This document shows, piece after piece, positions 1-64,000 of a DNA stretch of 64,000 nt. Every line of letters starts with the position of its first letter. Position 1 is the stretch's first letter. The notes below the pieces were generated by a model, which ran no database searches, was not told the DNA's origin, and saw nothing but the letters and a program-made list of their open reading frames with translations. The DNA is from a virus, in the IMG/VR virus record IMGVR_UViG_3300045988_159607, one strand, 5' to 3'. Both the position numbers and the translations under genes were made by a program.

Positions 1-21
1 CAGGTAAGGAGAGTTGGACAA

Positions 22-1347
22 ATGCAAGGTATGCCAAGTCAAATCCAACTAAAGGACAGTACGGGACTGGAGGTGATTCAGACTAAAAATATAACCACTA
101 CCGTAACGTTCACCAACGTTCCTTATGGACAGTACATTTTATATGTTTCAGAAGGGGATTTTTCAAAAGAGACTTCACAAAGTGTTACAGTGAACAGTGA
201 AGGAATGCAGGTGCAAGTAAATCTTACTCCGCTGTATATGGTGCAAGTAAAAGTAAATCCTTTAGGTGGCACTGTGAAATTTACAGATTCGGAAGGACAG
301 GCATATACAGGTTCGGCAGATCCAGTAACATACACGGCACGGTTTGACAAAATTCCTGCGGGAAATTATCAGATTAAGATTACATCTTCCGGTTTCAGTG
401 ATTTTTCAACGACAGGGAGTATAAGTGGGGTTTATCAAACAAGTGTGAATTTGGAATACACCTTATCCAAACCGAACAAGTTGGTGCAGATAACAAGTAA
501 CCAATCCTCTTACCAATTAGATACATCATACAAATACGTTTCTCTTTTGATAGTTGGGAGGGGAGGCGGAAAATTTGAGTATTGGTCATCCTGGAATGAA
601 TTTGTATTGATGGGTGGAACAACTGGACAAATTGTGTATATTCCTAATATATTGATGTCGGATATTTCAAATGGTCAAATAAATAAAATTACATTTAGTG
701 ATGTCCCAAATGCAGGAGCTTGGACGTATGGGACGGAGTATTCCATAAAATTAGGAATAACAACTTATGAATACAAAGCCTATAATGGGAAAGATGTTGC
801 TCAAAATGATGCCGATTATCCTATACCACAAGGAAATAAATTGGGCAATTATTCTGTATATAACGCAAAAAGTTCCGGTGGTTTTACTGCCCACATGAGA
901 GGCACATTTTATTGTAGTGGAAGCTACGGAAGTCAAAACGCAAAAGAAGAAACTTATTCTTCTACAGGACCAAGAATGCAACCGGATGGAGCGCCGGGCG
1001 GAGATGGCAGATATGGATATAAAAGTTCCTATGAAAATACTGTTTTGAGAGAAGTGACTGAACCTATTCAATCTTCAGTTGTTATTCCTGTCCAATCTAT
1101 TTTTGGAGGCACAAGTAAAGGTGAAGTGGGATATCTGAACACTCTATCTGGAAAAAGAACTGGTGCGTCTTCATATGGAGGTGCGGGCTATGGAGGCTCT
1201 TATTTTACTTCTCCAGACGGAGGTAAAACAAGAATTGCTGGGTATGGCTCTGGACAAGAATGTTCTCCGGCAGATGATGATGCGGGAAATATTACGAAAC
1301 CAGGAGAGGGTATATTTTGTATATACTACCACAACGAACCTATTTGA
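22..1347 (+). CDS. tail fibre / receptor-binding-like structural protein (possibly 5' truncated at window edge)
   Basis: 441-aa ORF. Repeated beta-sandwich-like modules (VTFTNVPYGQYILYVSEGDFS, ARFDKIPAGNYQIKITSSGFS) resemble those in the 1649-aa ORF. Gly-rich C-terminus (GAPGGDGRYGY, SSYGGAGYGGSY). The frame is open back to position 1. Confidence 0.5.
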   Translation: MQGMPSQIQLKDSTGLEVIQTKNITTTVTFTNVPYGQYILYVSEGDFSKETSQSVTVNSEGMQVQVNLTPLYMVQVKVNPLGGTVKFTDSEGQAYTGSADPVTYTARFDKIPAGNYQIKITSSGFSDFSTTGSISGVYQTSVNLEYTLSKPNKLVQITSNQSSYQLDTSYKYVSLLIVGRGGGKFEYWSSWNEFVLMGGTTGQIVYIPNILMSDISNGQINKITFSDVPNAGAWTYGTEYSIKLGITTYEYKAYNGKDVAQNDADYPIPQGNKLGNYSVYNAKSSGGFTAHMRGTFYCSGSYGSQNAKEETYSSTGPRMQPDGAPGGDGRYGYKSSYENTVLREVTEPIQSSVVIPVQSIFGGTSKGEVGYLNTLSGKRTGASSYGGAGYGGSYFTSPDGGKTRIAGYGSGQECSPADDDAGNITKPGEGIFCIYYHNEPI

Positions 1348-1354
1348 TAAACTA

Positions 1355-1386
1355 AAAGGAGAGTTTAATTGCTCTCCTTTTTTTGC
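1355..1386 (+). terminator. rho-independent terminator-like hairpin
   Basis: AAAGGAGAG-tttaattg-CTCTCCTTT followed by a T-run, directly after the stop at 1347. Confidence 0.6.
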
Positions 1387-1489
1387 TTTGATTATAAAAG
1401 AGGTACAAACTTACCGTGTTTGTTCGGAAAAGATTATCTTTGTGACAAGTAATTACTTAGATAAATCAAATTTAAAAATTTTCATTGCA

Positions 1490-1816
1490 ATGGATATAAT
1501 CAAAAGAACAGTAACAGCTAATTCCAATAAGCTGATAACTACTAATGGTGAAGCTGCACCTTCTTTAATCAGTAGTGCATGGAACTTATCTGATATTAAC
1601 GAAGATATTGTTCTGACCGATCAAAACGGACAAGAAGTTCCGTTTATAATCGTCCCTCTTTCAGAAGGAACAATTAAAGTAATCTTGACAGGTGGAATGG
1701 AATACACCATTTCAGAAGCGGAAGTGAGCGCAAATATAGGAACGCCACTCATGTACATGGTTCAGAAGATTCTGAAAGACGGAACAACGGCAACTTCTTT
1801 AAGTATAGGTATCTAA
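1490..1816 (+). CDS. hypothetical structural-module protein
   Basis: The track ORF 1163..1816 overlaps the upstream gene and terminator. The internal ATG at 1490 (MDIIKRTV...) follows a TATCTTTG box at 1435-1442. Confidence 0.45.
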   Translation: MDIIKRTVTANSNKLITTNGEAAPSLISSAWNLSDINEDIVLTDQNGQEVPFIIVPLSEGTIKVILTGGMEYTISEAEVSANIGTPLMYMVQKILKDGTTATSLSIGI

Positions 1817-1832
1817 AGGAAAGGAACCAGCA

Positions 1833-3500
1833 ATGAATTTAATAGGAAATATTAATGCAATTCCTTTTAGGAGATTTAGGGGAGGGGGTGGAGTAACTCC
1901 TTTTCCATCTATTCCTGGTATGATTGCAAGGTATTCAGCATTAGGTCTCACCAATGAGCAGATGGCTGCCAATCCTGTATGGGTAGATAAGACAGGTAAT
2001 GGGCATGATTTGCAAATGAAGAACTTCCTTTGGGGTGGAATGTCTGGAGTAGGTGGATATAATCAAAATTTTAATCAATGGGGTTATGGTAATTTGTCTC
2101 CAGCCACACAAACTCATACTTCTTATAAAATAGAGTTGAGCGTACCATCTACACTTAAAACAGCAAATATTTATTCAAATGCTAATTCTATAGGAAAAGA
2201 AGGAGATGTCTATGATTTTACTTTAAATATAGTAGGCTTAAAGGATGGTGCATTGCTGCGTATAACCAAAGGTGTTGTTTCTGGTGTTATCGAGAGGATA
2301 GAAAAAGATGGTATTTATAAGATATATCAGCCTATTGAAGCAGGTTGGGATCAACCTCGAATTTATATTTTCATAAGTAATCCAAATTTGGTTGACCTTA
2401 ATATTACCATCGAACAACTTCCCCTCTACCCCGGTGCACTCGTCTTTGACGGAGTAGACGATTCTGGTGTCTGTAATAACTTCCCTATTCTGACTAAGGA
2501 AAAGGGATATACGGTTGTGGCGTTGAGACAGTGGGATCAAGATTTCTTGAATACAACTTTGACAGGAGGACTGTTGTCAACTAGGAATTATTCCACGGGA
2601 GAAGGTGTAGCATTTGAAAAAATAGAATCCTCAAATAAGGGTTATTGGAATTTAGGTGCTGGAGGTGTCATAGATTTTGCAAAATCACCATTTACATGGC
2701 AAACATCAAAACAATATAATAATGTTGGTATTTTAAAAGGTGACAAAAATCATGGAAAACCATTAAGTGTAGGATGTGGATTGTCTGGAGGCCAACAGTG
2801 TGGTAGATTTGCTATCTGGGAACTTGTATTTCTCGACCACGATGCCACCGAAGAAGAACTGACCAAGATCAAAGACTACTTCGTCAAAACCTATCCCTGG
2901 CTCTTTCCCGACCAAGCATGGACAGTCACCGGCAAGACCAACGAGGACGAAGATCGTGCTACTATTGCCAACATTACGGGCAATGGTAATGATCTTATAC
3001 TGTCTAATTTTGGGTTTATCGAAGGAAGTGGCTACAATGAAGAAGGTGAATATGCTGGCTATCTGGTTACTGATGGGGTGGATGATAAGATAACTTCGTC
3101 TATATTTAAAATGGGTAATGATTGGACTGTAATAGGAGATTGGGAGCTTATAAATACAGGGAAAAATGACAATGCTGGTATTGTAAAATTTGATAGTATA
3201 GTCATTTATAATTATAATTCAATGCTCATTAATATAAAAAATGGTAGAAATATTTTGATTCCCGATCAAAATACCGTTAATGCAATTTGTTCTGATGGCA
3301 GGATTTATTCAAAAGACTGGAAAGAATCTATTTATAATGAAGAAACGGAATCTACCAGTAAAAATTTCTTAACTATAGGATATTCAGGTAACACATATAC
3401 TAAAATTGCTTTCAAAAACTTAGCGATTTATCCTACAGTCCTTTCCAAGGAAGATTGTATAAAAGCATATAACTATTTACAAACTTTAAAGGCAAAATAA
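1833..3500 (+). CDS. LamG/concanavalin-A-like lectin-fold tail protein (two domains)
   Basis: 555 aa. Duplicated motifs typical of LamG-type phage fibre domains: ALVFDGVDDSG and YLVTDGVDDKITS. The C-terminal ...LAIYPTVLSKEDCIKAYNYL is also typical of these domains. Confidence 0.5.
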   Translation: MNLIGNINAIPFRRFRGGGGVTPFPSIPGMIARYSALGLTNEQMAANPVWVDKTGNGHDLQMKNFLWGGMSGVGGYNQNFNQWGYGNLSPATQTHTSYKIELSVPSTLKTANIYSNANSIGKEGDVYDFTLNIVGLKDGALLRITKGVVSGVIERIEKDGIYKIYQPIEAGWDQPRIYIFISNPNLVDLNITIEQLPLYPGALVFDGVDDSGVCNNFPILTKEKGYTVVALRQWDQDFLNTTLTGGLLSTRNYSTGEGVAFEKIESSNKGYWNLGAGGVIDFAKSPFTWQTSKQYNNVGILKGDKNHGKPLSVGCGLSGGQQCGRFAIWELVFLDHDATEEELTKIKDYFVKTYPWLFPDQAWTVTGKTNEDEDRATIANITGNGNDLILSNFGFIEGSGYNEEGEYAGYLVTDGVDDKITSSIFKMGNDWTVIGDWELINTGKNDNAGIVKFDSIVIYNYNSMLINIKNGRNILIPDQNTVNAICSDGRIYSKDWKESIYNEETESTSKNFLTIGYSGNTYTKIAFKNLAIYPTVLSKEDCIKAYNYLQTLKAK

Positions 3501-3501
3501 T

Positions 3502-4155
3502 ATGAAATACGCAATAGTAGATTTATTGTGGGCAAAATCACATGGTATTGAAATACTGCCCGAAATGAGAACAAGTATAGATCAGAGTAAAGTTATTCTA
3601 CATGAAGAAATGTTAGTACCTTTCGAAGATGAATCATTTCCAAGATATTCATTTAGTGATCCAACTTTTATTGAATTGTTAAATAGTGAAGAATGGACTA
3701 TTGCAGAAGAAGAACCTGTAATTAATAGAGACTTTAGTCGTATCTTAGCTTTGAATATCCTTGGTGAAGAGATTGCTAAAGAAATCAATACATATGATCT
3801 TACTCCCGGTGAAGCATTACAAGTTAAAGATCATTATCCAGAATGGGTTGCAGGTATCACTGTTAAAGTAGGAGAAAGATATTTATCTGATAATGTTCTT
3901 TGGGAATGTATAAAAGAACATACTACTCAAGATAATTGGAAACCTTCTATGGCTACTGCAAGTTTGTGGAAAGTAGTGGATGAAGAACATGCAGGTACTA
4001 TAGATGATCCTATTATTTACATTCCACCTATGGAAATATTCAAAGACAAATACTATATCCAAAATGGTGTAAAATATAAATGTACAAGAAATAGCGAACA
4101 ACCTCTTACACATGATTTATCAGCCCTTGTTGGATTGTATGTTGAGAAAGTTTAA
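3502..4155 (+). CDS. protein with CBM5/12-like carbohydrate-binding motif
   Basis: VKVGERYLSDNVLWECIKEHTTQDNWKPSMATASLWKVV fits the G..V.Y.G..Y.C...H.S...W.P.....LW pattern of chitin-binding type 3 / CBM5_12 domains. Confidence 0.5.
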   Translation: MKYAIVDLLWAKSHGIEILPEMRTSIDQSKVILHEEMLVPFEDESFPRYSFSDPTFIELLNSEEWTIAEEEPVINRDFSRILALNILGEEIAKEINTYDLTPGEALQVKDHYPEWVAGITVKVGERYLSDNVLWECIKEHTTQDNWKPSMATASLWKVVDEEHAGTIDDPIIYIPPMEIFKDKYYIQNGVKYKCTRNSEQPLTHDLSALVGLYVEKV

Positions 4156-4172
4156 TTATCAATAAGTTAAGG

Positions 4173-7100
4173 ATGTCACAGGAAATTTACAATAAAACCG
4201 TGTTCAAACGGTTCTTTGAAGAAAATGATCCTGCTGTAATGGAATGGGCGGAGAATGTACTTGAAAAGGTATCTTCTCCCGGTATTCTTCCTACTTTTAT
4301 AAAGAAGGACGGAGAGGATTTTAAGGCGTATTGGGAAACAGTCTGTCATATCTTTGCGCTTGTTGTCTTGTATGCAAAGCAATATAACGAGATTGATACG
4401 AACAAGATTCTGTTTGAACTTTTTATTGAAAACAGAGGACTTGTGACAGACGAAGTGAACACACTTGAACAGATGAAATATCTGTTCAACAATTATGTGA
4501 AGGAATATAGAAAAAGAGGAACACTTGATATTGTAAACAAGGAAGGCACGATACTTGGGGAGCTTCTCCGTCTTATTAGATACAAGACGGAGGATGAGTT
4601 TATATTTGCCCTTTTGATGTCTCGTGATACTGGATGGACAATGGGACATAGCTCTCCTACATGGAACAGGACAGACACGGTTCTGAATGTTACAAAAGGG
4701 TATGAAACAACGGAAAGTGTAAAAGATTTGAATGCCTATCCACTTGTGAACCCTACAGGTGTTGTTATTGTGGATGATATAGACAACGATGGTAACCCTA
4801 TACAGGCAATGACTTTCGTTGGAAATGCTTTGGTGGGTATTTCTTCTGAAATTGACAAAACGAAGCTCCTTCCTATTTCCGAGAATCTTACTTATCAGAT
4901 TTCTTTCAAAGCAAAGGTTTCTTCGACAAGTAACCAAAATTTGAAATTCGGTGTGGAAGTGTTTGACGAAGCTATCCAACCTATGGTATGTAAAGAATTT
5001 TACGGAAGTGTGGAGAGCAATAATTTTGTTTCAGACAGCAAAGGAATCCTGGAGCTTCCTGTAGCCGGAGTGTATTATGAATGTCGTGCAATTCTTTCAA
5101 GAAAGAACAGGGCGTATGAAAAGCAGTTGGAGCTTAACTTCCCGAAAGGGAGGGGTCTCCAAATGAAGGGTGGAATGAAATTCTTGTCATTAAACCTTAC
5201 ACAAGACAGGTCAGTAGCATCACTTACGTCCGTATTTATTTATGATATAAAGATAAAACCGCTTTTTCTTCCGTTCTATCAAGGGAATTTAGGTGAAAAG
5301 GATGTAATAGCAGCTTATTATCTTAATAATTCCCTTGCAAGTGAGAACGGGGTAAAGAACTTTACGGAAGATTATCTTGTTGCCTATAAAAACATAATGG
5401 GCAGTGAAGATATCCGTCCTTTGAAAGAAAAGAATGTTATTTTCAAAGTATTGTCCGATAGAGGTTCTTATATAGAGGGTGCTTCTATTTCCATTTTAAA
5501 TAAGGTCCTTGTAACAAACAGAAACGGGGAAGCATCTATTGTGCTTTATCCGGGTGATTATTCTATTGATGTGGAGAAGTCTTTGTTCATGAATATAGAA
5601 GATAGATTGTTTCAGGTATTGGAAGACGATGAAGAAACGCAGGTGGAATATATTCAAATGCAAGGAGATGTGTATGAAAGGAAAGTCACGTTCGTTGTAA
5701 GGGGCGAAAATGAAAGACCTATACAAAATGCCCTTGTTACTTTTAATGGTGAATTTAAATATACGGATTCTTCCGGTAACGCTATATTCATGGCTTTTCC
5801 AGGACTGTATCCCTACACTGTAAGCAAGACAGATTATTACACTGTAAGCAAGAATATCAATGTACAGGATGACCAATCCGAACCCGTAACACTTGTGCTG
5901 ATACCGAGATATACGGTTACATTTACGGTGACAAATTCATCAACAGGAGCGGTGGAAGGAGCGAATGTAACGCTTACTGCAAAAGGGAAACTGGCGGCAG
6001 AAGATTCCATTGCTTATTCAGAAAGTAGAATAACAGGTACAGGTGGGAGAGCCGTTTTCACAAATATACTTGGGGGTGATTACACTTATCTTGTTGAAAG
6101 GCAAAATTGGATTCCCGTAAATGGAGATATAACTGTTGACAGCAATAAGGATATACAGGTGAATTTCAATCCTATGCCTACTTTTAACATGACGTTTACT
6201 GTAAATGACTACAACACTTTTACAGGGGAGAAAAAGCCTTTAAATGGGGCTACTGTGAAATTTGCCGGTTTGACAAAGCAGACTTCTAACAATGGACAGG
6301 CTGTTTTTGAAGGAGTGTTGGGTGGAAAATATTCTTATGATGTATTTTACGACAATAATCACCAACGGGTATATGTGGAAAACTATGAGTTTTACAATAA
6401 TTCAAACCTTACGATAGACTTGAAACAACTTACCCACAAGACTACTATAAAAGTTTTTGGTGCTGGAGGAATGGTTGTTGAAGGTGCTAAAGTAAATGTG
6501 AACGGTAAAGATTTTACACAAAAAGATTCTTCCGGTATTGTATTGGAACTTCCTAATGGAGTATATACCGCTATTGCTTCTTATGAGGAATACGAGGACA
6601 GGGAACAGCAGTTTACTGTGAACGGAGCCGCACAGGTGGTGAGCATTTATATGGATCAAACCTTGTATGACCTTACATTTGTTGTAACAGAGGATAACGG
6701 TATCATTTCCAATGGCACAAGAATAACACTTAATCAAGGGGGAGCGGGAGAACAGACAGGTCTGACGAATAACGGGCAAATCAAATTCTCCGTTCCGAGA
6801 ATGCGTTATGATTGGGTGGCTTCGAAGCAATATTTCAGTGATCAGACGGGCGTTGTGCAACCAAATGACCTTCCAAAAACAGTGAATGTTGCGATGCCAA
6901 GAAAAGAAACGAGAGTGCAGTTCTATGTTTATAATTCCGATACAGGACTTCCAGTTTCAGGAGCTTCTGTAAAACCCGAAGGACTTAGCACGCAGAATAC
7001 AGGGTCGGACGGTACAACGACCTTTACGATGCAGATGGGAAAGACTTACAAATATGAGGTTTCCGTTTATGACTATCAGCCTACGGAAGGCTCTGTCACA

Positions 7101-9122
7101 GTCAATCAGGAAACAATGCCACAACAAAGGGTGGGTGTTTCCAATAAGACTTACAGCGCCCATATTACAGTGAAATCCCGAAATGGATATAACATTAATC
7201 GGGCTTACGTGACTTATGGAGGAAAGAGCGGGTACACCAACTCACAAGGACAGCTTACACTTACTGGAATACAATCAGGGTCGTACAATGCCACTTGTAC
7301 GGCAGACAATTATCAATCCCAAACGAAAAACAATATTGCAATATCGGGAGCTGACACGTATATAGATTTCACTCTTGACTATGAGCTTACGACAACTTAT
7401 ATTTATCTTAGAAAGGAAAATGTATTGCAACCTTATGCTTCCGTGAATATAAGAACTACTGCGCCTGACGGTTCATCTTATTACAGTGGTACAGATCAGA
7501 CAAATGGAAGTGGTAGGATAACGGTTTCTTCTCCTTCTGGAGGTTATGTGTATGCTTCCGCTACGGATTCGGAATGTGTAGGGACAGGAGAAGAAGCAGC
7601 GGACGCAGGAGGAAGTAGCATTTACCTTTATCTTTGGAAAGCACTCATTGTTTCTTATAGTGGGTCACCACAGACACCTTCTGTGTCAAGTGGTGTTTAT
7701 GAGATAATAGGAAGCGAAGTAAGAGTGCAGGGAGGAAGCAGGAACACAAGCAACCCTTCTACTGTGTATGCCAATTTCAGAAATCACACAAGAGCTACAG
7801 CCATTAAACAGTGGCCCGTGTCATTTTCCATACAAGGAAGTACCGGAACTTATAATATAGACGCAGCCGGAGGTAATCATTCTGCCTTTAGAGGATGCAC
7901 AAGTCTTTCATCGATTGCAACAAACACAATTCCTTCTATTTCAGGGGGTGTTATCTGTTGGTTTAGAGATTGCACAAGTCTTAGGTCTATTCCTTCCGGG
8001 TTGTTTACTAAAATGACAGGCAATTCTGCTGCCGGCGCATTTTGGGGTAGTGGCGTGACAAGCCTTCCGAGTGGACAACTTGTTCCTACTTCATGCATTT
8101 ATCATTCTTCTATGTTCAGAAGTTGCAAAAATTTGACTTCATGTGTTGGTAATGGTACTTTTGGAAAGGGAGGTGGTACAGAAGATTTCCATGCTGTATT
8201 TTATGAATGCACAGCTTTGAAAAATACAGGAGGTCAATCAGCTACAACTTCTCCATTTAGCAATTCAACGAATGCACAGTATATGCAATATACATTTCAA
8301 GGCTGCACAGCCATAACCGAACTTCCAGTATTATGGTTCAGATATTGTACAAACATTGTTTCTTTTGTTGGTTGCTTTGTTGGTTGCACAAGTCTTGTTG
8401 ACGGTTGGTCTACTGCTATGTTCTCTTACTCTTCGAAGGCAACAAACATGCAGTCATTGTTTGAGAATTGTACTTATTTGTCTATTCCTTATGGGCAGGG
8501 ACTTCCGTCAAGTGTAACGAATGCTTCAAGAATGTTTGCTAATTGCAAGAACTTGTCTGACATATCTTCTTTTGATATGAAGAATGGAAAGTTGCAGAAT
8601 GCAGAAAGTATGTTTGAGAACACGGGCGTGAAACAAATTCCCGCTAAGTTCTTCAATGACCTTACAACACTCACTAACCTTAGGAGATGCTTTGCAGGAT
8701 GCACGTCACTCACTTCTTTTGGCAGAACAGGAAACTATGTAGGGCAACCGGGAACATCTGCACGTCCTGTGAATGTGGATATAGGAAATCAGTTTAACAA
8801 CACCAATTTTGAAAATATTGACAATAGTTTGAATTGTACCGAAATGTTTTCAGGCTGTTCAAATCTTTCTTTAGGAACAGAACAGACTTATGCAGTTTCT
8901 TATACATCTTTTTATGATCGTTCTGTTGCAGGGGTAGGGAAAGTTAATATGGACAGAATGTTTTATGGTTGTTCTAAACTTGGAACCGTCCCTGTTATTC
9001 AAATCCTTACAGGATCATCTAATTATGTAAAGATAACGGAGTCTGGAAACAATAACGTAACAAGTCATAGCCAGACTTTTACAGGCACAAATTGCGAGGG
9101 TGTCCCAAGTGGATGGAAATAG
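4173..9122 (+). CDS. giant tail fibre/adhesin: about 10 prealbumin-like (CarboxypepD_reg-like) repeats plus C-terminal BspA-type leucine-rich repeats
   Basis: 1649 aa. Repeats of roughly 85 aa carry ...V.V...G....TDSSGNA.F..PG.Y.Y.VSK..Y. The C-terminal third has about 12 copies of F.gCtsL.sI (FRGCTSLSSI, FRDCTSLRSIP, FYECTALKN, FQGCTAITELP, FANCKNLSDI, FAGCTSLTSF, FSGCSNLS, FYGCSKLGTVP). Confidence 0.7.
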   Translation: MSQEIYNKTVFKRFFEENDPAVMEWAENVLEKVSSPGILPTFIKKDGEDFKAYWETVCHIFALVVLYAKQYNEIDTNKILFELFIENRGLVTDEVNTLEQMKYLFNNYVKEYRKRGTLDIVNKEGTILGELLRLIRYKTEDEFIFALLMSRDTGWTMGHSSPTWNRTDTVLNVTKGYETTESVKDLNAYPLVNPTGVVIVDDIDNDGNPIQAMTFVGNALVGISSEIDKTKLLPISENLTYQISFKAKVSSTSNQNLKFGVEVFDEAIQPMVCKEFYGSVESNNFVSDSKGILELPVAGVYYECRAILSRKNRAYEKQLELNFPKGRGLQMKGGMKFLSLNLTQDRSVASLTSVFIYDIKIKPLFLPFYQGNLGEKDVIAAYYLNNSLASENGVKNFTEDYLVAYKNIMGSEDIRPLKEKNVIFKVLSDRGSYIEGASISILNKVLVTNRNGEASIVLYPGDYSIDVEKSLFMNIEDRLFQVLEDDEETQVEYIQMQGDVYERKVTFVVRGENERPIQNALVTFNGEFKYTDSSGNAIFMAFPGLYPYTVSKTDYYTVSKNINVQDDQSEPVTLVLIPRYTVTFTVTNSSTGAVEGANVTLTAKGKLAAEDSIAYSESRITGTGGRAVFTNILGGDYTYLVERQNWIPVNGDITVDSNKDIQVNFNPMPTFNMTFTVNDYNTFTGEKKPLNGATVKFAGLTKQTSNNGQAVFEGVLGGKYSYDVFYDNNHQRVYVENYEFYNNSNLTIDLKQLTHKTTIKVFGAGGMVVEGAKVNVNGKDFTQKDSSGIVLELPNGVYTAIASYEEYEDREQQFTVNGAAQVVSIYMDQTLYDLTFVVTEDNGIISNGTRITLNQGGAGEQTGLTNNGQIKFSVPRMRYDWVASKQYFSDQTGVVQPNDLPKTVNVAMPRKETRVQFYVYNSDTGLPVSGASVKPEGLSTQNTGSDGTTTFTMQMGKTYKYEVSVYDYQPTEGSVTVNQETMPQQRVGVSNKTYSAHITVKSRNGYNINRAYVTYGGKSGYTNSQGQLTLTGIQSGSYNATCTADNYQSQTKNNIAISGADTYIDFTLDYELTTTYIYLRKENVLQPYASVNIRTTAPDGSSYYSGTDQTNGSGRITVSSPSGGYVYASATDSECVGTGEEAADAGGSSIYLYLWKALIVSYSGSPQTPSVSSGVYEIIGSEVRVQGGSRNTSNPSTVYANFRNHTRATAIKQWPVSFSIQGSTGTYNIDAAGGNHSAFRGCTSLSSIATNTIPSISGGVICWFRDCTSLRSIPSGLFTKMTGNSAAGAFWGSGVTSLPSGQLVPTSCIYHSSMFRSCKNLTSCVGNGTFGKGGGTEDFHAVFYECTALKNTGGQSATTSPFSNSTNAQYMQYTFQGCTAITELPVLWFRYCTNIVSFVGCFVGCTSLVDGWSTAMFSYSSKATNMQSLFENCTYLSIPYGQGLPSSVTNASRMFANCKNLSDISSFDMKNGKLQNAESMFENTGVKQIPAKFFNDLTTLTNLRRCFAGCTSLTSFGRTGNYVGQPGTSARPVNVDIGNQFNNTNFENIDNSLNCTEMFSGCSNLSLGTEQTYAVSYTSFYDRSVAGVGKVNMDRMFYGCSKLGTVPVIQILTGSSNYVKITESGNNNVTSHSQTFTGTNCEGVPSGWK

Positions 9123-9150
9123 TAAGTCAAAAATAATTAAAATATTGAGT

Positions 9151-9996
9151 ATGAGCAAGTTAAATGTTAGTAGAAATGTTTTTTTAGAGAAAGAAGAACT
9201 TTCAAATATGATTTCTTTCTTTGCTACAGCACCGCTTATGAAGGCGGTGCTACAGGCATCTTATTCTTTTGGGATGATTACGAATGACCCATCTAAGATC
9301 AATCCTAATACAGTTAACAAACCAGTAGAAGATGAAAATCTTGTAGAACCTTTTAAAGTGGAAACAGGAACAAACTCTGGCACTATTAAGGTACTTCCTG
9401 GGATGGCTCTTACCAGTGCCGGGAACTTTATAGATATCAATGTAGAAGATAATATTCTTGTACCGAACGACAGCAATTTCTATTGGGTGAAGATTGCTTA
9501 CAAAACAAGAAATTACGAAAAGGGATATGTAAGCGTAAACTCACAAGGTATCGTTTCTGGTTCTGTGGATTTTACAGGTAAGGTAAGAGGTCAATCTTCA
9601 TCAACCCCCGTCTCTATCCGGTTTGAAAAACAAGACGGTTCTGTTCCTTTGAATAATGGCGTTTATCAGATTGTGAATATAATAGACAATCAGAATTTAC
9701 TTCTTACGTCCGCTACTACATTCACTCCTGAATCCAATTTAAGAGCTATTGTGCTTGGGACACTTCCTTTGGGAGGTGTATTGACTTCCGAGCAGCGAAA
9801 CGGTTTATACACTTATGATGATTATGTCATTTCTTTAGTACCGGAAGTTAGCATAAGCACTCCGCCGGAAAAAGAACCGGACGAGTATTATATCGCTCGT
9901 GTACAAAATTCTGGCGGCACGGTATCTGTTTACAATGAAGTGAAAAGCGAATATTGGTCGCTTGGGAATATATTCATGTCAACTTCTAAAAGTTAA
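9151..9996 (+). CDS. hypothetical structural protein
   Basis: Track ORF 9100..9996. The ATG at 9151 (MSKLNVSR...) avoids overlap with the upstream gene. No motif recognised. Confidence 0.5.
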   Translation: MSKLNVSRNVFLEKEELSNMISFFATAPLMKAVLQASYSFGMITNDPSKINPNTVNKPVEDENLVEPFKVETGTNSGTIKVLPGMALTSAGNFIDINVEDNILVPNDSNFYWVKIAYKTRNYEKGYVSVNSQGIVSGSVDFTGKVRGQSSSTPVSIRFEKQDGSVPLNNGVYQIVNIIDNQNLLLTSATTFTPESNLRAIVLGTLPLGGVLTSEQRNGLYTYDDYVISLVPEVSISTPPEKEPDEYYIARVQNSGGTVSVYNEVKSEYWSLGNIFMSTSKS

Positions 9997-10001
9997 GGCT
10001 T

Positions 10002-10568
10002 ATGTTACGGTTTTATTATACGGTCAGTTCGGGATATAACAGTCCGCAGACAAAAGTTTCAGATTCGTTGGGAGGGTACAAATCTTCTACACCTGTGCCT
10101 AATGATGTTTTTGGCAATTTATTTGATGAAATAAGCCTTAATTTGGCTTCAAATCCTCGTAGCCAATATGTTGCTCTTGTTTTGAAAAATGAGGGCACAG
10201 AAACGCTTAAAAACGTTGAATTATGGTTTTCTTCTGTAACGGATAACCCCTACGGAACAATCACAGTAGGAGCTATAGGGATGGGAAAGGATGAAGAAGA
10301 AAATCCGGTTACTTCGCGCACATCTTCCATAAACGAAAAGCCTTATTGGATTCAGTTCCATGAAGCAAAAGAGGAAGAACCGGTATCGCTTGGCGATATG
10401 GAAGCAGGAAAAGAAATCTGTTTGTGGTTTTGTCGGTCGCTTGATAAGGAAATTATAAAAAGTGACTATGATCTTGTGGCAGAGAGAGATATGAACACGC
10501 AGAACCGCTATAAAAAGGTGGAAAAGCAGACAGAGGAAATTTTTAACATTAATTTGCTTTGGGAATAA
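10002..10568 (+). CDS. hypothetical structural protein
   Basis: 188-aa ORF, 5 nt after the upstream stop. It is the last gene before a terminator. Confidence 0.5.
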   Translation: MLRFYYTVSSGYNSPQTKVSDSLGGYKSSTPVPNDVFGNLFDEISLNLASNPRSQYVALVLKNEGTETLKNVELWFSSVTDNPYGTITVGAIGMGKDEEENPVTSRTSSINEKPYWIQFHEAKEEEPVSLGDMEAGKEICLWFCRSLDKEIIKSDYDLVAERDMNTQNRYKKVEKQTEEIFNINLLWE

Positions 10569-10595
10569 ATACAATAATTGTATTTTTGTCGGTGT

Positions 10596-10624
10596 AAGGG
10601 GAGAGAAATTTCCCCTTCTTTTAA
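10596..10624 (+). terminator. rho-independent terminator-like hairpin
   Basis: AAGGGGA-gagaaatt-TCCCCTT followed by CTTTTAA. Confidence 0.6.
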
Positions 10625-10643
10625 CTTCAAAAATATTAAGTTT

Positions 10644-10669
10644 TTGTATGCAATAATTGCAATTTCGAT
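10644..10669 (+). promoter_or_regulatory. promoter-like motif TTGTATGCAATAATTG
   Basis: The same 16-mer (one mismatch) recurs at 23301. Both copies sit in gaps that follow a gene-block end and precede a start codon. Confidence 0.4.
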
Positions 10670-11182
10670 ATGACAAGAAAAGAGGAATTTAAACTGATTT
10701 ACAGTTATTTACAAGGAAAACTGTCAAGTAACCCAGCTTACGAGTTCCGTCCAAAAAGAAAGGACAGGGAGAAACTGGATGAGTTTTTATCCAACGATAA
10801 AGTAGGGAATCTTTGGGAATATCTTACGTTTCAGTTCAACCGGCAGATGTTTGTTCTCAAACTATCCAATCTTCCTGTAGTTCCTCTTATGAATGTCATA
10901 GGGAAAACAGCCATAGATAGATGGAGAAAAAGAACAAAAAGGGACATATACTTCACCTCTAAATTTGTGATGGAAAATGAACTTTTTAATCCTATAGAAA
11001 GTGAAGAAGGTATTTCAGAAAGTTATCTGGACGAGCAAAGGAAACTCTATTTTGATTCTCCTGAAGGGTATATCCTATGCGATAGCTTCGATGGCTATTT
11101 GCTTGATGAAGAAAAATGCAAAGGTTGCAGATATATACGGTTATGTAAAGAAAAAGAGAATGAAAAGAAAGAAAGAACTTGA
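10670..11182 (+). CDS. hypothetical protein
   Basis: 170-aa ORF, first gene after the promoter-like gap. C-terminal CKGCRYIRLC. Confidence 0.5.
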   Translation: MTRKEEFKLIYSYLQGKLSSNPAYEFRPKRKDREKLDEFLSNDKVGNLWEYLTFQFNRQMFVLKLSNLPVVPLMNVIGKTAIDRWRKRTKRDIYFTSKFVMENELFNPIESEEGISESYLDEQRKLYFDSPEGYILCDSFDGYLLDEEKCKGCRYIRLCKEKENEKKERT

Positions 11183-11399
11183 AGTAAAGATTGTTCCTTG
11201 CTTCTATGACACAAAAAGAGCAGAGCTTTTGGTCGTAAGGTATGGATGGTTCGGAAACCTCAAATGCCTAAAGAGTTTCGGTTTTATTTATCTTTCGGAT
11301 AAGAGAAGTGAAGAAAAGATAGATTGGGTGATTGAATTAGTAGAGAGGTTTAACAAAATACAAGAAATGCGATATGAGAGAAAAAAGAACAATGTATGA
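11160..11399 (+). CDS. hypothetical protein
   Basis: Track ORF 11001..11399. The internal start MKRKKELEV... at 11160 gives only a short overlap with the upstream gene. Confidence 0.4.
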   Translation: MKRKKELEVKIVPCFYDTKRAELLVVRYGWFGNLKCLKSFGFIYLSDKRSEEKIDWVIELVERFNKIQEMRYERKKNNV

Positions 11400-11628
11400 T
11401 GCGCGTTATGCCCTTACAAACGGAACTATAAACAAGGTTATTGTGGAGGGTAGTGAATTTAAGAATAAGGATTTGGTAATTGTCAAAGGGGAATGCGTTT
11501 TTTCAAGAGTAGGCAGTGATGTTTTCTTTACCGAAGAAGAAGCAAGGAAAAGTGTTAATGAAAGGGTTAGAAAACGGATATTGTCATTGGAAAAACAGAT
11601 TGAAAGATTGAAAACTTTAAAATTCTGA
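11392..11628 (+). CDS. hypothetical protein
   Basis: Track ORF 11374..11628. The ATG at 11392 overlaps the upstream stop (ATGTATGA). Confidence 0.45.
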   Translation: MYDARYALTNGTINKVIVEGSEFKNKDLVIVKGECVFSRVGSDVFFTEEEARKSVNERVRKRILSLEKQIERLKTLKF

Positions 11629-11632
11629 CAAT

Positions 11633-11857
11633 ATGGGAAAGCGGAAGCATAAAGCAAGACAGAAATTTCTTGATTCTCTTACAGAGGAAGAGAAAATAAA
11701 AAGAGGTATGTGGGGATATTTGCCCACAAAAGACGGAAAGAAAGTCTTATGTAGAGGGGATATAGACACAATGCTTTTTATTCCTCTGATAACAAAAGAA
11801 GAACCTGTAGGCTTTTGGGCTTTTGTACAGGACGGAAAACTTTTGGGTAACTGGTGA
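11633..11857 (+). CDS. hypothetical protein
   Basis: 74-aa ORF, tightly packed. Confidence 0.45.
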   Translation: MGKRKHKARQKFLDSLTEEEKIKRGMWGYLPTKDGKKVLCRGDIDTMLFIPLITKEEPVGFWAFVQDGKLLGNW

Positions 11858-11858
11858 C

Positions 11859-12206
11859 ATGGGACTGCAAAAGAAAGAAAAATATGAAGCAAGACCTTGT
11901 GTCTGTTGTAAGCAGAGCCATTACATCTACAATAGGATGAAGTGGCTCTGTAAGGAATGTGACAAGAAAATAGGGAAAGAAAGGAGAGGTGATCTTAAAA
12001 CCCTATTCATGGAAATATGGGAAGAAAGAGAACATGTATGCGCGAAATGTGGAAAGCCTTTGGGAGATGAACCGAAAGCCATTTTCTTTTCACACATACG
12101 ATCACGCGGAGCGAGACCGGACTTGAAAATGGACAAAGATAACATTGAACTTCTTTGCTCCGCTTGTCATAGGTTACATGAATTTGGAGAAAGGGAAATT
12201 TTATGA
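11859..12206 (+). CDS. HNH endonuclease (free-standing)
   Basis: CCKQ...CKECDKK, CAKCGKPL, FSHIRSRGARPDL...DNIELLCSACHRLHE, giving the zinc knuckles plus H-N-H. Start taken at MGLQKKE (11859), 1 nt after the upstream stop. Confidence 0.7.
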   Translation: MGLQKKEKYEARPCVCCKQSHYIYNRMKWLCKECDKKIGKERRGDLKTLFMEIWEEREHVCAKCGKPLGDEPKAIFFSHIRSRGARPDLKMDKDNIELLCSACHRLHEFGEREIL

Positions 12207-12622
12207 GGAAAGTAATCGCCGTATCAATATTATCTTTGTTTCCGTTACTTGTTTCTGATATTAGAGTTCCTGCTATCAGTGACAAGAAAGAAGCGATGGA
12301 CAGGGTGGTTTGGGAAAGATTGGTTCATGCTATTTGCATGGTTGAATCAGGTTGTGACGATAGTGCAAGAAATCCTAAAAGTTCAGCTTCCGGCAGGTTT
12401 CAAATGTTGAAATTTTATGTGGATGAAGTGAACCGTATTAAAGGAAAGAGAATTTACTCCTATAATGATAGGTTTGATCCTTTAAAGGCAAGAGAGATGT
12501 TTGAAATTTACCAACAATATTACAACCCGAATAAGGATATTGATAGGGCGATTATTCTTCATAGAGGAAAGAAGTCTAAGAACTATATCAAGAACGTGAA
12601 ACAAGAAATGAGCAACTTATAA
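12203..12622 (+). CDS. lytic transglycosylase (SLT-domain) with N-terminal signal/anchor
   Basis: AICMVESGCDDSARNPKSSASGRFQM matches the SLT catalytic E-S...S..GA.G..Q motif. Hydrophobic N-terminus MRKVIAVSILSLFPLLV. Confidence 0.65.
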   Translation: MRKVIAVSILSLFPLLVSDIRVPAISDKKEAMDRVVWERLVHAICMVESGCDDSARNPKSSASGRFQMLKFYVDEVNRIKGKRIYSYNDRFDPLKAREMFEIYQQYYNPNKDIDRAIILHRGKKSKNYIKNVKQEMSNL

Positions 12623-12634
12623 ATTTTTGATACT

Positions 12635-12811
12635 ATGAAAGTTTGTTGGACAGAAGAAGGGAATTACTTCGAAGGGGAAGTGATTGACTGTTACCCTGTG
12701 GAAGATGGAACGATGTTAGTGGTAGAAGCAGAAAATGACAGAAACCGGTCCGTTCTTAAAGAATGGAATACATTAATTGAAATAGGGGAGGATGGGAATG
12801 AGATTAAATGA
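12635..12811 (+). CDS. small hypothetical protein (58 aa, below the ORF-track cutoff)
   Basis: Translated by hand as MKVCWTEEGNYFEGEVIDCYPVEDGTMLVVEAENDRNRSVLKEWNTLIEIGEDGNEIK*. It fills an otherwise empty 170-nt gap. Confidence 0.4.
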   Translation: MKVCWTEEGNYFEGEVIDCYPVEDGTMLVVEAENDRNRSVLKEWNTLIEIGEDGNEIK

Positions 12812-13202
12812 AAACATGGAATTGCTTCTTACTTCTATTTCCGAATTGCTTGGGGATATGAAAATGAACGTTTTCAAAGAGAAACTGGAGAAGGTGATTG
12901 CTCTTCCAAGTGACACAAGTGTAGCGGATTTTATAGAAGAATATACGAAATGGAGCGAAAAGAACTATTTCAAGAAAGAGAGATTGTTTGTCTTTTCAAA
13001 CGGGAAACTGGCACTTACAAGGATATACATAGTCTCTGCTGAAATGAAATATACGGATGAGGGGATACCGGAAATAATCATAAATGAAATGCCGGATGCT
13101 GTCAATTTGAAGGACAACCCCTATAAAAACATCCATATACGGTATGAAAACGAGGATGATTGTTCTCGTGATTTTGATAGACTGAAATTAGTTTTAAACT
13201 GA
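12792..13202 (+). CDS. hypothetical protein
   Basis: 136-aa ORF. Confidence 0.5.
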   Translation: MGMRLNENMELLLTSISELLGDMKMNVFKEKLEKVIALPSDTSVADFIEEYTKWSEKNYFKKERLFVFSNGKLALTRIYIVSAEMKYTDEGIPEIIINEMPDAVNLKDNPYKNIHIRYENEDDCSRDFDRLKLVLN

Positions 13203-13208
13203 TAGAGC

Positions 13209-13451
13209 GTGGAAATATTAACAAAAAATTTGAATCTTACAGGGATGACAGAGTATTTCAATCAACATTTCTCGAAAAGAAATGGCAAGAAATTCACTCT
13301 GTGGGATATTAGAGCTTATAGCACGACAGGGAATGTTCCTGCTTATATAGGTGGAGGAAATCTGTATATCGATCCATGTGTACCGGAAGGAGGAAATGTA
13401 AGACTTTGGCAGCTTGTAAGAGATACAAATAGACAAAAATTTAGAAGATGA
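13209..13451 (+). CDS. hypothetical protein
   Basis: 80-aa ORF with a GTG start. Its stop overlaps the next start. Confidence 0.4.
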   Translation: MEILTKNLNLTGMTEYFNQHFSKRNGKKFTLWDIRAYSTTGNVPAYIGGGNLYIDPCVPEGGNVRLWQLVRDTNRQKFRR

Positions 13452-13738
13452 AAACAAAAGTGTATGTTAGCTTGCCTATAACAGGGCATGATTTGGAAGA
13501 AACAAAGAAATACGCAAATCAAGTCAAGAAATGGCTCGAAGAAAAGGGATATGAAGTGATAACACCTTTTGACGCTTGTAGTGAACCGGATAAACCCTAT
13601 TCCTATTACATGGGAGAGAGCGTTAAGGCTCTTTTAGAGTGCGATGCCGTTTATTTTGTTTTTGATTGGGCAGCATCAAAAGGTTGCATGGCAGAGTTTG
13701 AGATAGCAAGAGTTTACGGGAAACAAATAATGATGTAG
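13448..13738 (+). CDS. DUF4406 / nucleoside 2-deoxyribosyltransferase-like protein
   Basis: MKTKVYVSLPITGH...CDAVYFVFDWAASKGCMAEFEIARVYGKQI matches the family pattern (Y.SgPitG ... cDa...l.gW..S.Ga..E...A). Confidence 0.55.
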   Translation: MKTKVYVSLPITGHDLEETKKYANQVKKWLEEKGYEVITPFDACSEPDKPYSYYMGESVKALLECDAVYFVFDWAASKGCMAEFEIARVYGKQIMM

Positions 13739-13740
13739 AG

Positions 13741-14436
13741 GTGAAAACAGATAATAGTAATTTTTACATTTATGCTTTGTATGATCCTGAAATAGGCTCA
13801 AAATGTTTGTTCTATATAGGACAAACAAGGGGATCGCTAAAGAAACGTTTAAATCATCATTGTTACCATATTATGTGTGCTGAACAAGGGAAAATGAGAA
13901 AGAGGAATAAAGATAAGCAAAATTGGTTTGTTAGTTTGTTAAAAAACGGGAATCGTCCTTCTATTATTTTAATAGATAGATGTTATAATCAACAAGATGC
14001 TGATGAAAAAGAAAGATTTTGGATTTCTTTTTGTAAATCAATGGGACAACCTCTTTTAAATAAATCTACTGGTGGATCGTGTGGAGGAACATTTTCTTTG
14101 AGCGAAGAAGCAAGAAAGAAACAATCTGAATATGCTTCTAACAGAACAGAAATACATAAAATTAGGAATAGGGAAGCGAATAGGGGTCGCAAATATTCTA
14201 TGGAACATAATCAAAAATGCAGAGAAAGTAGGCTGAATGGCAAGCCAGTTATTAGAACAAATTTAAAAATAGCGCAATATGATTTAAACGATAATTTGAT
14301 TGCTGTTTTTAATGGTACTATGGATGCTGTTCGCAAAACAGGCGTTTCGTATCAAGCTATACAAGGCTGTTTATGGGGAAGATTGAAAACAGGATATGGT
14401 TTTAAATGGAAGTTTACTAATGAAAAATTTAAATAG
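13741..14436 (+). CDS. GIY-YIG homing endonuclease (free-standing)
   Basis: FYIYALYDPEIGS..FYIGQTRGSLKKRLNHH (GIY...YIG...R). C-terminal NUMOD/IENR-like DNA-binding repeat (AVRKTGVSYQAIQGCLWGRLKTGYGFKWKF). Confidence 0.7.
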   Translation: MKTDNSNFYIYALYDPEIGSKCLFYIGQTRGSLKKRLNHHCYHIMCAEQGKMRKRNKDKQNWFVSLLKNGNRPSIILIDRCYNQQDADEKERFWISFCKSMGQPLLNKSTGGSCGGTFSLSEEARKKQSEYASNRTEIHKIRNREANRGRKYSMEHNQKCRESRLNGKPVIRTNLKIAQYDLNDNLIAVFNGTMDAVRKTGVSYQAIQGCLWGRLKTGYGFKWKFTNEKFK

Positions 14437-14438
14437 TT

Positions 14439-15092
14439 ATGAAAAGTGCGAGTAAATATATAATATGCTATGACTGCGAAACTTCTGGTTTACCTTCTGC
14501 TGAAAAGCCTGCTTTTGACACCATAGCATTAATAGAATTGGCTTTTGTTGTAATAGATATGGAAAAGTTGGAAGTTTGCGAAGAATTGTCTATGATATTT
14601 CCGCGTGACTACAAAGAAGGTCTTATCTATTCTTCGGAAGCGGAAGCGGTGCATGGGATAACGGAAACAATCCAAAAGGAAAAGGCTATACCTCTAAAGG
14701 ATATATTCAAGAAATGTCAGGCACTTTTTAAGAAGTACAAGAATCCCAGACAAATGTGTACATTATGTGGACACAACATAGTAGGGTTTGATAATGCCTT
14801 TTTGGAGAACTTCTTCAAGTTCATGGGGGATGATTTAAAGAAGTATGTAAAGTTTTCCATTGACACTATGCAAATGGCACACATGTCATATCCTGAATTG
14901 GAAAACTATCAGCTTCATACCGTTTGCGAAAAAGAAGGTATTGATTTGGTGAATGCGCATCGCGCAGGTGATGATACCTATGCTAATGCGCTTTTGATGA
15001 TCAATTTTGTAAAAAAGTTAAGGGGAGAAGGCGTGTCTGACAGTGGAACTTCATCTGCACGAAATCCTTTCCGAGAAAAATTTGCTTTGTAA
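14439..15092 (+). CDS. DnaQ-like 3'-5' exonuclease (DEDDh)
   Basis: Exo I IICYDCETSGL, Exo II GHNIVGFDNAFL, Exo III HRAGDDTYANA. Confidence 0.7.
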   Translation: MKSASKYIICYDCETSGLPSAEKPAFDTIALIELAFVVIDMEKLEVCEELSMIFPRDYKEGLIYSSEAEAVHGITETIQKEKAIPLKDIFKKCQALFKKYKNPRQMCTLCGHNIVGFDNAFLENFFKFMGDDLKKYVKFSIDTMQMAHMSYPELENYQLHTVCEKEGIDLVNAHRAGDDTYANALLMINFVKKLRGEGVSDSGTSSARNPFREKFAL

Positions 15093-15094
15093 AA

Positions 15095-17194
15095 ATGGCA
15101 GTCATATACAATTCAAAGGGCGGAATACTTACCGAACTACAATCAAAAAGGTTGTTTACAACGGTGGACGACATTATAGACCGGCTTCCTTCCACTACTG
15201 TGCGATTCTTGTTTTCTGGTGGAAGCAGAAAGGATTTGGACAAAATGCTGGACACTATAATCAACCAGACCGAGTATGCCATGAATTTTGGACGTTCGCT
15301 TGACACGGAAAAGCTGGGGTATGTGGACAATCTGTTTGCTTCAATGGATGAAAATCTAAGGATTCTGTCTTTTAATTATTTCAAGGCGACAGTCCTTTCC
15401 AATTTCAATATGGGATGGCGAAACTTGGAATGGGGGAATCTTACACAGTTATTTCCCTGGAGCAGCTATTTGTGTTCGCGAAGTAGTGGAAAGTGCGTTT
15501 CTCCTGATACTTTGATAGTTATGGCAGATGGTTTGCTAAAAAAAGTCCAGGATATAAGGGTAGGTGATAAGGTGATGGGACAAGATTTGAAATCTCGCAA
15601 TGTCTTGGAACTGCACCACGGAGAAACCTATATGTACGAAGTAAGACAGAAAGGTGGAGATAGCTATATAGTAAGCGAAGGACACATCCTTTGTCTTGCT
15701 GACGGCACTTATATTCCTGTTGAAATCGCCGAAATGAACCAAAGAAGAGCTGCCAAATATGAAGGTTATAAAGTTTCAAGGGATGGGAAATTCAAGAAAA
15801 CGGAAATTTTTATAACCTTGTTGGATGAAGGTGAGTATTATGGTTTTGCTTGTGACGGAGATCATAAGTTTTTGCTTGCTGACGGCACAGTAACGCACAA
15901 CAGTTTCGAGTGGTGTTACGCGTTCCCTTTATGGAGGTTATACTCCTATACACGTCCTATGTTGTATGGAGGGGATACGATAGACAACAAGAACCGGAAA
16001 GAAACCGCTATGATCACAAACACAATGACACTTGCAAAAGTGCATGTGAACAAGATTATAGAGGAAATATCCACCAATGATATATTGAAGGAAAAACTTG
16101 ATCCGAACGGCAAGGCTAAACTTGGAGAAACGGCAATAGAAGGTGAGAATGGTGCGATTCTTCATGTTCGTGGTAAAGATGGGTTTATTCGTGGTTTGCA
16201 CGTTGGAGCAGCAATCATAGATGATATGCCGGACGAAAGTTCTCTTTACAGCGATGAGCAAAGAGAAAAGCTAAAGGAAACATTTAGAGGGACTATTACT
16301 CCTATTGTTGAGCCTTACGGATATCTGATTGTGTCCGGTACGCCTTATTCTACTGCTCCTAACGAATTGTACAATGTCATTAAGGGGGATAAGCGTTTTT
16401 ATCTGTTCGAATATCCTATCATATTCCCAGACGGACGTCCTCTTGCTCCTGACAGGTATATGTTTGAAGATATAAAAAGGAAAAGAACAGAGCTTGGTTC
16501 TATTGTGTTTGCACGAGAATACCTTGTGATTCCTATTTCGGACAACTCAACTATTTTTCCGTATGAATATCTTAGAAGGGCAACTGCCAGCATGGATAAG
16601 GTTTCCTTTGCGGACAGCATAGAGTTTTATCCGTTCGAACTTAGAAGGGTGATTGTGGGATGCGACTTCGCTGTTTCTGGTAATATCGGTGCTGACTACA
16701 CTGTTTATTCCGTATGGGGTGTTGATTTCTCCGGTAATTACCACCTTGTGAATTATTTCAGGGCAAAAGGTATGTCTCACAATGAGCAGGTGGACAAGAT
16801 TGTTCTTTTCAATCGTTTGTTTAAGCCTGATAAGATCGTGTGCGAGGCTAACGGATTTCAAGGGATATTGTCAGCACTTGCAAGAGAAAGAGGACTTACC
16901 AATATCGAACAATTTACCACTACGGAAGGAAACAAAAAGGACTTGTACACCGGACTTCCGTCTTTGTCTGCCATGTTTGAAAGAGGACAGATCAGAACGC
17001 CTTACAAGGAAGGTGAAACAAGGGAAAAGGTGGAATTGATGTTCAGTGAGTTTTCTTCTATCACTTTTAGAAGCGATAAAGGAAAACTGGAAGCAAGTTC
17101 GGGACATGATGATTTATGCCTTTCAAGCTGGTTTGCAATAAACACCTTACGAGAAGAAGGCGAAAGTAGTGGTTTTAGTATCAATTTGGTTTAA
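15095..17194 (+). CDS. terL: terminase large subunit, interrupted by a mini-intein
   Basis: Walker A SRSSGK|...|S, Walker B GAAIIDD, and C-terminal RNase-H-like nuclease motifs (VGCDFAVSG, VCEANGFQG, GHDDLCLS). Confidence 0.8.
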   Translation: MAVIYNSKGGILTELQSKRLFTTVDDIIDRLPSTTVRFLFSGGSRKDLDKMLDTIINQTEYAMNFGRSLDTEKLGYVDNLFASMDENLRILSFNYFKATVLSNFNMGWRNLEWGNLTQLFPWSSYLCSRSSGKCVSPDTLIVMADGLLKKVQDIRVGDKVMGQDLKSRNVLELHHGETYMYEVRQKGGDSYIVSEGHILCLADGTYIPVEIAEMNQRRAAKYEGYKVSRDGKFKKTEIFITLLDEGEYYGFACDGDHKFLLADGTVTHNSFEWCYAFPLWRLYSYTRPMLYGGDTIDNKNRKETAMITNTMTLAKVHVNKIIEEISTNDILKEKLDPNGKAKLGETAIEGENGAILHVRGKDGFIRGLHVGAAIIDDMPDESSLYSDEQREKLKETFRGTITPIVEPYGYLIVSGTPYSTAPNELYNVIKGDKRFYLFEYPIIFPDGRPLAPDRYMFEDIKRKRTELGSIVFAREYLVIPISDNSTIFPYEYLRRATASMDKVSFADSIEFYPFELRRVIVGCDFAVSGNIGADYTVYSVWGVDFSGNYHLVNYFRAKGMSHNEQVDKIVLFNRLFKPDKIVCEANGFQGILSALARERGLTNIEQFTTTEGNKKDLYTGLPSLSAMFERGQIRTPYKEGETREKVELMFSEFSSITFRSDKGKLEASSGHDDLCLSSWFAINTLREEGESSGFSINLV
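15494..15901 (+). mobile_element. mini-intein (136 aa) in the TerL Walker A motif
   Basis: Starts CVSPDTLIVMADG (block A). Has SEGHILCLADG (block B) and ends EYYGFACDGDHKFLLADGTVTHN followed by +1 Ser. Removing it gives SRSSGKSFEW. Confidence 0.8.
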
Positions 17195-17205
17195 ATTTTG
17201 GTATC

Positions 17206-18639
17206 GTGAATAAACTGAATCCTGGCTTTATGTCCGAAATATTTAAATTGATGTTTTCGGATGAAGTCATAATGTGTATAGCTTCGGAGCATCTGAAATA
17301 TGAATTGATCCCTAAAGAATGGTCTGGATACAAATTCATACTAAGAGAAGCTGTTGATCAATATAGAGAAAAGGGGAAACTTCCTGCACTTGGTGCTATC
17401 TGTCAAAAATTTTCTGACAATGATTTTGTGTTGGATGCTGCAAAGGAAATAAAGAAAGCCAATCTGATAGACAGAGAAATAGCAATAGACCAACTTCAAT
17501 CGTTTGTGAAAGAGACGGAGTTCGAACTTCTTTCCAAAAGGGTACATGACCTTTACGAAGAAGGAAAGAAGGAAGAAGCTATCCGTGTGAACGCGGAAGA
17601 ATCACAAAGAATTGTGGAGATGTCCTTTCGCTCCAAATCAGGGGGTTTTCAGTCTGTTTTCGGAGGTTTCCAACAACGCATGCTTGAAAGACGCATGGAA
17701 GCTGCTACGATAACGGAAAAGCCAGTAAAAATTCCTTTCGGGATTGACAGGCTGGACGATGTATCTTTCGGTGGTATGGAAATAGGTGATACAACGCTTT
17801 GGATTGCTCGCAGCGGCACGGGAAAAACGACCGTGTTAAAATGGCACGGCTATTCTGCTGCCCTTAGAGGTGTTCCGGTTCTTCATATTCAGTTGGAAGG
17901 TGGTGTAAAAGCCTGTATGCAGATATATGATCAGCTTTGGTCAAACCAGTCCTATTCCAATATCAAGTCAGGCAACATTGATCCCAACGATAAGAAAAAG
18001 ATCGAAAAGGCGATTGAAGAAATTAAAGAAGCCGGTTCAGATATAGAGGTGTATGGTTTTAAGAAGTTCGGACAGGCTTCTATGAGCGATGTAAGGCAGC
18101 TATGCTACGACTATTTCAATACACACGGGCGTTTCCCGGGATTGGTCATTTTGGACTCATTGGACTTGGTAAAGACCGGCATTTCCAAAAAGATAGACAG
18201 TGATCCCGATCATAAGAAAGAAAAGCTACAGACTTGTGCGCAGCTTCTAAAGAACCTTGCCGACGAGATTGAAGCTCCTATTATCACAGCAACACAAACA
18301 AGTGATGTGCCTTTTGAAGTATGGAACAATCCTGACAAAGTAATAGACCGTTCCTATACGGAAGGAGACAAGACACTTGTAAAACCTTTTTCCTTTGTGT
18401 TCACGCTAAATATGACAATAGAGGAAAAGTCCAACGGCACAGCACGTATTTATGTGGACAAATTGCGTGACTACAAAGAAAGTCAAGAAGTGATAACGAT
18501 TGCCACCAATTATGACAAGCGCAGGTTCTATCACAGGGGACGGACAATGGAGATGTACAACCAAATATCTGAAAGGAAGGAAGCGAAAAAGACGGCAAGG
18601 AAGAAAAAGTCTGATGAGCAAAAAATGGAAAGCATTTAA
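17206..18639 (+). CDS. DnaB-like replicative helicase
   Basis: GIDRLDDVSFGGMEIGDTTLWIARSGTGKTT (Walker A) and GLVILDSLD (Walker B), in a RecA-like C-terminal domain. GTG start in the track. Confidence 0.65.
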   Translation: MNKLNPGFMSEIFKLMFSDEVIMCIASEHLKYELIPKEWSGYKFILREAVDQYREKGKLPALGAICQKFSDNDFVLDAAKEIKKANLIDREIAIDQLQSFVKETEFELLSKRVHDLYEEGKKEEAIRVNAEESQRIVEMSFRSKSGGFQSVFGGFQQRMLERRMEAATITEKPVKIPFGIDRLDDVSFGGMEIGDTTLWIARSGTGKTTVLKWHGYSAALRGVPVLHIQLEGGVKACMQIYDQLWSNQSYSNIKSGNIDPNDKKKIEKAIEEIKEAGSDIEVYGFKKFGQASMSDVRQLCYDYFNTHGRFPGLVILDSLDLVKTGISKKIDSDPDHKKEKLQTCAQLLKNLADEIEAPIITATQTSDVPFEVWNNPDKVIDRSYTEGDKTLVKPFSFVFTLNMTIEEKSNGTARIYVDKLRDYKESQEVITIATNYDKRRFYHRGRTMEMYNQISERKEAKKTARKKKSDEQKMESI

Positions 18640-18664
18640 AAAGGTAATCTAAAATTTTAGTGAT

Positions 18665-19672
18665 GTGATACGGATTGACGAAGAAGAAGTAAAGGCTGCG
18701 TTCGGACTTAGAATATTCGGTTCGCAAGGGTGGCTTTCAAATAAAGGGATGCCTTGTCCCTATTGTGGAAAGGAAAAGAAATGGGGTGTCAAGATAGACG
18801 TGCACGGGGGAGTTTTCCATTGCTGGAAATGTCAGACAAAAGCATCTTTCAAGGATTTTCTTGAAAAGGTAGGAAGAAAAGACCTTATACGGATGGAATA
18901 TCAAAACTCTATAAGCACGAAACTTACTCCTTTGAAAGAAGAGAAAGAGGAAAACGAGGAAGAAGAGCTTCCTACCCCCAAGCTTCCTTTTCGTCTTAAA
19001 AGAATAGTATCAGACAGTTATCTTGACGAAAGGGGGTTTAAGAAATACCATTACGATCTTTTTGAGCCTTCTGAAACAAATTCCGTTCTTGAAAAGAACT
19101 TGCGAAATTATATCATTTTCAAAATGAAGATGGATGGTAAGCTGGTAGGATGGCTCGGAAGGAGCAGGTATTCTAAAGAATGGCATAAAAAGGATTTGGA
19201 AAGGGCAAAGGAAACAGGAAGTAAGCCTCACTTAAGATACGAAAACAGCATAGGAACGAACTTCACGAAGATACTGGGAGGCTTTGATGAGCTTTCTTCT
19301 TCGGTCAAAGATGTTATCATAGTGGAGGGGTTGTTTGACAAGGTAGGAATAGACAATCTTTTGCAGCTTTGGGATTGCAACAGTTTGAAATGTGTTTTTA
19401 CGTTCGGAAACAGTATAAGCAGAGAACAGATCTCCTATTTGGAAAGGAAAGGTATCAAGAATGTGATCCTTATGTATGATGATGCAACTGTGGAAGAATC
19501 GAAAAGCGCAGGACTTATGCTGGGAAAGAAATTTAATACAAAGATAGCCTATCTTTATAAACCAGGGATTGACCCTGGGGATATGGATATGGATTATTTG
19601 GACGATGTGCTAAGCAATCTCTATGATCCTATTAATTTTTATGTGTCCAAAATCAAAAAGTTGTGGTTGTAA
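18665..19672 (+). CDS. DnaG-type primase (Zn-ribbon + TOPRIM)
   Basis: CPYCGKEKK...FHCWKCQ zinc ribbon. TOPRIM-like VIIVEGLFDKV ... VILMYDDA. Confidence 0.65.
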   Translation: MIRIDEEEVKAAFGLRIFGSQGWLSNKGMPCPYCGKEKKWGVKIDVHGGVFHCWKCQTKASFKDFLEKVGRKDLIRMEYQNSISTKLTPLKEEKEENEEEELPTPKLPFRLKRIVSDSYLDERGFKKYHYDLFEPSETNSVLEKNLRNYIIFKMKMDGKLVGWLGRSRYSKEWHKKDLERAKETGSKPHLRYENSIGTNFTKILGGFDELSSSVKDVIIVEGLFDKVGIDNLLQLWDCNSLKCVFTFGNSISREQISYLERKGIKNVILMYDDATVEESKSAGLMLGKKFNTKIAYLYKPGIDPGDMDMDYLDDVLSNLYDPINFYVSKIKKLWL

Positions 19673-19766
19673 GAATTAACTTTGTCGAAAATCATATATA
19701 ATAAATAAAATAGTTAAATATGATTAATAGTATATTGTATTTGAAATAATATAATATATTTGCGAC

Positions 19767-20372
19767 ATGAAAACGAATAAAGTATTAAAAATATTACAAA
19801 TTACAAGACCTACTTTGACTAAATATGTCAAAGTAGGTAAAATCAGAGTAATCACAAAACCGAATGGTTTTTATGATTACAATGAAGATGATGTATATTC
19901 ACTCGCCGGTTATTCAACAAGAAGGTTAACGGTTTCATACTCAAGAGTTTCTACAAACAAGCAAAAGAAAGACCTTGAAAACCAAGAAAAATCAATCGTA
20001 TCTTATTGCAATAACAATGGGATAAGAGTTGATAAATCATACAAAGATATTGCAAGTGGAATGAACTTCGATAGGAAGCAGTTCCTTGAAATGTTTAACG
20101 ATATCATAGATAGAAAAATACAGACTGTTTATATAACATATAAGGATAGGTTGTCAAGAATTTCTTTTGATCTGTTTGAAAAACTTTTCAGGGAGTTTGG
20201 GTGTGAGATTATTGTAATAAACAATACGGAAGATAGAGAAACAAATGAATCAGAGATATTTGGAGAAATTATTTCCATGCTTCATTGTTTTGCTATGAAA
20301 ATGTACTCGAAAAGAAGAAAAAATAAACTTGAAATCGTAAGTAAGGATTTAGAAAATGAGATTAGTCTATAA
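19767..20372 (+). CDS. tnpA: IS607-type serine recombinase transposase (MerR-like HTH + resolvase domain)
   Basis: N-terminal HTH ILQITRPTLTKYVKVGKI. Catalytic VSYSRVSTNKQKKDLENQ. A TATATTTG box lies 4 nt upstream of the ATG. Confidence 0.8.
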   Translation: MKTNKVLKILQITRPTLTKYVKVGKIRVITKPNGFYDYNEDDVYSLAGYSTRRLTVSYSRVSTNKQKKDLENQEKSIVSYCNNNGIRVDKSYKDIASGMNFDRKQFLEMFNDIIDRKIQTVYITYKDRLSRISFDLFEKLFREFGCEIIVINNTEDRETNESEIFGEIISMLHCFAMKMYSKRRKNKLEIVSKDLENEISL

Positions 20373-21588
20373 GTTCAACATAGGGAAGAATGAAGATATA
20401 TCGAAGTTGTGCAAGGTTAGTAACAACCTGTATAACCAAGCTTTGTATGTCTTTCGGGAAACATTGAAAAATGAATCCAAATGGCTTTCCTATTTTGAAC
20501 TTGACAAAATCTTGAAGGATACAAGAAACTTGGATGGAGAAATAAATTACAGATTACTGAAGGCTCAATGTTCTCAACAGGTACTTAAACTACTTGATAA
20601 GAATATAAAAAGCTATTACAAATCTGTTCAGGATTATAAGAAATATCCAAATAAGTATAAAGAAAAACCGGGGCTTCCAAGTTATAGGAAAAGAGGTTCC
20701 GAGTTTAATATGTATTATACAAATCAAAATTGTAGAATAAGGATTGGTAAAATAATTCTTTCAAAGGAACTTTCGATAAGCATTCCTCAATATGAGAAGT
20801 ATTCTGATTTGCTTGAAAATTTCAAACAAGTAAGAATATTACCTAATCACATAGGGTATAGAATTGAAGTTATTTATGAAGTGGAAGATATTGAAATCCC
20901 TAAAAGTAAGGAAGAGAAAATAGCTTCTATTGATTTAGGTATTGACAATCTGGCGACTATTGTCAGTGAGGATTTTACTATTATTTTTAGTGGTAAATTT
21001 GTTAAATCACACAATAAGCTATTTAACAAGACATTAGCTGAATTGAATAGTATAAAAGATTCGCAAAAAATAAAAGGGGCAACGAAACGAATAAAGAAAT
21101 TATATTATGACAGGGATAATTACATAGAGGATGTATTTCATAAGATCAGTAGAAAGATAGTTGATTTGCTTATCGATTCTAAGATAACAAAATTAGTTGT
21201 AGGCTATAATAAGGGATGGAAAACTGGAGTAAATATAGGTAAAAGGAACAACCAGAAGTTTACACAAATCCCTTTTGCGAGATTGGTTAGTTACTTAGAA
21301 TACAAATGTGAATTAGCTGGTATTGAAATAGTTATTCATGAAGAATCATATACTTCAAAATGTGACTCTCTTGCATTTGAGAAGATAGGAAGACATGATA
21401 GCTATTTAGGAAGAAGGAAGAAACGAGGGTTGTTTCAATCTTCGGTAGGAAAGCTCATTAATGCTGATGTAAATGGTGCATTGAACATTATGAGAAAAGT
21501 AGTTGGTGATTCCTGTGAATCAATTCGTAGGATAATCGATAGAGGGTTATTGTTTAATCCGGTAAGGATTACGAATGTATTTTGTTAA
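20356..21588 (+). CDS. tnpB: TnpB (OrfB) RuvC-like RNA-guided nuclease
   Basis: RuvC-I ASIDLGIDNLAT, RuvC-II HEESYTSKCD, RuvC-III NADVNGALNI. Confidence 0.8.
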   Translation: MRLVYKFNIGKNEDISKLCKVSNNLYNQALYVFRETLKNESKWLSYFELDKILKDTRNLDGEINYRLLKAQCSQQVLKLLDKNIKSYYKSVQDYKKYPNKYKEKPGLPSYRKRGSEFNMYYTNQNCRIRIGKIILSKELSISIPQYEKYSDLLENFKQVRILPNHIGYRIEVIYEVEDIEIPKSKEEKIASIDLGIDNLATIVSEDFTIIFSGKFVKSHNKLFNKTLAELNSIKDSQKIKGATKRIKKLYYDRDNYIEDVFHKISRKIVDLLIDSKITKLVVGYNKGWKTGVNIGKRNNQKFTQIPFARLVSYLEYKCELAGIEIVIHEESYTSKCDSLAFEKIGRHDSYLGRRKKRGLFQSSVGKLINADVNGALNIMRKVVGDSCESIRRIIDRGLLFNPVRITNVFC

Positions 21589-21661
21589 TAAGGTACATTC
21601 CGAAACTTATAAAGAAATGTAATAGGTTTTTATTGAATTTAATATTTTTCATAACATCATC

Positions 21662-22150
21662 ATGGAAAAAAGCAGAGAATTGTCAATAGACGAATATTTG
21701 AAGGCGCTCCAGTTGGAATACCTTACAAATAAGGTGAGAAGTCTTATCTTTGACCGTCCAGAGTTTGTCAAGATGGCTTCTGACATAGCAGAGTTCAAAA
21801 AGGAAAGAATAGAGCTTCTTTCCAAACGTCACTTCAAATCTTCTATTTTTATGTCAACGGAAGAGTTTTTGAACTTTTATGAGAACGAGTTCTTGAATCC
21901 TTTCGGACTTCCCAATTTCCAGTATAGTAATGATGAGAAAAAGCGTGCTTCACAGTGGTATTGGGATGTTGTTCATTTGCTTGGTAAAGGACAGGTAGTT
22001 ATCTATAAAGACAGCGAATATCCTATATTAGGTAATAATATGAAAGATCGGATGGTTTGCATTCAAGTAAACAAGAAAAGAAAAAATGTAAGTTATTCAG
22101 AAATCAAAATACAGAAACTTGTAATGTGTTTTGATGGTAAATTATTATAA
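21662..22150 (+). CDS. hypothetical protein
   Basis: 162-aa ORF. Confidence 0.5.
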   Translation: MEKSRELSIDEYLKALQLEYLTNKVRSLIFDRPEFVKMASDIAEFKKERIELLSKRHFKSSIFMSTEEFLNFYENEFLNPFGLPNFQYSNDEKKRASQWYWDVVHLLGKGQVVIYKDSEYPILGNNMKDRMVCIQVNKKRKNVSYSEIKIQKLVMCFDGKLL

Positions 22151-22171
22151 ATCAATAAATTATTTCGAACT

Positions 22172-22714
22172 ATGAATTTTAAAGAGTATGAAGCTCACGC
22201 AGCTTCAACAGCTTGCTACGCAAAAGAGGTAGCTATTCCGTATGTGATAATGGGACTTACCAATGAGCTGGCAGAAGTTTACGAGAAAGTAGATTGCGCA
22301 GCCGAAGCAAAGGAAATTGTAAAGGAAATAGGGGATGTTCTTTGGTATGTTGCCATGACAAGACAGGAACTTGAATTGCCGGAATTGGAGTTTCCAGAGA
22401 TTATCAAAAAGCTGACTGACGAAGATGTTTATCATTTGTCACCTTCCTACTTGTTGCAACAGACAGGTATTATCAACGGGCATGTAAAGAAATTTTTCCG
22501 GGATGATGATTATAAGGCAGGGTTTACAGAAAAAAGAAAAGAACCATGCCATAAGGCTTTGAAAGAAATCTTACAAGGGTTGCAGAACCTTGCTGTCTAT
22601 ATTGAAGGAAACAAGGGAGACTGCTCTTTAGTGTCGATTGCAAAGGGAAATGTGGAAAAGTTGTCTAAAAGAAAAGCCGAGAACAAAATACATGGGGACG
22701 GTGATAACCGGTAA
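22172..22714 (+). CDS. MazG-like nucleotide pyrophosphohydrolase
   Basis: LTNELAEVYEK ... EIGDVLWYVAM (the EExxE...D motifs of all-alpha NTP-PPases). Confidence 0.6.
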   Translation: MNFKEYEAHAASTACYAKEVAIPYVIMGLTNELAEVYEKVDCAAEAKEIVKEIGDVLWYVAMTRQELELPELEFPEIIKKLTDEDVYHLSPSYLLQQTGIINGHVKKFFRDDDYKAGFTEKRKEPCHKALKEILQGLQNLAVYIEGNKGDCSLVSIAKGNVEKLSKRKAENKIHGDGDNR

Positions 22715-22719
22715 CGATT

Positions 22720-23268
22720 ATGGTACGTGCTGTTACTTTTTTAGGAGCTTCTTGCGTTGGAAAGACATCTGTTTTTGATCTTATCGAAAAGGACAGATCA
22801 TTTGCCAGATTCGCCAAAATAGGCAGCATATCAAGACAACTTGTAAAGGAAGGGGAAATAGACCCTTCCTTTAATTCTGTCCCCAGTCAAAGGGCGATAT
22901 TTGACAAGTATCTTGAAGTGCTGCACGGTGAAAACTATATTTCCGATAGAAGCGTTATTGATGTTCATACTTTCACAAGGACATTGCCCTATTCGATTTC
23001 GTTAGATAATGAATTAAGACGGCAGTCGGATTTGATAAGTCTTAATGAATACTATCTTCCCGTTATCTTTTATTTTCCTATCTATTGGAATGTTGAAAGC
23101 GATGGAGAAAGATTGGACGATGAAAACAGGAGAAGAAAATGGGACAGTGAGATAAGGAGATTCTTAATAGACAAGAGATTACCTTACGAAGTAATGCCAA
23201 ACGACACTCCTTTTAATAGGGTAAGGTTCATAAAGGGTGTACTTTCTACAAGAATGAATTTACGTTAA
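22720..23268 (+). CDS. P-loop NTPase / kinase-like protein
   Basis: Walker A FLGASCVGKTS at the N-terminus. Small size is typical of nucleoside/nucleotide kinases. Confidence 0.45.
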   Translation: MVRAVTFLGASCVGKTSVFDLIEKDRSFARFAKIGSISRQLVKEGEIDPSFNSVPSQRAIFDKYLEVLHGENYISDRSVIDVHTFTRTLPYSISLDNELRRQSDLISLNEYYLPVIFYFPIYWNVESDGERLDDENRRRKWDSEIRRFLIDKRLPYEVMPNDTPFNRVRFIKGVLSTRMNLR

Positions 23269-23300
23269 ATTCATTGTTAAAATCGGCAAAACTTCAATTA

Positions 23301-23324
23301 TTGTATGCAATAGTTGTATATTTG
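23301..23324 (+). promoter_or_regulatory. promoter-like motif TTGTATGCAATAGTTG + TATATTTG (-7 box)
   Basis: Matches the Bacteroides-type -7 consensus TAnnTTTG. The 16-mer is shared with 10644. Confidence 0.45.
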
Positions 23325-23349
23325 CCGATAGAAAACGAAAAGAAGAAAT

Positions 23350-26300
23350 ATGGAAAATCTGTTTAACGAGTTGGAAGAATATCTTTCTTCCAATACAATA
23401 CAATACACTTCTGACAGGGAAAACTATACCGTGTCATTTGATGGAAAGACATACGAGCTTTTTTCTCCAAATGATGATGGGTATTTCTTTGATGAAGATT
23501 TTCGATGGGACAATGAAGCTACCGAATATGATGGATATGTCTTTCGTTTTGGTGGCGTATGGTACACCATAGAGAAAGGACAGGAACGTGATCCTAAGCT
23601 GAATCGTGTAAAATGGAGAGGGCAAAGCGAAGTGGCAGGGCTTTCTTCCAATTTTTTGGGCGTGCATGGTTCATTTGAGCTTCTAAACGGAACAAGCCTA
23701 TATTCTGATTGGGTGAAGAAAGCCAAATTCTTAGGGATCGAACGTCTTGGGATAGTGGAAAAGGGGACACTTGCAGGAGCATTGAAATTTCAGAATGCTT
23801 GCAAATCTGTAGGAATTATCCCTGTGTTTGGGTTGGAAGTCCCTGTAAAAGATGAAAAAAAAGACATTTCGTTCACTTACAAAATCTATGCTAAAAACGA
23901 AAAGGGGTGGCAGCATCTTCTTGCCATCAACAAAATAATCAATTGTGATTCTTCCGGGAAATTCATAACTCCCAAGGATATGTCGGAGCATGTGACAGAT
24001 GTGTTTATCATATTTGACCCGAAAACAATTGATTATACTGATGTTCCTATTCTTTTAAGAAACAAGCATAACGTGTTTTGGCAAGCTGATACAGTGGAAT
24101 ATGCAAAGTTCAACAGAGATACAGAATATCTTACAAACTTTGAAGCCTTTTACAAGTCGAAAATGAAACCTGTAGCACTTTGCGATGCTTTCTATATTGA
24201 ACCGGAATACTATATTCTAAGGGAAACTGTAAACAAGATAGGAAAGAAGGTTAATCATAAATCCTACAACCAGTATTTTAAGGACGAAGTGACTTACATG
24301 GAAGAACTTCTTTCTTTGTTTGGAGATCAGTCTGTAGGGGAAGCCTTTTATTTAAAGGCACGGGAAAATATGGATATGATTGCGGAAAGCTGCAATTTTG
24401 AAATTCCTACTGACAGTAGACATCTTCCTCGTTACGAAATGACAAAAGAGGAAAAAGAAAAGTATGAATCCAACGAAGACATGTTTGATTCCCTTATCTA
24501 TGAAGGTCTGGAGAATAAACCGGAGCTTTTGGAAGACTATTCGGAAGATGTGTTGGTAGAACGGATTGAAAGGGAATCCGATACGATCAAATTTGGAGAT
24601 GTAGTGGATTATTTTTTGATCTTACGTGATATCGTCAATTGGTGCAAGGGGAACGATATTCTATTAGGTGGAGGAAGAGGTTCGTCAGCAGGATGTTTAA
24701 TTTCTTACCTTTTTGGTATTGTAAATACAAATGCCTTAAAGTTTAACTTACTTTTTGAAAGATTTTTGAACAAAGGACGTGCCAAAGTATCTCTTCCCGA
24801 TGTGGACACGGATGTTCCAGGAGAGAAAAGACCATTGGTAAAACGATACATGGAAAATCGTTTTGGAGAAACACAAGTTTGTTCTGTGGGTACATATACT
24901 ACCTTGCAGATAAAACAAGCTATAAACGACGTAGGAAAGATTTATGGAGCTTCCATTCCTACTCTTAGAAGAATCTCCAAAATGATAGAAGATGTGAAGA
25001 CGGAGGAAGATTTTCTAAGACTTGCTCATAGAAAAGAAGAAATAGCGCAATTCATGAATAAATATCCTGAAATGATGAATGTTGTTTTCCTTCTTCTTGG
25101 ACAACAAAAGGCAGCTTCTATTCATGCTTGTGCTATGATGATTTTTCCAAAGGAAAAGACAATGTACGAGTGGTGTCCTGTAAGAAAGGTGGACAATCTT
25201 GTTGTTAGCGAATGGGAAGGCGGAGAAATGGATGAGGCAGGTTTTCTGAAAGAAGATATCTTAGGAATCGAGCAGCTTGATAAATTTACCGATATTCTTA
25301 CCTTGATAGAAAAGAATACTGGAAAGAAGATCAATCTCTATACAGACATAGAATATGATGATTCAGAAGTGTACCGCTATTTTGCAAACGGCTGGCTTAG
25401 CGATATATTCCAATTCTCTGCAAAGGGACTTTCTTCTTACACACAGAAAATGAAACCTAAAAATATGGATGATGTGATTGCTGCACTTTCCTTGTTCCGT
25501 CCCGGACCAATGGAAAACGGCTTTCACATGGATTATATTGCATTGAAAAATGGAGAAAAAGAACCTGAATATCCTATTGGTGCAGAAGAAATATTGAAAG
25601 ATACATACGGGCTTCTTACTACACAGGAACAAATCATGAATATTTGCAATCAACTTGCTGATTTTGACTTAGTTACTTGTGATAAAGTACGCAAGGCATT
25701 GGGTAAGAAAAAGTTAGATGTTCTTCTCCCGTTAAAGGCAAAGTTCATAGAAGGGTACGTAAGCAAATTCGGAAGCAAAGGTGTAACCAAAGAGAGCGCA
25801 GAACATCTTTGGGATCAGATGGAAGAATTTGCTAAGTATTCGTTCAATCGCTGTATTTCAGGTAGTTGCAAGTTTTTAAGGAACGCTTGCTCTAAAAGTA
25901 AAAGACAACCAACCATTGAAGAGATGTATTTGATCCGAAACGATATTGAATTTGCGAAAGCAAATAATTGGTTGCCACTTAGAAGTAAATATATGAGATT
26001 GGGGTACGGGGAATGTCTTACTATGTGTGAAGATGGTAGAATTAGAACACGTAAGATTAAAGATATTCGATTTGCTGGCGTAAGGCAAACTTATAAAATT
26101 ACTTTAGAAGAAGGTCGGTATATTTCTGTTACAGATAATCACAAGTTTCCTACTCAAAGGGGAAAGGTAATGTGCAAAGATTTAGTAGTAGGAGAAGATA
26201 GTTTATTTGTCCAACTACCGTATGAGAAAACAGACAGCCAGCGATATAATTTTACAAATCTTAGAGGTAAAGACTGGTCTAAAGATCATAGAGAGTTTTT

Positions 26301-27633
26301 AAATTCTCAAAAAGGTCACATGGGTTTCGTAAAAACAAACGGAGAATCCTCTAAATTTAAAGATTTTAGGTCTGAAAATGGAGGGTGGGGGATTTGTAAA
26401 ATATGCAAGAAAGAAAGTCGATTAGAGATACATCATGTTGATGGGAATAGACGCAATAATGAAAATGAAAACCTTATTTCTATCTGCGCTTCTTGTCATA
26501 AGAAAATTCATTATCGAGAATTTAATAGGACAAGACGAGGGGAGAAAGGCTATCCTTCTAAACTAATGAGAATTGTTAGTATTGAGCCTGATAAGATAGA
26601 AAATGTATATGATGTTGAAGTGGACGATCCAAACCATAATTTTTGTACGGAACAAGGTGTTATTACTTGTAATAGTCACGCTGCTGCTTACGCTATTAAC
26701 GCTTACAATTCTTTGTGGCTGAAAGTACATTATCCATTGGAGTTTTGGTCGGTTGCCTTATCTCGTGCAAGTAAAGATGATTTTCCTCGTTACATTAATG
26801 AGATGAATCAAACGGAAGGGATCGAAATCAAGCCTGTCAATATCAACAAATCTGATGTTGGCATCGTAGGTGACAAAAAGAGCAACAGTGTTTATTGGGC
26901 GCTCAATGCCACCCAACAAGTCGGAGAAAAGGCACAGGAACAGATTATCAAAGAGAGAAATGAGAATGGAGATTATTTTTCTTTGGAAGAGTTTGTAGAC
27001 CGTCATTCCTTTAAGGGTTCTTCCGTTAATAAGTCCACTGTTGAAAACCTTATTTATTCAGGTGCTTTTGACGAGATGGACGAAACAAGAGAGTTTTCCA
27101 ATATCTTCTCTGCAAGGGAATATATGCTTGGGAAATATCGAGAAAAGAACCGTATCAAGATAGATAGGGAAAAGGACGAATACAGCGTTGCTTTCAGCAA
27201 AAACAAGATAGGTAAGGATTGGTGGTGGCTTTTGCAACAGAAAAACAAGTCCGGTTTCGCTTTCTTTGATTACAAGAAATTGACAGAGGAATACCTTCGG
27301 CAGAAAGCAAAGACTGCGGAATATTACGATGTGGACGATTTGCAAAACTATGACGGTTCTACTTATAAAATGGCAATGGTGGGAGGATATGTGTTGGAAG
27401 TGGAAGAAAAGGAGTCAAAAACAGGGGCATTTGCCAGCCTTCTACTTGAAAACAACTACAAATTTCTTCGTGTGGTGATATTCCCTGCCGACTATATGGA
27501 TAAAGAAGAATATATCCAAAGTTGCAAGAAGAACATCTTACTGCTTACAGGAAAGGTTTCTTTTGATAGATTTAAAGAGGAATATGTGATACAAGCAAAT
27601 GGAAACAGTCAATTTATAAAATTGGGAGTGTGA
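23350..27633 (+). CDS. dnaE: DNA polymerase III alpha (DnaE-type) replicase, interrupted by an HNH intein
   Basis: PHP-like N-terminus, GGGRGSSAGCLISYLFGI, PDVDTD, FRPGPM, and YSFNR|...|SHAAAYA. Confidence 0.8.
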   Translation: MENLFNELEEYLSSNTIQYTSDRENYTVSFDGKTYELFSPNDDGYFFDEDFRWDNEATEYDGYVFRFGGVWYTIEKGQERDPKLNRVKWRGQSEVAGLSSNFLGVHGSFELLNGTSLYSDWVKKAKFLGIERLGIVEKGTLAGALKFQNACKSVGIIPVFGLEVPVKDEKKDISFTYKIYAKNEKGWQHLLAINKIINCDSSGKFITPKDMSEHVTDVFIIFDPKTIDYTDVPILLRNKHNVFWQADTVEYAKFNRDTEYLTNFEAFYKSKMKPVALCDAFYIEPEYYILRETVNKIGKKVNHKSYNQYFKDEVTYMEELLSLFGDQSVGEAFYLKARENMDMIAESCNFEIPTDSRHLPRYEMTKEEKEKYESNEDMFDSLIYEGLENKPELLEDYSEDVLVERIERESDTIKFGDVVDYFLILRDIVNWCKGNDILLGGGRGSSAGCLISYLFGIVNTNALKFNLLFERFLNKGRAKVSLPDVDTDVPGEKRPLVKRYMENRFGETQVCSVGTYTTLQIKQAINDVGKIYGASIPTLRRISKMIEDVKTEEDFLRLAHRKEEIAQFMNKYPEMMNVVFLLLGQQKAASIHACAMMIFPKEKTMYEWCPVRKVDNLVVSEWEGGEMDEAGFLKEDILGIEQLDKFTDILTLIEKNTGKKINLYTDIEYDDSEVYRYFANGWLSDIFQFSAKGLSSYTQKMKPKNMDDVIAALSLFRPGPMENGFHMDYIALKNGEKEPEYPIGAEEILKDTYGLLTTQEQIMNICNQLADFDLVTCDKVRKALGKKKLDVLLPLKAKFIEGYVSKFGSKGVTKESAEHLWDQMEEFAKYSFNRCISGSCKFLRNACSKSKRQPTIEEMYLIRNDIEFAKANNWLPLRSKYMRLGYGECLTMCEDGRIRTRKIKDIRFAGVRQTYKITLEEGRYISVTDNHKFPTQRGKVMCKDLVVGEDSLFVQLPYEKTDSQRYNFTNLRGKDWSKDHREFLNSQKGHMGFVKTNGESSKFKDFRSENGGWGICKICKKESRLEIHHVDGNRRNNENENLISICASCHKKIHYREFNRTRRGEKGYPSKLMRIVSIEPDKIENVYDVEVDDPNHNFCTEQGVITCNSHAAAYAINAYNSLWLKVHYPLEFWSVALSRASKDDFPRYINEMNQTEGIEIKPVNINKSDVGIVGDKKSNSVYWALNATQQVGEKAQEQIIKERNENGDYFSLEEFVDRHSFKGSSVNKSTVENLIYSGAFDEMDETREFSNIFSAREYMLGKYREKNRIKIDREKDEYSVAFSKNKIGKDWWWLLQQKNKSGFAFFDYKKLTEEYLRQKAKTAEYYDVDDLQNYDGSTYKMAMVGGYVLEVEEKESKTGAFASLLLENNYKFLRVVIFPADYMDKEEYIQSCKKNILLLTGKVSFDRFKEEYVIQANGNSQFIKLGV
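25852..26673 (+). mobile_element. intein (274 aa) with HNH homing-endonuclease domain in the DnaE FN(K/R)SHAAAY motif
   Basis: Starts CISGSC. Block B VTDNHKFPT. HNH CKICKK..EIHHVDGNRRNNENENLISICASCHKKIH. Ends VYDVEVDDPNHNFCTEQGVITCN followed by +1 Ser. Confidence 0.8.
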
Positions 27634-27794
27634 TGGAAAAAGGAGAGAAAGAAAAGATTTTATGGGATTGTATTGAAAATCGTGCCGGTGAAAGGGCAAA
27701 AGATTTTTCATTTCCGATAGATATTTTTAATGGCATTTTAGATGCAATGGAGCAGTATGCTAATTTAAAGATGAAAGAAAATGAAATTGGTTAG
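27633..27794 (+). CDS. small hypothetical protein (53 aa, below track cutoff)
   Basis: Hand translation MEKGEKEKILWDCIENRAGERAKDFSFPIDIFNGILDAMEQYANLKMKENEIG*. The start overlaps the dnaE stop (TGATG). Confidence 0.4.
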   Translation: MEKGEKEKILWDCIENRAGERAKDFSFPIDIFNGILDAMEQYANLKMKENEIG

Positions 27795-28311
27795 GAATAT
27801 TGGTGACAAGGCTATAGTCTTGATTTCAAACGACCTTAAAAATGAACTGGATATGGATGCTGTAACTTCTATAGACCATTCCAATCTATACGGGGAGATA
27901 GCTACAAGTTCAGTCTTGTTGAACAAAGTAGGACTTCTTCGTGCGCAGGCTGAATCCGAATATGAAGCCGCCAAGTTGGAATTTTCTGTACATAAAGCAC
28001 AGCTTTCTACAGAGATAAGACGGGAATCCATTGTGAACGCCGGAAAGGTCAAAGTGGAAGATATAGGACTTGTGAAACTTACAGAAAGTTCTTTAGAAGA
28101 TATTCTTACCATCAATCCAGAGCTTAATGCAATGCAAAAGACACTTGTCAAGAAGAAAAAGTATTTGGCGGAAATAGATAGTCTCTATTGGGCGTTACAG
28201 TCGAAAGACCGAAAATTAAACAATTTAGTTCCAAAAGTTACACCGGAAGAGTTTTTGGATAATTTAGTGGAAGGAGAAATAAATACATTCATAATTAAAA
28301 AAGAAAAGTAA
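27781..28311 (+). CDS. hypothetical protein (coiled-coil-like)
   Basis: 176-aa ORF. Confidence 0.5.
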   Translation: MKLVRNIGDKAIVLISNDLKNELDMDAVTSIDHSNLYGEIATSSVLLNKVGLLRAQAESEYEAAKLEFSVHKAQLSTEIRRESIVNAGKVKVEDIGLVKLTESSLEDILTINPELNAMQKTLVKKKKYLAEIDSLYWALQSKDRKLNNLVPKVTPEEFLDNLVEGEINTFIIKKEK

Positions 28312-28314
28312 GGT

Positions 28315-28590
28315 ATGAGAATTAAATTAACAGAAAATTATTTTATCGAACAAAGTACGAATGCACCACATTTATGGGATTTGTACCGTAAAAGAACGGC
28401 AAAAGAAACTGGAAAGCAATATGAAACAGCAGAGGCTTATGGATTAGATTTAAAGCAAGTGGTGGGGAAAGTGCCCTATTTTGAAATTCTTTCAAAAGAA
28501 GGGGAGGCTGTTACATTCGAAGAATTTGTAAAAGAATTTGAGAGTAAGCAAAAAGAGATCGTTTTAGAGTTTCTAAAGCAAGCAAAATAA
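28315..28590 (+). CDS. hypothetical protein
   Basis: 91-aa ORF. Confidence 0.5.
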   Translation: MRIKLTENYFIEQSTNAPHLWDLYRKRTAKETGKQYETAEAYGLDLKQVVGKVPYFEILSKEGEAVTFEEFVKEFESKQKEIVLEFLKQAK

Positions 28591-28617
28591 GTATCAACAT
28601 TTTAAAACATTAGAGTT

Positions 28618-30063
28618 ATGAAATTTGACAGATCGAAGTTCAAAAAACAGTCAGTAGAAGATTTGGATTCAGAAGTAAAGCAAGCAGAAAAGACAATGCG
28701 AAAGGGTGGTAAATCTTATACCGGATTTGCTACCGTCCAAAAAGGAAAGAATACATTCCGTGTAGCTCCTTCAATGGGTAAAGCCTATGTCGCTTGCAAA
28801 ATGTCAAAGCTCCGCGTGGAAGTTCCTACTTATGACGAGAACGGTAACGTAACAGGAAAGGAAGTAAAAGACAAGAACATTTTTTGTGCGGACGTACATG
28901 GACGCAACCTTCTTAAAGGAAAAGACCCTATCGTCCTTTATTGCGACTATGTGAGAAAGAAAGCATCCGAAGAATATCAAGATGATACGGAAAGACGCAA
29001 GTACCTCAATCCTATCATGGGTTACAAGAAAGGCAACAAGTTTGTATGGGGTATCAATCCTACGCTGGCTTATGTTTGCTATGTGTATCAAGGGAACAAA
29101 GATTTTGCCCGTTTGCAGCTTTATGGAACATGGATGAACCGTATAAAGGAAATTTCTGTAGAACAATCTGATGATGATACGGTTTCGTTCGACATTTTCT
29201 CACAGATGGAAGGTGCTTATCCCCTTGTAATCACGATGGGGGAAGATGATAAAGGCAAAAAGACTTATTCTTTATCTGCCGGCATACCGAAGAAAGGTCA
29301 GTCATGGGATGAGTTTTTTGAAGAAACTGCTATCCCGGACGAAGACATGGAATATTTCTTGAATGAAGTTCCTTCACTTGAAGAAATTTACAAAGATTCT
29401 TACAGAGCAAAGGATTTTGAAATGGCTTTGGATGGATTGAAACGCTTCGATGAAGAAAATAATTATGATATCTTTTCCGACGATGAGTTCTTGAATGAAA
29501 TTGAAGAAATGGCAGCAATGCTTCCAGAAGATGAGAGCAAGGAAACTACATCTGATGAAAACGAAGATAACGAAGAAGCTGACAAAAAGAAAACTGTAGC
29601 AAAGAAACCGGCAAAGGAAGAAGACGAGCAAGAAAAACCTGCGCCTAAGAAACAGGTTGTAAAAGCTCCTGCTGCCGAAAAAGCTGCAAAAGTCGCTTCT
29701 CAACCTCCGCTTTCCAAAATGAAAGCCTTTTTGTCGCAATATATTGATGAAGAATATCCTAGCATGGAGATTCCATCCGATCTTACAATTACAGAACTTC
29801 GTGAATGGTACGATCTGGCACAAAAGGGAGAAGCGTTGCCTTTCCCGGAAGGTGAAGAAGATGATGCAGAACAGGAATATGAAACTGAATCTGACGATGA
29901 TCGGGCAAAAGACGAACCGGAAAAGGAAGATAGGGAAGATGAACATCCCGCAGGGGAGGAAGAGGAATCTCCTATTGATGAAGAACAGACGGACAATGAC
30001 GAAAAGTTATTGGAAGCAAAAAAACGCTTACAAGCTCTAAAAGCCCGAATGAAGAAGAAATAA
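28618..30063 (+). CDS. putative ssDNA-binding protein (gp32-like architecture) with long acidic C-terminal tail
   Basis: 481 aa. N-terminal globular part (FRVAPS..., DPIVLYCDYV...) followed by an extremely acidic, low-complexity tail. Located in the replication module. The call rests on architecture only. Confidence 0.4.
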   Translation: MKFDRSKFKKQSVEDLDSEVKQAEKTMRKGGKSYTGFATVQKGKNTFRVAPSMGKAYVACKMSKLRVEVPTYDENGNVTGKEVKDKNIFCADVHGRNLLKGKDPIVLYCDYVRKKASEEYQDDTERRKYLNPIMGYKKGNKFVWGINPTLAYVCYVYQGNKDFARLQLYGTWMNRIKEISVEQSDDDTVSFDIFSQMEGAYPLVITMGEDDKGKKTYSLSAGIPKKGQSWDEFFEETAIPDEDMEYFLNEVPSLEEIYKDSYRAKDFEMALDGLKRFDEENNYDIFSDDEFLNEIEEMAAMLPEDESKETTSDENEDNEEADKKKTVAKKPAKEEDEQEKPAPKKQVVKAPAAEKAAKVASQPPLSKMKAFLSQYIDEEYPSMEIPSDLTITELREWYDLAQKGEALPFPEGEEDDAEQEYETESDDDRAKDEPEKEDREDEHPAGEEEESPIDEEQTDNDEKLLEAKKRLQALKARMKKK

Positions 30064-30095
30064 TTTTTCTTTTCGTTTTTCTAATATATCAATCC

Positions 30096-30131
30096 GAAAG
30101 GGAATGGAGAACTTTGTGTTCTCCCCCTTTC
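30096..30131 (+). terminator. strong hairpin (terminator/attenuator-like)
   Basis: GAAAGGG-aat-GGAGAAC-tttgt-GTTCTCC-CCCTTTC. No clear T-run follows. Confidence 0.4.
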
Positions 30132-30146
30132 CTAACAATTTCGATC

Positions 30147-31196
30147 ATGAACAGCAAATATTTAGCTATAATTTCAACGGACCATCATCTTACTGCCGAT
30201 AATGCTACTATTATAAAAGATATTCTTTTGGAAGAACTTGACTTGGCAGAAAAGAAAAAGATACAAACCCATATATGGTTGGGTGATGTTTTTGATAATA
30301 GGGTGTCACAAAGAGAAGTATGTCTTTCCACATTGAATGATGTCCTGGAAGAATACGACAAACGCGGACACCATGTGATCTGTATTCCCGGCAACCATGA
30401 CAAAACATCCTACACAAGCAAGAAATCGTTTCTTACTCCTTTTAAATATCATCCGTCTTTTACTTTGGTAGAAGAATTGGACGGAATGCAAGTAGAAGGT
30501 GTGTATTGTTTTTTTCTTCCGTTTTTTACAGATGATATTCTTTTGGATGAACTGGAAGAAATAGGGGATAAAAGAAAGAAGAATATCCTCTTTGGACATT
30601 TTGCGGTCACAGGAAGCAAGAACATGGACGGATCGGAAGTGTCCAACCTTTTAAAACCTTCCATGTTCCAGATGTTCAAAAAAGTGTACTTGGGACACTA
30701 TCACAACTACCAACGGGTAGGAGAGAATATCTATCATTTAGGAAGTGTCCAACAAAACAACTTCGGGGAAGATGAAAAGAAGGGTTTCTGGCTTTTGGAT
30801 TCGGATTTGAATGTAGACCTTGTTTCTTCTACAAAAGGACCTGTATTTAAGAAACTGGAAATTGATTTGGGGGAAACTCCCCACAAACAGGCGGTGTCAC
30901 TTATCAAGAAATTCAAAAAGGAGAACCCTACTGCCCGTGTAAGGGTGGAAGTCTGGGGAGAACAATCTTCACTCGATGCCTTTGATAAGGATGCCTTTAC
31001 AAAAGAAGGCATAGATATTAAGAAAAAGTTCAAGGAAGTGGAAGAAAAACATTCTATGTTGACAGAAGTAAAAACACTTGACAAAAAGGACATAGAAGAA
31101 AGATTTTCCGCTTTTTGTAAGGAAAACGAATATGACGAAAAAGAAGGAAAAGAAATTTTAGACAAGTTGATGTATGGCGAAGAAAAAGGAAACTAA
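30147..31196 (+). CDS. sbcD: SbcD/Mre11-like nuclease
   Basis: Calcineurin-like phosphoesterase motifs: ISTDHH, LGDVFD, IPGNHD, GHFAV, LGHYHN. Start taken at MNSKYLAI. Confidence 0.7.
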   Translation: MNSKYLAIISTDHHLTADNATIIKDILLEELDLAEKKKIQTHIWLGDVFDNRVSQREVCLSTLNDVLEEYDKRGHHVICIPGNHDKTSYTSKKSFLTPFKYHPSFTLVEELDGMQVEGVYCFFLPFFTDDILLDELEEIGDKRKKNILFGHFAVTGSKNMDGSEVSNLLKPSMFQMFKKVYLGHYHNYQRVGENIYHLGSVQQNNFGEDEKKGFWLLDSDLNVDLVSSTKGPVFKKLEIDLGETPHKQAVSLIKKFKKENPTARVRVEVWGEQSSLDAFDKDAFTKEGIDIKKKFKEVEEKHSMLTEVKTLDKKDIEERFSAFCKENEYDEKEGKEILDKLMYGEEKGN

Positions 31197-32262
31197 GAAA
31201 GTGGAAGAAGCAGTAACTGGGGAAGTGCAGCAACCTAAAGAAGAAAAGAAACCGAACCGTCTTGGTGATCTTATAAGCCGGATTGAAAGTAGGTTTGGAA
31301 AGGAAGCCATAGCGGGAAAGAAGCAAGATATAGAGTTCGTACATTCTGGTTCTTTTCTGTTAGACGAGATACTTGGTGGAGGATGGGCGAAAGGACGCAT
31401 AGTGGAGGCTTACGGAGGCTTTTCTTCCGGTAAGACAAGCATAGCTTTCCATCTTGCTACCGAAATCCAAAAACAAGGAATGGCGGTAGGGTATCTTGAT
31501 ACAGAAAATGCAGTTGATTCGAAATACATGGGAGCTATCGGTGTAGACCTTTCTCCTGACAAATTCATTCTTTCTCAACCTTCCACAGCAGAGGAAACAC
31601 TGGAAATAGCAAAGGAAATGTGCAATGAACCTTCTATCGGATTGGTGGTGATTGATTCCATTGCAGGACTTGTCCCGACCGCTCTTTTGAACGGGGAAGC
31701 CGGAGATGCTCACATAGGACTTACAGCAAGGCTTTTAAGCTCACAGGTAAATATCTTGAAAAACATCTGCAAGCAAACAGGGTGCATTCTATTCTGCATC
31801 AATCAGATTAGATCAAACATAGGCGGATATGGCAATGCCACTACTACTCCAGGAGGATTTGCAATACCTTTTTATGCAAGTCAGAGAGTTGAGCTTGCCC
31901 GTGTAGGTTCTGATAAGGAAGGTGAAGTGTCCGTTGCAAACAAAGTGAAGATCACATGCAGGAAAAACAAAGTTGCTCCACCTATGAAAACTTGTAATAT
32001 TGTTATCCGTTTTGGTGTAGGTATTGACAAGGTGATGGAAATGCTTAACATGGGATTGGACTTGGGTGTGCTCACAAAGAAAGGAACGTACATCTATTAT
32101 GGGGAAGAAAAGATAGGATTCGGATTCCCTGCTGCAAGAAAAAAGCTGATCAAAGAAATGGAACTTTTTGACAAGATCAAAAAAGATGTTCTTTCAGAGT
32201 TCAGAAAGAAAGAAGTAACATTTGAAAACAAGGGGGTGGAAGATGAAACCGGTCAAGATTGA
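31174..32262 (+). CDS. recA: RecA recombinase
   Basis: SGSFLLDEILGGGWAKGRIVEAYGGFSSGKTS (Walker A), LVVIDSIAGL (Walker B), FCINQIR. Confidence 0.85.
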   Translation: MAKKKETKKVEEAVTGEVQQPKEEKKPNRLGDLISRIESRFGKEAIAGKKQDIEFVHSGSFLLDEILGGGWAKGRIVEAYGGFSSGKTSIAFHLATEIQKQGMAVGYLDTENAVDSKYMGAIGVDLSPDKFILSQPSTAEETLEIAKEMCNEPSIGLVVIDSIAGLVPTALLNGEAGDAHIGLTARLLSSQVNILKNICKQTGCILFCINQIRSNIGGYGNATTTPGGFAIPFYASQRVELARVGSDKEGEVSVANKVKITCRKNKVAPPMKTCNIVIRFGVGIDKVMEMLNMGLDLGVLTKKGTYIYYGEEKIGFGFPAARKKLIKEMELFDKIKKDVLSEFRKKEVTFENKGVEDETGQD

Positions 32263-34654
32263 AGCAACAAATTTTGTGTCATTCGAGCATTTTGAATACA
32301 CATTCCAAGATGGGGTAACTGCACTTGTGGGATTGAATAAAACAGACGACAATCAAGGTAGTAACGGTAGTGGTAAAGCGTTGACGATGGATTCCGATAT
32401 TCTTACCCCTAATGGGTTTGTAAAAATGAGGAATATCAAAGTAGGAGACATTATCCTTCATCCTTCCGGTGCTTATCAAGTAGTAAGGGCAATTCCGTTC
32501 CATGATACAGATATTGCATACAAGATTACTTTTTCTGACGGTACGGAAGTAAAATGCAATAAAGAGCATTTATGGAAAGTGAGAACAAACCAAAGCGAAG
32601 AATGGTCTGTAATTTCGCTTGGCAAGATCATGGAAAGAAGCAAAGATGAAGAAGTGTTTTTTGAAGTTCCCGGTTGCTTTGGCAGACCGTCTAAAAAAAT
32701 GGTTTCTTTTACCTGTATGGGTGCGGAAGAGCAACAATGTATTACCGTTTCGGGAGAGGACGGAATGTTTATCACGAACAACTACACGCCTACTCACAAT
32801 TCTTCCATGCAACAGGCAGTTTATTTTGCCATAACAGGTAACAACTACCGGAGCAGTATTGACAAGAAACTGATTAGAAACGGTGAGAAGGAAGCAAAAG
32901 TATTACTTGATATAGAATGTCCCATAAGGAAAGAAACTCTCCATATTGAGCGCATTTTGCCCTTAAAAGGAAGTAGCCGCCTTAATGTGTCGTTGAATGG
33001 AGAACAGGTCAGTCTTGCTACTGTAAAAGACGGCAACAATTATATCCTTTCATGGATGGGTATCTCACCGGAAGATTTGAAAAGCTATTTTCTTATCTGT
33101 AAAGAATATTACAAGTCGTTCTTTAAAAGTTCCAATACGGACAAATTGGCTCTCATAAGTCGTTTTATCAATTATGACTTCTTGGACGGTAGCAAGGATA
33201 TTATACAAAAGGAACTGGACGAAATTTCATCTAAAAAGTCAGCTATCCAAAGCAAAAGAGATCGTGCGGAAGGGAGTGTAGAAGCATTGCGGCAAATGAT
33301 AGAGGATGCCGTTAATTTCGACTTCGAAGCGGATCGAAAGGAAAGGATCGAAAGGGTGGAAAGTAAAATCAAGTCTTTAAAAGAAGATATTGATTCTGCT
33401 AAATACAATATTGACTACAACAAGAAAAATATTGACAAAGGAAAGAAAACACTTGAAGTCTTGGAAGAAGAACTTCGAGAAGCCGAAGAAAAGAAAAAGA
33501 AACTTCCTTCTACTAAGGAAATAGAAGATGTGATTGAATCCGTCAAAAAAGAACTTGGAAAAGCCAAAGAAGATCAGAATGAGATTTTGGAAACAAAAGA
33601 AGAGCTTTTGAAAATCCATGACGAACTGAAAGTGTCTCTTCGGAAAGTTCTTGTAAACCTTTCTGGGACGATTACATGCCCGAAATGCAAGCACAAATTC
33701 CTCACATTACAGGATACCACACTTGAAAAGGAAGAAAAGAAAAAGGAGAAAATAGGGAAACAGGAAAAGGAAGTTGTCGGAGAGATAACATCTTTGGATG
33801 AATCCCTAAAGGAATACGAAGACCTTATTTCTTCTTTCATTCAAGTGAAAAACGAACAGGAGGATGAACTTGACAAAATCCGGGAAGCAGGAAAAGAAAT
33901 TTCATCTGCTGTCTATAAGATCACAAGCGAAATAGAATCTCAAAAGTCCAATATTTCCATTCTTGAAAAGAGAAATGAAGGACTTTTGGAGAGCATAGCT
34001 TCCTATAAAGAGGATGTAAAACGTTTGGAAAAGCAGATAAAGGAAATCGAGAAGGAAGTACCTTCTTCTATTGATACATCCTCACAGGAAAAGCAGATAA
34101 AGGAAATGACGGCCACTATTGCAGGATATGACAAGGAAATGTCGGAATTGGAAAACGAAATGTTCCGTAAGAAGGAATGGATAGGAAGATTCAAATCATT
34201 CAAGATGTATCTTGCGATAGAACAGTTAAAGAATATCCAGCTTCGGGCAAACAATATTCTGAAAGCAGAAAACAGCGATCTTAGAATTGTCATAGAAGGA
34301 TTTAAGACGAAAGCAGACGGAGACATAAAAGAAGAGATAACGCCTTATGTTGTTAGGGACGAGGCGGAAAACTTCTGGTATTACAGTGGCGGAGAGCGTG
34401 CAAGGGTGGAAATCGCTTTGATTATAGCCATACAAGGAATGATAAACGAGACGAACAAATGGGGAGGATTGCAATTCCTATCCATTGATGAAATCACAGA
34501 AGGACTATCGAAAGAAAGCCTATATGACGTGATAGAAGCATTGGAGTTCATTCAGTTTCCTATACTTGTTACAACTCATATTTCGAATGAAAACGCTTCA
34601 TGCAAAACACTTAAAATAATTAAGGAGAATGGTATAAGCCGTATAGAGAAATGA
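32243..34654 (+). CDS. sbcC: SbcC/Rad50-like ATPase, interrupted by a mini-intein
   Basis: N-terminal MKPVKIEATNFVSF...GSNGSGK|...|SS. Long coiled coil with a CPKCKHKF zinc hook. Signature YSGGERARV. Walker B LSIDEITEGL. Start taken at the ATG at 32243. Confidence 0.75.
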   Translation: MKPVKIEATNFVSFEHFEYTFQDGVTALVGLNKTDDNQGSNGSGKALTMDSDILTPNGFVKMRNIKVGDIILHPSGAYQVVRAIPFHDTDIAYKITFSDGTEVKCNKEHLWKVRTNQSEEWSVISLGKIMERSKDEEVFFEVPGCFGRPSKKMVSFTCMGAEEQQCITVSGEDGMFITNNYTPTHNSSMQQAVYFAITGNNYRSSIDKKLIRNGEKEAKVLLDIECPIRKETLHIERILPLKGSSRLNVSLNGEQVSLATVKDGNNYILSWMGISPEDLKSYFLICKEYYKSFFKSSNTDKLALISRFINYDFLDGSKDIIQKELDEISSKKSAIQSKRDRAEGSVEALRQMIEDAVNFDFEADRKERIERVESKIKSLKEDIDSAKYNIDYNKKNIDKGKKTLEVLEEELREAEEKKKKLPSTKEIEDVIESVKKELGKAKEDQNEILETKEELLKIHDELKVSLRKVLVNLSGTITCPKCKHKFLTLQDTTLEKEEKKKEKIGKQEKEVVGEITSLDESLKEYEDLISSFIQVKNEQEDELDKIREAGKEISSAVYKITSEIESQKSNISILEKRNEGLLESIASYKEDVKRLEKQIKEIEKEVPSSIDTSSQEKQIKEMTATIAGYDKEMSELENEMFRKKEWIGRFKSFKMYLAIEQLKNIQLRANNILKAENSDLRIVIEGFKTKADGDIKEEITPYVVRDEAENFWYYSGGERARVEIALIIAIQGMINETNKWGGLQFLSIDEITEGLSKESLYDVIEALEFIQFPILVTTHISNENASCKTLKIIKENGISRIEK
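32378..32800 (+). mobile_element. mini-intein (141 aa), class 3-like (Ala1; Trp B:12, Cys F:4, Thr G:5), in the SbcC P-loop
   Basis: Starts ALTMDSDILTPNGF. Block B GTEVKCNKEHLW. Block F QQCITV. Ends NYTPTHN followed by +1 Ser. Removing it restores GSNGSGKSS. Confidence 0.7.
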
Positions 34655-35163
34655 GCAAAGAAACAGAATTGAAATTTTACATAGGGATAGATAACGGTGT
34701 GACCGGTTCTATAGGCATAGTAGGGAAAGAACTGACCTATTATGAGTTCATGGAAACGCCTGTCACATTCGGGCAGGATTACACAAAAGCAAAGAAGAAT
34801 GTGTCAAGGGTGAACGTGACAGCACTTGCCGAAATAATTTCTTCGTTGAAAGAATACGGACTATGCGTGGCCGTCTTGGAACGTCCTATGAAAAATCCGG
34901 CAAGGTTTGACGCCACATGTTCTGCCATGCGGGCTTTGGAAGCAGAACTTACCGTATTGGAACTTTATGATGTTCCTTATATGTTCATAGATTCCAAAGA
35001 GTGGCAAAAAGAAATGCTACCTAAAGGGATTGCAGGAACTAAAGAATTGAAAAAGGCGTCTCTTGATATAGGCAAAAGGTTGTTTCCTGATGTTAAGGAT
35101 AAACACCCCGATAGAGATGGAATTTTGATAGCGGAATACGCAAGAAGGAAATGTATTCTCTAA
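34651..35163 (+). CDS. RuvC-like Holliday-junction resolvase (putative)
   Basis: YIGIDNGVTGSIGIV (first acidic motif), VLERPM, HPDRDGILIAEYA. Lies next to recA and sbcCD. Confidence 0.45.
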   Translation: MSKETELKFYIGIDNGVTGSIGIVGKELTYYEFMETPVTFGQDYTKAKKNVSRVNVTALAEIISSLKEYGLCVAVLERPMKNPARFDATCSAMRALEAELTVLELYDVPYMFIDSKEWQKEMLPKGIAGTKELKKASLDIGKRLFPDVKDKHPDRDGILIAEYARRKCIL

Positions 35164-35190
35164 ACAATTGGCAGAAGGAAAGTGAGAAAA

Positions 35191-35235
35191 TGTAAGAATA
35201 TATTTTGACATGTAAGAATAAACTATTACATTTGC
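35191..35235 (+). promoter_or_regulatory. tandem TGTAAGAATA operator-like sites overlapping a TACATTTG -7 box
   Basis: TGTAAGAATA at 35191 and 35211, then TATTACATTTG with the box at 35227-35234. The same composite occurs at 54509 and 55853 on the other strand. Confidence 0.55.
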
Positions 35236-35270
35236 CACATCAAAAAGTAACAAACAAAAACTATAAGACA

Positions 35271-35468
35271 ATGGCTAATCAGAAGTATTTTAACATTTTT
35301 GTACTTTCTTTCCTTGATAGGATTGAAGGGATTGAACACGATTTGAGCTACTTGAAAAAGAGTGCAAAAGACATTAATAGCATTGAATCAGTGGAAGAAG
35401 CACTTCATATTTTGAAAGATAAAATAAAACAATTGCAATATGATAATAATTTTTTGCGAGAACGATAA
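35271..35468 (+). CDS. hypothetical protein
   Basis: The track ORF 35205..35468 runs through the promoter. The ATG at 35271 (MANQKYF...) is downstream of it. Confidence 0.45.
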   Translation: MANQKYFNIFVLSFLDRIEGIEHDLSYLKKSAKDINSIESVEEALHILKDKIKQLQYDNNFLRER

Positions 35469-35772
35469 TTGCTCCCGAAAAGGAGTAAGGTCACCAATTG
35501 CGAATCCTAAGTATGTGTTTCGTGACGGGAAACTTATTCCTATGAACATTCCAGTTTGTCCTGAATGCGGAAAACAAATGTTTTATGAGGAAGAAAAGAG
35601 CACAGAAATGCCTAATCTTTCAATAGGCGAGTTTAAAATGATGCCTGATTCTGACAAGAAAAAGGTGTTGAAGGAAAGGTCTAAGGCACTTTCTAAAAAG
35701 GACAACAGCGAAGACAAGATACGTCACTACAAGGAAAAAGCAATCAGAAACATGTTGAACGTAAAGATATAA
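35440..35772 (+). CDS. zinc-ribbon protein
   Basis: C..NDNC ... CPECGK. Confidence 0.45.
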   Translation: MIIIFCENDNCSRKGVRSPIANPKYVFRDGKLIPMNIPVCPECGKQMFYEEEKSTEMPNLSIGEFKMMPDSDKKKVLKERSKALSKKDNSEDKIRHYKEKAIRNMLNVKI

Positions 35773-35778
35773 GGAAAG

Positions 35779-36099
35779 ATGGAAAATCTATTGTATAAAA
35801 ACGTAAAGTACATTCATAGGGTAATGAAAAGGAATACTCTTGTGATAATCAATACAAAGGGAGAAATAGAAAGATGTTTATCTCTTACAAATTTTAAAGG
35901 GAAATCAAGAGACTTTTTTATGAATGAAGCAGAAGGATATGATGTTACCAGTACAGTAAACAAAACAAATCTTTCCTCCTATTCGGAAGCTACCGTAGAA
36001 AAGTTTGTAGAAGAAAGCGATCATATATCTATAGCCTTCGGGCATGACAATTTTATTCTATTTAGAAATGTATTGAAACCTCATGAACGCAGCGAATGA
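35779..36099 (+). CDS. hypothetical protein
   Basis: 106-aa ORF. Confidence 0.45.
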   Translation: MENLLYKNVKYIHRVMKRNTLVIINTKGEIERCLSLTNFKGKSRDFFMNEAEGYDVTSTVNKTNLSSYSEATVEKFVEESDHISIAFGHDNFILFRNVLKPHERSE

Positions 36100-36295
36100 T
36101 TGTATGCTTGACAAAGCAGTGGGAAAGATGCTTGTTCTTCCTACCGGTGAAGAAGTTGAAGTGAGGTCTGTCAATGTTGGACGGGATTACCGAAGTATAG
36201 AGATAGGTATTCTGAAAAACGGGAAACAGAAGACTATTAGAATGGGGATTACAGGATTTTTAAAAACAGCAATTTTAAAAGAGAAAGAGAAATGA
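36083..36295 (+). CDS. hypothetical protein
   Basis: 70-aa ORF overlapping both neighbours by a few nt. Confidence 0.4.
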   Translation: MNAANDCMLDKAVGKMLVLPTGEEVEVRSVNVGRDYRSIEIGILKNGKQKTIRMGITGFLKTAILKEKEK

Positions 36296-36774
36296 AAAAG
36301 AACGTGTTATTGGTTGCTTGTCTTTCTGTCTGTCTTTCTATAGGGTTGGGAGGCTGCAAAACCCGTGTTTCCTCAAAAACGGATTATACCTTTACCCTAA
36401 AGGATTCTTTAGTTTGGGAAAGGGAGATGGCGGATAGCCTTGTAAAAGTTCCCTACTCTATCGTCAATATGGTAGTCAACCCTTCGAAAATGGAAGATGG
36501 GGAGAAGAAAGAAACAAGCAAAGGGCAAGCCAACCTTTCCATAGAAAAGAAAGGAGACACCATTTTCATAGAAGCATCTTGCGATAGCCTTGAACTGGTA
36601 GTAAAAAGCCTTAGAGAAAGGTTGTCAAAAGTATCGCATGAAAACGGAACATTGAAAGAACAAGTGAAAGCTGTTCCTAATAAGACGCTTTATCTTTTGG
36701 GAGGGATCGCGATAGGAGCTTTCACTATTCTTATAGCACTATTTATATTACTCAAAACAACTAAAAACATTTAA
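36292..36774 (+). CDS. lipoprotein with C-terminal TM helix
   Basis: Signal peptide plus lipobox LLVACLSVCLSIGLGGC. C-terminal LYLLGGIAIGAFTILIALFILL. Confidence 0.55.
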   Translation: MKKNVLLVACLSVCLSIGLGGCKTRVSSKTDYTFTLKDSLVWEREMADSLVKVPYSIVNMVVNPSKMEDGEKKETSKGQANLSIEKKGDTIFIEASCDSLELVVKSLRERLSKVSHENGTLKEQVKAVPNKTLYLLGGIAIGAFTILIALFILLKTTKNI

Positions 36775-36778
36775 GAAT

Positions 36779-37336
36779 ATGGCGAAATTAACAAAAGTAG
36801 ACAAAGATATAATAATAAAACATTTTGCTGGGAAGGCAGATACTTTATTGCAAGACCAATTAATCAAAATCGGAGAAGCCTTACAGAAAGCAATAGATAT
36901 GATGCTGCCCGACTTAATGAAAGATTTTCTCAATTGTTATCCTACAACAATAGCTCGTTTATGTGTTAGACAAATTGCTGCGGTTACATTTCTGGCTCCA
37001 GAAGAAGATTCTTTTATTTTTAGGTATCAATCTATTCCGCTAAAAGGAACGGGAATCCCATTCTTGTTTGAAAAGGATTATATCAAAATACTTAGAGCTA
37101 AATTCGAGCAAGAAATAGTGGTTTGGCGAGAAGAAGTGATTCGTCTTGTAAAATTGGTAGGTGAAACTAAAAACCGTACAGCATGCGCGTTAGAAAACAT
37201 CAATACAGAAAAACAGCTAAAAGATAATTTCCCAGAAGCATACAAAATATTAATGCAAGGAAAGGACAGCGTTACAACAGAGAATAAATGCGATACAATA
37301 GAGAATACAAGAGCTTTCTTATCAAGCATCAAATAA
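36779..37336 (+). CDS. hypothetical protein
   Basis: 185-aa ORF. Confidence 0.5.
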   Translation: MAKLTKVDKDIIIKHFAGKADTLLQDQLIKIGEALQKAIDMMLPDLMKDFLNCYPTTIARLCVRQIAAVTFLAPEEDSFIFRYQSIPLKGTGIPFLFEKDYIKILRAKFEQEIVVWREEVIRLVKLVGETKNRTACALENINTEKQLKDNFPEAYKILMQGKDSVTTENKCDTIENTRAFLSSIK

Positions 37337-37345
37337 AAGAGGAAT

Positions 37346-39274
37346 ATGATAAAGCATCAAAAAGAACTGGAAGAAAAATTTGTAGAAGCCAATCGGCTTT
37401 ACAGAGAAGGAAACCCTGTCATGACTGACAAGGAATATGACAGGATGAAGGAAGAATTGGAAAGACATTTTCCAGACAGCGATATTCTAAAAAAGGCTAT
37501 CGTTGAAGAAAGCGTAAAAGGGGATCGTATGGAGAAACTTCCTTTTCCTATGTTTTCTTTGGAAAAGGTCAAGACGGTGGACGAAATTGTAAGATGGATA
37601 AAGGACGTATGGGAATTGTCATCCAATGACCGTATTGTGATTACCCCTAAATATGATGGTATTTCTTTGCTGGTTGATGAAACAACAAATGATTGCTGGA
37701 CAAGGGGAGATGGCACGGAAGGACAGAATAGCCGGGACCATTACCGTTATGTAAATCATGGAAACCCTATGAACAAAAAGGGGTGTTTTACTTTTGGAGA
37801 AGCGATTGTCCCTATCGGCATGTTCTTGAAAAACGTAAAACCTCTTGGGTATAAGAGTGCAAGAAACGCTGTTGCCGGTGCATTCAATGCAGATGATTTC
37901 AACGCACAGGTTCTTGGCAATACTGCCTATATAAGATATGGCATTATGGATTCCGACAGGGATAAGTCTATGCAGCTTGCAGAGCTTTACAATGACTACG
38001 ATCCTTATGCTACGCAGTATTGGGTGACTTCTGCCGGCGTGTTCGATGATAATAAAACAGCCCTCACCTATCTAAACGATTTGTTTGAATCAATCAAGAA
38101 TTTTAAATGTGATGGACTTGTAATCGAAGTTGATAACAAAACAAAACGAGAAGAATTGGGACGGTTGCCTAATGGGAATCCGCGTTACGCTATTGCTTAT
38201 AAGAATCCTGATTGGCAAGAACGATACACGACAAAAGTTCAAAAAATCGAATGGAGCGTTTCAAAAGACGGTAAAGCGAAACCTGTAATCGTATTCGATC
38301 CGGTGAAATTTGACGGAGCGACTGTTTCACGATGCACCGGATATAACGCTAAATATATTACGGACAATCATATTTCACCAAATGCTTATATTGTCGTATC
38401 AAGAAGCGGAGATGTTATCCCTAAACATTTGGAAACGGTCAGTTACAGTGTGGAACTTTTTCGTGAAATGTGCGATGGTATGATGATTTGTCCTTCTTGC
38501 GGAAATCCGTTAAAATGGGACGAAACGCTTACAGATATTGTTTGCATCAATCCTGATTGCAAAGAAAAGAAAATAAAACAGATCGCTTATTTCTTTGCAA
38601 CGCTTGAAACGGAAGAAATGCAAGAAGCCACTATCAGAAAATTCTATGAAGGAGGACTTGATAGTGTAGAGAAGATTGTGAATGCAAGCGAAAAGGAATT
38701 GTCTCAAATTGGAGGAATAGGAGCGAAATTGTCCAAAAAGTTACGAGGTCAATTCGATAAATATGCGGACAATGGAGTTTCCTTTGCAAAAATCCTTACT
38801 GCCTATAATGTGTTCGGTGGTGTGATAGGAGAAAAGACTTGTCAGATGATTTTTGATTCTTTGTCGGACGAAGATGTAAAAGTCTTGTTTAATGACGGTA
38901 CATTACCCAACAAAACACTTCTTTCTATTGATGGAGTTGCTGAAACTACTGCCACTTCTTTTAATAATGGACTTGCAGTTTTCTTTAATATCATTGAAGA
39001 TTCACCGTTCCCTATCTCTTATGTAAAGAACAATGTTGTTCTTGCAGACAATCCCGAATCTGTATGTTTTACAGGATTCAGAAATAAAGAATGGGAAGAA
39101 AGATTATCCAAAGAAGGGCACAAGGTCGTTTCAGGAGTATCAAAGAACACGACCATCCTTGTAACAAAAGACAAAGAAAGTTCTTCTTCAAAAGTGAAGA
39201 AAGCAAAAGAGCTTTCCATTCCTATTTTGACACCGGAAGAGTTTGAAACAAAGATGAGATGGAAAGAGAAGTAG
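37346..39274 (+). CDS. ligA: NAD-dependent DNA ligase
   Basis: Adenylation KYDGISL, CDGLVIEV, Zn finger CPSCGNPL...CINPDC, HhH region, and a C-terminal BRCT (VCFTGFRNKEWE...TTILV). Confidence 0.85.
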   Translation: MIKHQKELEEKFVEANRLYREGNPVMTDKEYDRMKEELERHFPDSDILKKAIVEESVKGDRMEKLPFPMFSLEKVKTVDEIVRWIKDVWELSSNDRIVITPKYDGISLLVDETTNDCWTRGDGTEGQNSRDHYRYVNHGNPMNKKGCFTFGEAIVPIGMFLKNVKPLGYKSARNAVAGAFNADDFNAQVLGNTAYIRYGIMDSDRDKSMQLAELYNDYDPYATQYWVTSAGVFDDNKTALTYLNDLFESIKNFKCDGLVIEVDNKTKREELGRLPNGNPRYAIAYKNPDWQERYTTKVQKIEWSVSKDGKAKPVIVFDPVKFDGATVSRCTGYNAKYITDNHISPNAYIVVSRSGDVIPKHLETVSYSVELFREMCDGMMICPSCGNPLKWDETLTDIVCINPDCKEKKIKQIAYFFATLETEEMQEATIRKFYEGGLDSVEKIVNASEKELSQIGGIGAKLSKKLRGQFDKYADNGVSFAKILTAYNVFGGVIGEKTCQMIFDSLSDEDVKVLFNDGTLPNKTLLSIDGVAETTATSFNNGLAVFFNIIEDSPFPISYVKNNVVLADNPESVCFTGFRNKEWEERLSKEGHKVVSGVSKNTTILVTKDKESSSSKVKKAKELSIPILTPEEFETKMRWKEK

Positions 39275-39362
39275 AAGATTGGATTGGTGACTTTGAAGAT
39301 GAAGAAGTCTATGATCCTAACGATGATGATCAGTTTGAATAGATAACTTGACACATTGCTTT

Positions 39363-39614
39363 ATGAGTAAGATTTACAAGGAGATAGCCTTCAACTTCAC
39401 AAAAGCATTGAATAAATTGGAGCTAAGGACAAGTGCCAGAAGTTTCATCTCCATGCGTAAAGCGGAGAAGGTTATTTCCCTACTTTTTGAGGTCATATTC
39501 GACAAATTGGAAAGAGACGGAAAAGTAAACATAAGAGGATTTTGCATTATCAAGAAAATCAAATGTAGAGACGGAAAGTATTATTTTGAATTTATAGACA
39601 ACAGAAAGAAATGA
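39363..39614 (+). CDS. HU/IHF-like DNA-binding protein (putative)
   Basis: KAEKVISLLFEVIFDKLERDGKVNIRGFCIIKK fits the a..v...f..i...l..g..v.l.gFG.f pattern. Confidence 0.45.
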   Translation: MSKIYKEIAFNFTKALNKLELRTSARSFISMRKAEKVISLLFEVIFDKLERDGKVNIRGFCIIKKIKCRDGKYYFEFIDNRKK

Positions 39615-40105
39615 ATACAAACTTTGAAACAAAATTTGGAGGCGGTAAGGTGGCAACAGTAGAATGGTACACACCTCCTTATATTATTGAAGCATTGGGA
39701 AATGATTTTGATTTAGATCCTGCTGCTCCTAAAAGAGAATGGTACACTGCAAGAAAGTGTTTTACTAAAGAAGACGATGGATTAGCCCAAGATTGGAAAG
39801 GTTTTGTATTTTTAAATCCGCCCTATTCCAATCCTACGATTAAACTTTTCATGAAAAAGTTGTCTGAATATGGGAATGGTATAGCTCTTGTTTATGCAAG
39901 AGTAGGAAATTCAATGTTTCATGAATGTGTTTGGGATAAAGCTACTTCTATTTATTTTCTTAGGAAAAGAATAAGGTTTATTGATGAAACAGGAAAAGAA
40001 GGTGGATCTCCTGGCACAGATAGTTGCTTTGTGGCTTATGGAGAAAAGGGAGATGAAATTCTAAAGAATCTAAAGCTACCAGGCAAATACATAAAACTCA
40101 ACTGA
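39611..40105 (+). CDS. dam: phage-type DNA N6-adenine methyltransferase
   Basis: VEWYTPPYIIEALGNDFDLDPAA ... FLNPPYS (catalytic NPPY). Confidence 0.7.
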   Translation: MNTNFETKFGGGKVATVEWYTPPYIIEALGNDFDLDPAAPKREWYTARKCFTKEDDGLAQDWKGFVFLNPPYSNPTIKLFMKKLSEYGNGIALVYARVGNSMFHECVWDKATSIYFLRKRIRFIDETGKEGGSPGTDSCFVAYGEKGDEILKNLKLPGKYIKLN

Positions 40106-40107
40106 TT

Positions 40108-41796
40108 ATGTATTATTACAGAGAAAAGGACTATTGGTATTTTGGTGCTTTGGAAAAATCAGTTTACAAGAACCTTAAACTGATTTCCTCCTTTAAACGC
40201 AACGTTACCAATAAGGAAATATACATAAAATCCGATCCAGCAAAAGATTTCCTTTTAAAAGAGTTTGTTTCCGACAACGAAATAGAAGAAGCCAATCCTC
40301 TATCAATAGTTCGTCCCGGCTGCAAAGCCGAAATAAAGCCTTTTAAGGAACTTTTGTCCCGAAAGGATATAGAACTATTGATAGAGAATCTTCCTCTTTT
40401 AAAAAAGCCGAGAAGCTATCAAATGGACTATTTATATTACGCAGTCAATCACGGAAACCATATAAATGGTTCTTCGGTGGGGACAGGCAAAAGTCTATGT
40501 TCTGTTCTCTATGCTGAAATGCTTGATCTTTTTCCTTGTATGGTAGTCTGTCCGGCTTCTGTAAAATCCGGTTGGTTAAGAGAGTGGAAAGAAACGAACC
40601 CAAACAGACGGGTATCTATCATTTCCACATCTTCCCCACCGGAAGATTTTGAAGCAGACGTGATAGTGATAAACTATGACATACTTGGGAAAAGGGTCAC
40701 AAAAGAAAACGGAAAAACATCTCTTGAAATAAGATTGGATGGAATGAAAAAGAAATCATTCTCTCTTGTGATAGCAGATGAAATCCATTTTCTCAAAAAC
40801 AGAAAGTCCATCAGAAGCAAGTCTTTCAAAAAGCTGATACATAAAGTTCCTTCTGTAATAGGGCTTACAGGAACACTTATCATGAACCGTCCGGCAGAGC
40901 TTCTAAATATCCTGATGTTAATAGAAAGGATAAAGGAAATTGCACCGGACGACCAGTATCATCATTATTTTTTTGAAAGGTACTGCAATATGAAGGAAAC
41001 GAACTTTGGTATGGACATATCAGGAGCTTCCAATATCAAGGAACTGAATCGTCTCTTGAAAGAATGCTGTTATTTCCAGGTAAGTAAAAGGGATGCGCTG
41101 AAAGAACTTCCTCCTATTTCGGAAAATGTTGTGGAATGCGAGATTACAAATAAAAGAGCATATAAAAAGGCAAAGGATGATCTTTTGCAGTTCATTGAAG
41201 ATAAGTTTAAGGACGAAGAAAAGGTTGAAAAAGCTGCAAGGGCAGAGTTCCTTGTAAAACTCTCGACATTAAAGCAACTGTCCTTAGAAGGTAAAGAAAA
41301 GTTTATAAAAAAATGGGTGGAAGAGTGGCTGGAGGCAAACGAAGAAGAAAAACTTTTGGTATTTGCCTCACAATCCGCAATCCTTACAAAGATAGCCGAA
41401 GAGTTTAAGGAGGGACTTCTCATTACAGGAAGCACTACCACAAAGAAAAGGGATGAAATTTTACAGAAGTTCACCTTGGAAAAGAACAAAAGAGTTCTTT
41501 TCGCAAATATAGGCTGTCTCGGTACTGGTGTAGACGGACTTCAAAAGGTTTGTTCCAATATGGCTATCTTAGAACTTCCACCGCGTCCGAGCGACCTTGT
41601 GCAAGTTATAGGAAGATTGGAAAGAAGCGGGCAGGAAAATCCGGTTACGATTCAATACCTGCTATCACCGGAAACGATTGACCAGGACTTGTGGGAGATG
41701 TTGAAAGGAAAGAAAGATGTTACAGACATGTTAAACAAAGGATTCCAAGACGATACCAGTCTTATGATCCTTCAAAAGTATAAGAATGAGCGATAA
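40108..41796 (+). CDS. SNF2-family helicase
   Basis: GSSVGTGKS (I), ADEIHFLKN (II), LTGTLIMNRPAEL (III), and C-terminal helicase motifs (ANIGCLGTGVDGL, GRLERSGQ). Confidence 0.75.
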   Translation: MYYYREKDYWYFGALEKSVYKNLKLISSFKRNVTNKEIYIKSDPAKDFLLKEFVSDNEIEEANPLSIVRPGCKAEIKPFKELLSRKDIELLIENLPLLKKPRSYQMDYLYYAVNHGNHINGSSVGTGKSLCSVLYAEMLDLFPCMVVCPASVKSGWLREWKETNPNRRVSIISTSSPPEDFEADVIVINYDILGKRVTKENGKTSLEIRLDGMKKKSFSLVIADEIHFLKNRKSIRSKSFKKLIHKVPSVIGLTGTLIMNRPAELLNILMLIERIKEIAPDDQYHHYFFERYCNMKETNFGMDISGASNIKELNRLLKECCYFQVSKRDALKELPPISENVVECEITNKRAYKKAKDDLLQFIEDKFKDEEKVEKAARAEFLVKLSTLKQLSLEGKEKFIKKWVEEWLEANEEEKLLVFASQSAILTKIAEEFKEGLLITGSTTTKKRDEILQKFTLEKNKRVLFANIGCLGTGVDGLQKVCSNMAILELPPRPSDLVQVIGRLERSGQENPVTIQYLLSPETIDQDLWEMLKGKKDVTDMLNKGFQDDTSLMILQKYKNER

Positions 41797-42283
41797 ACGA
41801 AAGGGAACACGGATCATTGAGGTTTGGACGGATGGAAGTTGCAATGCTAACCATCCCAAAAAACTGGGAGGTTCTGCCGTTTACATCAAATGGAAAGACA
41901 AGGAATATCATATAACCAAAGGACGTTCCTATACTACGACAGGAAGAAGAGAAACGGAAGCGATTCTTCTTGCACTTCGAGCGATAAAAAAGAATCTGAA
42001 TGTAAAGGCAACCTTCTATATTGACAGCCAGTATGTTGCCAATCAGTTTCGACACAAGTTCATTGACTGGGCAAGGGAGAACCTTCATGTAGAAAACCAG
42101 GATTTATGGGATGCCATATTTTCGGAAATGATGCTGCATAGGAAACTTCGTGTTTCCGTAAAATGGATAAGAAGCCATCAGAAAGACTATAGTGACCCTA
42201 TTGTATGCGGCAATTTCATTGCAGACTATATGGCTAATTACAAAAATTTTAAAGAGTATGAAAAAGAAAATCATTTACAATAA
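41786..42283 (+). CDS. rnhA: RNase H (type 1)
   Basis: IEVWTDGSC, RRETEAILLAL, FYIDSQYV, WIRSHQ...GNFIADYMA (DEDD residues). Confidence 0.75.
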   Translation: MSDKRKGTRIIEVWTDGSCNANHPKKLGGSAVYIKWKDKEYHITKGRSYTTTGRRETEAILLALRAIKKNLNVKATFYIDSQYVANQFRHKFIDWARENLHVENQDLWDAIFSEMMLHRKLRVSVKWIRSHQKDYSDPIVCGNFIADYMANYKNFKEYEKENHLQ

Positions 42284-42596
42284 CTTGATCCCTTTTAAGG
42301 GATTTACAGCAATCACTCTGTTTCCTTTCATTTTTGCAAGGAAAGAATACGAGCCTTTAGGGATGAGAACAATCATACATGAAAACATTCATCTAAGACA
42401 GCAGAAAGAGATGCTTATAGTGTTCTTCTATTTGTGGTATGGGATAGAATGGCTTGTAAGATTAATTCAATACAAAGATTCCCATGAGGCTTACAGAAAC
42501 ATTTCTTTTGAGAGGGAAGCATATGACAATGAATATGATGATGAATATTTAGGCGTAAGGAAACCTTACGAATGGGTTCATTATTTGAGAGGATAA
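42258..42596 (+). CDS. putative HExxH metal-dependent hydrolase / membrane-associated protein
   Basis: IIHENIHLRQ (HExxH). Start taken at MKKKIIY to limit overlap. Confidence 0.35.
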   Translation: MKKKIIYNNLIPFKGFTAITLFPFIFARKEYEPLGMRTIIHENIHLRQQKEMLIVFFYLWYGIEWLVRLIQYKDSHEAYRNISFEREAYDNEYDDEYLGVRKPYEWVHYLRG

Positions 42597-42621
42597 CAGA
42601 AGCAAACGAAAAGAAGATGTT

Positions 42622-44097
42622 ATGAAATGGAGTAAATATCAGTTGGCTATTTTTGATGCTTACGAAAATACCAACAAAAACATAATAGTTGAGGCATCTG
42701 CCGGATCAGGTAAAACCCAAACACTCAAGGAGTTGTGCAATCGGACACCGGAAAACAAGTCATGTCTTTTTATGGCATTCAACAAGAGTATAGCGGAAGA
42801 ACTAAAAACAAAACTTCCTTATTATGTTGATTGCTATACTTTCCATGCACTTGGACTTCGTACAATGATGAAAAATTTCCGTTTTAAAGCAAAAGTGAAT
42901 GACAACAAATGCTTCAACCTTTGTACGAAGCTGTTCCAATATAAAAAGATGGAATTTAAAGAAAGGATGAAGTATTTCTTTGCGCTCCAGACATTATGGG
43001 AACAAGTGAGACTGTCTCTTTGCAAGATAAATGAAGAAAACATTGTTCCCATTACAATAGAATTTGATTTGGATTACGAAGAAGAAATGATTCCCGACCT
43101 TCTTGAAATTGAAAAGGCATGGAGAAGTGATTGTACAAGGATAAACAACAATCTTGCTTTTGAAATAGATTTTGTGGATATGCTTTGGATTCCTTACACA
43201 TTCTTAGAACCGGAAAGTTTTCCGAAATACAATGTTGTAATGGCCGATGAATGTCAGGATTTTTTCACACTTCAAAAGAATATTTTGCAAAATTTAATAA
43301 AACCAAGAGGAAGGTTTGTTGGCGTTGGGGATTCTAAACAACTGATTTACAACTTCTTAGGAAGCGACTTGAATGTATTCAATTCTCTAAAAAATAACCC
43401 TAACACGACTACACTTCCTCTTTCTGTCACATACAGATGCAGCAAAAGGATAGTCGAAGAAGCTAATAAGGTATTCCCTGGGACGGAATGTGCGGAAGGA
43501 GCAAAAGAAGGTGTTGTCAGAAAAGGTGAGCTAAGCGAAGCCGCCAACGGAGATTTTGTTTTGTGCCGGAATAACCTTCCTTTAGTGGTAGCTTTCCTGC
43601 AGCTCCTTAGAGAAGGAAAAAAATCATCTATAATGGGACGTGATTTTGGGGAAAATATTTACCGTCTGATGGAAAATCAAACCAGTCTTGATGATATGTA
43701 TCTTCTATTGGACGATAAAAAGCAAAAACTTATAGAAAAAGGCATTGCGTCTACCTCTGTAAAAAACCATCCGTCTTATGTTTCTTTGGAAGAAAAAGTA
43801 AAGATTGTGGAATTGCTATACGAATCGCATCAAGGAAATTTCTCTTCCTTAAAAGAAAGGATTAGGAACATTTTCTCTGGCGATAACAAAGGTATCATCC
43901 TATCCACTATTCATAAGAGCAAAGGATTGGAAGCTAACCGTGTTTTCTTTTTGAACCCGGAACTGCTTCCATCCAAATATGCAAAGACACCTAAAGCATT
44001 GTACGCGGAAGAGTGTCTTAAATTTGTGGCAATCACAAGAGCAAAAGAAGAATTGGTTTATTGTCATGTTAATGCAGATATTGACCTCCATAAGTAA
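42622..44097 (+). CDS. UvrD/Rep-type SF1 helicase
   Basis: ASAGSGKTQT (I), MADECQDF (II), TIHKSKGLEANRVF (VI). Confidence 0.75.
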   Translation: MKWSKYQLAIFDAYENTNKNIIVEASAGSGKTQTLKELCNRTPENKSCLFMAFNKSIAEELKTKLPYYVDCYTFHALGLRTMMKNFRFKAKVNDNKCFNLCTKLFQYKKMEFKERMKYFFALQTLWEQVRLSLCKINEENIVPITIEFDLDYEEEMIPDLLEIEKAWRSDCTRINNNLAFEIDFVDMLWIPYTFLEPESFPKYNVVMADECQDFFTLQKNILQNLIKPRGRFVGVGDSKQLIYNFLGSDLNVFNSLKNNPNTTTLPLSVTYRCSKRIVEEANKVFPGTECAEGAKEGVVRKGELSEAANGDFVLCRNNLPLVVAFLQLLREGKKSSIMGRDFGENIYRLMENQTSLDDMYLLLDDKKQKLIEKGIASTSVKNHPSYVSLEEKVKIVELLYESHQGNFSSLKERIRNIFSGDNKGIILSTIHKSKGLEANRVFFLNPELLPSKYAKTPKALYAEECLKFVAITRAKEELVYCHVNADIDLHK

Positions 44098-44167
44098 CAA
44101 AAACATGCAAGGTGAAATGACGTTGAAATATTACTTTTAACAAGTGTTTACACATTTCACCTTGCTA

Positions 44168-44191
44168 TGTAATAATATATTCTTACATTTG
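44168..44191 (+). promoter_or_regulatory. 20-bp near-palindrome TGTAATAATATATTCTTACA overlapping TACATTTG -7 box
   Basis: One mismatch from palindromy. Same family as 57656 and 35191. Lies in the gap after the helicase gene. Confidence 0.5.
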
Positions 44192-44224
44192 CAGCATTAA
44201 AAGCAACAATTAAATTTTTAGATT

Positions 44225-44365
44225 ATGGGAATATGTGGATGGATTTGCACAGTGATTATATTTATTGCATTGTGCGTTACAGCTCAATCAATGTTTGAAG
44301 ACTACCTTTCTTACAAGAGTGAAAAATTTGATAACGACGAAGAAGATGAAGAAAAAGAAGACTAA
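44225..44365 (+). CDS. small membrane protein (46 aa, below track cutoff)
   Basis: Hand translation MGICGWICTVIIFIALCVTAQSMFEDYLSYKSEKFDNDEEDEEKED*. It has one TM segment plus an acidic tail. Confidence 0.35.
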   Translation: MGICGWICTVIIFIALCVTAQSMFEDYLSYKSEKFDNDEEDEEKED

Positions 44366-44684
44366 ACTGTACATCATTGTACCTCATGAGAATGGGAAAG
44401 TAACCCTTTTTTCGGCTGACAAAATAGAAGAACTTGTTCCTTTCCTTCCTTCAATGGAAGCGATAAAGACAAATGTAGAACTTCAAGTGGCAAAATGGGA
44501 AAGAGATCGTTCCTACAAGCCGCAACCGCTTACACTTAGTGTTCCTTTGGATATTTTCCTAAAAGTGAAAGCTATTACAGGTGGAAAATGGAATGAAATA
44601 CCTATCAATCAAGGGTGCAATGGTATTCCTTCGGTAATTTTAATCCCCAGCAAGGAGAAAACAGAGGAAGATGAACATAGTTGA
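44346..44684 (+). CDS. hypothetical protein
   Basis: Track ORF 44265..44684. The likely start is MKKKKTKLYIIV at 44346. Confidence 0.45.
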   Translation: MKKKKTKLYIIVPHENGKVTLFSADKIEELVPFLPSMEAIKTNVELQVAKWERDRSYKPQPLTLSVPLDIFLKVKAITGGKWNEIPINQGCNGIPSVILIPSKEKTEEDEHS

Positions 44685-45135
44685 CGGGATTGTAGGAAAT
44701 ACTTTCATTGCTATAGACAGCGAAAAGCAAGCAATGAGATGTGATCAGATTCAAGAAGAAGGAAAGCTCGCATTGACTGTTTCTTTAAAGAATGGACACA
44801 GGTTTGGAAGAAGTCTTTCAGAAGCTGTAAAATATGATTACTCCCACGTAGTGGAATGTGTTTTAAACACAGGGGACAGCTTTAGAGCCACAAGCGGACT
44901 TCTTTTAATGGATATGTGGGGAGACTGGATCACAGTTCTAAGATCGGAAGGAATACCGCTATTTTCTTATGATTTTTCCGAAGATAGTAAGAAAGCAAAA
45001 GACTTCCTTTTTATAGAAAAAGTAAACTTCCTTCCCTACCGGAAATTATTTTTAATCTTAAAACAGATGACCCCTCCCAAAACTTCGTTATTCTTCCTAA
45101 AGGAAGCAAAGAGTGTGATTATACAAAAGGGATAG
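44671..45135 (+). CDS. hypothetical protein
   Basis: 154-aa ORF. Confidence 0.45.
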   Translation: MNIVDGIVGNTFIAIDSEKQAMRCDQIQEEGKLALTVSLKNGHRFGRSLSEAVKYDYSHVVECVLNTGDSFRATSGLLLMDMWGDWITVLRSEGIPLFSYDFSEDSKKAKDFLFIEKVNFLPYRKLFLILKQMTPPKTSLFFLKEAKSVIIQKG

Positions 45136-45165
45136 TGGTTCAATCATTATTTAAAGAGTAACATT

Positions 45166-45600
45166 ATGTACTTTGAATCAGTTGTAAATTATTGGACGGA
45201 TAACCCGGACGGTTTCAAACCTCCAAGAATACAGGTAAAGAGACATCTTCTTGTTAGAGGTTACACCTATACAGAAGCAGAAGCAGTGTCCATAGAATGG
45301 GGAACGAAAGTAGCAGAGGAAGAAATCAAAATATCACCCATTAAGGAGCTATCCATTTATACAGTGATAGAAGATGATTCTGCTGGCAAATTCTTTAAGG
45401 TTGATGTTCTTTACCCGGAAGAGACGCCTAAAGGGAAAATCAGAATGCAAAAGGTCTCTTTGATGGTTCAATCCGCGTCAGACGTGGAAGCGATTGAGAT
45501 TACAAAGAAGTATTTCGATTTTCTTTCCACAAGAGATGAATTAGTAATTAAAGCCGTTACATTAACGGAAATCGAAGAATACATTAAAATAGATGAGTAG
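45166..45600 (+). CDS. hypothetical protein
   Basis: 144-aa ORF. The next start follows its stop immediately. Confidence 0.5.
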   Translation: MYFESVVNYWTDNPDGFKPPRIQVKRHLLVRGYTYTEAEAVSIEWGTKVAEEEIKISPIKELSIYTVIEDDSAGKFFKVDVLYPEETPKGKIRMQKVSLMVQSASDVEAIEITKKYFDFLSTRDELVIKAVTLTEIEEYIKIDE

Positions 45601-46674
45601 ATGAATGTACTTAGTTTATTCGATGGAATGTCATGTGGACAAATAGCGTTAAAGGAATTGAACATTTTCATTGACACTTATTATGCTTCTGAAATAGATA
45701 GATTTGCCATTGCGCAAACACAACTCAATTTTCCCAATACAATTCAAATAGGTGACGTTAAGAAAGTCAATGTATTGGATTTGCAACCCATTGATTTATT
45801 AATAGGGGGGGTCTCCTTGTACCAATCTTTCGTTTGCAGGGACAAGAAAAGGTCTTTGTACAAAAGAAAGATTGAGATTGTATCACTTGAACAATATCTT
45901 GAACTAAAGGAACAAGGTTTTGAATTTGAAGGGCAATCCTATTTATTCTGGGAGTACATGAGAATACTTACGGAAATAAGAGAATACAACCCCAATGTAT
46001 TGTTCCTATTGGAGAATGTGGAAATGGGAAAGAAGTGGGAAACTGTGTTTAATAAAGCCATTGGGATACAAGGTATCCATATTAATTCATCTCTTGTATC
46101 TGCTCAAAGCAGAAAAAGGATTTATTGGACGAATATAGACGGCGGAAACATCCCGCAGCCTAAAGACAAAGGATTGTTTTTAAGAGACATATTGGAAGAT
46201 GAAGTAGACGAACATTTCTTTCTTTCTGAAAAGGCTCTTAAAGGGATCGAACTTCACAAGAAAAGAAACAAAGAAAAAGGGAATGGATTTGGCGCGGACA
46301 TAAGAAAACCTTCTGACAAATCCCAAACTATAAGTGTAGGTGGTAAGGGAATGTATGATTTGGTAAGTGTTCCTTCAAGAAAAGTAATCCAGTTGAACAA
46401 AACAAATGAATTTGGAAAACAACCAAGACAACAGAACAGGATATATGATCCACAAGGAACATCCCCTGCGGTTTTGACAAACATGAGTTGTGGGAGTCAT
46501 GCTATATTAGATAATTTCTGCATACGAAGACTTACTCCTATTGAATGCGCAAGATTGCAAACCATTCCTGAGTGGTACGAATGGCAATGTAGTAACACAC
46601 AACAGTACAAGATGTTGGGGAACGGCTGGACAGTAGAAGTCATAAAACATATATTCGGTTATATGATAGAATAA
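45601..46674 (+). CDS. dcm: DNA (cytosine-5) methyltransferase with catalytic motif IV out of frame
   Basis: Motif I LSLFDGMSCG, ENV (LLENV), QSRKRIYW, RRLTPIECARLQTIP, and GNGWTV are all in frame 0. The GGSPC..LSFAG motif is readable only in the +1 frame at 45805-45856. Confidence 0.8.
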   Translation: MNVLSLFDGMSCGQIALKELNIFIDTYYASEIDRFAIAQTQLNFPNTIQIGDVKKVNVLDLQPIDLLIGGVSLYQSFVCRDKKRSLYKRKIEIVSLEQYLELKEQGFEFEGQSYLFWEYMRILTEIREYNPNVLFLLENVEMGKKWETVFNKAIGIQGIHINSSLVSAQSRKRIYWTNIDGGNIPQPKDKGLFLRDILEDEVDEHFFLSEKALKGIELHKKRNKEKGNGFGADIRKPSDKSQTISVGGKGMYDLVSVPSRKVIQLNKTNEFGKQPRQQNRIYDPQGTSPAVLTNMSCGSHAILDNFCIRRLTPIECARLQTIPEWYEWQCSNTQQYKMLGNGWTVEVIKHIFGYMIE

Positions 46675-46725
46675 AAAAAACAGTTTTTGTATTTTCCATA
46701 GTAATTTAAGTTAGATGATTCTAAA

Positions 46726-46765
46726 GGGAAAGATGGTTTGGGAAAATAATCTTTCCCGATTTTTA
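46726..46765 (+). terminator. rho-independent terminator-like hairpin
   Basis: GGGAAAGAT-14 nt-ATCTTTCCC followed by GATTTTT. Confidence 0.6.
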
Positions 46766-46787
46766 ACTACATAGAAGCTATATCAAC

Positions 46788-47033
46788 ATGAGCAAAAGAA
46801 ATACAAAGTTTCGAAAGTTGGCGTTACTTATCAATTCAATAGATCGCCCTTTTGAGTTTTACGACCTTGCAAAGCATACTTTGTTCTTTGCCGGCACGCT
46901 TAGAAAAACAATTTCCTATCTTTGTAAGGCGGGATATATCGAAAGGATTGAAAGAGGACGTTATAAACGAGCCAAAACAATACCGGACGATATAAAGATA
47001 GCAGAGTTAGAGAAAATGGCTTATAAACGATAA
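46788..47033 (+). CDS. small winged-helix-like DNA-binding protein (putative)
   Basis: LRKTISYLCKAGYIERIERGRYKR resembles a wHTH recognition helix plus wing. Confidence 0.35.
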   Translation: MSKRNTKFRKLALLINSIDRPFEFYDLAKHTLFFAGTLRKTISYLCKAGYIERIERGRYKRAKTIPDDIKIAELEKMAYKR

Positions 47034-47037
47034 AAAT

Positions 47038-47316
47038 ATGAATTTAGCAATCATAATACTTTCAGTTGTGGCAGCGTTCCTATTGGTTGCTGTCGTTATC
47101 CTTTGGATCAGGGTCAGGAATTTAAAAGATTATTTGCTTTATATCGATTCCAGAATTGATTCAGTAAGGCTTAATTACCTATTAGGATTTAGAAACAATC
47201 TGATTACAGCGGAAAGATTTGAAGATGTGGAATATATCAATGAATTGATAAAGGACGAGTTTGGCATAGAAAACATTGAAAAACTTTCAATAGATAATTT
47301 GCTTGAAATACTATAA
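47038..47316 (+). CDS. single-pass membrane protein (holin/spanin candidate)
   Basis: N-terminal TM segment NLAIIILSVVAAFLLVAVVILWI. Adjacent to a putative cell-wall-active protein. Confidence 0.35.
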   Translation: MNLAIIILSVVAAFLLVAVVILWIRVRNLKDYLLYIDSRIDSVRLNYLLGFRNNLITAERFEDVEYINELIKDEFGIENIEKLSIDNLLEIL

Positions 47317-47321
47317 ATTAA

Positions 47322-47783
47322 TTGGTTATGGAAATAAAAGTAAAAAGAAATTGGAAAAAAGAAAAATACACTATTGGCTGTCTTTATATTGATGACGAAT
47401 TTATTTGCAATACAATAGAAGATACGGACAGAGGATTGTCCCAAGATATGTCAGAGGAAGAAATAAAATCAAAAAAAGTGTATGGGCAAACCGCCATCCC
47501 TGCGGGTAGATATAAAATTCTTATGAATGTTGTTTCTCCAAAATTCAGTAAAAAACAGTTTTATATGGATGTCTGTAAAGGTAAAGTTCCCAGGTTGGAA
47601 GGAGTAAAAGCGTTCTCTGGAATTTTATTGCATTGCGCCGCGACAGCCGACAATGTAGAAGGTTGTATAGGTGTAGGGTACAACACCATTAAAGGACAGC
47701 TTACCAATATTAAAGAAGCATTTGAAAAGGTGTACAAAAAACTTTCTTCTACTGGTGAAGAAATTTATATCACAATTGAATAA
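47322..47783 (+). CDS. DUF5675-like protein (putative cell-wall-active)
   Basis: YTIGCLYIDDEFICNTIED...TAIPAGRYKI...GILLHCAATADNVEGCIGVG fits the pattern I recall for that phage family. Recalled from memory only. Confidence 0.35.
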   Translation: MVMEIKVKRNWKKEKYTIGCLYIDDEFICNTIEDTDRGLSQDMSEEEIKSKKVYGQTAIPAGRYKILMNVVSPKFSKKQFYMDVCKGKVPRLEGVKAFSGILLHCAATADNVEGCIGVGYNTIKGQLTNIKEAFEKVYKKLSSTGEEIYITIE

Positions 47784-47971
47784 GATTTTCCTGTATAATG
47801 TGTAAAAGTATAAATTCGATTTGTCTAACCTATTAACCGGAAAGGAGGTGAGAAAGAAAGACTATCCTAATTAATCATATCAATAAAGTTCCTTTTAATA
47901 AAGGAGGAAGCCGAAAATCCTTAATAGAGTAGGCATCTAACATTCTCGTTGTTAGTAAATTACGTTATTAT

Positions 47972-48030
47972 GAAAGGGAGCTTTGAACTCAAACAATCAA
48001 GTCGGTTCTCTGCTCCCTTTCTCTTTGTTT
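47972..48030 (+). terminator. hairpin at the convergence of + and - gene blocks
   Basis: GAAAGGGAGC-30 nt-GCTCCCTTTC followed by TCTTTGTTT. Confidence 0.45.
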
Positions 48031-48175
48031 AAACAAAATATTCAAAAGTATGCATAACGAAAAGAAGAGTATTCCAATTTTTATCTTTCCTACAGAAAAA
48101 CCAAAAGAAACATTGCTTTTTCAAAAGGACACCACAAAAGTAATCACAATTCCCAAAGATTCAAAATAGGATGCT

Positions 48176-48700
48176 TTAATCATAAGCTCTGAAAACTGTT
48201 TTCCTGTTTGGAAGGATGGAAGGATCAAACCTTGCTTTCAGTCTAAACAGGATTTCTTTTTGCAATATTTCTTCCTGCATTTTCATTTTTATCCTTGTTC
48301 CTCTGTAATCGCACAATATCCATTCTTGACCTTCCCTCTTTAAAAGAGACAGACTTGCCCTTAGTCCTGTGTTCACAAGAAAAACCTTTACAGAGGGACT
48401 TATTTTTACCTTTCCTCCTTTTTCTATTCTTGCAAGATACCTTTTAAGTTCCGGTAGCAACTTCTTTCTTCCGTCATTATCCCTGTTCTGTCCTTCCAAA
48501 AGTTTTATTCCTCTTTCCAGCCATTGCAATTTCCTTCCTATTTCGTCCTCTTCCATTTCCCTTAGTTTGGACTTTATATTTCTATCTGTAATGGGTGTAA
48601 TGGGCAGTCCTCCCCAATAGAAACCGTTTTTGGGACAAAGCTCATTGAACCTTTTCAGGCGGTTTAGATACACGTTTATTTTCCTGTCCTTAATGGTCAT
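48176..48700 (-). CDS. hypothetical protein
   Basis: 174-aa ORF, last gene of the minus block. Confidence 0.5.
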   Translation of the reverse strand: MTIKDRKINVYLNRLKRFNELCPKNGFYWGGLPITPITDRNIKSKLREMEEDEIGRKLQWLERGIKLLEGQNRDNDGRKKLLPELKRYLARIEKGGKVKISPSVKVFLVNTGLRASLSLLKREGQEWILCDYRGTRIKMKMQEEILQKEILFRLKARFDPSILPNRKTVFRAYD

Positions 48701-48703
48701 TTC

Positions 48704-49846
48704 TTATTTGAGTTTAAGAGCTTTCAAGCGTTCTTTTACAGACAATTTCACTTCATCATCCAAATAGGTAGCCTCCTGTACTTCATAAGGTGACATTTCA
48801 TCCAAGAACTTTTGGTTCTGCTGTTCAAGTTCGTCCCAATTGGCAGCACGGATCAGGTCGCCTGGCAGCATGATCTTTTCCCTACCGAGGATCATCTTAT
48901 TGAAGCCGTTAAAGTCTTTATAATAGCTTGTAGCAAGCTGATGTACCAATACTGTAGGATCAAGACCGGATTTGGCAGCGACAAGACCGATTATAATCGA
49001 ATTGATGGGAAGTGTACGGAACACACGTGAAACGTTTTCCTGTCCATGTAATGTGGCCGTAATATCTATCTTTCCGTCCACAGTCAGCTTTAGTTCGTTT
49101 CCCTTTACTTCTTTCCTGGCTTGCTCAAGCATATTCCTTATTTCCCTTTCAAATATCAATGCCTTATCCTCTAAACCTTCTTCCAAGTATTTATGATACC
49201 TTCCCTGTAGGTCTATGATAATGGAGTTGATGATTTGCAGTCTCCCAGCTTCCGTTGCGACCTTGTATTGATTGGACGAAGCAAGAAACACTGCACGCTT
49301 ACTTTCTATTTCTGCTTTTTTTCTTGCAAAGATGGACAGAAGTTCCTTTTGTGTCAGATTGATCTTCTTTTCCTGTTTTAGGATTTTCTGGACATCTTCA
49401 ACGCCGTTCATTTCCCCAAATAGTTTCACAATATAGGAAAGGATATCGGGCGTGACGGACGAAAGCATTTCTTTCCTATAAATGTCATTGAAAACAGCTT
49501 TTTTTGCCCTTATATCCTCTATGAGAGGCATTATATGTATTTCCTTTTGCCGTTGTGCCTTTTCTGCTGCTGCTTTCGTCCCTCCATGCCGGATAACAAA
49601 ACCTTTTGCGGAATAACTTTTAAGATCGGCCGTAAACTCTTCCCCTTGACTACCTTCAAAAACAAAAAACCTTTCGGACGATTCCGACAATGCTCTTTCT
49701 GCCATTTCAAGAGCAACAAAAGCATCCTTTAACTCTTTAGAGGCTGTTTGTATTACCTCTGGCGCGTTCTCTATTATTTCGAGGAAATCTTTTTGTCCTA
49801 TTTGGGGAAATGACTTTAGTTCCTGATTAATTTTCTGTTTCTTCAT
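48704..49846 (-). CDS. hypothetical protein
   Basis: 380-aa ORF. No motif recognised. Confidence 0.55.
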   Translation of the reverse strand: MKKQKINQELKSFPQIGQKDFLEIIENAPEVIQTASKELKDAFVALEMAERALSESSERFFVFEGSQGEEFTADLKSYSAKGFVIRHGGTKAAAEKAQRQKEIHIMPLIEDIRAKKAVFNDIYRKEMLSSVTPDILSYIVKLFGEMNGVEDVQKILKQEKKINLTQKELLSIFARKKAEIESKRAVFLASSNQYKVATEAGRLQIINSIIIDLQGRYHKYLEEGLEDKALIFEREIRNMLEQARKEVKGNELKLTVDGKIDITATLHGQENVSRVFRTLPINSIIIGLVAAKSGLDPTVLVHQLATSYYKDFNGFNKMILGREKIMLPGDLIRAANWDELEQQNQKFLDEMSPYEVQEATYLDDEVKLSVKERLKALKLK

Positions 49847-49991
49847 TGTCTATATCCTCCAGATTTGATTTTGTAATTTCCGCACTATTGAACTGAAAAC
49901 ATTCCGATTTATCCAGATAGGGACATTCGTTTATAAATTTACAGCCTTCACATCTAATAGAAGGCTTATTAACAGACTTTTGTAACTTCAT
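49827..49991 (-). CDS. small Cys-rich protein (54 aa, below track cutoff)
   Basis: Hand translation MKLQKSVNKPSIRCEGCKFINECPYLDKSECFQFNSAEITKSNLEDIDNEETEN*. Overlaps the downstream start by 20 nt. A TAACTTTG box lies upstream at 50023-50030 (minus strand). Confidence 0.4.
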   Translation of the reverse strand: MKLQKSVNKPSIRCEGCKFINECPYLDKSECFQFNSAEITKSNLEDIDNEETEN

Positions 49992-50052
49992 ATTGATAAA
50001 TTTTTAATGTTTTGTTTCTTGGCAAAGTTACAACAAAAGAGATACAAAACAA

Positions 50053-50085
50053 GTCCCTGCCTATACATCACGTACCGGCAGGGAC
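50053..50085 (-). terminator. rho-independent terminator-like hairpin
   Basis: GTCCCTGCC-15 nt-GGCAGGGAC. On the minus strand it is followed by TTGTTTTGTATCTCTTTT. Confidence 0.55.
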
Positions 50086-50176
50086 AACAACTAAACTAAT
50101 TACTAAATAATAACATAAACTAACATTATGACAAACATAAAGTTTTTCTACTCTGTCAAGGTAAAGATAGTTATTC

Positions 50177-50515
50177 TTACCGAACTTCCGGGTAAAATGC
50201 CATTTGTTTTAATTGATACATTTTTAACCTTTCCCCGTTCTCCATTTTATACCCTACATATACCAATTTGTATATGAACTGATAAAAGTTACCCGGCAAG
50301 AACTTTTGCTTTTGAGGTTTTAATATGTTTTTGACAAAATAACCCTTATAGAAAAACCCTTGTATTCTTTCTGAATCACTAAGCAAAAGTGTTTTCACAA
50401 TATCTGTTTTTTTATCCAGATAGAAACAATACTCACATGTACTATACTTCCATGTAGTAAACTTTACTCCGTCTTTAGAAATATAGCGTAAAGTTTTACC
50501 TTTCCTTGTGTCCAT
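50177..50515 (-). CDS. hypothetical protein
   Basis: 112-aa ORF. Confidence 0.5.
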   Translation of the reverse strand: MDTRKGKTLRYISKDGVKFTTWKYSTCEYCFYLDKKTDIVKTLLLSDSERIQGFFYKGYFVKNILKPQKQKFLPGNFYQFIYKLVYVGYKMENGERLKMYQLKQMAFYPEVR

Positions 50516-50520
50516 GTATT

Positions 50521-52773
50521 TTACATTTCTTTTAAAACGCTTTGTAAAATACTTTCTCCGTCAAACTGGCATTCTATCTTTTTCCCATCATCACAAGAAA
50601 CAACGATTTTCCCTATTTCGTCATACAAGACAATGCTTTGTATATTCTTTGCCGTTCCTATATCTCCATTTACGACATACGTCATGGAATTTAAATCAAG
50701 AGAAACAAGTTCTAACATATCGTCTGTGTATTGCATGGTAGGTTTTGTTCCCTTTGCTTTACTTCTTTCCTTGTCATTTAAAGCGCTTTCTTCCCCACTT
50801 TGAGTAGGTGACACTGTTTTACTTTCTTCTTGCTTCAAAACCTTTAGATTAATCATTTCCCTAACTTCGATCTTTTGTCCGTCAACAATACAAACAAGTC
50901 CTAAGCCTGGATCATTTAAGATAAGACCGGTATAAATAGGCGCATCAGCATTGCAAGAAAGATTAAATTCTACGTAATCACCTTCTTTCGGTGTTTCTTT
51001 ATATATTGCGTCCAAGTGATTTTTATAAGTTTTTGACAATGAAGGCTCGATTAAACTCAAGTACGCTTCGCAAATATTTCGGTATTCATGTCTATGTTTT
51101 CCATCGAGAGTAAATATAACAACGCCGTCCTGCTTGATACCAACTTTGTAATACTTGCTCATCTTCCTAATGCAAAATTTATAAAGTTCATCTTCGATCT
51201 TATTTATATTTGCGTTTACAGTTTCCTCTATACTGTTGCCAATTATTTTTACGTCAATATCTTTGCCGACAACGGTACGTATAGTCATTCTATTATTCTC
51301 TGTTTCTAAAAGCACATTGTAATATAGTTCGTTTTTACAAACAGGTTCAAAGCATTCGCCGCAAACGACCCTAAAATTTTTAGTATCCAAATTGTTTTTG
51401 CTTTGGTTATCACAATTGTCCAAAATCGCACTGGTACTGATTGTTTTTATCTTGGTTAGTTTATCTGGTTTACTCTTAACAACACTGTATTTATCAAAAA
51501 ATTTATTGGTATCATATGTGCCCACACAAAAGCATATATCGACTATTTTTGTTCCAAAAGACAATTTTGTTTCGTTAAAATATAAATTACCGTTCCAATC
51601 GTCTAAACATTTTAAAACATCATTAAATCTATAAAAATAATTGCCTGAAAACTCACTACTTTCTTTTAGTTCAAAAGAAAATTCAGAAAATTTGTAATCA
51701 TTATCTATATTGTACGCTTCGTTGCATGTAACAACTTTTATTTCCTTCAATCCTTTGATAACTTGAATCAAAAAATAAGACAAAGCAAGTCTATTGCATG
51801 CTTTTTGTTGTGTTTTAATACAATCTACAAATGATTTCGTATCTTTCAGACAAACGCCCATTTCTTTGTATAGTTTCGGAAAAACGAACTTGTAGTCTAA
51901 AAACTTTTCTTGCTTTTCAAAAGAATAAGACACTATTTTATCTGTAGCTGTATTTTTTACTACAACTTTATACATTTCCTCGCTTTCGGTAACTGTGAAA
52001 TTACAATTTCCCGCACCGATATTTTTAAGCACGTCAAACGGTATTAATATATCTTTAGTTTCGCCCAAAACATTTTTTAGCATTAACTTTTTTGCTTTCA
52101 ATACAAAGCAATTCGTTACGTATATTGTACTATCTGTTAGCGACAAATGTACTGTATTTTCTGTATATCTACCTGCAATGTCCCTTTTCTCTGTTTTTAC
52201 AGATATCAAAGATTTAATATCTTCTTTACTTAACTCTATTTCAAAAGAAGTCGCTTTTTGCCCTTCTTTTACTTTTACTTCTTTGGTAAATTCTAATTTA
52301 TCTTTTGCTCCAGATAGTTTTTTAAACCTTTCCAGATATTCAAACACTTTAATAATGTCAAAGCTACACTTAAAATTTTCTTTTTCAATAGAAACAATGT
52401 TATCCGTTACACGGCAAAGGTAAGATATTGTATATTTTTCAAATGAATTTACTTTAGTGTAATACGGTGATTTTTCCAAAGTTTTTTTATACCTATCTGA
52501 AAAATAAGGGTTAACGCCTGTTAATTTACCTTCTTTTGTTGCTTCTATATTCTTTTCAATAAAAGCATAGATATCTTTTATTGTGTACGTTCCTGGATCA
52601 GCGTTTTTAAAAAGTTCTTGAAAATAGACTTTTGCAATAGCAAACAGTTCTACAAAAATATCCATAAATAAGGTATCTACGTTATTATTAGTCGCTTTCA
52701 TAATCTTGTAATGTTTTAAATTGTTGATAATTAGTTGTTTGTTGTGTGGTTTGTCCAAAATAGGAATGGACAA
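50521..52773 (-). CDS. large hypothetical protein (750 aa)
   Basis: Longest minus-strand ORF. No catalytic motif recognised. Confidence 0.6.
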   Translation of the reverse strand: MSIPILDKPHNKQLIINNLKHYKIMKATNNNVDTLFMDIFVELFAIAKVYFQELFKNADPGTYTIKDIYAFIEKNIEATKEGKLTGVNPYFSDRYKKTLEKSPYYTKVNSFEKYTISYLCRVTDNIVSIEKENFKCSFDIIKVFEYLERFKKLSGAKDKLEFTKEVKVKEGQKATSFEIELSKEDIKSLISVKTEKRDIAGRYTENTVHLSLTDSTIYVTNCFVLKAKKLMLKNVLGETKDILIPFDVLKNIGAGNCNFTVTESEEMYKVVVKNTATDKIVSYSFEKQEKFLDYKFVFPKLYKEMGVCLKDTKSFVDCIKTQQKACNRLALSYFLIQVIKGLKEIKVVTCNEAYNIDNDYKFSEFSFELKESSEFSGNYFYRFNDVLKCLDDWNGNLYFNETKLSFGTKIVDICFCVGTYDTNKFFDKYSVVKSKPDKLTKIKTISTSAILDNCDNQSKNNLDTKNFRVVCGECFEPVCKNELYYNVLLETENNRMTIRTVVGKDIDVKIIGNSIEETVNANINKIEDELYKFCIRKMSKYYKVGIKQDGVVIFTLDGKHRHEYRNICEAYLSLIEPSLSKTYKNHLDAIYKETPKEGDYVEFNLSCNADAPIYTGLILNDPGLGLVCIVDGQKIEVREMINLKVLKQEESKTVSPTQSGEESALNDKERSKAKGTKPTMQYTDDMLELVSLDLNSMTYVVNGDIGTAKNIQSIVLYDEIGKIVVSCDDGKKIECQFDGESILQSVLKEM

Positions 52774-52786
52774 GGTATTTATAACT

Positions 52787-53110
52787 TTATTGTTCCTTCA
52801 TTATATTATTTTTTGTTCTGTAATCACCCGCGTAATCGTGCCAAATTCTATAATCATTTTTATATTGAGTTGATTTACGCTTTATTTTACGGCAAGTTGT
52901 ATCATCGCCACCGCGTTCAATATAGTCTAACTTTTTCTTTAAAACCGCACCAATTAACGGGTAAACGTCTAAATAATTATCCTCTAATTTATCAAACTCA
53001 ATCACTTCATTGCCAATAGCTCTAATTAACGCTTCGTCTAAACACTTTATAATATCGTCTTTTACGTAATTATATCTTTTTATAAAATTATCTTTCTTTT
53101 CCATAACCAT
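52787..53110 (-). CDS. hypothetical protein
   Basis: 107-aa ORF. Confidence 0.5.
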   Translation of the reverse strand: MVMEKKDNFIKRYNYVKDDIIKCLDEALIRAIGNEVIEFDKLEDNYLDVYPLIGAVLKKKLDYIERGGDDTTCRKIKRKSTQYKNDYRIWHDYAGDYRTKNNIMKEQ

Positions 53111-53163
53111 AATATTTTATTTGTTTGTAAAACTTTATTATCTTAATATACAAAACGTTTTGT

Positions 53164-54120
53164 TTAACGCCCTTTATCTTCATTTACTATATCGATATCT
53201 TCAGGCAATACATTTGTACAAATAAATTCGTTGATCAAATCAGAGGGAATCTTTTTATAACAATCCGAATAATTAAAACAAAGTTTGTTGCTATGATCAT
53301 AAAATATTACATTGCTCCAGCTTATACCAAAAGAAACAACCGCTTTCTTTATTTCGTACTCTTTTTGTGCCTTCGCTATTGCTTTATCTCTTTCATCTTC
53401 GATCTCTTTTAGTTCCTTTTGTTTTTGACCTTCTTTTCTTGCTTTGTCCCTTAATTCCTTTTGCGCATTAGAAGCATATCCTAATTGATATAAATTTTCC
53501 AATACTTCACAATCTTCTTTTGAGAGCTGTTTATATACACAATCTTTTCCTTCTATTTTTAGTTTACATTTCCTCCTTTTCTCTATTTCTTGAATAGCTT
53601 CACCGGCTAAATTTCCCCAATTTTCGGCAACACCCAAACGAAAAACCAAATAATAAAATAAATCTTTATTATCTGAAGCGTTACGCAATATCTTAATTGC
53701 TTTCATATCAGAAATATTATACATTTCTGATATTTCCTTGTCTGTTTTGCCTTCATTAATATGGCAACGAATATCATCTATACACGTGGGTTGCCCTAAA
53801 TGGTTGCAAAGATGTAGCTTTTCAAACATAGAAAGTTCAGGTTTGAAATGGCTGATAATGTCACCTATTGCGCCGGAAATGTAATCATAATAACGCCCGT
53901 TGTTCTTTTTTATCTTAATGCTTCCGGTAAACGAAAATGTTAAATGTCCATTTTCACACCCGTCATCTAATTTTATTAGATAATCAAATTCATATCTGCC
54001 AGGATATAAAATTTGATTGCCTATTTTGATATCTTCTCCAAGAAATTTATAAAACAATCCGGAAAAACCGATACAATTTACTAATGATTTGATCTCATTG
54101 CTATTAGTTGTAGTTGTCAT
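53164..54120 (-). CDS. hypothetical protein
   Basis: 318-aa ORF. The central region is charged and coiled-coil-like. Confidence 0.55.
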   Translation of the reverse strand: MTTTTNSNEIKSLVNCIGFSGLFYKFLGEDIKIGNQILYPGRYEFDYLIKLDDGCENGHLTFSFTGSIKIKKNNGRYYDYISGAIGDIISHFKPELSMFEKLHLCNHLGQPTCIDDIRCHINEGKTDKEISEMYNISDMKAIKILRNASDNKDLFYYLVFRLGVAENWGNLAGEAIQEIEKRRKCKLKIEGKDCVYKQLSKEDCEVLENLYQLGYASNAQKELRDKARKEGQKQKELKEIEDERDKAIAKAQKEYEIKKAVVSFGISWSNVIFYDHSNKLCFNYSDCYKKIPSDLINEFICTNVLPEDIDIVNEDKGR

Positions 54121-54186
54121 AATGTTTAATGCGTTTTGTCAAGGTTTGCGCACCTTGTTTAAAAATTAGTTTAGTTAGTTGTTTTA

Positions 54187-54459
54187 TTAATAAGTCAAAA
54201 TTTGCACTTTATAACCGTCATTCCCGGAAAACTGATATATTTCATTTGCTTCTTCTATATATCCGCTCTCCGTTATATCCGGGCACCCTTCTGCTTTCCC
54301 GTCAAAAGAATAAATATTAAGTTCCTCGATAAATTCGGTACAATCTCCCTGCAATAGCGTTAAACCGCTACCACCATTCCCCAAAGTTGCCATAACAACG
54401 GAGTTTCCGTTGTTCAATTCTGTAGCAACAAATTCAATCACTTGTTCTTTCGTTTTCAT
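54187..54459 (-). CDS. hypothetical protein
   Basis: The track ORF extends to 54534 through a repeated promoter. The real start is probably MKTKEQVIEF at 54459. Confidence 0.5.
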   Translation of the reverse strand: MKTKEQVIEFVATELNNGNSVVMATLGNGGSGLTLLQGDCTEFIEELNIYSFDGKAEGCPDITESGYIEEANEIYQFSGNDGYKVQILTY

Positions 54460-54473
54460 ATCCTTAATTATTT

Positions 54474-54559
54474 TAGTTGTTATTATTAGTTCTTTTCTTT
54501 GATACAAATGTAATACTTTATTCTTACATAACAAGAGATTTTGAGTTAAGAAAGGTTAA
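54474..54559 (-). repeat. 86-bp promoter/5'-leader repeat, copy 1
   Basis: Identical to 55818..55903. Contains the TGTAAGAATAAAGTATTACATTTG composite (minus sense). Confidence 0.85.
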
Positions 54560-54724
54560 GTTACTTTTTGGTAGCCCTTCTATACCAATATAAAGCACTC
54601 CCAAGAAAATAGGAAAGGAAAGAATAACATGTATAACGTTGTCGGCTTCTAAAGTCAAAAACATAAGAGCTAAAACAAAAGCCGCCGTAATCATCCGAAT
54701 AATAGAAAAAATTATTGCTTTCAT
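54524..54724 (-). CDS. small two-TM membrane protein
   Basis: 66 aa: IIRMITAAFVLALMFLTL ... VILSFPIFLGVLYIGI. Confidence 0.4.
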   Translation of the reverse strand: MKAIIFSIIRMITAAFVLALMFLTLEADNVIHVILSFPIFLGVLYIGIEGLPKSNLTFLNSKSLVM

Positions 54725-54762
54725 ATATTTGTTACTGTTTATCTGTTTTAATTATTGTATCG

Positions 54763-54969
54763 TTAACACTTATTTTTTACCGTCTTTTTAAAGGAAATAC
54801 CGCGCTTTGTTGCTTCGTAGGGTGTAAATGTAGTTATTTTCCCTTCTTTGTCGTGTCCTGTTATCCTTCTACAATTTGCGCCGTTGTTTCCCTTTACAAA
54901 CTCTTTTGCTTTCTGGAGGGAGGCGAACTTTTCGCCTCCGACACTCCAATAATATACACGCCTTTCCAT
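54763..54969 (-). CDS. hypothetical protein
   Basis: 68-aa ORF, 3 nt after the upstream stop. Confidence 0.4.
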   Translation of the reverse strand: MERRVYYWSVGGEKFASLQKAKEFVKGNNGANCRRITGHDKEGKITTFTPYEATKRGISFKKTVKNKC

Positions 54970-54972
54970 GAT

Positions 54973-55803
54973 TTAAAAATTATATTTTTCTTGCAGATAG
55001 TTTGCAAGGTCGTACAAATCAATTCCAGAACTGTAAAATACCCTTTCAAATTTTTGTAAAGCTCTTTTGCATGCGTTGTAACCTTCTTTCGTTCCTTCGA
55101 ACTCTGCCTGAAAATCTTCAAAGGAATAGCAATCTATTGCTATCTGGCAATCCGAAAGAAACGAATAAAACATTTCGAAAATATCCATTTCCGTTTTATT
55201 CGTTTGTCCGGTTTCGAAATTGCGCAAGCTGTCAAAAAAGTCAAACTTACCACTACTTTTACCGTACTTAAATTTTACAATGTAGTGGTTGTGCGATTCC
55301 GGGTATTTGTCATTCCACTTGCAAACCTTCGTATTCGATAGGGTGCAAGCAAGTTCTATTTTCTTGTCGTTGTAATCCAATACCGCTTTTTTACTATCAC
55401 CGTTGTATATCGTACAAGACTGATCCTCAAATTTTTCGCTTTCCGTTTTTTCGGTCAAACGGTAAATGTTACAATAACCAAGACCAACCACAATTAGGTA
55501 TTTTGTTTCGTACATTTGGAATAAATAACATTTGCTATCCTCAAACCAAATTTCATATGAAATACCGTTATTATCAAAATGTGCCTTTGCATCAATCTGG
55601 TATTCTTTTTCAAAAACACTTTCAGGAAAGGAAAGAGAGGTATCGATACCCTTTCCAAGTTCCGCGTAATCACATTTACATTCTTTGGTAGCTTTTTGCA
55701 AATTTGTACGCTTACCTGTTACAAAACCATTTAAACGATAAATTGCCTTAACGTTGCTTACTAAGTTCTTTACCTGGTTTACTGTTAATTTCTTTACTTC
55801 CAT
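54973..55803 (-). CDS. hypothetical protein
   Basis: The track ORF extends to 55878 through the repeated promoter. The real start is probably MEVKKLTVNQ at 55803. Confidence 0.55.
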   Translation of the reverse strand: MEVKKLTVNQVKNLVSNVKAIYRLNGFVTGKRTNLQKATKECKCDYAELGKGIDTSLSFPESVFEKEYQIDAKAHFDNNGISYEIWFEDSKCYLFQMYETKYLIVVGLGYCNIYRLTEKTESEKFEDQSCTIYNGDSKKAVLDYNDKKIELACTLSNTKVCKWNDKYPESHNHYIVKFKYGKSSGKFDFFDSLRNFETGQTNKTEMDIFEMFYSFLSDCQIAIDCYSFEDFQAEFEGTKEGYNACKRALQKFERVFYSSGIDLYDLANYLQEKYNF

Positions 55804-55817
55804 GATTGTAATTAGTT

Positions 55818-55903
55818 TAGTTGTTATTATTAGTTCTTTTCTTTGATACAAATGTAATACTTTATTCTTACATAACAAGAGATTTTGAGTTAAGAAAGGT
55901 TAA
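55818..55903 (-). repeat. 86-bp promoter/5'-leader repeat, copy 2
   Basis: Identical to 54474..54559. Confidence 0.85.
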
Positions 55904-56605
55904 TATAGTAGGGAAATGTGCATTTTTATAATGATAGTTTGTTACTTAATGTATCGAAATGTGCGAAATGATAGCGCGTTATCGCGCGAATGCAGCACTT
56001 TTCGAAAGAAAAAGTAGTATTACCCTACCAATTAAAAAGACCCCTATAAGAATAGCGAAAAAGTCATTGATACACAAACAATTGAATATCAACAAATTAG
56101 CTAAAAAGTAGGGAAATCTATGCAAGAAAATAGGGAAAAGAATATGCCATAGAATAGGAATAACCATTATTTAGATTTAGTCTAAATAAGAGAAAAGCAA
56201 ACCGGGAACAACTTGTAAATAGGTATAAAGGGCTACAAATGTGTATGTATAGGTAGGGTATGGTTTATAAATGCACATAGAAGGAAAAGGAATGGTAGAT
56301 TTGTATGTTATATGTGTTTTGTGTATATGTATGTACAGAGGTGTGTATATGTGTCCTCGCTACCTCGCACTCTCCTATACTCAAACCTTTCCCCAAACTC
56401 CCCTACTTCTCATCTATTCCCTTTGTTCATGAGGTTTTTGGAGTGTTTTTCAAATTGGTTTTCGTGATATTGTTGACTGCCTTCTTTGTATCTGCACTCT
56501 CTTCTATGGTGGTGTATAATGATTGTTTTTAAAATGGCATCTATTCGCTGCAACGCTCATATACGATGCCATTTTAGGAGCTATAAAACCATTTATAAGC
56601 CTATT

Positions 56606-56639
56606 TTCCTATATATAGTATATATACTATATATAGGAA
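56606..56639. repeat. perfect 34-bp palindrome TTCCTATATATAGTATA|TATACTATATATAGGAA
   Basis: Checked base by base; all 17 pairs are complementary. Confidence 0.95.
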
Positions 56640-56918
56640 CTTTCAATGTATCGTAACTATCTCATACGCTTGTGTGGTGATATGTACCCTGGAGTAGTGC
56701 GTTCCTATGATTTAAATAACTTCTATTTCCTCAAAAACTAATGAAGTCAAATAAGACGATTTAAGGCACTTTCTTTTTGTGGGTGGTAGTGGAGTACCAT
56801 TTTGGCAAGAAAGTGCCAAGAAAACGATAATAGATAGGTTAGGCGGGGTATTTTGTTTATGTAGGGTATCTTTAGGGACTGTTTGAGGACTCTCCATATA
56901 AAGCCTGCGTCTCTAATA

Positions 56919-57050
56919 CCTCACAGGACAAAACTCTTAAATAGACTTCTATAAGGGCGTTTTAAGACAAAATATACATTTATCTCATTGATTTTCTGCT
57001 ATTTACATATACAAAATCTCTAAATAGACCCCTTATAGACGAAAAACATT
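56919..57050. repeat. paralogous unit U1 (stem TCTATAAGGG / CCCTTATAGA enclosing a conserved 72-nt core)
   Basis: Aligns with U2, which lies 168 bp downstream. Stem arms at 56948-56957 and 57030-57039. Confidence 0.7.
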
Positions 57051-57086
57051 CCAAAAATCATCTACATCTGAATCATGTGCCCGACA

Positions 57087-57220
57087 CCTCACAAGAAATG
57101 AACTTAAAATACTATCCATATAGGGTTTCTCAAATTAAAGTACATATTTATCCTATTGATTTTCAACTATTTACATATATACGAAATTTTTAAAATCAGC
57201 TATATGGGGAATTTTCATAT
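57087..57220. repeat. paralogous unit U2 (stem CCATATAG / CTATATGG enclosing a conserved 76-nt core)
   Basis: Stem arms at 57116-57123 and 57200-57207. Shares the core TACAT(A)TTTATC..ATTGATTTTC..CTATTTACATATA with U1. Confidence 0.7.
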
Positions 57221-57655
57221 CAAACACTCCTGGGATTGTGGTAGGATAAAGGTTCTGTTCCTATATATCAGTTCTTTCTTGTCTTTTTGCTTTCTATGAG
57301 GGGGAGGGGTCTTTTGTTTTCCTACATATAGTTTTTCTTTGTTGATTTTTGAGAGTGGGTATATGTGGAAATCTGGTTTTTCTCTCCTATAGGGAAAATT
57401 TTGTGGGGTTGTCCATATCTATTCTTTTTCGGAAGGGGAGTCGGCTAAAGCCGCCTTTTTAACCCCTTCCGAGAGGGAATCGCTGCGCTCAATACATCAA
57501 AACCACCCATTTTTACAATTTGTAAAGTAAATTGCCAAAACAATGACAGTTTGAAAAACCCTCCTATTGGGGCTGGAAACCATTAAATTTTGATAGCAAA
57601 ATCCTATTTTTAATTTACAAAATGATACACTAAAATTACCAAAATCAGTCCAAAA

Positions 57656-57675
57656 TGTAAGAATATATTCTTACA
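57656..57675. promoter_or_regulatory. perfect 20-bp palindrome TGTAAGAATATATTCTTACA (operator-like)
   Basis: Consensus form of the motif found at 35191, 35211, 44168, 54509, 55853 and 57805. Confidence 0.6.
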
Positions 57676-58047
57676 AATCACAGGATTCTTCCTACTTCCG
57701 AGTAGTATCTATAGACACATTTGTAGCGATAGAATAGGTGTTGTTTCTTCTGATGAGAGCAAATCCTCCTATTTTAACAGGTGGCAACACTTTTGTTGTC
57801 TATTTGTAAAGGTATATTCTTACATTTTTAAAAAGGTAATTAACATTTGGGTAAAATGATACTAATTTTGAGGTAGGAAGACTTATTGTATATTTTTTAA
57901 ATGAGCATTAAAAATCGGTTTTTGGTAGTTTTTGAAGATAATATATTAAATATCAACAATTTATAAATTTTCATTCTTTGAGTGCGCCCTATATGCGAAA
58001 AAGTTTTACTTATTGTATTTTTTTGAATGAAAAATAGGCTTTGTTTG

Positions 58048-58112
58048 CCATAGTATAGTATTACATTTTCATGAAAAATGATTTTAACATTTCAAGTAAT
58101 ACTATACTATGG
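58048..58112 (-). terminator. 17-bp perfect-stem hairpin, 8 nt after the antirepressor-remnant stop
   Basis: CCATAGTATAGTATTAC-31 nt-GTAATACTATACTATGG. On the minus strand it is followed by a partly T-rich stretch. Confidence 0.5.
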
Positions 58113-58120
58113 GAAGATCG

Positions 58121-58375
58121 CTACATCTTGGAATAGTACTCCAGAAACTTGTTCAAGATATGCAGTTGTCCTGCCGGAGTTACCATAGGTGTCGATACGG
58201 TTATCGTACTTCCGTTTGGTTTCGTTATAACTCTTTTCTTGATCTCAAACAATCCTGATTCTATATAGCGTTGCATAGGCTGATTGTAATATTCTCCTTT
58301 TGTTCCCAGATAACCTTTCTTTCTTAACCACTTGAAGGTGATTATATACCACTTTACACCAAAATCGTAAAGTAA
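58121..58375 (-). pseudogene. C-terminal remnant of a phage antirepressor (KilAC/ANT-like domain) with no start codon
   Basis: Hand translation LLYDFGVKWYIITFKWLRKKGYLGTKGEYYNQPMQRYIESGLFEIKKRVITKPNGSTITVSTPMVTPAGQLHILNKFLEYYSKM*. It fits the pattern WL...G.l....N.P.Q.yi..GlFe.k......nG......t..vT..G. The frame is closed by a TAG inside the tnpB 3' end and has no upstream Met. Confidence 0.55.
58334..58361. repeat. inverted repeat, left arm, flanking solo tnpB
   Basis: GAAGGTGATTATATACCACTTTACACCA. 27 of 28 positions are complementary to 59659..59686. Confidence 0.85.
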
Positions 58376-58382
58376 TACATAT

Positions 58383-59606
58383 TTATACGGAAATCCGTAC
58401 CGGGTTCCACCAAAACCCTCTACTTTCTGGTAACATCGTTACATCAAAGGATTCTTTTTCTGATTTACGGATGATGTTAAAAGCTCCGTTTATATCAGCG
58501 TTGATTATCTTACCGGAAGAAGTTTTAAACAATCCTCGTTTGATTCTTCTTCCTTTATAGGATTCATGTTTACAAATCTTCTCATTATCCAAGAAACTAC
58601 ATTTAGAAGTATAAGATTCTTCAACAATCTTAACATTAATTCCTTCTAATGTTGCTTTATACGATATCATAGAGATAAACACATTGAAAGGAATAGACAC
58701 AAAGTTTTGATTATTACGTTTTCCGATATTGATCTCTTGTTTCCAGCATTTGTTATGACCGATTATGATCGTATTAATACCATTGGAAACTACATGATTA
58801 ATCAATATCCTACTTGCCTTATGAAGATAATCTTTGATCTTGTTGTTCCTTTTATTGGTTAATGACCTGATTTGTTTTGAAATCTGTTTATTGCCTTTTA
58901 ATTTAGATTTTAAGTATGATAATCTTTTATTATAATACTGGTTGATAGACTTCAAAGGTCTACCATTGATGATAAAACAAGAACCGTTGTTTGAAACACA
59001 GGAAGCTAAATTATCTAATCCTATATCAATACCAAGATAAGATTCATTATCTGACATAAGATCTTTTTCCTTCTTGTTGTAAATTATTTCAAGAACAATA
59101 TACCCATTCTTAGGAATGAATCTAAGTTGTTGAATATTTTGTTTATTGGTTCTTGTTGTAAAGGAAAACTGTTTTGGCAACTTAACAATGCCTTGCTTTA
59201 TCCATTTTTGAGAAAAAGCTGCGGTCGTAAAAACAGCAGTAAACAAACCGTCTTTGTTTAGATACCCAGGTATTCTAACAAATTCGGAATACTCACCTCT
59301 ATTCTTTTTATTAAGGAGATTAAAGAACGATTTAAAGTTTCTATCTACCATCATCAACACTTGTTGAGCAACTGGTGTTGGTAAAGCACGATAGTCAACA
59401 TCATTTTCTGTTTTCAACACTCTTTCGAGAGAATAATAGTTGAGGTATTTATACTTTACAGTATTATCATCTTTGTATTGAAAGTAGTGTTGTCTAACAA
59501 CATACAACCCTTTATTGTATAAGTTTTTGCACTTATGCAATAGGTCTTGAAGCTCATTGTAATATATTGAACTTTGTTTGATCGTATGTTGTTCGACTAA
59601 TCTCAT
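58383..59606 (-). CDS. tnpB: solo TnpB (OrfB) RuvC-like RNA-guided nuclease
   Basis: RuvC-I LGIDIGLDNLAS, RuvC-II VEESYTSKCS, RuvC-III NADINGAFNI. Start taken at MRLVEQ (compare MRLVYK in the other copy). A TATATTTG box lies 4 nt upstream. Confidence 0.8.
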   Translation of the reverse strand: MRLVEQHTIKQSSIYYNELQDLLHKCKNLYNKGLYVVRQHYFQYKDDNTVKYKYLNYYSLERVLKTENDVDYRALPTPVAQQVLMMVDRNFKSFFNLLNKKNRGEYSEFVRIPGYLNKDGLFTAVFTTAAFSQKWIKQGIVKLPKQFSFTTRTNKQNIQQLRFIPKNGYIVLEIIYNKKEKDLMSDNESYLGIDIGLDNLASCVSNNGSCFIINGRPLKSINQYYNKRLSYLKSKLKGNKQISKQIRSLTNKRNNKIKDYLHKASRILINHVVSNGINTIIIGHNKCWKQEINIGKRNNQNFVSIPFNVFISMISYKATLEGINVKIVEESYTSKCSFLDNEKICKHESYKGRRIKRGLFKTSSGKIINADINGAFNIIRKSEKESFDVTMLPESRGFWWNPVRISV

Positions 59607-59658
59607 GGCACAAATATAGAAATTATTATTTATAAATAAAAACAATTCGGTATATTTG

Positions 59659-59686
59659 TGGTGTAAAGTTGTATATAATCACCTTC
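59659..59686. repeat. inverted repeat, right arm, flanking solo tnpB
   Basis: TGGTGTAAAGTTGTATATAATCACCTTC. Confidence 0.85.
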
Positions 59687-59993
59687 GTTCATAACTTTAA
59701 ATATTTGATTTCGAGCAAAAGAAAACGGCTTTGCCCTTCCCGTTGCAATCAAATAAAGTAGAATAATCTTACTGTATTGGAAGATACAAAGCCGTTGAAA
59801 TATAGTTTAAGCATTGGTTATCAGAACAATACTCATTACTACAGTAAAACTACTCATTTTTATTTGATTGCATTACAAATATAGCAACAAATCTTTAATC
59901 ATAAAATGGATTATCTTACCGTATTATAATTTCATTTTTGTTGGAATTTAAGCATAAACATGGATTATATTACTTTTACTGACACACTCATAT

Positions 59994-60738
59994 TCATACT
60001 CCTTTAAATACAAATAGTTTCTCTGTTGGTTTGTATGTATTCTTTATAGACATGGCATTTGTAATTTGTTTCTCCCATATACATTCAAAGTCTTCGGGAG
60101 CACTATATTCGCTTACAAATACTTTAGCTTTTCTTGAAACTTTCCTTACCCACATCCAAAAACTATCATGATCAAAGTTTTTACTTGTTGAATATTGCTT
60201 TGTTCCCTTGTATGGCGGATCACAATAAACTATAGAATTTTCAGGTACATCAATATTTCTAAAATCCAAGCATGTAAATTTCACTCCTTGTATTTTAGGG
60301 ATGGTTTTGATTGTATTATTGATGTTTTCTTTAATATAGTCCCTTCCTTTTACATCGTGCCCTGAATAACCTCCGTCAAAAAATCTTCCATTAAAAGAAC
60401 CCATAAACCCGACCCATCCTATTAGAGCTGAATGTCTCATATCACAAATACCCCTTTCCTTTTTCTATTTTGTGATAATCTTCTCTTATTTCTTTATAGA
60501 AATTTCTTGTTATTTTAAATGGCAGGCTGTCAGTTCCATTCTTTTGAAGTTCTATAAACATATTAATCAAATATCTGTTTTTGTCGTTCGCTATCCTTTT
60601 ATACGATGCAGGTATTTCTTCTACGATAGAACAACTCCCGCAAAAGGCATCTATAAACGTTTCGTTGCCTTTTGATCCTTTTAGCAGGATGGGGATTATT
60701 TCGTTCCTTATCCTGCTTTTATTCCCCATATATTTCAT
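59994..60738 (-). pseudogene. Dam-like (D12-class) N6-adenine DNA methyltransferase split into two ORFs by a 1-nt frame change
   Basis: N-terminal half MKYMGNKSRI...FIDAFCGSCSIV (motif I) ends at a TGA at 60442-60444. The C-terminal half (GFMGSFNGRFF..., CDPPYKGT) starts 1 nt out of frame at 60440. Confidence 0.75.
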
Positions 60739-61478
60739 TTTTCTGGATTTTCAGCAGTTTCTAAAAGATATTCATTGCCCTCAAAAGGAATGCAACAGTT
60801 CCATATTATTCCATTGGAACATTCATACCTATAAGACAATCCATCAGAATAGTCCACAATTTCCCTTGCAAACAAACTGATATTCCATTTTTTATTTCCT
60901 TCTTTTCTTACCAACACTTTGTCAAACGGCTTAAACCCATATTTCGGCTTTTCTTCAATCCCGAAGAAGCGTTTCAAATATTCTTTTGCTTTTGGCTCCT
61001 TGCTTGCCTTTAATGCGTCAACCAACTTTTGTCTTTCGGACTCAGTGGCAAGAGTAAAGCGTTCTATGTTATTCTTGTTGGCTGCATCTATATCGCCATC
61101 TCCTATATAAAGGATTCCTTGAAAATTAATATACGCATACAAAGATGTAGAGTATCTCCCATATCCGCTTAGAATAAAGGCAAAATTTCCTTCTTCGTTG
61201 CTTAACACATCTCCATCTTTAAATGTAATATATTCTGGAACTTCAAGAAGGAGGCGATTTTCGCTGCTAAGTGCTTTTCCTGTAGCACAAAACCAATCCG
61301 CTGATACAGTAATCGAATGAATTACAACCAATAACGGATAATTTGACAAATTATCTTCATATACGATTTCTGCCCTATCTCGTCCTTTCTCTGTCACAAT
61401 CCGACCTGATATTTTCCCTTCTCTTATTCTCTTCGCCGTTTCTAAATCAAACGGTATTGTTACCATTTTATGCTCCAT
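60735..61478 (-). CDS. hypothetical protein
   Basis: 247-aa ORF. Its stop overlaps the next start. Confidence 0.55.
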   Translation of the reverse strand: MEHKMVTIPFDLETAKRIREGKISGRIVTEKGRDRAEIVYEDNLSNYPLLVVIHSITVSADWFCATGKALSSENRLLLEVPEYITFKDGDVLSNEEGNFAFILSGYGRYSTSLYAYINFQGILYIGDGDIDAANKNNIERFTLATESERQKLVDALKASKEPKAKEYLKRFFGIEEKPKYGFKPFDKVLVRKEGNKKWNISLFAREIVDYSDGLSYRYECSNGIIWNCCIPFEGNEYLLETAENPEK

Positions 61479-61529
61479 AATCTTATCTATTTATTTTTCT
61501 TTTCGCTTTCCATATTGTTTCTGCTGTTT

Positions 61530-61796
61530 TTAAGGTAATAGATCATCTAAATAAGCCCATGATTCCATTTCATAAAATCTGTATAAAATACATCCTGGAC
61601 GGCTGGATACAAAAATTTTGTTCTCTTCCAACATACCCATAACAGGAAGGCGTTTCGTCATCCCCACCTTTTTAGGGATAAATATGACAAGACGATAGCA
61701 TTCTGGAATTACTGTTATGGGGTGCCACACGCTGCCTATGCGCCATTCTGCACCAGCTTTAAAAAGAGGAACAGCAAATTCTATATCTTGTTTCAT
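61530..61796 (-). CDS. hypothetical protein
   Basis: 88-aa ORF. Confidence 0.45.
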   Translation of the reverse strand: MKQDIEFAVPLFKAGAEWRIGSVWHPITVIPECYRLVIFIPKKVGMTKRLPVMGMLEENKIFVSSRPGCILYRFYEMESWAYLDDLLP

Positions 61797-61837
61797 GTCT
61801 TATTATTTAATTAATTTAAATATTTTTAGTTTTGAAA

Positions 61838-62083
61838 TTATTTAATATGCTTATCGGCTGGATTGATTATCAATCCATCGTCACATGAAGGGAATGATAT
61901 GTTAGATTCTCCATTATCAAGATTAGTCAGTTTAACCGTTCCAGCATATTCATCATCCACAAAAAACAATTGACCCGAAGAAACCACAAACCTGCATTGA
62001 TATGCATTCATCATTGCTCCAAGTTGTCTAATCTTAGTTTTAATCTCTAAAAGTTGAGCGTTGTTGATTATATTCTTATTCAT
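61838..62083 (-). CDS. hypothetical protein
   Basis: 81-aa ORF. Confidence 0.45.
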   Translation of the reverse strand: MNKNIINNAQLLEIKTKIRQLGAMMNAYQCRFVVSSGQLFFVDDEYAGTVKLTNLDNGESNISFPSCDDGLIINPADKHIK

Positions 62084-62215
62084 ATTTTATTAAAGTTTAT
62101 CTATTATTTTGTCATCCATTTCCTACCATTCCTTAGAGGGGTTAGGGACAATATTTCCGTTTTTGTCATATGAAAACATGCAATTCGTTTCCAGTTGATA
62201 CTTAATAACAGGCAC

Positions 62216-62482
62216 TTATTCTACTATTTTATAACTCAAACATCTCTTCAGAACTTTCCTGATTTGACTCACCAGATCAGAAAATGATGTGCTATTGAAA
62301 TATCCTTCGTTACCTAATCTGTTTGTAGGTAATTTGATCCCATAAGAACGAATCTTATCCACATCTTCTTTTGATAAAGTAGTGGTAAGCACTCCTTTTT
62401 GGGTGATATTCACTTTAACAGTTACAGATAAACTGTTATTAGCATTCTTTTCCGTTATATTCAGTGTCGTTAATGCTGTCAT
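62216..62482 (-). CDS. hypothetical protein
   Basis: 88-aa ORF. Confidence 0.45.
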   Translation of the reverse strand: MTALTTLNITEKNANNSLSVTVKVNITQKGVLTTTLSKEDVDKIRSYGIKLPTNRLGNEGYFNSTSFSDLVSQIRKVLKRCLSYKIVE

Positions 62483-62500
62483 GATCGGATATTTTTAATG

Positions 62501-63013
62501 TCAATTCGAAAAATCAATTACCGCCCGAACCCTGTAACTGCTGTACTTGTAGTTGTTGCTCGTGCTGCCATTGGAGAAGTTCACGTACCACGCGTAGCCC
62601 TGGCTGTTCTCAGTACTGGACCAATACCACGCCGAGGAGAGGGGAGATGCCGAAACATAAGCGAATGCTTTGTTTAGTTCGTCCATATAATGGGCCATTA
62701 AATTTAATTGACCAAGAGATGGTATATACTCGCCATCTTCCAGCAGATTTCTCAATTTTGGATTTCTGGCTACAAGGCGTTCCGTATTGCCGCGTCCGTC
62801 AATGTCAAACAGCGCATCACATTCACGTTCGTAATATGTCCCACTTCCGGATTCTTCACGGCTATCATCGTCAAGCAATTGTACGCTATCATGCTCCGTC
62901 AGTGAGATTGCAAATGACATGTATCCGTGCTTCAACCCGATGTATCGTACACAATTTTTGGAGTTATCGCCGGTAAACGGCTCTGCGTGTCCGTTTCCGT
63001 AGATTAGATACAA
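62501..63013 (-). CDS. DUF1566 (Lcl C-terminal-like) domain protein
   Basis: SAWYWSSTENSQGYAWYVNFSNGSTSNNYKYSSYRVRAV matches the yWSSt....aw.v.f..G.......yvR.V signature. Confidence 0.55.
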   Translation of the reverse strand: MYLIYGNGHAEPFTGDNSKNCVRYIGLKHGYMSFAISLTEHDSVQLLDDDSREESGSGTYYERECDALFDIDGRGNTERLVARNPKLRNLLEDGEYIPSLGQLNLMAHYMDELNKAFAYVSASPLSSAWYWSSTENSQGYAWYVNFSNGSTSNNYKYSSYRVRAVIDFSN

Positions 63014-63342
63014 ACCATTTTTCTTGATGGTACTCTATTTTCACATACGCATCTTTCATTTTTGGAACTTACAATTATGCTCAATTCATTCAACACATGA
63101 TCTTTTATAACCTCCTTACATATTCTTCTTACAAAATCATAATCTCTTTGTTTAAGCTCATCGTTTACCATACATCTGATCCAATGTTCTATCTGATTGT
63201 TTCCTCCGTATGTATTAAGCATACACTGTTTTACAAGTTTTTCCAATAATGGTTCTATGCTTTTGATTATGTCTTCTTTGGTAAGGTGAAGTTCATTTAG
63301 TATGTAGTTCCTTACCGCCTTGTATTCTTTACTTGCGCTCAT
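63004..63342 (-). CDS. hypothetical protein
   Basis: 112-aa ORF. Confidence 0.45.
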   Translation of the reverse strand: MSASKEYKAVRNYILNELHLTKEDIIKSIEPLLEKLVKQCMLNTYGGNNQIEHWIRCMVNDELKQRDYDFVRRICKEVIKDHVLNELSIIVSSKNERCVCENRVPSRKMVCI

Positions 63343-63373
63343 AATGTTTTATTATTTTTGAATGGTATATCGT

Positions 63374-63874
63374 TCACACTTTCTCTTCATATTGTTTATG
63401 GTGAACCTTCTCTCTGTCAGTGTAGTAATCTCTTTCAATCAAGTCCATAAGTTCAGACATGCTTTCAGAATTATCGTCAGATGATTTTCCTTTGAAGAAA
63501 TATCTCATATAGTCTGACAATTGATTGGCGGCATTACGAAAATTCCTTTCCTTTTCCTTCCATTCATCAGTAGGAACAAACCCTCTTTCCTTGAAATGAA
63601 CCATGTACAGATCAAGATAATAAACAGATAAGTCCGCCATATTAAGTGATAAGTTAAGTGTTTTCGCAGCCCAGGAAACAAGAGATTTTTCCATGTTCTG
63701 TTCCTGGTAATAGAACTTGTCCTTTGATTTTATATAGTCCATTTCTTCCTGGAGCTTCAATCTTTTCTGGTTCAAATATGTGATTTTAGCCCAATTCCGC
63801 ATGCTTCTCGCTTTACTAATTTCTCTTTGAATTTCTCTTAATTCAATGGAGATTTGTTGTTTTGTCTTTTCCAT
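63374..63874 (-). CDS. hypothetical protein
   Basis: 166-aa ORF. Confidence 0.5.
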   Translation of the reverse strand: MEKTKQQISIELREIQREISKARSMRNWAKITYLNQKRLKLQEEMDYIKSKDKFYYQEQNMEKSLVSWAAKTLNLSLNMADLSVYYLDLYMVHFKERGFVPTDEWKEKERNFRNAANQLSDYMRYFFKGKSSDDNSESMSELMDLIERDYYTDREKVHHKQYEEKV

Positions 63875-63877
63875 AAT

Positions 63878-63997
63878 TTATTCTACATCAAAAAGTTGAT
63901 CCAATACCAATAATTCTGCATTCATATCTTCATCTTTCGGGAAACGAACTTTTATGTTTCCGAACTTAGATGTCTTAAATAAGATGTAGGGATTCAT
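63878..63997 (-). CDS. small or 5'-truncated hypothetical ORF at window edge
   Basis: Hand translation MNPYILFKTSKFGNIKVRFPKDEDMNAELLVLDQLFDVE*. The frame is open to the window end. Its stop lies 3 nt before the next start. Confidence 0.3.
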   Translation of the reverse strand: MNPYILFKTSKFGNIKVRFPKDEDMNAELLVLDQLFDVE

Positions 63998-64000
63998 ATC

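Follow-up and report, generated by a model that had tools for sequence, protein, structure and literature searches.

Prokaryotic TnpB nucleases lying within inverted terminal repeats have been described as the branches DDE-1 to DDE-6, together with solo TnpBs bearing the same ends (Altae-Tran et al. 2023, PMC10691335). In these branches the 3′ end of tnpB is found less than 250 bp from one end of the element, and the solo copies have the same ends as elements that bear a transposase, pointing to mobilisation in trans. The families named for the DDE branches are ISL2, IS630 and IS1031 (review PMC13565253). IS1595 is absent from the main texts of both papers, and a link between TnpB and IS1595 was not found in the literature searched. 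In eukaryotes and their viruses, TnpB-family nucleases have likewise been captured by cut-and-paste transposons with terminal inverted repeats (TIRs), often non-autonomous, in the form of the Fanzor1 and Fanzor2* elements (Bao & Jurka 2013, PMC3627910; Yoon et al. 2023, PMC10711439). The Fanzor guide-RNA scaffold includes the TIR and the target duplication, with the guide reaching past the duplication (PMC10711439). The eukaryotic Merlin superfamily has its bacterial relative in IS1595, whose hallmarks are an 8-bp duplication and a DDE_Tnp_IS1595 domain, with a terminal GG in the related Merlin elements (PMC8101967); the carriers reported for Fanzors do not include Merlin. Solo tnpB genes of the same protein family also occur in IS200/IS605 (IS1341-type) and IS607 elements, with an omega-RNA that overlaps the gene at its 3′ end. 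Neither terminal inverted repeats nor target duplications are found in those families (PMC13565253). Finally, IS1595-family insertion sequences with passenger genes display repeats starting with GG, 8-bp duplications and DDE_Tnp_IS1595 in their autonomous partners, and mobile insertion cassettes (MICs) carry a cargo gene without a transposase. The MIC concept is represented by MIC231/IS231 in Bacillus.

The locus considered here lies within a 64,000-nt stretch of viral DNA (IMG/VR record IMGVR_UViG_3300045988_159607), hereafter the window, and shares features with each of these systems. As in the DDE branches, a tnpB gene is placed within inverted terminal repeats with its 3′ end less than 250 bp from one of them, and solo copies share their ends with transposase-bearing elements; the family is however IS1595, and the carriers are gut Bacteroidales phages. 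The predicted omega-RNA resembles the Fanzor scaffold, and the relocated RuvC-II glutamate is common to Fanzors and the cassette TnpB. The system is prokaryotic, however, and RuvC-I reads D-P-G in Fanzors and D-I-G in the cassette TnpB, which is consequently not a "pro-Fanzor". The GG-starting repeats, the 8-bp duplications and the cargo gene without a transposase are as in the IS1595 elements and MICs, but here the cargo is an RNA-guided nuclease whose predicted RNA uses one of the repeats. The cassette falls outside IS200/IS605 and IS607, having no adjacent tnpA while possessing both terminal repeats and target duplications. The 1347-bp segment is very probably a non-autonomous IS1595-family transposon, i.e. 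a mobile insertion cassette, and to the whole explanation, in which this cassette is combined with an omega-RNA, a target-adjacent motif (TAM) and homing, we assign a probability of roughly 0.8. The features of the cassette and its insertion site are:

58337-59683 (1347 bp), minus strand: whole mobile unit, a non-autonomous IS1595-type cassette with tnpB (mobile insertion cassette), from homology breakpoints and copy spacing
58337-58360, no strand: terminal inverted repeat "RE" on the tnpB 3′ side, ACCAC variant GGTGATTATATACCACTTTACACC; the same sequence bounds transposase-carrying elements
59660-59683, no strand: terminal inverted repeat "LE" on the tnpB 5′ side, ACAAC variant, reverse complement of GGTGATTATATACAACTTTACACC, from repeat comparison
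58383-59606, minus strand: tnpB, 407 aa (Pfam OrfB_IS605, 5e-22; Cas12f1-like TNB, 7.5e-12)
59611-59618, minus strand: promoter-like box TATATTTG, 4 nt upstream of the tnpB ATG, from reading of the sequence and conserved in csAssE-Sib
58121-58336, minus strand: remains of the C-terminal part of a Bro-N/KilAC antirepressor gene, cut off at the RE terminus (Pfam ANT, 8.8e-16)
59684-59691, no strand: retained copy of the 8-bp target duplication TTCGTTCA, corresponding to antirepressor codons 1-3 (ATGAACGAA on the minus strand), from comparison with L136 and L133

The inverted repeat that the initial annotation had reported around tnpB proved to be real. Its arms occupy 58334-58364 and 59656-59686 (31 nt, 94% complementary, 1291 nt apart), where none is expected by chance. 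The window contains exactly two occurrences of its 24-nt core, compared with an expectation of 0.00 from 100 shuffles. Origin of the repeat by chance or by a one-off duplication, a view to which only the AT-rich context lends itself, can be dismissed, given that shuffles yield none and that hundreds of copies retain the repeat at each of their two ends. The functional repeat comprises the 24-26 bp from the GG onward (58337-58360 and 59660-59683), and its 24-bp terminal sequence reads GGTGATTATATAC[C/A]ACTTTACACC. Both ends of the unit open with GGTGATT, the limits being set by homology breakpoints and duplications. The outer GAA/TTC of the 31-nt match are flanking bases that are alike by chance, and the TTC outside the right arm represents the first bases of the target duplication TTCGTTCA.

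A megablast search against phage GenBank records returned a single match, the phage csAssE-Sib, with 92% identity over 58336/58337-59683 only and in a different genomic context. The flanks of the window had no close relative among these records, and empty sites were consequently sought by exact-pattern scans of IMG/VR. There, the repeat was present at more than 120 loci, mostly as plus/minus pairs about 1323 bp apart, and dozens of copies showed a constant repeat-to-repeat spacing of 1345-1349 bp. Neither a tnpB cassette nor a host-borne copy was detected in the bacterial genomes scanned for the repeat; related ends were observed in Bacteroidales genomes (Alloprevotella, Bacteroides, Alistipes and a rumen MAG with at least 11 copies).

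The distribution of these copies bears directly on two other proposals made at the outset, an inverton and the scar of an inversion. An inverton, in which expression is switched when a site-specific recombinase inverts the 1.3-kb segment lying between the repeats, would account for inverted repeats of about 30 bp around a segment with a promoter-like box; elsewhere in the window a serine recombinase gene is indeed present. However, no cassette turned round between identical flanks was found among 57 distinct flank pairs, the repeats move with the segment to many unrelated sites where 8-bp duplications are seen, and the same repeats enclose a DDE transposase gene. The serine recombinase (19767-20372), considered initially in connection with inversion, is the only tnpA in the window; it is situated 38 kb from the cassette, overlaps its own tnpB and belongs to a separate, canonical IS607 copy (19767-21588). 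The description of the cassette gene as a solo tnpB, with no transposase gene beside it, holds, and we regard the inverton as barely credible. An inversion scar likewise finds no support, the repeat occurring in hundreds of elements at different sites.

Comparison of alleles provided the history of the insertion site. The empty allele is found in the relatives L136, L137, L123 and others, where flank homology ends at 58336 and picks up again at 59684. In L136 the gene is an intact antirepressor ORF of 287 aa with TTCGTTCA in single copy, so that the search for an uninterrupted gene in relatives, proposed with the initial annotation, was successful. In L133 the cassette is located at the same site and flanked by the duplication (TTCGTTCA / TTCATTCA), while the window and L122 carry the same insertion plus a 587-bp deletion. 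This deletion begins exactly at the tnpB-3′ end of the cassette, and the material missing relative to L136 and L133 equals 579 bp plus one copy of the duplication. The adjacent deletion explains why the window copy displays no target duplication in any register and why its repeat abuts the gene remnant. On the preferred explanation the window copy landed at TTCGTTCA, in antirepressor codons 1-3, and later lost 587 bp at its tnpB-3′ side. As it retains neither a duplication nor a transposase, its own mobility is deduced from the sister copies. The alleles also correct the earlier placement of the left arm within the antirepressor remnant, and of the right arm as an inverted copy of that coding piece: homology to intact genes stops exactly at 58336, and the Pfam ANT match starts past the residues encoded by the repeat.

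In other gut-phage contigs the same ends enclose elements of 2.8-5.5 kb with an IS1595-family DDE transposase and 8-bp duplications, the ACAAC variant being the transposase-proximal end. The transposase (307 aa; Pfam DDE_Tnp_IS1595, 4e-42) lies between identical repeats in L042, L108, L013, L024 and others, and its match to Zn_ribbon_IS1595 (20.2 bits) is under the Pfam cut-off of 25.4. No IS1595 transposase was detected anywhere in the window by tblastn. A scan of viral contigs gave 237 relatives of the transposase, from which 80 loci were kept and 39 distinct repeat-bounded elements measured. A perfect 8-bp duplication was observed in 18/39 of these autonomous elements and one with a single mismatch in 1/39; none of the 39 contained tnpB, and transposase and tnpB never occurred in one element in this sample. 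The TnpB cassettes of about 1.3 kb showed perfect 8-bp duplications at 16 of the 57 distinct flank pairs and duplications with one mismatch at a further 4, and the cassettes with duplications include 17 type A sites (see below for the types). A duplication was absent from about 65% of cassette copies versus 51% of autonomous elements; the missing cassette duplications may reflect intramolecular transposition, recombination between copies or nuclease-induced deletion. In seven contigs, one of them from a relative of the window phage, an autonomous element is accompanied by a TnpB cassette or related flank.

The initial suggestion of a TIR-bounded mobile cassette is thus borne out by the copies in other contexts, the 8-bp duplications, the empty site and the identical ends around an IS1595 transposase. 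Mechanistically, the 24-bp repeats would be recognised by an IS1595-type DDE transposase, with 8 bp of target duplicated on insertion, and the enzyme would be supplied in trans by the larger same-ended elements of the same gut-phage population, sometimes from within the same genome. The subgroup within IS1595 is possibly ISNwi1-like, a group whose ends have the form ggnnatTAT; the literature searched offered nothing usable on ISNwi1 end sequences.

Turning to the cargo, the RuvC triad of TnpB appears intact, with the residues D194, E329-E330 and D371 invariant or nearly so in alignment A2. A glycine is found at the canonical glutamate site, the glutamate being relocated to 6-7 residues before the first Zn-finger Cys, and an NADxN motif is present. 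The phmmer search gave no match to TnpB among PDB sequences at E ≤ 1e-3, and the catalytic residues were consequently assigned from the alignment alone. The arrangement corresponds to the relocated-glutamate class defined in PMC10711439 and PMC10691335. The nearest TnpB without repeats, P0074, is 58% identical and resides in canonical IS607 elements; no IS607-like end sequences remain inside the cassette. IS1595-type shells hold three unrelated TnpB lineages (types A, B and C), whose tnpB 3′ ends always lie at one and the same shell end. Upstream of the gene, the TATATTTG box resembles TAnnTTTG, the -7 promoter element of Bacteroidetes.

The 3′ end of tnpB and the adjoining repeat contain the following predicted RNA features:

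58337-58450, minus strand: predicted five-helix omega-RNA scaffold, about 114 nt long (RNAalifold, 29 distinct copies)
58343-58381, minus strand: helix 5, formed between the nucleotides just past the stop codon and the inner RE half (14 pairs, 97.8% paired)
58317-58336, minus strand: putative guide UUCAAGUGGUUAAGAAAGAA, the flank read through from the RE end, by analogy with TnpB and Fanzor reRNAs (PMC10711439)

The scaffold overlaps the final ~68 nt of tnpB and reaches the end of the element. Across the 29 copies 98.4% of cells are paired, and 10 pairs show compensatory change, compared to 2.9 ± 1.1 in shuffles (0/500) and 0-4 in slid controls. Helix 5 contains 21% G.U pairs on the tnpB-sense strand, 23% being unpaired when read antisense; it is kept in TnpBs merely 56-61% identical (L159, L160) and is absent from the nearest autonomous elements. 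Deletion derivatives of the cassette retain the last 97-125 nt. A covarying structure with strand-specific G.U pairs extends over the tnpB 3′ end and the inner repeat half. The RE repeat therefore probably also forms the last stem of the omega-RNA, and would serve twice, as a transposase site in DNA and within the scaffold in RNA. Both limits of the omega-RNA (5′ end and 3′ extension) and the promoter are predictions. The earlier preference for a DNA-level role over an RNA stem stands in part: pairing between the two arms in RNA is unlikely, the right arm lying upstream of the promoter-like box, but the left arm alone joins a local RNA stem. A long-range stem between the arms was rejected for the same position of the right arm and because the arms are transposon ends; the repeat itself as guide was likewise rejected, as it sits in a stem. 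An Rfam search of 57000-61000 at E ≤ 1 identified no known RNA family. Two weak miRNA-like matches were both on an unrelated hairpin at 58042-58117.

A different origin was considered in which an IS607-type tnpB element inserted into an older miniature repeat element, with a fixed omega-RNA guide that targets the repeat or MITE rather than the flank. The nearest TnpBs without repeats are indeed IS607, and a 51-bp palindromic solo element (L037) shares the repeat, the AAAAGC spacer and the inverted arrangement with the tnpB 3′ region. L037 is however explained more simply as a microhomology deletion of a cassette, and the cassette has no leftover IS607-like ends. Moreover, the inner half of the repeat is held in a covarying stem, and the 7 nt that remain after helix 5 (AAUCACC) are too short for a guide. 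Flank motifs that vary with the TnpB lineage, described below, would also be unexpected from a fixed internal guide, and a nested insertion is in our view quite improbable.

On the preferred reading, transcription runs out of the element, and the guide would therefore be copied from flanking DNA, the target duplication first. In the window the deletion has changed this flank: UUCAAGUGGUUAAGAAAGAA now matches the interior of intact antirepressor alleles, and in L133-like alleles TTA precedes it and the deletion junction. Each TnpB lineage has its own asymmetric motif directly 5′ of the duplication. In type A the motif is T (17/20), W (19/20) and A (19/20), then T (19/20), whereas the opposite side yields only 9/20 and 12/20 at the mirror positions. 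Type B shows T-A-A then A-A (16-18/18), constant across two repeat subtypes, and type C A-A-A then T (12-15/16). These lineage motifs look like TAMs. Autonomous elements display a weak preference for A then T at the same boundary; those with exactly the same ends amount to few sites (about 4).

The motifs and the hairpin could instead be properties of the transposase and the DNA ends, with the DDE transposase alone moving the cassette and TnpB a passenger in no RNA-guided role. The weak preference of the autonomous elements fits such a view, lineage motifs could reflect target preferences of differing transposase clades, duplication loss is similar in the two groups (51% and 65%), and subterminal hairpins at other IS1595-type ends (L291, L301, L305) make a DNA-level role of the hairpin possible. 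Conversely, the catalytic residues of TnpB are invariant, the structure covaries within the coding region with a G.U strand bias indicative of RNA, and three independent TnpB lineages place their 3′ end at the same shell end. The motifs are furthermore one-sided and non-palindromic and track the TnpB lineage, in type B across two repeat subtypes. In combination, these observations make a pure passenger unlikely.

We lean slightly towards the omega-RNA, TAM and homing part of the preferred explanation. TnpB would cut genomes with an unoccupied site if T-W-A then T stands just 5′ of it, and cutting of empty sites would favour retention or copying of the cassette via recombination between co-infecting phages. 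Guide use, cleavage and homing are, like transposition in trans, inferred, whereas the ends, the 8-bp duplications, the three allele states, the ends in common with transposase elements, the conserved RNA structure and the flank motifs of each lineage were observed directly. A joint reading, which we put forward tentatively and hold at somewhat below even odds, is that IS1595/Merlin-type shells in crAss-like and related phages of the gut captured TnpB-omega-RNA modules more than once, from at least two and probably three lineages, the nuclease being functionally coupled to the DDE transposon. One repeat would double as an omega-RNA stem, the guide would derive from the target duplication and flank, and only insertions beside the TAM of the lineage would persist or spread via RNA-guided homing between co-infecting phage genomes.

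TnpBs linked to DDE transposons are already known. According to a 2026 review (PMC13565253), OMEGA nucleases are rare in prokaryotic DDE transposons, and their possible benefit to such transposons is left open there. The IS1595-type cassettes constitute an abundant natural example, being present in human-gut phages in hundreds of copies that comprise three TnpB lineages, and their clear empty, filled and deleted alleles together with the predicted TAMs render the question of whether OMEGA helps a DDE transposon directly testable. They provide a source of compact TnpBs (~400 aa) with candidate scaffolds and TAMs, and explain a recurrent annotation puzzle in crAss-like phages, namely solo "transposases" with inverted repeats and truncated neighbour genes. 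They also tie a bacterial relative of the Merlin superfamily to relocated-glutamate TnpBs, in parallel to the capture of Fanzors by eukaryotic TIR transposons. If true, the joint reading would represent a prokaryotic counterpart of the Fanzor arrangement, in which OMEGA nucleases are able to serve cut-and-paste transposons.

A 31-nt inverted repeat (58334-58364 / 59656-59686; 94% complementary, arms 1291 nt apart) encloses a single long minus-strand ORF, and the 24-nt core of the repeat occurs exactly twice in the 64-kb window and not at all in shuffled sequences. The 407-aa product carries Pfam OrfB_IS605 (5e-22) and Cas12f1-like TNB (7.5e-12) domains, and no transposase gene adjoins it at this locus, in agreement with the initial annotation, which had described a solo tnpB between inverted repeats. 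The repeat itself is real, while its outer GAA/TTC are coincidental flank bases. The anatomy of the site is resolved base by base.

Features in and around the cassette
58337-59683: cassette, 1347 bp, with 24-bp terminal inverted repeats
58337-58360: right-end repeat, tnpB 3' side
58383-59606 (-): tnpB, ATG at 59606
59660-59683: left-end repeat, tnpB 5' side
left neighbour: antirepressor (KilAC) C-terminal fragment
right neighbour, 59994-60738 (-): split D12-class N6-adenine methyltransferase, two adjacent ORFs (98 aa, Pfam positions 1-90; 148 aa, positions 144-203)
59609-59660: 25-nt imperfect palindrome (I11, 72%) with two divergent TAnnTTTG boxes, conserved in the crAss-like phage csAssE-Sib
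59611-59618 (-): TAnnTTTG box, 4 nt before the tnpB ATG
59652-59659 (+): TAnnTTTG box pointing across the left-end repeat towards the flank, a possible outward promoter
58045-58064 / 58096-58115: hairpin-forming inverted repeat outside the cassette, 20 nt, 95%, downstream of the antirepressor remnant, with weak miRNA-like Rfam matches
59744-59776 / 59840-59872: hairpin-forming inverted repeat outside the cassette, 33 nt, 82%

The two outlying hairpins may be terminators, and the arrangement of the methyltransferase ORFs suggests a frameshifted or split gene whose mid-domain is missing.

Megablast against GenBank phages matched a single record, csAssE-Sib, in which the common segment is exactly window 58336-59683 (92% identity). 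There the segment has other neighbours, a 'muzzle' structural gene on one side and hypothetical genes on the other, and the alignment collapses at both repeat termini. An exact-pattern scan of IMG/VR matched GGTGATTATATACMACTTTACACC at at least 120 loci, most of them with a plus/minus repeat pair ~1323 bp apart, and a protein-based scan added 80 further tnpB loci (81-96% identity). Directly outside the GG...CC ends of the ~1.3-kb TnpB cassettes, perfect 8-bp duplications were found at 16 of 57 distinct flank pairs and one-mismatch duplications at 4 more.

The same 24-bp repeats also stand 2.8-3.9 kb apart in several contigs (L042, L108, L109, L013 and L024) around a 307-aa protein with a DDE_Tnp_IS1595 domain (Pfam 4e-42) and a sub-threshold Zn_ribbon_IS1595, accompanied by passenger genes for a TRL lipoprotein, a DUF5640 protein and an OMP-like protein. 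A transposase scan of viral contigs returned 237 relatives, 80 of which were kept; in these the repeat pair flanks the transposase gene in three clades (~99%, 71% and 51-55% identity), and none of the transposase-bearing elements contains tnpB. Among the 39 distinct elements, 18 have perfect 8-bp target duplications and 1 more has a single mismatch. Such duplications characterize the IS1595 family, together with a transposase that has a Zn finger at its N terminus and a DDE_Tnp_IS1595 domain at its C terminus; in the related Merlin elements of eukaryotes the TIRs conserve a terminal GG (PMC8101967). As elements encoding an IS1595 transposase share both its repeats and the 8-bp duplications, the cassette is an IS1595-type element that is non-autonomous and presumably mobilised in trans. 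An autonomous element occurs together with a TnpB cassette or related flank in 7 viral contigs, and related ends are found in Bacteroidales genomes. The rumen MAG RUG10609 (L140-L152) alone has at least 11 copies: in this one uncultured bacterium at least 11 contigs carry the end GGTAATTATATACAACTTTACACAAAAATAATTTAAAATAT... followed by conserved internal sequence, which points to a bacterial genome with a high-copy element of this repeat family. The autonomous phage elements at L042 179-3331, L108 6000-9849 and L013 1973-5482 carry surface-protein-like passengers, the OMP one beta-barrel-like, and a small protein of chromo-like type; through such passengers the phages may deliver modifiers of the host cell surface.

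Consequently, of the three explanations initially offered (TIR-bounded mobile cassette, inverton, inversion scar) the first is the right one. An inverton should appear in both orientations, and with cassettes oriented by their ORF no reversed copy was found between the same flanks among the 57 flank pairs. The serine recombinase gene of the window (19767-20372) overlaps a tnpB of its own (20356-21588), 37% identical to the cassette TnpB at protein level, and the two form a canonical IS607 (19767-21588, +; 201-aa MerR-HTH/serine-recombinase TnpA, 410-aa TnpB with a relocated-glutamate pattern like that of the cassette, VVGYNKGWK...HEESYTSKC). Two TnpB elements that differ in how they are mobilised are thus present in the window.

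Exact-pattern scans with both flanks retrieved relatives of the window phage in three site states. In the empty state (L136, L137, L123, L125-L128, L130, L131) flank homology covers the window up to 58336 and again from 59684, and the cassette is replaced by ~579 bp that complete a 287-aa Bro-N/KilAC antirepressor ORF, the uninterrupted gene that the initial annotation had proposed to look for. L133 preserves the original insertion: the antirepressor body is intact with the cassette at its 5' end, flanked by TTCGTTCA and TTCATTCA, where the empty L136 has a single TTCGTTCA, and the target is antirepressor codons 1-3 (ATGAACGAA on the minus strand). The window and L122 share this insertion and have in addition a 587-bp deletion, made up of the 579 bp and the left copy of the duplication, which begins exactly at the repeat terminus on the tnpB 3' side. 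The window copy therefore lacks a target duplication because insertion was followed by deletion, and the repeat had seemed to lie inside the antirepressor frame because that frame merely continues into the transposon end. Deletions starting precisely at a transposon end are a classic result of intramolecular transposition or two-copy recombination, and we infer one of these here. In L122 a further ~2 kb that the window has is missing on the left-end side.

Many other cassette alleles have one flank in common and the other differing (left common: L003, L040, L059, L096, L106; right common: L017, L041, L066), the junctions being shifted by 6, 8 or 14 nt or marked by larger deletions. In these phages the cassettes look like hot spots for rearrangement next to them. 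At L090 (~10221-10252, against L016) the right-end repeat has its terminal 8 bp (TAATCACC) tandemly duplicated beside the element, and the length of the copy, equal to that of a target duplication, suggests insertion into, or repair at, a transposon end. Miniature derivatives, some of ~80-110 bp, occur at L037 5924-5974 (a 51-bp palindrome built from a pair of back-to-back repeats and the AAAAGC spacer found in the tnpB 3' region), L113 ~2970, L051, L075 and L100, and are probably either cassettes shortened by microhomology deletion or MITEs belonging to this family.

In an alignment of 15 relatives, D194 (GIDIG), E329/E330 (VEESYTSKC) and D371 (NADING) are invariant or nearly so, and a glycine (IIIGHN) occupies the canonical RuvC-II glutamate position. 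Judged by this alignment, the cassette TnpB is of the relocated-glutamate arrangement, considered active by Yoon et al. (PMC10711439) and Altae-Tran et al. (PMC10691335). Its closest repeat-free relative, P0074 (58% identical), is found in IS607 elements immediately after a resolvase-type tnpA, and the right ends of these elements lack a cassette-type repeat. The repeat follows immediately after the stop codon in the TnpBs of L159 and L160 (56-61% identity), so the association of repeat and TnpB is old. The IS1595-type shells carry three TnpB lineages, all with the 3' end at one repeat; the shells of types B and C are similar in size (1306-1332 bp).

TnpB lineages and their shells
Type A: the window's lineage
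Type B (L118a, L128): 41% identical to type A; shells at L118 1611-2930 and L128 from 1029
Type C (L071b, L091c, L023): 22-25% identical; canonical IIEDL glutamate, CxxC zinc finger; shells at L071 11900-13230, L091 4665-5995 and L023 8324-9655

L329-L460 are also listed among type B/C loci in IS1595-type shells; the type C stop codon lies inside the repeat, and the L023 gene is broken into two ORFs.

For the last 128 nt of 29 distinct copies, aligned in tnpB sense, RNAalifold predicted five helices in which 98.4% of cells are paired. Compensatory changes were found at 10 pairs, against 2.9 ± 1.1 in column shuffles (reached in 0/500) and 0-4 when partners were slid by 1-3 columns, and extend into the coding part, where GUAAC/GUUAC becomes GUAAG/CUUAC with two codons altered. 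In helix 5 (58343-58381) post-stop sequence pairs with the inner half of the right-end repeat; 21% of its cells are G.U on the tnpB-sense strand, against 23% mismatches on the opposite strand, a bias that argues for RNA over a DNA cruciform. A similar hairpin is absent from both ends of the nearest autonomous elements, but its presence at a few distant IS1595-type ends is a caveat to the RNA reading. Only AAUCACC follows helix 5 before the flank, and any guide must therefore come from flanking DNA. Internally deleted copies (L061, L027, L009) keep the last 97-125 nt, and 324-331-bp elements (L049 8777-9100 and 10289-10612; L073 7396-7726) keep of the cassette only the omega-RNA-like last ~125 nt, with compensated stems. 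That portion is ~75% identical and is joined to ~200 nt of unrelated sequence; the two L049 copies lie in inverted orientation around ~1.2 kb, like a composite transposon. In Fanzor1, TIR and duplication lie in the reRNA scaffold, with the guide reaching ~15 nt past the duplication (PMC10711439), an arrangement mirrored by the RNA predicted here. The RNA-guided part of the proposed mechanism is well motivated.

A lineage-specific motif adjoins the insertion sites.

Motif in tnpB sense: bases just 5' of the left-side duplication, then first duplication bases
Type A, T-W-A then T: 17/20, 19/20, 19/20, then 19/20
Type B, sites with duplications, T-A-A then A-A: 16/18, 18/18, 18/18, then 16/18, 17/18
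Type B, 30 distinct left flanks, T-A-A then A-A: 25, 29, 28, then 27, 22
Type C, 16 distinct left flanks, A-A-A then T: 12, 14, 15, then 14
Autonomous elements, weak motif: A(-1) 14/19, T(1) 13/19, T(-3) 4/19

The target preference of a DDE transpososome should be roughly palindromic; on the right side the mirror positions gave little signal (type A 9/20 and 12/20; Fisher p = 0.001 and 0.02), and the type B motif is kept across two repeat subtypes. The first base past the right-end repeat is lineage-specific, rearranged junctions included, and among four type A junctions with a known intact allele the new junction is preceded by TTA in three (window via L133, L031/L009, L021/L001) and by ATA in the fourth (L040/L033). 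The simplest reading of these sites is a candidate TAM immediately 5' of the target duplication; insertions and deletion junctions would then be retained where the guide they give rise to is able to target the allele that lacks the cassette. Alternatively, the motifs could be target preferences specific to transposase clades.

IS200/IS605 and IS607 elements lack terminal repeats and make no duplications (PMC13565253); the cassette differs from both on these points, even though it encodes a TnpB. In prokaryotes, an association of TnpB with DDE transposases has already been reported, including inverted terminal repeats and solo copies that have the same ends (PMC10691335); the families named are ISL2, IS630 and IS1031 (PMC13565253). 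The main texts of these two papers do not mention IS1595, a TnpB-IS1595 pairing was not found in the titles and listed abstracts of the searched papers that mention both, and the csAssE-Sib paper does no more than note two TnpB genes. TnpB in DDE transposons is thus already known; distinctive here are the IS1595/Merlin-type shell, the cassettes, which would be strictly trans-dependent, and the three captured TnpB lineages, together with what would be the reuse of one repeat as a predicted RNA stem and the candidate TAM footprints.
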